From a virus (taxonomy: Duplodnaviria > Heunggongvirae > Uroviricota > Caudoviricetes), in the IMG/VR virus record IMGVR_UViG_2529292874_000015: DNA of 7,007 bases. One strand, 5' to 3'. The translations under genes were made by a program, and so were the position numbers. How positions within the stretch are numbered: position 1 is the stretch's first letter; each line of letters begins with the position of its first letter. Positions 1-7,007 of this stretch are shown here, piece by piece. The notes under the pieces were generated by a model. It saw only the letters and a list, made by a program, of their open reading frames with translations. It searched no databases and was not told the DNA's origin.

Positions 1-183
1 ATAATCACGACCATCACGCGGAACAGGAATATGGCTTACCGCCTCCTTCACCATCTGTTCAAGCATCGGACGCACATCATCGGGGGTAATACTTTTGCCG
101 TCCGCCGGTACCGGAATATTCGCAACCGCATCATTCACCGCCTGCTGCAGTACATCCGGATCATAATCACGACCATCACGCGG
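1..183. repeat. Coding tandem repeat: 21-bp perfect direct repeat (1..21 and 163..183) marking a 162-bp periodic repeat
   Basis: ataatcacgaccatcacgcgg occurs at 1..21 and 163..183; ggtaccggaat recurs at 108..118 and 182..192; corresponds to the IPVP(R/A)DG protein repeats of the minus-strand ORF. Confidence 0.7.
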
Positions 184-408
184 TACCGGAATGGCCCCCA
201 CAGCATCATCCACCATCGCCTGCAGAACCGGACGCACCTCATCCACCGTCACATGCTTCTGTAATACCACAGACAGGGAAGCCAGTTTCTCTTCAAACGC
301 TTGTGCCTGCGAGGCCATCTTCCCCTCAAATGTGCGCTGTAAATCCGCCAGCACTGCGGAAAATTCTTCACCCAGCGCACGGATAATGGACAGTTCACGT
401 TCATTCAT
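1..408 (-). CDS. Partial ORF (start at 408, 3' end beyond the left edge): tandem-repeat protein of unknown function, translationally coupled to the portal gene
   Basis: Minus-strand frame is open for all 136 codons from ATG 408..406 to position 1 (my own translation: MNERELSIIRALGEEFSAVLADLQRTFEGKMASQAQAFEEKLASLSVVLQKHVTVDEVRPVLQAMVDDAVGAIPVPRDGRDYDPDVLQQAVNDAVANIPVPADGKSITPDDVRPMLEQMVKEAVSHIPVPRDGRDY...). ATG overlaps the TGA (407..405) of the upstream portal frame as ATGA; purine-rich AGGGGGA about 10 nt upstream. Absent from the supplied ORF track, probably because it has no stop codon inside the window. Confidence 0.6.
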   Translation of the reverse strand, partial: MNERELSIIRALGEEFSAVLADLQRTFEGKMASQAQAFEEKLASLSVVLQKHVTVDEVRPVLQAMVDDAVGAIPVPRDGRDYDPDVLQQAVNDAVANIPVPADGKSITPDDVRPMLEQMVKEAVSHIPVPRDGRDY

Positions 409-845
409 TTTTTCAGAATCCCCCTGAACATCGCCTTCACCGCATCATGCTCTGTTTCAGTGATTGCCTTATTACCGTCAGATGCGCCGTCAGGCGGTTG
501 CGCTAAGGCCGTTTTCCCGGTCGACGCGAACGGATCTTCACGGGCATCACGACGGGACAGCGCCTCCAGACTGTAGTTCTGCTGCTGAAGATACAGTGCA
601 TCACCGCCGGCAAGGGGCGGCAGGTTCTCACGTTTACGGGCCTCATTGGGCGTGAGAAGCGTATTTTTCACCGACTCACCCAGCGTTTTCATGCGCCGTT
701 CGCTGTCCATTCTCAGCAGCGTGGTGACGTCAAACTCCGTGCTCTCGTTTTCCCCCGTTTCCAGCGCCTCATCCAGTAACAGCTCAATGGACTCAATCAG
801 CGTCTGCAGACACTGGGAATAATACTGCTGCTCCAGCGCCTCCAC
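405..845 (-). CDS. Portal protein, C-terminal segment (separate frame from the main portal ORF; frameshifted gene or assembly indel)
   Basis: 146-codon ORF (GTG at 845..843); the frame is actually open from 914. Sequence (N)VEALEQQYYSQCLQTLIESIELLLDEAL... continues the portal family C-terminal region that follows the conserved FRVP.Y.IG block found in the 797..1936 frame; acidic low-complexity tail; stop is ATGA-coupled to the next gene. Confidence 0.6.
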   Translation of the reverse strand: MEALEQQYYSQCLQTLIESIELLLDEALETGENESTEFDVTTLLRMDSERRMKTLGESVKNTLLTPNEARKRENLPPLAGGDALYLQQQNYSLEALSRRDAREDPFASTGKTALAQPPDGASDGNKAITETEHDAVKAMFRGILKK

Positions 846-1936
846 GTTGTCACTGGAAGGCGGTGGCCAACGCCAATCTTGTAGGCCGGGACACGGAACA
901 CCGAACAGACAATTTCAGCGGTCATCTTCAGTTGTTCCACCGTCTGCGCATCCACCGGTGAAAACGTCGTGGGGTTGTATTTTGCCCCGTTGCTCAGAAT
1001 GGCCGTTTTCCCCGCATTTTCGCCGGTATACCCGCTGTCCCAGTTGCTCTTCAGTTTTTTCGCATTTTCTTCCGTAATACTGCCGGGGATCTCAATCACC
1101 CCGGACGGCCTGCCGCCATTTCTGAAAAAAGACGTCGAATTTTCCTGAATATGATGCCCCTGCGTGGCCGCCAGCCCGGCGGCATACACCGGCGGCAGCC
1201 CCACAAGCGGATGAAAAAAACAGTTAAACCGGTCGTGGATCACTTCCCTGGCAGGCACCGTCACCGCCTCCGTGATCCCGCAGTTCCGGTCCGGTGTAAT
1301 GCGATAGAACACCTCGCCGTCATCCGCCACCAGAGGTTCAACCCGGCTCCAGTCCAGAATACGCAGTTCTTTGATCTGCCCCCGGGAGTTACGGATTTTC
1401 AGCACCACCGTATTGCCGTGACGCAGTTTGGAATTCAGCCACAGTTCAAAAAACTGGATGCGATTCTGCTGTGCATTAGGACGACGACAGAGACGGGCAG
1501 TATCTCCCTGCCGCTTTTCCCGGCGTATTCCCTGTACATCAGTCTGCATCAGGCGAAGCCGCATTTTGGCAATATCCTGGGATATCAGCGAAATGCATGA
1601 AAACACCGCGTGAAAGGACAAAACGGTTTCCGGATCGGCTTTCACACCCTGCTGCCAGGCACCGGCAAAAGGCTCAGCCACCGCCTGAAACAGGGACCGC
1701 CAGCCCACTTCTCTTACGTCACGTCCTGATTTCTGGTTTTTTCGGGTTCGCCGCAAAAAGGTTCCACATTCGCCATGCTCCGCATCATGTTTCTTTTTCT
1801 GACCCGCCGGACGTCGCGCTGTGATGTACTCCGCCTTCCTCAGGCGAACCAGCACCTCCGCACACGGCTGTGCGACATCACGGATATCCCCGGCCCGGGC
1901 ATCATGCGTGCCCTGCAGATATCGGATCTTTGCCAT
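797..1936 (-). CDS. Phage portal protein, HK97 family (main body; native C-terminus continues in frame of 405..845)
   Basis: 379-codon ORF, ATG 1936..1934. Core blocks LSFHAVFSCISLISQDIAKMRL, FFRNGGRPSGVIEIPGSITEENAKKLKSNW and EQLKMTAEIVCSVFRVPAYKIGVG match the conserved portal (Phage_portal-type) motifs as I recall them. The last ~22 residues (HRLPVTTWRRWSSS...) look non-native and the first ~60 residues are compositionally atypical. Confidence 0.8.
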   Translation of the reverse strand: MAKIRYLQGTHDARAGDIRDVAQPCAEVLVRLRKAEYITARRPAGQKKKHDAEHGECGTFLRRTRKNQKSGRDVREVGWRSLFQAVAEPFAGAWQQGVKADPETVLSFHAVFSCISLISQDIAKMRLRLMQTDVQGIRREKRQGDTARLCRRPNAQQNRIQFFELWLNSKLRHGNTVVLKIRNSRGQIKELRILDWSRVEPLVADDGEVFYRITPDRNCGITEAVTVPAREVIHDRFNCFFHPLVGLPPVYAAGLAATQGHHIQENSTSFFRNGGRPSGVIEIPGSITEENAKKLKSNWDSGYTGENAGKTAILSNGAKYNPTTFSPVDAQTVEQLKMTAEIVCSVFRVPAYKIGVGHRLPVTTWRRWSSSIIPSVCRR

Positions 1937-1946
1937 AACCTGTTAC

Positions 1947-1964
1947 GGGAGGCGCACGCCTCCC
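1947..1964 (-). other. Perfect 18-nt GC-rich palindrome (RNA hairpin) between Shine-Dalgarno and portal start codon
   Basis: gggaggcgcacgcctccc (8-bp stem, 2-nt centre) lies between AAGGAGGA (1973..1966) and ATG (1936..1934); no U-tract follows. Confidence 0.4.
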
Positions 1965-1980
1965 GTCCTCCTTATCAGAC

Positions 1981-3663
1981 TCAGCCGCCGGACGCACTGC
2001 CGTAGTTCACTCCGGTGATCACCGCCACCGCCGCGGTACGGCGACGACGCCAGTTGATCCAGCGCTCCGCACGGATGGCCACACTGCCTGTCTGGAACAT
2101 GGAAACCAGCTCCACCGGCGACGGCGTGGTACTGTCGCCGCCCGGCTCAGACTGCATTTCCAGTGATGCCTCGCGGGACATATCCACTGCCACGCCGCCG
2201 TCATCCGCCAGATAAATATCCGGGGCATTCACCAGCACCAGCTGGTCACCCACGTACTGGGAGACAATCACCGGCAGCCCCTGGAAGGTCCCGCCCAGCA
2301 GGGTCATGTCCGGATATTCCTTCTGACCCAGCGCATTTTTACGCATGGACAGCGCCAGGGCATTCGTGCTGGACATCAGCCAGACCGCACCGGTGGGCTG
2401 CAGATTTGCCGTCACAAACTGGCCAAACGCGGCCTCGGCATCCGCATCCGGATTACCGCTTGACGCCGTGCCCTTCACATCATGGGTGATGGACGCCGGG
2501 GAGACATCCGCCACCGCCGCTTTTTTCGGGTCCACAAAGTCTGTGTCCAGACGCGCCACCACCGCTTCTGCCAGCGCATTACGGACCAGCGCATCAGCTG
2601 CCGGACTGGAAAAACGGATCAGCTCTTCCGTCAGTACCGCAATGGCCGACACCTTCGCATGACTGAAGGTGATGGATTCAAAATCAAACTTCGTCAGGGG
2701 TCTGGCCTTACCCTCCCCCACCCAGCCGGCAGCACCACCGGACACCTGGGCATGCACGCGGATATTGAACGGCACCTGACGAAGTGCAGGGATCCCGCCC
2801 TGACCAAATCGCCCGATAATGGTCTGCGGACGCAGGTAATCAATAAAGTCCTGCGCATATTCCTGGTATTCAGACAGGCTGCCTGCCCACTGCGGGTCCG
2901 TGGTGGTCCCTGCCCCCACCGCCGATTTCAGGACATGATGCAGACGGCTGTCATCCGGATACTGACGACGGGCCACTTCCAGGGCTTCAGAGCGGACACC
3001 TTTAGCCGCGGCCAGTGATTTGGCAAAGCGGGCGAAACCAATCCCCTTCTCCAGTTTCTGCTCAACACGGATCACCGGCGCTGAAGCCACCGTGGCCACA
3101 TTCCCGTTACCGGCCTGTTTCACCGGCTGTGCCGTGGCGGCCTTACTGGTTTCCAGTTCACGCAGACGCTTCAGGTGCGCATCCACCTGACGGATTTCCG
3201 CTGCGGTGTTGTCGTAATGCTCTTCCTCCTCCACATCCAGCGTGCGCCCTTCCTCTGCGGCTTTGGTCATGACCTCCTCAAGGGAGGCTGCCAGTGCTGC
3301 ACGCTTGTTTTCAAAACTTTTAATCTGTTCGCCAATATTCATTATGGTCTTTTCCTTATGAAAAACGGTTGTTGACTGTGCCGCAGCGCCGGCAGAAGAT
3401 GCGATTTTCACCACCGGTTTCCGGTTGCCGGACGCGGCAGAAAACGGGCGGTCGTAAGATTTAATGGTCCGGATGGTGCATTCCGCATTCGCGGGCACGG
3501 TGACGGCAGACACCTCCATCAGCTCCCAGCGCAGAAAATGCAGTCCGCCTCCGTCCAGAAAGGTGTATTCATGAGGACGGAAGCCCACGGACAGCCCCCT
3601 GACCAGCCCGGTCTTAATGGCCGCCCAGGCCTCATCCAGCCGGGCAGCCAGTTGCGATGGCAT
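1981..3663 (-). CDS. Prohead protease (C-terminal half) + scaffold-like delta region + HK97-fold major capsid protein in one reading frame
   Basis: 560-codon ORF. Residues 1-60 (…IKTGLVRGLSVGFRP…LMEVSAVTVPANAEC) resemble the Ser-motif half of HK97-type prohead proteases; residues ~108-200 are a charged coiled-coil-like region (MNIGEQIKSFENKRAALAASLEEVMTKAAEEGRTLDVEEEEH…RLRELE) typical of capsid delta/scaffold domains; the remainder is capsid-like (…ITFSHAKVSAIAVLTEELIRFSSPAADALVRNALAEAVVARLDTDFVDP… and C-terminal …VSMFQTGSVAIRAERW…). Internal AAGGA (3357..3353) + ATG (3342..3340) could also start a stand-alone capsid protein. Confidence 0.85.
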   Translation of the reverse strand: MPSQLAARLDEAWAAIKTGLVRGLSVGFRPHEYTFLDGGGLHFLRWELMEVSAVTVPANAECTIRTIKSYDRPFSAASGNRKPVVKIASSAGAAAQSTTVFHKEKTIMNIGEQIKSFENKRAALAASLEEVMTKAAEEGRTLDVEEEEHYDNTAAEIRQVDAHLKRLRELETSKAATAQPVKQAGNGNVATVASAPVIRVEQKLEKGIGFARFAKSLAAAKGVRSEALEVARRQYPDDSRLHHVLKSAVGAGTTTDPQWAGSLSEYQEYAQDFIDYLRPQTIIGRFGQGGIPALRQVPFNIRVHAQVSGGAAGWVGEGKARPLTKFDFESITFSHAKVSAIAVLTEELIRFSSPAADALVRNALAEAVVARLDTDFVDPKKAAVADVSPASITHDVKGTASSGNPDADAEAAFGQFVTANLQPTGAVWLMSSTNALALSMRKNALGQKEYPDMTLLGGTFQGLPVIVSQYVGDQLVLVNAPDIYLADDGGVAVDMSREASLEMQSEPGGDSTTPSPVELVSMFQTGSVAIRAERWINWRRRRTAAVAVITGVNYGSASGG

Positions 3664-3919
3664 ATCCGGCTACGGGCTTCACCAGTGTTGCCGTGATTTC
3701 CAGCCCTTCGCTGACCCGGCGCACCGTACACTGGCCCCACAGGGCGGGAATGGTCATGCTGCCAGAGAAACGGGATCGCACTGCCAAACTCCGCCCCTCC
3801 GGCTCCAGGATGTCACCATCCCGATCCGGAGAAGGCGTTGACGCAATCCCGGTGATCACCCGTTCATCCTCGCTGAAGGATTTCACCGTCAGCAGGGAAC
3901 AGGCCCGTTTAAGAGTCAC
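3632..3919 (-). CDS. Prohead protease, N-terminal segment (frame-disrupted relative to the downstream protease/capsid ORF)
   Basis: 95-codon ORF starting GTG 3919..3917 with AGGAGG 5 nt upstream; N-terminus …FSEDERVITGIASTPSPDRDGDILEPEG is protease-like, but the frame then lacks the catalytic His block, which is encoded in the adjacent frame (LWQHD at 3767..3753). See findings. Confidence 0.65.
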   Translation of the reverse strand: MTLKRACSLLTVKSFSEDERVITGIASTPSPDRDGDILEPEGRSLAVRSRFSGSMTIPALWGQCTVRRVSEGLEITATLVKPVAGYAIATGCPAG

Positions 3920-3931
3920 ATCAGCCTCCTG

Positions 3932-3957
3932 AAAATAAAAAAACCGCCGCAGCGGTT
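3932..3957 (-). terminator. Possible weak intrinsic terminator/attenuator between terL and the protease gene
   Basis: On the minus strand, 25 nt after the terL stop: AACCGC-UGCG-GCGGUU (6-bp stem, 3957..3942) followed by UUUUUAUUUU (3941..3932), then AGGAGG and the GTG start of the protease gene. Confidence 0.35.
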
Positions 3958-3982
3958 CATGATGGTTACAGGGTGAACAGGG

Positions 3983-5662
3983 TTATATGAAAAAAACCGC
4001 ATATTCTTTCTTTTTCGGCTCCGGATTCAGGGACATCAGGGATACCGCATTGAAGAGCGCCATCAGCGGGTCAATTTTCCCCCGTCCGCTGGCCTGTTTG
4101 GTAATAAGGATAGCGTTACCTTTAGGCTCCACCCGGGCATTGCCAACGCACCAGGCCATCAGTGGCTGACCACCATGCACCAGTACTCCCTCAGCCAGTT
4201 TGCGCTCGGTGGTTTTTATGGCCCCGCCCAGCTTCCAGCCCTGGCTTATCCCCACAACAATTCCGTCGGGGATCCCGGCTTCCGCCAGTGAATCCAGAAT
4301 CTGCCCCACACCTGACGGGTCAATACCGATATGCTCCAGTAACTCAGCCTCATGAATACGACGCACATACTCCGCCACTTCCGCCGTGTCATCCCCGACC
4401 CGACGGACAATCGTCATGTCTCCACAGGCCACAAAATCCTGAAAACGGGATGCCTCACTCTTCCGTCTGACCACCGCGGTTTCATGCGCCCAGGCATGGC
4501 CCCAGCCCAGCCATTCGCGGGTTTCCCTGTCACGGCCAATCACGTACATTCCCAGCAGATCATCCAGGCCCCCGCCGTCAATCCCCACCGTCACCACATC
4601 AGCGCGCTGCAGGATATCGTCCAGGCTGACGCGCCTGCCCTGCTGCTCCCAGAAATCCGCACCCGCCCAGCGGTCAGAACGCAGGGCAAGACCAATTTCC
4701 ACATTGGCATGTTTTGACATGAAGCCACGAAATGCTTCCTCACCAGCCTCCCGGGCTTTACGGTACTCCCGGTACAGAAAAGCCTCATCCACCGAATAAC
4801 CGAGATTCGGATTGACCATGGCGAGGTTTTCCATCAGCAGGTGAGCCCCGCTTTCCACCATTTCAGGAGGGTGTTCAAATATCACCGGCAGAAAGTGCGG
4901 ATCATGAATTTTGCCGTCACGGACATCCCGGGCGTACTGCAGTTTCTGTCTGAACACCCCGGCTGGCGGCTCATTCGACTGGGTGGTCGTATACACCACA
5001 AACCCTTCCGGGCGGGAGGCAAGGCCGCCTATGGCTTCACGTAACATGTCCTCCGCCTTGCACTGCTTGCCAAACAGCCACAACTCATCAATCAGCGTAC
5101 CCACGGACTTGATACCGGACACCGTATTCGGATCGGCTGCCACCACCTTCAGGGTGGTGTCCGTCACCCGGTGGGTGATGGTCCGGATATGTGTCTGTAC
5201 CTGGCAGAGGTCATCCAGATCATCGTCCCGTCGTACCATATCCCGGGCAGGGTTGAAGGCGTTAGCCGCCACCTCCACGGTCGGGGCCAGAATCGTGTAA
5301 CCCGCCGCCTGCCGCCAGTTCAGTAACAGTGCAGTCATCATGATCCCCGCGGCCAGCGTGGACTTCGAGTTTTTCTTGGGGATAAGGATAAACACTTCCT
5401 TGATATGGCGAACACCGGTCTGCGCATCGTAGGAGCCAAACAGGGCCGCCACCAGGTCAAACACCCACGGTGCACAGGACTCCCCGAATGTCGGGCTACC
5501 CGGTGCATCCACAATCCGCAGTTGTTTAAAAATCGCCAGGGCATGTGCAGCCTGTCCGGATAAATCGGAGCCGGAATAATCGACAGCCCCTTTTTCAGGC
5601 GCTCTGCCCAGTCCGGGCAGGCCGTGCTCCACACAGGTATCATCCGTTGCCCTCATTATCAT
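3983..5662 (-). CDS. terL: Terminase large subunit (Terminase_1-like)
   Basis: 559-codon ORF, ATG 5662..5660, overlaps the terS stop by 23 nt; Walker-A-like FILIPKKNSKSTLAAGI near the N-terminus; C-terminal nuclease-like half (…VTVGIDGGGLDDL…, …HIGIDPSGVGQ…); position directly after terS. Confidence 0.9.
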   Translation of the reverse strand: MIMRATDDTCVEHGLPGLGRAPEKGAVDYSGSDLSGQAAHALAIFKQLRIVDAPGSPTFGESCAPWVFDLVAALFGSYDAQTGVRHIKEVFILIPKKNSKSTLAAGIMMTALLLNWRQAAGYTILAPTVEVAANAFNPARDMVRRDDDLDDLCQVQTHIRTITHRVTDTTLKVVAADPNTVSGIKSVGTLIDELWLFGKQCKAEDMLREAIGGLASRPEGFVVYTTTQSNEPPAGVFRQKLQYARDVRDGKIHDPHFLPVIFEHPPEMVESGAHLLMENLAMVNPNLGYSVDEAFLYREYRKAREAGEEAFRGFMSKHANVEIGLALRSDRWAGADFWEQQGRRVSLDDILQRADVVTVGIDGGGLDDLLGMYVIGRDRETREWLGWGHAWAHETAVVRRKSEASRFQDFVACGDMTIVRRVGDDTAEVAEYVRRIHEAELLEHIGIDPSGVGQILDSLAEAGIPDGIVVGISQGWKLGGAIKTTERKLAEGVLVHGGQPLMAWCVGNARVEPKGNAILITKQASGRGKIDPLMALFNAVSLMSLNPEPKKKEYAVFFI

Positions 5663-6203
5663 TATTCACCACCAGGCGGGGTGGTGGTGGCACCGCAAAA
5701 CGGTTAGCCGCTTTTTTCGCCGCGTCACCTTTTGCCGATTTTTTACCGGCATCCCCTTTTTTGTGGTGCGTGAACTGCGCCAGCTTATAAGCCGCATCCA
5801 GCGCCAGCCTGGGGTCGGTATTAATGTTCTCCACCAGAAGACGCCCCATCGCTTTCACCGGATCGGGAAGACCGTCCTCCATATACTCAATACCAGGAGA
5901 TATCACCACGGGCGGTGGCATCTCCGGATTTGTTTCGTCCGGCTGTGGTATTGCAGCCGCCTCACGGCGACGGGGTTTATCCTCCTGCTCTGATTTTTTC
6001 TGCCGGTAAACAGGAACCTCATCCACCTCCACCGTCTCGCACTGTTTACGGGCTATAAACGCAAGCACCTCCGGATCTTTTGCCAGCTGCGAGCCTTTAA
6101 CCCTGGCGGTCTTCGCCGAATAACCGGCGGCAATGGCTGACGCTGTTTTGTTTTTCCCGGACATGAGCGCCAGCGCAAATTTTCGTTTTTGCGTTGTCAG
6201 CAC
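5640..6203 (-). CDS. terS: Terminase small subunit (helix-turn-helix N-terminus, P27/Terminase_2-like)
   Basis: 187-codon ORF, GTG start 6203..6201 preceded by GGAGGAGG; N-terminal LTTQKRKFALALMSGKNKTASAIAAGYSAKTARVKGSQL is the characteristic DNA-binding helix-turn-helix of small terminases; basic/Pro-rich C-terminal tail; immediately upstream of and overlapping terL. Confidence 0.8.
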   Translation of the reverse strand: MLTTQKRKFALALMSGKNKTASAIAAGYSAKTARVKGSQLAKDPEVLAFIARKQCETVEVDEVPVYRQKKSEQEDKPRRREAAAIPQPDETNPEMPPPVVISPGIEYMEDGLPDPVKAMGRLLVENINTDPRLALDAAYKLAQFTHHKKGDAGKKSAKGDAAKKAANRFAVPPPPRLVVNNDNEGNG

Positions 6204-6273
6204 AGCCTCCTCCCGGGTCCAGAACGCACTCAGCCGGGTATGGTTCAGCCCATTTTTCCCGGCGTCTCATGCC

Positions 6274-6401
6274 GCAAATGTTAACTGCTGCCTGGTTAAC
6301 ATTTGCTGAAAAAGCCAGTTAACATTTTTTCCGCACAACAAACTGAATAATAAAGATAAAAACCGCAAAAATGCCCGGACAGCCAGTTAACATGTTAACT
6401 G
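6274..6401. promoter_or_regulatory. Array of GTTAAC-centred palindromic repeats (candidate cosB-like terminase-binding or operator sites)
   Basis: Five GTTAAC hexamers at 6280, 6295, 6318, 6386 and 6394: a 12-bp inverted repeat with 9-bp spacer (GCAAATGTTAAC-N9-GTTAACATTTGC, 6274..6306), a half-site AGCCAGTTAACAT (6313..6325) and a perfect 18-bp palindrome CAGTTAACATGTTAACTG (6384..6401). I found no other GTTAAC in the window by eye. Confidence 0.5.
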
Positions 6402-6491
6402 CCCTGAAACGGGAATTTTTTCTCTGCGTGAGAGGGGGCGCGGTGTCCGGAGCGATCGTTTTTTTCGCCGGATGATCCCCCCCGAGTCTGG

Positions 6492-6857
6492 TCACAGTCC
6501 GATGATATCGTCTGCCCTGCCATGACCTCCGGACACCTCCGGCAGCGTCGGGTCCGGCATACCACCCGCCGCTTCACGAGCAGACTTCTGTCGATGGCAT
6601 TCGGTACAGAGCGTCCAGAGATTCGTCTCCTCATTACCACCACCGAACTGAAGTGCAATTCGGTGATCGAGTTCACTGTCACAGAGGTCAACCACGCGTC
6701 TACAGAGACAACAGTGTCCGGCATCCCTCCGCCAGATACGACGTTTGAGGGAAACCCGGGCACTGCCACTGACACGACGCTGTTCCCCCCTCAGGACATT
6801 TATCCGCCGGGTGTTCAGAGTTTTGATTCTGCCCGGTAACGTACGAAGCACAGCCAT
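6492..6857 (-). CDS. HNH endonuclease (phage packaging-associated)
   Basis: 121-codon ORF, ATG 6857..6855 with GAGGA 6 nt upstream; HNH/zinc-finger motif HCCLCRRVVDLCDSELDHRIALQFGGGNEETNLWTLCTECHRQK (C-x2-C … DH … N … C-x2-C-H); located immediately upstream of terS, as in cos-type HK97-like phages. Confidence 0.85.
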   Translation of the reverse strand: MAVLRTLPGRIKTLNTRRINVLRGEQRRVSGSARVSLKRRIWRRDAGHCCLCRRVVDLCDSELDHRIALQFGGGNEETNLWTLCTECHRQKSAREAAGGMPDPTLPEVSGGHGRADDIIGL

Positions 6858-6898
6858 GTAAAATCCTCGCCATATAGCTTGTCACCAGAGGAAAGAAA

Positions 6899-7007
6899 AT
6901 GTCATCGAAAAACCGGACCCGCAGAACCACAATCCGCAATATCCGTTTCCCCAATCACATGATTGAACAGATCAATATCGCCCTTGAACATAAAGGTTCC
7001 GGTAACT
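6899..7007 (+). CDS. Partial ORF (N-terminal 36 codons, continues beyond the right edge): small RHH-like DNA-binding protein, YlcI/DUF3950-like
   Basis: ATG 6899..6901 with AGAGG 7 nt upstream; MSSKNRTRRTTIRNIRFPNHMIEQINIALEHKGSGN; basic N-terminus, a beta-strand-like TIRNIRFP followed by helix-like MIEQINIAL (ribbon-helix-helix pattern); resembles small prophage proteins found next to terminase genes in enterobacterial lambdoid prophages (from memory, not searched). Confidence 0.5.
   Translation, partial: MSSKNRTRRTTIRNIRFPNHMIEQINIALEHKGSGN

Follow-up and report, generated by a model that had tools for sequence, protein, structure and literature searches.

The window, meaning the whole 7,007-nt stretch of DNA analysed here, carries all its genes on the minus strand: HNH, terS, terL, a protease-capsid gene, a small ORF and the portal gene. 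The features needed below are these:

405..1936, minus strand: small 73-aa ORF and HK97-type portal (Pfam Phage_portal on both pieces; annotation of relatives)
1981..3048, minus strand: HK97-fold major capsid protein body (aa ~291-645) and stop codon
3049..3342, minus strand: delta (scaffold-like) domain, with helices at aa 195-223 and 229-262 and a flexible segment (AlphaFold)
3340..3342, minus strand: internal ATG, M193 of the intact protein; putative start of a stand-alone 453-aa delta-capsid protein
3343..3486, minus strand: disordered, hypervariable Ser/Ala/Gly/Lys-rich linker (aa 145-192)
3352..3357, minus strand: internal Shine-Dalgarno-like AAGGAA, 9 nt 5' of the internal ATG (direct sequence reading)
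3487..3919, minus strand: HK97-type prohead protease domain (Peptidase_S78; aa 1-144 of the intact protein), here in three frames
3671, minus strand: 1-nt insertion (T), third protease frameshift; the frame of the 560-aa ORF starts downstream (MAFFT alignment against L001)
3733, minus strand: 1-nt insertion (G), second protease frameshift (MAFFT alignment against L001)
3793, minus strand: 1-nt deletion (C missing after this base), first protease frameshift (MAFFT alignment against L001)
3919-3917, minus strand: GTG start of the full-length gene, downstream of AGGAGG
3925..3930, minus strand: Shine-Dalgarno (SD) AGGAGG of the full-length gene (direct sequence reading)
3983..5662, minus strand: terminase large subunit (Pfam TerL_ATPase, TerL_nuclease), frameshifted near its N-terminus

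In intact relatives the position between terL and the portal gene is occupied by a single CDS of 1938 nt, which encodes 645 aa: an S78 protease of the HK97 type comes first, then a disordered linker and a delta (scaffold) domain, and last an HK97-fold capsid protein. The relatives' annotations are 'major head protein/prohead protease' or 'phage major capsid protein', and PHROG 617 spans residues 1-639 of the intact protein. The domain reading made in the original prediction (protease, linker, delta, HK97-fold capsid) was right, with both Peptidase_S78 and Phage_capsid found by Pfam, and the single fused ORF that it described is real in these relatives. A fusion of about 644-648 aa is kept in many Enterobacterales genera, and the gene was fused in most of the top 150 representatives of 50%-identity clusters, down to 38% identity.

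The protease domain was recognized on an intact relative by Pfam PF04586 (residues 48-153, 32.8 bits, cut-off 21) and by PHROG 80 (head maturation protease, E=8e-42); TIGR01543 scored 46.5 bits, under its cut-off of 59. On the 560-aa ORF of the window PF04586 gave 22.9 bits (cut-off 21). AlphaFold placed a confident domain at residues 1-144, and the catalytic residues H55 (LWQHD) and S110 (GLSVGF) were at least 90% conserved in 63 homologues. Residues 145-189 of the linker had pLDDT values below 50, and the alignment of homologues showed the linker to be hypervariable in both length and sequence. The delta helices (195-262) were predicted with high pLDDT, and profile positions 198-272 aligned to residues 4-76 of the 385-aa major head protein of PDB 9gyi (E=6e-10). 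For the capsid body, PF05065 scored 54.9 bits (cut-off 24.2) and TIGR01554 79.4 bits (cut-off 27.5), and Foldseek matched the Bxb1, D3 and HK97 capsid proteins with E-values from 5e-15 to 1e-10; phmmer with the 645-aa protein gave no match among PDB sequences. Profiles, fold and helices together identify an HK97-fold capsid protein with an N-terminal delta domain.

The copy in the window is interrupted. Its stretch 1981..3919 is 1939 nt long, which is not divisible by 3, and the ORFs lie in three different frames: 3632..3919 (95 aa), 3519..3740 (73 aa) and 1981..3663 (560 aa). The original prediction had placed protease, delta region and capsid in one frame. [quoted passage not shown] Because of the protease indels, the catalytic-His segment (PFLWQHD) is out of frame with the N-terminus and with the remainder, including the segment that holds the catalytic Ser. 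Once the three protease indels are mended, a 645-aa ORF reappears that differs from the relative at 10 aa. As written, the window copy cannot make an active fusion: over its N-terminal half the protease is thrown out of frame by the three 1-nt indels. The 453-aa capsid ORF from the internal start is intact in the window.

In total, six frameshifting indels were found in the window, three of them in the protease domain. The terL indel (-C) is at 5554, with the true N-terminus within ORF 5338..5643, an indel (+A) at 1755 joins the small ORF to the portal, and another (-C) at 863 breaks the portal. None of the protease indels, nor of the other frameshifts, was found in the 1251 matching complete E. 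coli genomes, and an exact look-up of the 560-aa product of the window returned no record. The frameshifts and their absence from those genomes speak for a window copy that has lost all function, a pseudogene left over from a defective prophage, independently of what intact members of the family do, and we give this reading an even chance. It is opposed by the substitutions against a relative, which are still strongly purifying (47 synonymous and 11 non-synonymous) and from which it follows that the indels are recent or artefactual. Several indels also lie within or beside short homopolymers, as expected from sequencing or assembly errors, and the capsid ORF from the internal start has stayed open. 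Two readings of the window copy remain: a prophage copy in decay, or a sequence that contains errors. Programmed frameshifting in the protease was also considered and rejected, as only the window has the three indels and the ORF is intact everywhere else. For annotation it matters that gene callers give one 'major capsid protein', or pieces where the gene is frameshifted.

Over its whole 7 kb the window shares 96-97% DNA identity with the head module of long-tailed Stx/EHEC lambdoid prophages. This module was found in 1288 of 5426 complete E. coli genomes, and identity of 96-97% across 100% of the window was seen in 1242 E. coli genomes and 91 phage records; the phage records matching the window numbered 94, mostly of Stx-converting phages. 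Near-identical DNA and the same gene order (HNH-terS-terL-capsid-portal) characterize it as a Sawaravirus-like head module, and a search of the window against Rfam gave no match. Judged by its sequence, the window is a slightly damaged copy of an ordinary head-gene block from long-tailed prophages of the Shiga-toxin type in E. coli. Known phages of this closest group, among them Stx2a_WGPS2 (NC_049941, genus Sawaravirus), 2851 (gp17) and YYZ-2008, have the same genes, order and 645-aa protease-capsid protein and differ from the window in its six indels. As a sequence feature it is routine: pathogenic E. coli has no commoner head module among its long-tailed prophages, and the window adds a damaged copy of it.

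The order terS-terL-[protease-capsid]-portal was read correctly, with terL (3983..5662) upstream and the portal (405..1936) downstream. It had been taken as unusual and as a possible mark of a distinct head-module lineage, with the reservation that it would be unremarkable if it proved to be the norm for a well-known phage group. That is what we found. The protease-capsid fusion architecture is already known and has long been annotated in the common E. coli group described above. In a search for related loci seeded with a 13-sequence alignment, TerL lay upstream in 76 of 77 loci and the portal was the first large downstream ORF in 64 of 76. Judged by these loci, a fused gene placed between terL and the portal is standard in a family found across Proteobacteria, Pseudomonas phage PAJU2 included.

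A link to capsid-forming satellites had also been suggested. The order differs from that of HK97, the window alone shows a tail-less HNH-terS-terL-capsid-portal block, and the profile match to 9gyi falls in the delta region of the capsid protein of the cf-PICI EcCI2. The cf-PICIs EcCIEDL933 and EcCI2 indeed have HNH, terS, terL, an HK97-type capsid protein with a delta domain, a protease and a portal, with weak profile similarity to the window family in the delta region. In Proteobacterial cf-PICIs, however, separate capsid, protease, portal and connector genes come in that order and are followed by hnh-terS-terL, with int/alpA/rep and without tails (bioRxiv 10.1101/2022.09.08.507074). The order here is HNH-terS-terL-protease/capsid-portal, and the 96-97% identical relatives are complete prophages. 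Connector, tail and lysis genes adjoin the module in all relatives examined, with a tape-measure gene beside it as well; the window itself ends within the portal region and at the HNH gene. The same order was found in the isolated phages PAJU2, vB_FKKS2 and Mcat6. A cf-PICI identity was rejected on gene order and on the tail genes of the relatives, and that the module belongs to such a satellite or to a new head-module lineage is highly improbable.

Of the earlier remarks on this DNA, the one that survived best was that an internal start could yield a stand-alone capsid protein. The AAGGA at 3357-3353, the ATG at 3342-3340 and the 453-aa length of the product were confirmed, and comparative evidence strongly backs a putative start at this site. 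A start codon is present exactly at the start of the delta domain in 75 of 76 fused homologues (ATG in 70). SD cores or tetramers peak at -15 to -10 in 48 of 61 non-redundant loci, compared with 0-6 of 61 in neighbouring windows. Among homologous loci the SD core occupies all three codon phases, and the 18 nt preceding the start encode 49 different hexapeptides. The anti-SD duplex energy upstream of the internal start had a median of -5.8 kcal/mol versus -2.5 for 984 control in-frame ATGs, with a Mann-Whitney p-value that is inflated by the phylogenetic relatedness of the loci. The gene's own upstream start, which has a strong SD at the homologous site in relatives, had a median of -8.3 kcal/mol, to which the internal start is comparable. 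Capsid-only relatives begin exactly at the internal-start position, and in the split relatives L061, L069, L075, Burkholderia vB_FKKS2 and Moraxella Mcat6 the capsid gene begins at the same point. A conserved ribosome-binding site and start codon are found here within a long ORF, and the retention of the start codon together with an SD core conserved in all codon phases argues for a nested gene. Conservation argues for an internal start that is probably functional; a literature search turned up neither proteomics nor ribosome profiling on the two products, for any family member.

The same junction may be read as a relic of a separate capsid gene, with the 645-aa fusion as the sole product and a protease on every capsid subunit. 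In its favour, thousands of genomes carry the ORF whole and unbroken, in Enterobacterales the stronger SD belongs to the upstream start, and the split relatives show that the junction once was, or elsewhere is, a true gene start. Yet next to a hypervariable linker the start codon and SD core persist, the SD with constant spacing and in every codon phase. A neutral relic would be expected to have decayed at 38-50% protein identity. We regard an obligate polyprotein as unlikely. An SD and ATG inherited from a split ancestor could last for some time without function.

Our favoured reading, which we consider likely from the conservation described, is that the S78-protease/delta/HK97-capsid fusions of Proteobacterial phages are nested genes and that the full-length protein serves as a covalent carrier that brings a fixed dose of protease into the procapsid. 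Ribosomes initiating at the upstream GTG would produce a minor protease-delta-capsid fusion, and those initiating at the conserved internal SD and ATG (3342-3340) a major 453-aa delta-capsid protein. The E. coli copy has a weaker SD at the internal start (AAGGAA) than at the upstream one (AGGAGG), and capsid-only protein might therefore not be the more abundant of the two products in that case. The two proteins would co-assemble through their capsid and delta moieties, and by these shared moieties the protease would enter the procapsid covalently and not by a docking tail. It would then cut away the linker, the delta domain and itself to leave the mature shell. Domain content, conservation of the fusion, synteny and a conserved internal ribosome-binding site were observed directly in the sequences; from them we infer the two products, their ratio and the cleavage. 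A literature search found no paper that states the nested-gene reading for this family. An internal start of this kind, if real, explains how the ratio of protease to capsid is set in phages with a protease-capsid fusion. Taken together, an EHEC-type head-shell gene with a nested gene inside it, in a copy that is damaged or error-containing here, is the best joint explanation of the window, and we hold it with good confidence.

A named counterpart is ORF003 of Pseudomonas phage PAJU2 (AP009624), 'prohead protease fused capsid protein', which is a full-length homologue (47.5% identity over residues 1-642) and is labelled a structural protein in the record. PAJU2 has the same order (terminase, fused gene, small ORFs, portal, ~335-aa ORF) but differs in host and genus (Detrevirus) and in the length of the protein, 667 aa. 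The split relatives (Burkholderia vB_FKKS2, Moraxella Mcat1-9, L061, L069 and L075) have a homologous protease and capsid protein at 35-43% identity, in the order terL-protease-capsid-small ORF-portal, where a stop codon closes the protease gene 12-100 nt short of the capsid start; both genes share one frame in L061, L069 and L075.

The architecture is also found in a different sequence family. In MD8 a single gene encodes protease, scaffold and capsid protein (PMC8508860), an arrangement described as 'common in small-genome siphoviruses' (PMC9671004). MD8 combines a lambda-C-like protease with a Mu-gpT-like capsid protein, unlike the window family. The profile NF045541 (prohead protease/major capsid protein fusion protein) scored 53.5 bits against a cut-off of 525, which indicates a different sequence family with the same architecture.

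With HK97 gp4 and gp5 the window family shares an S78/TIGR01543-like protease, a delta-domain and HK97-fold capsid protein (TIGR01554; Foldseek) and the HNH/terS/terL packaging set. In HK97, where protease and capsid have separate genes downstream of the portal (terL-portal-protease-capsid), the protease docks non-covalently; in the window family a single fused gene precedes the portal. In lambda C/Nu3 and herpesvirus UL26/UL26.5, a long protease product and a shorter product from an in-frame internal start have a common C-terminal assembly domain, which brings the protease into the procapsid; what the two products share is scaffold alone, and a gene of its own encodes the capsid protein. In the present family the shared part is scaffold plus capsid protein, with the internal start deduced from sequence. 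If the proposed mechanism is true, it would extend the nested-gene logic of these systems to scaffold and shell in one polypeptide and would provide a bacterial-phage counterpart of UL26/UL26.5 in which the capsid protein itself is the shared module.

All real genes of the window were found on the minus strand with ORF listing and Pfam, as follows:

6492..6857, minus strand: HNH endonuclease
5640..6203, minus strand: terS
3983..5662, minus strand: terL, whose true N-terminus lies out of frame with it (5338..5643)
1981..3919, minus strand: protease-capsid stretch
797..1936 and 405..845, minus strand: small ORF fused to HK97-type portal
Only the start inside the window, minus strand: further ORF, running off the window

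The order terS-terL-[protease-capsid]-portal had been predicted correctly. The whole window was 96-97% identical to a module found in 1288 of the 5426 complete E. coli genomes; the median number of matching places per genome was four (one for a shorter query from the protease region, window 3560-3940). Phage records also matched it (94), most of them from Stx1a-, Stx2a- and Stx2c-converting phages. The equivalent stretch in relatives is one intact CDS of 1938 nt (645 aa), labelled 'phage major capsid protein', 'major head protein/prohead protease' or 'phage prohead protease'. Adjoining genes in relatives encode head-tail connectors, tail tube, chaperones, tape measure and a lysis cassette, and these tail and lysis neighbours indicate a complete lambdoid prophage rather than a satellite. 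Proteobacterial cf-PICIs carry separate genes ordered capsid-protease-portal-connectors and then hnh-terS-terL, and are without tails (bioRxiv 10.1101/2022.09.08.507074).

The peptides and linker quoted in the original prediction were correct, but a single frame over 1981..3919 (1939 nt) was wrong for the window sequence. A 95-aa ORF runs on the minus strand from a GTG start at 3919 to a stop at 3632. A second frame (ORF 3519..3740) holds the catalytic-His segment PFLWQHD. The third has the 560-aa ORF, which does not begin until 3663 and encodes what remains of the protease together with the linker and the capsid protein. Alignment with an intact relative (locus L001) located three indels in the protease (-C at 3793, +G at 3733, +T at 3671), one at the small ORF/portal start (+A at 1755), one in the portal (-C at 863) and one in terL (-C at 5554). 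The last of these shifts the frame of terL; the true TerL N-terminus (MIPVWSTACPDWAERL…) lies in ORF 5338..5643 (minus), and the listed 559-aa terL ORF opens with out-of-frame residues (window 5338-5662, minus). The poly-C tract at 6476 (window 6470-6480), in the HNH-terS intergenic region, was three bases shorter in the window (C7 vs C10 in L001).

Repair of the three protease indels restored a 645-aa ORF with 10 residue differences from the relative. The nucleotide differences, 47 synonymous and 11 non-synonymous, indicate purifying selection until very recently, or that the indels are sequence errors. Of the complete E. coli genomes matched by the query window 3560-3940, 1251 in number, not one has the protease indels, and an exact protein look-up of the truncated product gave no record. 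Judged by its reading frames, the window copy as written cannot make an active fusion, and terL and the portal are by the same alignment likewise broken. The window copy would belong either to a prophage in decay or to an assembly with errors. The homologous protease-capsid gene of an Arsenophonus insect endosymbiont (L047, 6001-7928) is also broken into short ORFs, apparently because the prophage is decaying in a reduced genome.

Some features of the neighbouring genes were also recorded. A small 73-aa ORF (PHROG 829, unknown function; window 1714-1936, minus) lies between the capsid and portal genes; in relatives it overlaps the portal start by ~55 nt, and in the window the +A at 1755 joins it in frame to the portal. 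Phages PAJU2, vB_FKKS2 and Mcat6 likewise have a small ORF here. The length of a G-run sets the portal as one ORF or two (window 405-425, minus; loci L002, 5185-7769, and L088, 12435-15020). With G6 (TTCAGGGGGGATACTG) the portal is a single ORF of 779-861 aa; with G5, carried by the window, the portal is 454 aa long and its stop codon overlaps (ATGA) the ATG of a second ORF of ~407 aa. The split form is labelled 'frameshifted' by PGAP and given as two 'portal proteins' in phage records; polymorphism, slippage or another nested arrangement could account for the difference. In the ORF that follows the portal, or in the portal C-terminal extension, a unit of 162 nt (54 aa) is repeated in tandem 3.3 times at 98% identity (window 1-404, minus; L002, 5651-6183). 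Portal length ranges from 670 to 861 aa across genomes, which suggests that the copy number varies. The repeat-bearing ORF matched no Pfam family, with only a weak CBM_5_12-like C-terminal match. A terminator-like hairpin with a T-run (GAACCGCTGCGGCGGTTTTTTTATTTTC; window 3931-3958, minus) lies between the terL stop and the protease-capsid AGGAGG. The T-run directly ahead of the SD recurs in Enterobacterales relatives, and a locus with split genes, L069, has a similar hairpin between protease and capsid.

The placement of the fused gene had been regarded as unusual. This was not borne out: fusion and order are both widespread in relatives and are the norm for a well-known phage group, which the original prediction had named as what would make them unremarkable. 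A fusion of ~644-648 aa is kept at 73-78% identity in Salmonella, Enterobacter, Klebsiella, Serratia, Pantoea, Kosakonia and others, and among the 150 top-ranking representatives of clusters at 50% identity the majority are full-length fusions, with identity down to 38%. We sampled 80 genomic loci from Enterobacterales, Pseudomonas, Rhizobiales, Paracoccus, Burkholderiales and others. TerL was the ORF directly upstream of the fused gene in 76/77 loci and the portal the first large downstream ORF in 64/76. Pseudomonas phage PAJU2 has the same arrangement, its ORF003 being recorded as 'prohead protease fused capsid protein'. MD8-like Pseudomonas phages have a protease-scaffold-capsid fusion of another sequence family (PMC8508860), and in actinobacteriophages such fusions, again of other families, are said to be 'common in small-genome siphoviruses' (PMC9671004). 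The window-type protein does not reach the cut-off of the named NCBIfam fusion family, NF045541. For this very common prophage group, neither the architecture nor the order is new or out of the ordinary.

In the intact protein, Pfam placed Peptidase_S78 at 48-153 and Phage_capsid at 386-635; catalytic His55 and Ser110 are conserved at ≥90%. With NCBIfam, major_cap_HK97 scored above and proheadase_HK97 just below cut-off, and PHROG 617 ('major head protein', a 626-position profile) spans residues 1-639. In the AlphaFold model (mean pLDDT 82), a confidently predicted protease domain (1-144) is followed by a disordered linker (145-189), a delta domain of two long helices (195-223 and 229-262) and then the capsid body, which resembles Bxb1, D3 and HK97 capsid proteins by Foldseek. 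With a profile from 63 homologues, positions 198-272 align with residues 4-76 of PDB 9gyi, the 385-aa major head protein of the cf-PICI EcCI2 capsid.

The predicted internal AAGGA (3357-3353), ATG (3342-3340) and 453-aa product size were all correct, and this ORF is intact in the window copy. Across aligned homologues the linker is hypervariable in sequence and length, and nearly every fused protein has Met (rarely Val) exactly at the delta-domain start; the five capsid-only representatives begin at this same residue. A start codon was found there in 75/76 fused loci (70 ATG, 3 TTG, 2 GTG). Anti-SD pairing of the 18 nt upstream had a median of -5.8 kcal/mol, with 93% reaching -4 or better, as compared to -2.5 kcal/mol and 26% for 984 other in-frame ATGs of the same genes (p=3e-30, inflated by relatedness of the loci). 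The internal site is comparable to the gene's own start (median -8.3 kcal/mol), and stronger in many alpha- and gammaproteobacterial loci, e.g. ccgAAGGAGGgcacgggaATG.

After de-replication to 61 loci, SD tetramers (GGAG, GAGG, AGGA) began at -16..-7 in 48, with a sharp peak at -15..-10, as compared to 0-6 loci in equal-sized neighbouring windows. The GGA core is not tied to one codon phase (20, 7 and 26 loci for the three), and translation of the 18 nt upstream gives 49 different hexapeptides, which indicates constraint on RNA, not on protein. The main rival explanation, an obligate polyprotein in which SD and ATG are a relic, is unlikely, as it is disfavoured by this position-specific, phase-independent conservation. 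In distant split relatives (L061, L069, L075, Burkholderia phage vB_FKKS2 and Moraxella phage Mcat6) the protease gene ends in a stop and the capsid gene starts at the same point, with the same kind of SD. This putative ribosome-binding site, conserved inside the gene, is of modest interest and can be tested.

The observation in the original prediction was partly confirmed overall and its interpretation partly supported. No protein-level evidence for a nested gene pair was found in the searchable literature; such a pair is the most likely mechanism suggested by the sequence comparisons. A long product of 645 aa (protease-linker-delta-capsid) and a short one of 453 aa (delta-capsid) would co-assemble via their common delta and capsid parts, bringing the protease into the procapsid without a separate docking interaction, and the protease would afterwards cut away the linker, the delta domain and itself. 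The same nested-gene logic is used by lambda C/Nu3 and herpesvirus UL26/UL26.5; unlike in those systems, the proposed common part here would include the shell protein.

What the first reader, a model, noticed from the sequence alone, without database searches (positions are those of the whole stretch)
3632..3815. Prohead protease catalytic block (LWQHD) is out of frame: three homopolymer-length changes within ~170 bp
The 95-codon frame starting at GTG 3919 encodes a protease-like N-terminus (…ITGIASTPSPDRDGDILEPEG) and then RSLAVRSRFSGSMTIPALWG, which has no His. The adjacent frame (that of the 73-codon ORF, open 3812..3519) encodes AEFGSAIPFLWQHDHSRPVG from the same DNA: LWQHD-x3-P-x-G is the conserved catalytic-His region of HK97-type prohead proteases, at the expected distance from the N-terminal DxxGD block. 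Reading …EPEG-AEFGSAIPFLWQHDHSRPVG-QCTVRRVSEGLEITATLVKP… needs G5 instead of the observed G4 at minus-strand 3797..3794 and G3 instead of G4 at 3738..3735. A third single-base change in 3635..3669 (for example CC instead of CCC at 3644..3642) is needed to pass into …RLDEAWAAIKTGLVRGLSVGF, the Ser-motif half in the 560-codon frame. The first two changes compensate each other and silently remove the catalytic His segment. Either the protease is inactivated in a decaying element, or the assembly has homopolymer errors. terL, terS, HNH and the capsid part show no comparable breaks.
Basis: partly seen in the sequence, partly recalled or inferred. Interest (0 to 1): 0.6.

Follow-up and report, generated by a model that had tools for sequence, protein, structure and literature searches.

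The report
Assembly artefact in prophage capsid-protease gene
The broken head-protease gene is real in this sequence, but the window is an old draft contig that blends several near-identical prophage copies, and the frame breaks sit where those copies differ, so it is almost certainly an assembly artefact.

Summary
The window is the head module (HNH, terS, terL, protease–capsid fusion, ORF57, portal) of a Stx-phage-like lambdoid prophage. It equals the whole 7007-bp draft contig AETX01000069.1 (GCA_000187285.4).

Three one-base changes restore a 645-codon protease–scaffold–capsid gene that is 98% identical to phage BP-4795 ORF56. Two details were wrong:
- The third indel is at 3671/3670, not within 3635..3669.
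- terL (5554) and the portal (1759, 866) carry the same kind of break.

The window has six one-base indels but no private substitution against 82 relatives. Five indels are absent from 5,426 complete E. coli genomes, apart from one error-ridden copy.

In the closed genome of the sister strain PV15-279, three co-resident copies of this module account for every window base over 5,186 nt. No single copy is more than 96.6% identical to the window. At all six indel sites those copies carry different alleles, and the window has both or neither.

This points to a collapsed-repeat consensus, not decay. The first indel (G5 to G4) also exists as a genuine allele in 20 other genomes. Interest is low.

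The parts
1..7007 (.). Whole window. It is the reverse complement of the complete 7007-bp WGS contig AETX01000069.1 (assembly GCA_000187285.4), interpreted as a collapsed consensus of several co-resident prophage head modules.
   Evidence: L097 is identical to the reverse complement of the window. Every base in 6484..1299 is present in at least one of three PV15-279 copies, while no single copy is more than 96.6% identical.
1981..3919 (-). Prohead protease–scaffold–major capsid protein fusion gene. It is 645 codons once three bases are corrected. As written it splits into a 95-codon ORF (3919..3632) and a 560-codon ORF (3663..1981).
   Evidence: The orthologue is a single CDS in BP-4795 (CAD88857.1) and in O157 prophages.
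3794..3797 (-). Indel 1. The window has GGGG; relatives have GGGCG, GGGGG, GGGTG or GGGAG (window is -1).
   Evidence: 0 of 82 panel relatives share it. The same allele occurs naturally in 20 of 5,426 complete genomes. The PV15-279 copies carry C, C and A here.
3733..3738 (-). Indel 2. The window has GGGGCC; relatives have GGGGC or (A)GGCC (window is +1). It restores the frame 61 nt after indel 1.
   Evidence: no copy among 2,242 places shares it; L102 and L103 GGGGCAG, L104 AGGCCAG.
3670..3672 (-). Indel 3. The window has TAG; relatives have TA, TG or AG in the same register (window is +1). Not a homopolymer. It separates the 95-codon frame from the 560-codon frame.
   Evidence: L102 CCCGTGCCGG, L104 CCGGAGCCGG, window CCCGTAGCCGG.
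3753..3767 (-). LWQHD, the catalytic-His block of the protease, readable only in the alternative frame of the window as written.
   Evidence: It aligns to HK97 gp4 FFNHK (His65) within one residue.
3580..3597 (-). GLSVGF, the Ser block of the protease, in the 560-codon frame.
   Evidence: (aligns to HK97 gp4 GMSVGF, Ser114).
3983..5643 (-). terL. It is 553 codons once one base is restored at 5554/5555. As written the conserved start at ATG 5643 runs out of frame after codon 30, and an unrelated ATG at 5662 opens a 559-codon ORF.
   Evidence: The window allele was found only in one error-ridden FORC_044 copy.
405..1769 (-). Portal gene, 454 codons once repaired. It has a +1 at about 1759 (T5 versus T4, which fuses ORF57 to the portal frame) and a -1 at about 866 (GGCCACCGCC versus GGCCA[G/C]CCGCC).
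   Evidence: Neither allele occurs in 5,426 complete genomes.

Best explanation
The object is an ordinary and well-known gene. It is the N-terminal HK97-family (Peptidase_S78) prohead serine protease fused through a coiled-coil scaffold segment to an HK97-fold major capsid protein, as found in long-tailed Stx-converting and related lambdoid prophages of E. coli.

In intact copies the 645-aa polyprotein would place the protease inside the procapsid through its covalent link to the capsid protein. The protease would then cut itself and the scaffold away during maturation. That mechanism is inferred from the HK97 paradigm and was not tested here.

The frame breaks that remove the His block are not biological. 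The window is a draft contig into which reads from several 95-97% identical co-resident prophage copies were collapsed. Where the copies differ by a substitution next to or inside a short run, the consensus kept both alleles (+1) or neither (-1). This produced six one-base indels in terL, the protease and the portal.

My recollection, which the tools could not verify, is that AETX is O157:H7 strain G5101, sequenced by 454 and assembled with Newbler. Flow-signal averaging of mixed templates would generate exactly this kind of error. Each real copy in the strain most likely has a continuous frame containing LWQHD. The first indel alone could instead be a genuine inherited allele.
For: 1. The window is a whole 7,007-bp WGS contig. 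Its low-coordinate end (window bases 1-243) lies inside a 162-nt tandem repeat. Related genomes hold up to 7 copies of the module, and PV15-279 holds 6.
2. There are 0 window-private substitutions in 7,007 nt against 82 relatives, but six one-base indels that none of those relatives shares. Relatives average 0.04 private frameshifting indels per kb, against 0.86 per kb in the window.
3. After six one-base repairs, HNH, terS, terL, protease-MCP, ORF57 and portal are all full-length (121, 187, 553, 645, 73 and 454 aa) with no stop codon.
4. The alleles at 3734, 3671, 1759 and 866 are absent from 5,426 complete E. coli genomes. The 5554 allele occurs only in a FORC_044 copy that carries about 19 further one-base deletions.
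5. Three co-resident copies in the sister strain PV15-279 explain every window base over 5,186 nt. By the same test, 63 real relatives leave 44-209 bases unexplained, and the three copies tested against one another leave 26-265. Yet identity to any single copy is at most 96.6%.
6. At all six indel sites those three copies carry different alleles, and the window equals both or neither. In random-placement simulations the chance of all six hitting such sites is about 2-5e-5.
7. All three PV15-279 copies are annotated with an intact capsid-fusion CDS.
Against: - No reads could be inspected.
- The strain name and the sequencing chemistry come from memory and were not verified.
- The window's mosaic complexity against a broad panel is within the normal range (48 segments against 20-184). 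Blending is therefore shown only relative to the sister strain's copies.
- Only three of the six PV15-279 copies were examined, and 38 window bases, mostly at the HNH end, are not explained by them.
- Indel 1 is a genuine segregating allele elsewhere, so at least that break could be real here.
- Real defective prophages with frameshifts are common in this lineage.
- The polymorphic-site criterion was defined after seeing the data.
Confidence: 0.87

Rival explanations
1. Genuine decay. The contig faithfully represents one defective prophage copy whose terL, protease-capsid and portal genes have each collected real frameshifts. These include a -1/+1 pair that swaps out the catalytic His segment.
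For: - Frameshifted copies of this gene are common in public data. One search returned many truncated products.
- PGAP marks the capsid or portal as 'frameshifted' in several records.
- The first indel is a real allele in 20 complete genomes, 33 copies.
Against: - Six indels with no private substitution or stop codon. From memory of Lee et al. 2012 (not verified here), substitutions outnumber small indels about 10 to 1 in E. coli, which would make 6:0 improbable at about 1e-6.
- Five of the six indels occur in no clean genome.
- All six sit on sites that vary between co-resident copies.
- The sequence contains only alleles of the sister strain's co-resident copies.
Confidence: 0.05
2. Plain random homopolymer miscalls (454-type or long-read-type) on a correctly resolved single prophage copy, with no mixing of copies.
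For: - Five of the six indels can be written as a one-unit run-length change relative to some natural allele.
- Other public copies show such errors: L095, L088 and L049.
Against: - The indel at 3671 is not in a run.
- A homopolymer-only null reaches the observed coincidence with variable sites at about 5e-5.
- No copy in 5,426 genomes is more than 96.9% identical to the contig, although every base over 5.2 kb is found among three co-resident copies of the sister strain.
Confidence: 0.06
3. Functional recoding. The breaks are read through by programmed frameshifting, or they produce a deliberately protease-dead capsid polyprotein.
For: None specific. The first two shifts compensate each other.
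Against: - Three shifts would be needed.
- I saw no slippery heptamer when reading the three sites; no dedicated scan was run.
- No other copy carries the second or third shift.
- A third shift breaks the frame again, and the same kind of break occurs in terL and the portal.
Confidence: 0.005

Closest known systems
Phage BP-4795 ORF56 'putative major head protein/prohead protease' (CAD88857.1) and its orthologues in Stx phages 2851, 1717 and YYZ-2008 and in O157 prophages (WP_000173030.1)
   Same: Same gene, same neighbours (HNH, terS, terL, fusion gene, ORF57, portal) and same length once repaired. 634 of 646 translated positions (stop codon included) are identical.
   Different: The window carries three one-base indels that split the gene. 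The public orthologues are continuous.
HK97 gp4 prohead protease and gp5 major capsid protein (Pfam PF04586 Peptidase_S78; TIGR01543; PF05065 / TIGR01554)
   Same: The protease domain is 29% identical to gp4 over 148 residues. The Ser block aligns to gp4 Ser114, and the His block aligns within one residue of His65.
   Different: Here the protease, scaffold and capsid are one polypeptide, and the module order is terL, fusion gene, portal rather than terL, portal, protease, capsid. The TIGR01543 score of 45.8 is below its 59-bit cut-off.
Naturally frameshifted allele of the same gene (60-aa product P0005 plus a 568-aa capsid ORF) in E. coli genomes such as AP027185.1, CP027587.1 and CP027352.1
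   Same: Identical G5-to-G4 change at the same run. Identical 60 residues, including the out-of-frame RSLAVRSRFSGSMTIPAL.
   Different: Those copies lack the other five indels and have intact terL and portal genes. They end at a TAG that the window does not have.
Collapsed-repeat and error-laden prophage regions in draft or long-read E. coli assemblies
   Same: Short phage-only contigs are typical of EHEC drafts because lambdoid prophages are so alike (PMC7175801). Indel errors create false pseudogenes (PMC12007338 and PMC8011154). Public examples found here are L095, L088 and L049.
   Different: In the window the errors are balanced (3 insertions, 3 deletions) and tied to sites that vary between copies. 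L095 and L088 show deletion-only noise.

Membership tests
HK97-family prohead serine protease (Pfam PF04586 Peptidase_S78 / TIGR01543) | Profile match above the curated cut-off | tested here: inconclusive
   The repaired protein scores 34.0 bits on PF04586 (cut-off 21), residues 48-152. It scores 45.8 bits on TIGR01543, below the 59-bit cut-off. As written, the 95-aa ORF matches nothing, and the 560-aa ORF keeps only the C-terminal half (22.9 bits).
HK97-family prohead serine protease (Pfam PF04586 Peptidase_S78 / TIGR01543) | Catalytic His in the conserved block (HK97 gp4 His65; residue role taken from memory of the literature) | tested here: not met
   In the window as written, LWQHD (3767..3753) is in a different frame from the ORF that starts at 3919. 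It is present and aligned after repair, and in all 82 panel relatives.
HK97-family prohead serine protease (Pfam PF04586 Peptidase_S78 / TIGR01543) | Catalytic Ser block (HK97 gp4 Ser114, GMSVGF) | tested here: met
   GLSVGF at 3597..3580 aligns with GMSVGF.
HK97-family prohead serine protease (Pfam PF04586 Peptidase_S78 / TIGR01543) | Proteolytic maturation of the procapsid | not testable with these tools
   Needs biochemistry or genetics.
HK97-fold major capsid protein (PF05065 / TIGR01554) | Profile match above the curated cut-off | tested here: met
   PF05065 scores 54 bits (cut-off 24.2). TIGR01554 scores 79 bits (cut-off 27.5).
NCBIfam NF045541 'prohead protease/major capsid protein fusion protein' | Score above the model's cut-off (525 bits) | tested here: not met
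   52 bits over residues 48-264 only. The architecture is the same but the family is different.
Collapsed-repeat consensus artefact | The unit is multi-copy in the genome and the contig ends at repeat boundaries | tested here: met
   Related genomes hold up to 7 copies, and the sister strain PV15-279 holds 6. The low-coordinate contig end (bases 1-243) lies in a 162-nt tandem repeat. The source strain itself could not be examined.
Collapsed-repeat consensus artefact | The contig matches no single copy but contains only alleles of the co-resident copies | tested here: met
   At most 96.6% identity to any PV15-279 copy and at most 96.9% to any of 5,426 genomes. 0 of 5,186 bases are unexplained by three copies, against 44-209 in the controls.
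Collapsed-repeat consensus artefact | Errors located at sites that differ between copies | tested here: met
   All six indels. Simulated chance is 2-5e-5.
Collapsed-repeat consensus artefact | Read pile-up shows mixed alleles and excess depth | not testable with these tools
   Reads are not available here.
Genuine pseudogene in a decaying prophage | The same lesions recur in independent assemblies (inherited) | tested here: not met
   Only indel 1 recurs, in 20 genomes. The indels at 3734, 3671, 1759 and 866 recur nowhere, and 5554 only in an error-ridden copy.
Genuine pseudogene in a decaying prophage | Unconstrained substitutions or stop codons accompany the frameshifts | tested here: not met
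   0 private substitutions. All genes are open after repair.
Programmed ribosomal frameshift | Slippery site and conservation of the shift among homologues | tested here: not met
   No homologue has the second or third shift.

The most novel reading that the evidence does not exclude
The G5-to-G4 frameshift at 3797..3794 may be genuine in this strain, as it is in 20 other complete genomes, one of which holds at least four copies of it. It would then mark a protease-dead allele of the protease-capsid polyprotein. Such an allele might recur at a mutational hot spot or spread among co-resident EHEC prophages. It might persist because intact neighbouring prophages supply the protease in trans.
Probability: 0.12. 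Interest if true: 0.35.

Novelty: not a real feature. Interest (0 to 1): 0.08.

Why it matters
Biologically it matters little. The gene is a known protease-capsid fusion of Stx-type prophages and is most likely intact in the real genome.

Practically it is a useful warning. Short phage contigs in old EHEC drafts can be blends of several prophage copies. Such blends create false pseudogenes and false 'compensated frameshifts', and out-of-frame start codons can hide them, as in terL here.

A simple signature tells such artefacts from decay without needing reads:
- indels but no private substitutions;
- indels sitting on sites that vary between copies;
- every base attributable to co-resident copies of a sister genome.

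The only item of possible biological interest is the genuinely segregating G4 allele found in other genomes.

Tried and rejected
- **Exact-pattern scans.** I scanned for the window's alleles in genome contigs, viral contigs and metagenome contigs and found nothing. These collections also lack the genuine G4 allele, so the negatives carry little weight.
- **Look-ups of the window's broken ORFs.** The 560-, 95-, 559- and 379-aa products are not on record. The intact HNH protein located the source contig.
- **Biased panel.** My first panel of 80 IMG/VR loci was selected through an intact protein query, so it was biased against frameshifted copies. It wrongly suggested that indel 1 was private. 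The protein search corrected this.
- **Mosaic-complexity test.** Against the broad panel the window is not unusual.
- **Recombination-junction test.** The indels lie somewhat nearer to donor switches than expected, but only weakly (P about 0.02-0.04).
- **Solved structures.** A sequence search found no solved homologue of the protease domain.
- **Literature.** Searches for the HK97 His65/Ser114 assignment, for the E. coli substitution-to-indel ratio and for AETX00000000 gave no usable text. Those points rest on my memory and are marked as such.
- **Methylation-motif errors.** Considered and rejected. Only the 5554 site overlaps a Dcm motif (CCAGG), by my inspection of the haplotypes.
- **Programmed frameshifting.** Rejected.
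- **Last E. coli genome search.** A search for the HNH end did not return another PV15-279 copy, so 38 bases remain unattributed.

Full report
**What the window is.** On the minus strand the window carries the following genes:
- an HNH endonuclease (6857..6492);
- terS (6203..5640);
- terL (from 5643);
- a protease-capsid gene (from GTG 3919 to 1981);
- a small ORF57 (from 1936);
- the portal (about 1769..405).

It is 95-97% identical to the head module of long-tailed Stx-converting phages (BP-4795, 2851, 1717 and others) and to prophages in about 1,250 of 5,426 complete E. coli genomes. In those records the protease and capsid form one 645-codon CDS, annotated 'major head protein/prohead protease'.

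**Checking the observation.**
- Relatives have one more base at 3797..3794 and one fewer at 3738..3733.
It is an extra base at 3671/3670 (window CGTAGCC; relatives CGTACC, CGTGCC or GGAGCC) and is not a homopolymer.
- Correcting the three bases gives a 645-aa protein with 634 of 646 translated positions (stop codon included) identical to BP-4795 ORF56.
- That protein matches Peptidase_S78 (34 bits, cut-off 21), Phage_capsid and TIGR01554.
- Against HK97 gp4, GLSVGF aligns with GMSVGF (Ser114). LWQHD aligns within one residue of FFNHK (His65). That these residues are catalytic is from my memory of the HK97 literature.
A missing base at 5554 shifts the frame after codon 30, and an unrelated upstream ATG at 5662 masks the break.
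- The portal has a +1 at 1759 and a -1 at 866.

**Real decay or artefact: first pass.** I projected 82 relatives onto the window.
- Every one of the 7,007 window bases occurs in some relative, so there are no private substitutions. Six one-base indels were shared by none of them.
- Relatives average 0.04 private frameshifting indels per kb. The window has 0.86 per kb.
- After six repairs, all six genes are full-length with no stop codon.
- All six indels lie on columns that vary among relatives, and the window carries both alleles or neither. Random placement reaches this at about 2-5e-5.

**A correction to my own analysis.** The panel had been gathered with an intact protein as the query, so it was biased against frameshifted copies.
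- A protein search with the 95-aa ORF found a 60-aa product (P0005) identical to its first 60 residues, including the out-of-frame stretch. It is on record from 251 contigs.
- Ten fetched loci and a 45-mer test show that the G5-to-G4 allele at 3797..3794 is genuine in 20 complete genomes, 33 copies.
- None of those copies carries the other five indels.
- Direct tests on 5,426 complete genomes found no copy with the 3734, 3671, 1759 or 866 alleles.
- The 5554 allele was found only in a FORC_044 copy whose terL has about 19 further one-base deletions.

**Finding the source.** The intact HNH protein located the window exactly. It is the reverse complement of the whole 7,007-bp contig AETX01000069.1 of GCA_000187285.4.
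- The neighbouring accession prefixes AETY, AETZ and AEUA are the 2011 'stepwise model' O157 drafts.
- I recall AETX as O157:H7 strain G5101, sequenced by 454, but I could not verify this.
- The low-coordinate contig end (window bases 1-243) lies inside a 162-nt tandem repeat.
- EHEC drafts are known to break into phage-only contigs because their lambdoid prophages are so similar (PMC7175801).

**The decisive comparison.** PV15-279 is a closed genome of the same glucuronidase-positive O157:H7 lineage that G5101 belongs to. It was the top hit in three searches and holds six copies of the module. I fetched three copies, and all three have an intact fusion gene.
- The window is at most 96.6% identical to any one copy. 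Over 6484..1299 (5,186 nt), none of its bases is absent from all three.
- By the same test, 63 real relatives leave 44-209 bases unexplained. The three copies tested against one another leave 26-265.
- The window alternates between the copy types in 28 segments, some only 3-30 nt long.
- At all six indel sites the copies carry different alleles, and the window is their sum or their omission:

| Site | L102 | L104 | Window |
|---|---|---|---|
| 3671 | CCCGTGCCGG | CCGGAGCCGG | CCCGTAGCCGG |
| 1759 | AACTTTTTG | AACCTTTTG | AACCTTTTTG |
| 3734 | GGGGCAG | AGGCCAG | GGGGCCAG |

**Interpretation.** The contig is a consensus of reads pooled from several co-resident prophage copies. The indels arise where the pooled templates disagree. 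If the data were 454 reads assembled in flow space, independent rounding of averaged run lengths would give exactly such +1 and -1 errors. That step is inference. The protease is therefore very probably intact in every real copy. Indel 1 alone might be a genuine inherited allele, though the three sister-strain copies have C, C and A at that position rather than G4.

**Rivals.**
- Genuine multi-hit decay is disfavoured. There are no private substitutions and no stops, five of the six lesions recur nowhere, and the lesions are tied to sites that vary between copies.
- Simple homopolymer noise on a resolved single copy fails on the 3671 site. It also fails because no genome contains a matching haplotype.
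- Programmed recoding has no support.

**Verdict.** The feature is not real biology, and interest is low.

Noticed in passing
window 5528..5662 (-): terL has a -1 at 5554. The conserved start at ATG 5643 reads 30 correct codons and then goes out of frame. An unrelated ATG at 5662 in the downstream frame creates a 559-codon ORF that looks intact, although its first ~36 residues are spurious.
   Followed up: yes
window 1755..1769 and 862..868 (-): The portal has a +1 (T5 versus T4) four codons after its start, which fuses ORF57 (from 1936) to the portal frame. A -1 at about 866 then splits it into the 379- and 146-codon ORFs. Both alleles are absent from 5,426 complete genomes.
   Followed up: yes
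L084-L094 (for example AP027185.1, CP027587.1, CP027352.1); equivalent to window 3797..3794: A genuine G5-to-G4 frameshift allele of the protease-capsid gene gives a 60-aa product plus a 568-aa capsid ORF. It occurs in 20 complete genomes (33 copies), with at least four copies in one genome and on two haplotype backgrounds. terL and the portal are intact in those copies. Whether these prophages still build heads is unknown.
   Followed up: partly
window 424..428 (-); L002, L092: A G5/G6 run 19 nt before the portal stop codon is polymorphic among relatives (about 49 versus 26). G6 fuses the portal in frame to the downstream repeat-rich ORF59, giving an 859-aa product in L092. PGAP labels many of these portals 'frameshifted'. 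The window has G5.
   Followed up: partly
window 1..243; L084-L096 downstream of the portal: The window ends inside a tandem array with a 162-nt (54-aa) unit in ORF59 (IPVPRDGRDYDPDVLQ...PADGKSITPDDV...). Further units are 84-88% identical. This is a likely cause of the contig break.
   Followed up: partly
window 6477..6483: An intergenic G run between HNH and terS is G7 in the window and hypervariable (roughly G6 to G13) among relatives, sometimes followed by an extra T.
   Followed up: no
L095 (NZ_CP016755.1 FORC_044, terL), L088 (CP061244.1), L049 (IMGVR_UViG_2630968414_000003): Public copies of the same module are riddled with one-base deletions: about 19 in the terL of L095 and about 25 across L088. 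L049 has five private frameshifts. These are probably sequencing errors in repeated prophage DNA.
   Followed up: partly
window 6480..7007: The HNH end of the contig matches no complete E. coli genome better than 97.3%, although the exact 121-aa HNH protein occurs on 16 other contigs. The 38 window bases not explained by the three PV15-279 copies are concentrated here.
   Followed up: partly

Follow-up and report, generated by a model that had tools for sequence, protein, structure and literature searches.

The 288-nt spacer between the HNH endonuclease and terS genes (positions 6204-6491 of the window, that is, of the whole 7,007-nt stretch of DNA that was analysed) is probably a bipartite cos site, in which an array of GTTAAC repeats would serve as a cosB-like address for the small terminase TerS. 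In this arrangement the HK97-type large terminase TerL and the HNH protein would make a staggered cut in a conserved core at 6414-6483, and the array would lie on the terS side of the cut, on the end packaged first. A preliminary description of this DNA had named the spacer a candidate cos/terminase-recognition region with cosB-like TerS-binding elements. Comparison of related sequences supports that proposal through the conservation of the repeats, their portability to satellites and their covariation with TerS; it is refined in one point, the likely position of the cut, which falls outside the array, in the homopolymer-rich stretch.

The head module and the layout of the spacer

The window covers the head module, HNH-terS-terL, of a lambdoid prophage of E. 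coli that belongs to the BP-4795 / Stx1a / Stx2c type. Its genes are as follows.

start 6899, divergent from HNH-terS-terL: DUF3950 (YlcI/YnfO) gene
6492-6857, minus strand: HNH endonuclease gene, 121 aa (PF01844, E = 2.9e-6), adjoining cos-terS-terL on the upstream side
5640-6203, minus strand: terS, 187 aa, GTG start; Pfam Terminase_2 (PF03592), with no other Pfam family found
3983-5662, minus strand: terL, 559 aa, with TerL_ATPase and TerL_nuclease domains (PF03354, PF20441)
3919-3632 / 3663-1981 (split), minus strand: prohead-protease/major-capsid fusion gene
1936-797 / 845-405 (split), minus strand: portal gene

These families agree with the earlier placement of the array between HNH and terS genes. 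The head genes of this particular prophage carry private frameshifts, and the region 6100-7007 is 95-98% identical to many database records, e.g., Stx1a, Stx2a and Stx2c-converting phages, BP-4795, 2851, 1717 and YYZ-2008. Prophages with the 6100-7007 stretch were found in 1287/5426 complete E. coli genomes, with a maximum of 8 copies per genome, and the cos region in ~24% (1288/5426), with a maximum of 7; copies of TerS with its array in E. coli number roughly 3000. The only sequence relative of TerL in the PDB is the HK97 TerL (6Z6D, E = 8.7e-10), and the clade to which TerL belongs argues for cos rather than headful packaging.

Within the spacer, the following elements were distinguished from the HNH side to the terS side, the gene strand being the minus strand.

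6414-6483, minus strand: conserved putative cos core, made up of the G-run, GGACACCGCGCCCCCTCTCACGCAGAGAAAAAATT (GGACACCGCGCCCCCTCTCACGCAGAG) and the A-tract
6477-6483, minus strand: G-run (G7 on the gene strand, C7 on the plus strand), left boundary of the core
6414-6476, minus strand: core body, gene strand ATCATCCGGCGAAAAAAACGATCGCTCCGGACACCGCGCCCCCTCTCACGCAGAGAAAAAATT, conserved across relatives
6426-6443, no strand assigned: predicted cosN-like cleavage interval, including CCGCGCCCCC (6434-6443)
6414-6423, minus strand: A-tract AGAAAAAATT (gene strand), near-invariant across all TerS types
6274-6401, no strand assigned: repeat array of five half-sites, the lineage-specific part of the spacer
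6384-6401, no strand assigned: sites d and e, palindromic double half-site CAGTTAACATGTTAACTG, 18 bp, exact
6326-6370, no strand assigned: AT-rich spacer between the palindrome and the distal sites, 29% G+C vs 57% in the window
6316-6325, plus strand: half-site c, CAGTTAACAT
6293-6302, plus strand: half-site b, TGGTTAACAT, right arm of the 12-nt inverted repeat 6274-6306
6278-6287, minus strand: half-site a, CAGTTAACAT (gene strand), left arm of the inverted repeat
6204-6273, minus strand: terS leader, with the Shine-Dalgarno sequence GGAGGAGG at 6206-6213 as read from the sequence

The terS leader was conserved neither in the TerS-less satellite L114 nor in L113/L116 and, judged from these loci, lies outside the portable signal.

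The GTTAAC array

The hexamer GTTAAC occurs five times in the spacer (at 6280, 6295, 6318, 6386 and 6394) and nowhere else in the 7007-nt window, where 0.85 copies are expected; five copies anywhere in the window were reached in only 2/200 dinucleotide shuffles, and at least three within 125 nt in 0/5000 mononucleotide shuffles. The exact count and the shuffles thus agree with the preliminary description of five hexamers within ~120 bp. The inverted repeat is exact over 12 nt with a 9-nt spacer (6274-6285 / 6295-6306), and the perfect palindrome at 6384-6401, the single half-site at 6313-6325, the AT-rich tract at 6326-6370 and the homopolymers flanking the array (T6 6416-6421, G5 6434-6438, T7 6459-6465 and C7 6477-6483) were likewise all found where they had been reported. 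The half-site consensus C(A/T)GTTAACAT given earlier does not hold for the site at 6293-6302, which reads TGGTTAACAT and is without that prefix; the invariant unit of the array is the 8-mer GTTAACAT / ATGTTAAC. In addition, two 16-nt copies at 6313-6328 and 6381-6396 (AGCCAGTTAACAT(T/G)TT) are 94% alike. The sequence of the AT-rich spacer is partly conserved (TTTTT..CTTT..ATTCA..GTTG) and its length is kept within 2 nt. A search of 6204-6491, including the AT-rich tract, for the IHF consensus WATCAANNNNTTR with at most one mismatch gave no match.

Conservation of the half-sites and covariation with TerS

Conservation in related elements, which had been proposed as a check, was determined by comparing four GTTAAC lineages, namely the window, L104 (TerS 77% identical), L119 (69%) and the satellite L114. 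The results showed that all half-site positions are invariant (38/38), as against 52/103 positions between the sites (50%) and 43/68 positions in the core (Fisher p = 1e-9 for sites vs inter-site positions and 2e-6 for sites vs core). The offsets of the sites from the A-tract (28, 36, ~104, ~127 and ~142) are kept within 2 nt; in L119, an extra GTTAAC is inserted and the last site (a) has moved by +10 nt, i.e., by one helical turn. The 80 close IMG/VR loci, at 93-99% identity, are too similar to tell sites from spacers.

Four other loci (L113, L116, L117 and L118) have the same architecture with every site of a TAAAC type: TATAAACATGTTTATA at the palindrome position, and ATGTTTATA, ATGTTTACA and GGTAAACAT. 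TerS of these four loci has K-S-A-R-C where that of all GTTAAC lineages has K-T-A-R-V. Comparison of the site type with TerS residues 31-35 gave the following pairs.

TerS K-T-A-R-V (…KGSQ/R): 5-6 GTTAAC; 71 distinct sequences, 2 of them with one extra or substituted TAAAC-type hexamer
TerS K-S-A-R-C: 5 TAAAC and 0 GTTAAC; 3 distinct sequences
TerS K-T-A-R-V-K-G-W: 2-6 GTTACAY, one sequence also having a single GTTAAC; 2 distinct sequences (satellites)
TerS K-S-A-R-S (distant Enterobacterales): mixed GTAAAC-ATG-TTAAC; 13 with E at residue 30, plus variants

The association between site type and TerS helix has 2 exceptions among 76 distinct sequences, which come from few independent lineages; TerS and the array are physically linked, so the correlation may partly reflect shared descent, and the change between GTTAAC and TAAAC may have happened only once.

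The N-terminal domain of TerS

An AlphaFold2 model of TerS has a pLDDT of 92-96 over the N-terminal 55 residues, which are predicted to form a helix-turn-helix with H2 at residues 19-25 and H3 at 33-41. The best Foldseek matches of this domain are the SF6 G1P structures 4zc3 and 2cmp (TM 0.82/0.81, 30% identity, probability 1.00, rmsd 1.6 Å), and the other top structural matches are the small terminases of PaP3 and NV1. The domain thus models as an SF6 G1P-type helix-turn-helix, and the varying residues 32, 35 and 38 would lie at the start of or on the predicted recognition helix H3.

The core and the predicted cut

A run of 6-9 G residues recurs at this position in every relative and satellite and also in HK97, where it is G9. 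The core that begins with it is kept in Salmonella phage FSL SP-016, at 17 loci of distant Enterobacterales and in three kinds of E. coli satellite. Compared with a TerS-encoding satellite, the core is 88% identical over 69 nt and the homology ends directly past the A-tract; its right half, CTCTCACGCAGAGAAAAAATTCC, is retained even in a metagenomic phage that is GC-rich and whose TerS is unrelated. The constancy of the A-tract, whatever the type of TerS, makes it unlikely to set TerS specificity here; it is more likely a structural or TerL/HNH element than a specificity determinant.

When the ends of the HK97 record are joined, the sequence runs G9-ATCAAATC...ATGACCGCCGCCAAA, then the cut, then GTTTGAATTTAACGCTAACCCGATTTTTTTAG...ATG, with the cut 42 nt past the G-run and terS at +50. 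The same count of 42 nt from the G-run in the window would place the cut at 6434/6435, inside CCGCGCCCCC. Contig ends were surveyed in 64 complete IMG/VR contigs that contain the region, of which 45 ends map inside the window. The tightest cluster consists of ends at 6426, 6429 and 6433, of both polarities and from three different isolate assemblies, and a fourth locus ends at 6428, where the true contig end is uncertain. For a cluster of three ends spanning no more than 8 nt, the scan-wide p across the window is ~0.04; for three in a pre-specified interval of 20 nt it is 3e-4. The clustered ends overlap by 5-8 nt, while trimmed 3′ overhangs would leave a gap, and the cluster of three to four ends could alternatively stem from assembly breaks near the C-run; we regard it as a weak hint to the cut position. 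A scan of metagenomes for contigs ending at the cut yielded none, the nine true hits all spanning cos and the other rows being chance matches. Likewise, none of the ~93-94 matching phage records, which are prophage-derived or re-oriented, starts or ends in the cos region; the phi330 record begins inside terS, and the phi330 paper contains nothing on genome ends. Taken with the HK97-style count, the likely position of the cut is ~6426-6443, within the core and outside the GTTAAC array.

Satellites that share the core

Between cspD/yljB and clpS, the genome of E. coli CH427 has a 9.7-kb island without terS, terL and HNH genes; strain MS6198 has this satellite as well. The genes of the island are those for an integrase, an HTH regulator, YlcI/YnfO, an Icd-like protein, DUF4222, a RepA helicase and a protease/capsid fusion, together with a 94-aa ORF, and the island closes with the G-run and the core, followed by the full set of five GTTAAC sites. 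The homology of the window with the TerS-less satellite L114 ends just past half-site a, after which ~300 nt of unannotated DNA are followed by clpS on the other strand. In this satellite form, and at a query cover of at least 80%, the putative cos was found in 50/5426 complete E. coli genomes.

Other satellites encode a TerS of their own. One group (L107-L109 and L395) has, besides TerS, genes for an integrase, DUF4222, an AAA_25 helicase and a capsid-like protein, another (L110-L112) has AlpA and TerS, and L120 and L121 belong to the same class of satellites with TerS as the only packaging gene. In these TerS-only satellites (KTARVKGW/Y) the core is kept and is then followed by 1-7 GTTACAC repeats, (A)AAAGTTACAC, in both orientations; in L110 the GTTACAC array surrounds an AT-rich tract and mirrors the layout of the window. 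The C-terminal half of the satellite TerS is closer to the window lineage than that of other Enterobacterales TerS proteins, which would suit a contact with a TerL of the window type.

The arrangement in distant relatives

A scan with a TerS alignment yielded the 17 distant loci, from Atlantibacter, Enterobacter, Kluyvera, Erwinia, Phytobacter, Kosakonia, Serratia, Rouxiella, Pantoea, Citrobacter and Buttiauxella. In these loci and in FSL SP-016, a single conserved block of ~110 nt lies immediately 5′ of terS and reads G6-9 ... (GTAAACAT) ... GGACACCGCGCCCCCTCTCACGCACAGAAAAAATTCCCC-TCTGGAGGG-TGTAAAC-ATG-TTA-ACA. The palindrome position is here occupied by GTAAAC-ATG-TTAAC, the ATG of which is the terS start codon, so that ATGTTAAC encodes the Met-Leu-Thr start of terS, and sites lie on both sides of the predicted cut. 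In the window lineage, the ancestral start (6386-6393) is separated from terS by ~182 extra nucleotides (6204-6385), which hold three more copies of the motif, and the present start of terS is GTG-CTG-ACA with a new Shine-Dalgarno sequence. The codon for Leu2 is the rare TTA in 12/12 distinct sequences in which the palindrome covers the terS start and CTG where array and start codon lie apart; since some neighbouring codons are also invariant, the invariance of terS codons 2-3 is only suggestive. The distant relatives have the start-codon palindrome only, with or without one upstream GTAAACAT, and since they manage with these, the three distal sites are not universally required.

Other readings of the repeats

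An operator typically has short palindromic and inverted repeats and an AT-rich spacer, and the array stands just 5′ of the terS Shine-Dalgarno sequence; the repeats could thus be operators for a transcription factor (YlcI/YnfO, a late regulator or a host nucleoid protein) that controls the expression of terS and the head genes. A YlcI/YnfO gene does lie near the array both in the phage and in the TerS-less satellite. The one sigma-70-like match in the spacer, however, is weak and on the plus strand, and neither a sigma-70 promoter match nor a terminator was found on the gene strand of the spacer. In the TerS-less satellite, moreover, the array stands at the end of the island with no annotated downstream gene to regulate. 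As to the protein, the preliminary description had offered an operator for the divergent RHH-like protein as an alternative. This is disfavoured, because the N-terminus of YlcI is identical at 35/36 positions between the GTTAAC and TAAAC lineages and no DUF3950 gene was called beside HNH in the TAAAC-type loci L116/L117. A host factor, for its part, cannot explain the concerted change from GTTAAC to TAAAC to GTTACAC among elements of the same host. We therefore regard control by such a factor as unlikely.

The position of ATGTTAAC at the start of terS in all distant relatives, ~182 nt from the present GTG start, also raises a role at the level of RNA or translation, in which the repeats would be remnants of the ancestral terS initiation region (AUGUUAAC), leader structures or decoy starts tuning TerS. 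Short ORFs do begin at each gene-strand ATGTTAAC; against this, the sites are found in either orientation, persist in a satellite that lacks terS and change in concert with the DNA-binding helix of TerS, a search of the region against Rfam matched no family, and the leader by the real start (6204-6273) is the least conserved part. Such a role seems to us quite unlikely. The 16-nt copies at 6313-6328 and 6381-6396 suggest an origin by duplication, and the close relatives, at their high identity, are uninformative, so the array might have no function, being left over from tandem or inverted duplications of the 5′ end of terS and carried along with the head module. It is, however, very improbable that nothing more is involved, given that the 8-mers are fully conserved where flanking positions are conserved by half, that the spacing is conserved down to the variant shifted by one helical turn, that the array is kept in an independent satellite and that all five sites change together in another lineage.

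Proposed course of packaging

On the reading of the array as a TerS address, its order from the core is the palindromic pair, a 68-nt AT-rich bendable spacer and three more GTTAACAT half-sites. We infer that TerS is the protein that binds here: the helix-turn-helix domains on the outside of an oligomeric, SF6-type TerS ring would bind the five half-sites and anchor or wrap the DNA, with the 68-nt AT-rich segment allowing it to bend. Bound TerS would position TerL and HNH on the core ~40-50 bp away, these would nick it, probably at about 6426-6443 and, by analogy, with 3′ overhangs, and packaging would run towards terS.

Comparison with known cos and pac systems

Several features align the site with that of HK97. 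These are the gene order, with the putative cos between HNH and terS-terL, a related TerL, the succession of a G-run, ~42 nt, a GC-rich predicted cut site and an A/T tract ~20 nt further on, and, in the ancestral arrangement, a terS ~50 nt from the predicted cut; this layout lines up with the mapped HK97 cos, the position of which the preliminary description had pointed to. HK97 is the best-studied example of an HNH-dependent cos; Kala et al. 2014 is cited in PMC12315714. Cleavage of HK97 cos depends on the HNH protein gp74 and gives a 10-nt 3′ overhang (PMC11331095, PMC9410871), and the HK97 TerS, gp1, binds from +15 to +29, with an A/T tract inside that site (PMC11331095). The A-tract of the window is positionally analogous to this A/T tract. 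Unlike here, where five half-sites are suited to a helix-turn-helix, the HK97 TerS has a single 15-bp site, read by an arginine clamp and DNA shape. As candidates for homologues of the HK97 proteins, TerS gave a BLASTP E of 1.2 with gp1, being instead a Terminase_2 protein with an SF6-type domain, and the HNH protein had no pairwise similarity with gp74.

In lambda, cos consists of cosN and of cosB, the R3-I1-R2-R1 sites of which are bound by gpNu1. The likeness lies in reiterated small-terminase sites of mixed orientation, here candidates, between the nick and the small-terminase gene, on the first-packaged end and with a bendable segment between the sites; satellites such as P4 also copy the cos of their helper. 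The differences are that the reader there is gpNu1 and here an SF6/SPP1-type Terminase_2 TerS, that no IHF consensus was found here, that TerL is of the HK97 type and an HNH gene stands beside cos, and that lambda has 12-nt 5′ overhangs, whereas 3′ overhangs are expected here. TerS belongs to neither the lambda nor the HK97 TerS family.

In SPP1, multiple pacL/pacR boxes flank pacC. The modelled DNA-binding fold of TerS is that of the SPP1/SF6 proteins (TM 0.82 to 4zc3, 2cmp), and the multiple short boxes over more than 100 bp of intrinsically bendable DNA, with sites flanking the predicted cut in the distant relatives, are further likenesses; SPP1 differs in its headful packaging and pac-type TerL, as against the cos-type TerL and HNH partner found here. 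On the proposed reading, the array would play the part that cosB has in lambda and the pac boxes have in SPP1. As a whole, the putative cos would combine a lambda-like cosB function with an HNH gene context and core layout of the HK97 type and an SPP1/SF6-like reader.

Among the staphylococcal pathogenicity islands (SaPIs), cos-type members such as SaPIbov5 carry the helper cos and a capsid homologue, Ccm, and pac SaPIs encode their own TerS (10.1101/2022.09.08.507074, PMC5052747). In the same way, L114/L115, with their protease-capsid fusion, copy the helper cos, and L107-L112 and L395 bring their own TerS and recognition sequence; the helpers in both cases are HNH-dependent cos phages. In contrast to the SaPIs, the TerS-encoding E. 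coli satellites keep the helper core and change the repeat array only, and such a split between core and array in satellites is not reported in either of these two papers.

A possible packaging code

One core appears to be common to phages and satellites that differ only in TerS and address, which adds to the interest of the site. We propose tentatively, as a plausible reading that falls somewhat short of probable, that packaging in E. coli HNH-cos phages and their satellites follows a modular code in which a near-universal TerL/HNH core (G-run ... CTCTCACGCAGAGAAAAAATT) is combined with an interchangeable TerS address. Three or four residues of the recognition helix of TerS may read this address, a short repeat, and the pairs may be GTTAACAT with K-T-A-R-V, TAAACAT with K-S-A-R-C/S and GTTACAC with K-T-A-R-V-K-G-W/Y. 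If so, some satellites would copy the address of the helper and dispense with TerS, and others would bring a private TerS and address and use the helper TerL/HNH on the shared core, which would give them exclusive packaging without encoding a nuclease.

No paper with the palindrome, the core sequence or a description of this packaging signal was found in the searchable literature. A defined core and address would make it possible to predict which terminase packages which prophages and satellites, and to explain how satellites ride on Shiga-toxin phages. The site would also offer a compact natural system for following how DNA passes from a ring-shaped TerS of the SF6 type, bound to several half-sites, to a TerL/HNH nuclease of the HK97 type, and a naturally occurring specificity switch, open to direct test, in which two or three residues are set against a single base pair. 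Whether small terminases wrap DNA or engage it in the central channel is under debate (PMC11331095). A further candidate for an address is a GTTCGCA repeat in the GC-rich metagenomic phage with the unrelated TerS.

Satellite islands and a metagenomic phage with the probable cos region

A satellite-like island without a terS gene, and several satellite islands that encode their own TerS, were compared with the probable cos region of the window, as was a GC-rich metagenomic phage.

NZ_CM166357.1, about 639.9-649.6 kb, between cspD/yljB and clpS: satellite-like island of ~9.7 kb in E. coli CH427 (L114/L115)
L115, 14211-14516: distant member of the YlcI/YnfO family in this TerS-less satellite
L107-L109 and L395 (GCA_012987925.1), L110-L112, and L120-L121: satellite islands encoding TerS
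L161 (IMGVR_UViG_3300049988_000376), around 2223, minus strand: cos-like region of the metagenomic phage

The CH427 island carries genes for an integrase, an HTH regulator, YlcI/YnfO, an Icd-like protein, DUF4222, a RepA helicase and a ClpP-protease/major-capsid fusion, and its gene content includes no terS, terL, HNH or portal gene. The end of the island is formed by a helper-type cos core together with five GTTAAC sites; a survey of 5426 complete E. coli genomes showed this version of cos in 50. The second set of satellites encodes a TerS homologue with 46-53% identity to that of the window, and terL, HNH and portal genes were absent from the gene content of these islands. They have kept the window-type cos core, with (A)AAAGTTACAC repeats in place of GTTAAC. 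One of them, L395, has a capsid-like gene as well, and its replication module is similar to that of the TerS-less satellite.

The metagenomic phage shares the G-run of the window and the core CTCTCACGCAGAGAAAAAATTCC; it has an unrelated TerS and a private repeat, GTTCGCA, in three copies. Of these, one is located upstream of the core and the other two form an inverted pair immediately ahead of terS; in Enterobacterales, GTAAACAT sites take these positions.

The HNH-cos-terS module of the window is itself adjoined by a divergent YlcI/YnfO gene; among the lineages compared, this family did not co-vary with the repeat type.

Window 6899-7007, plus strand: YlcI/YnfO (DUF3950) gene

Contig ends and an insertion at the probable cos core

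Contigs from different isolate assemblies (L159, L242, L243 and L244) begin or end within 8 nt of one another, at window 6426-6433, inside the predicted cut region and with both polarities represented. They could come from free ends of phage DNA in the cultures that were sequenced, or else from an assembly artefact near the C-run.

In PPompW prophages (e.g., LC567822.1), ISEc20, an IS110-family element, is inserted exactly at the G-run, equivalent to about 6481 in the C7 tract of the window; it has the HNH stop codon on one side and the cos core on the other, and splits HNH from cos.

Head genes of the window

Two head genes of the window are split by frameshifts.

797-1936 and 405-845, minus strand: portal gene
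3632-3919 and 1981-3663, minus strand: protease-capsid fusion gene

Comparison with relatives indicated that these frameshifts are private to the window: near 861-863, in the portal gene, it lacks one nucleotide that all 46 relatives compared have, and near 3670-3672 and 3733-3735 its fusion gene has surplus nucleotides that are absent from all 70 relatives compared. Either the window prophage has a head-assembly defect or indel errors are present in the sequence assembly. The gene order on the minus strand (405-6857) is HNH, terS, terL, protease-capsid fusion and portal; the portal gene follows the capsid gene, unlike in HK97, where the genes run terL, portal, protease, capsid.
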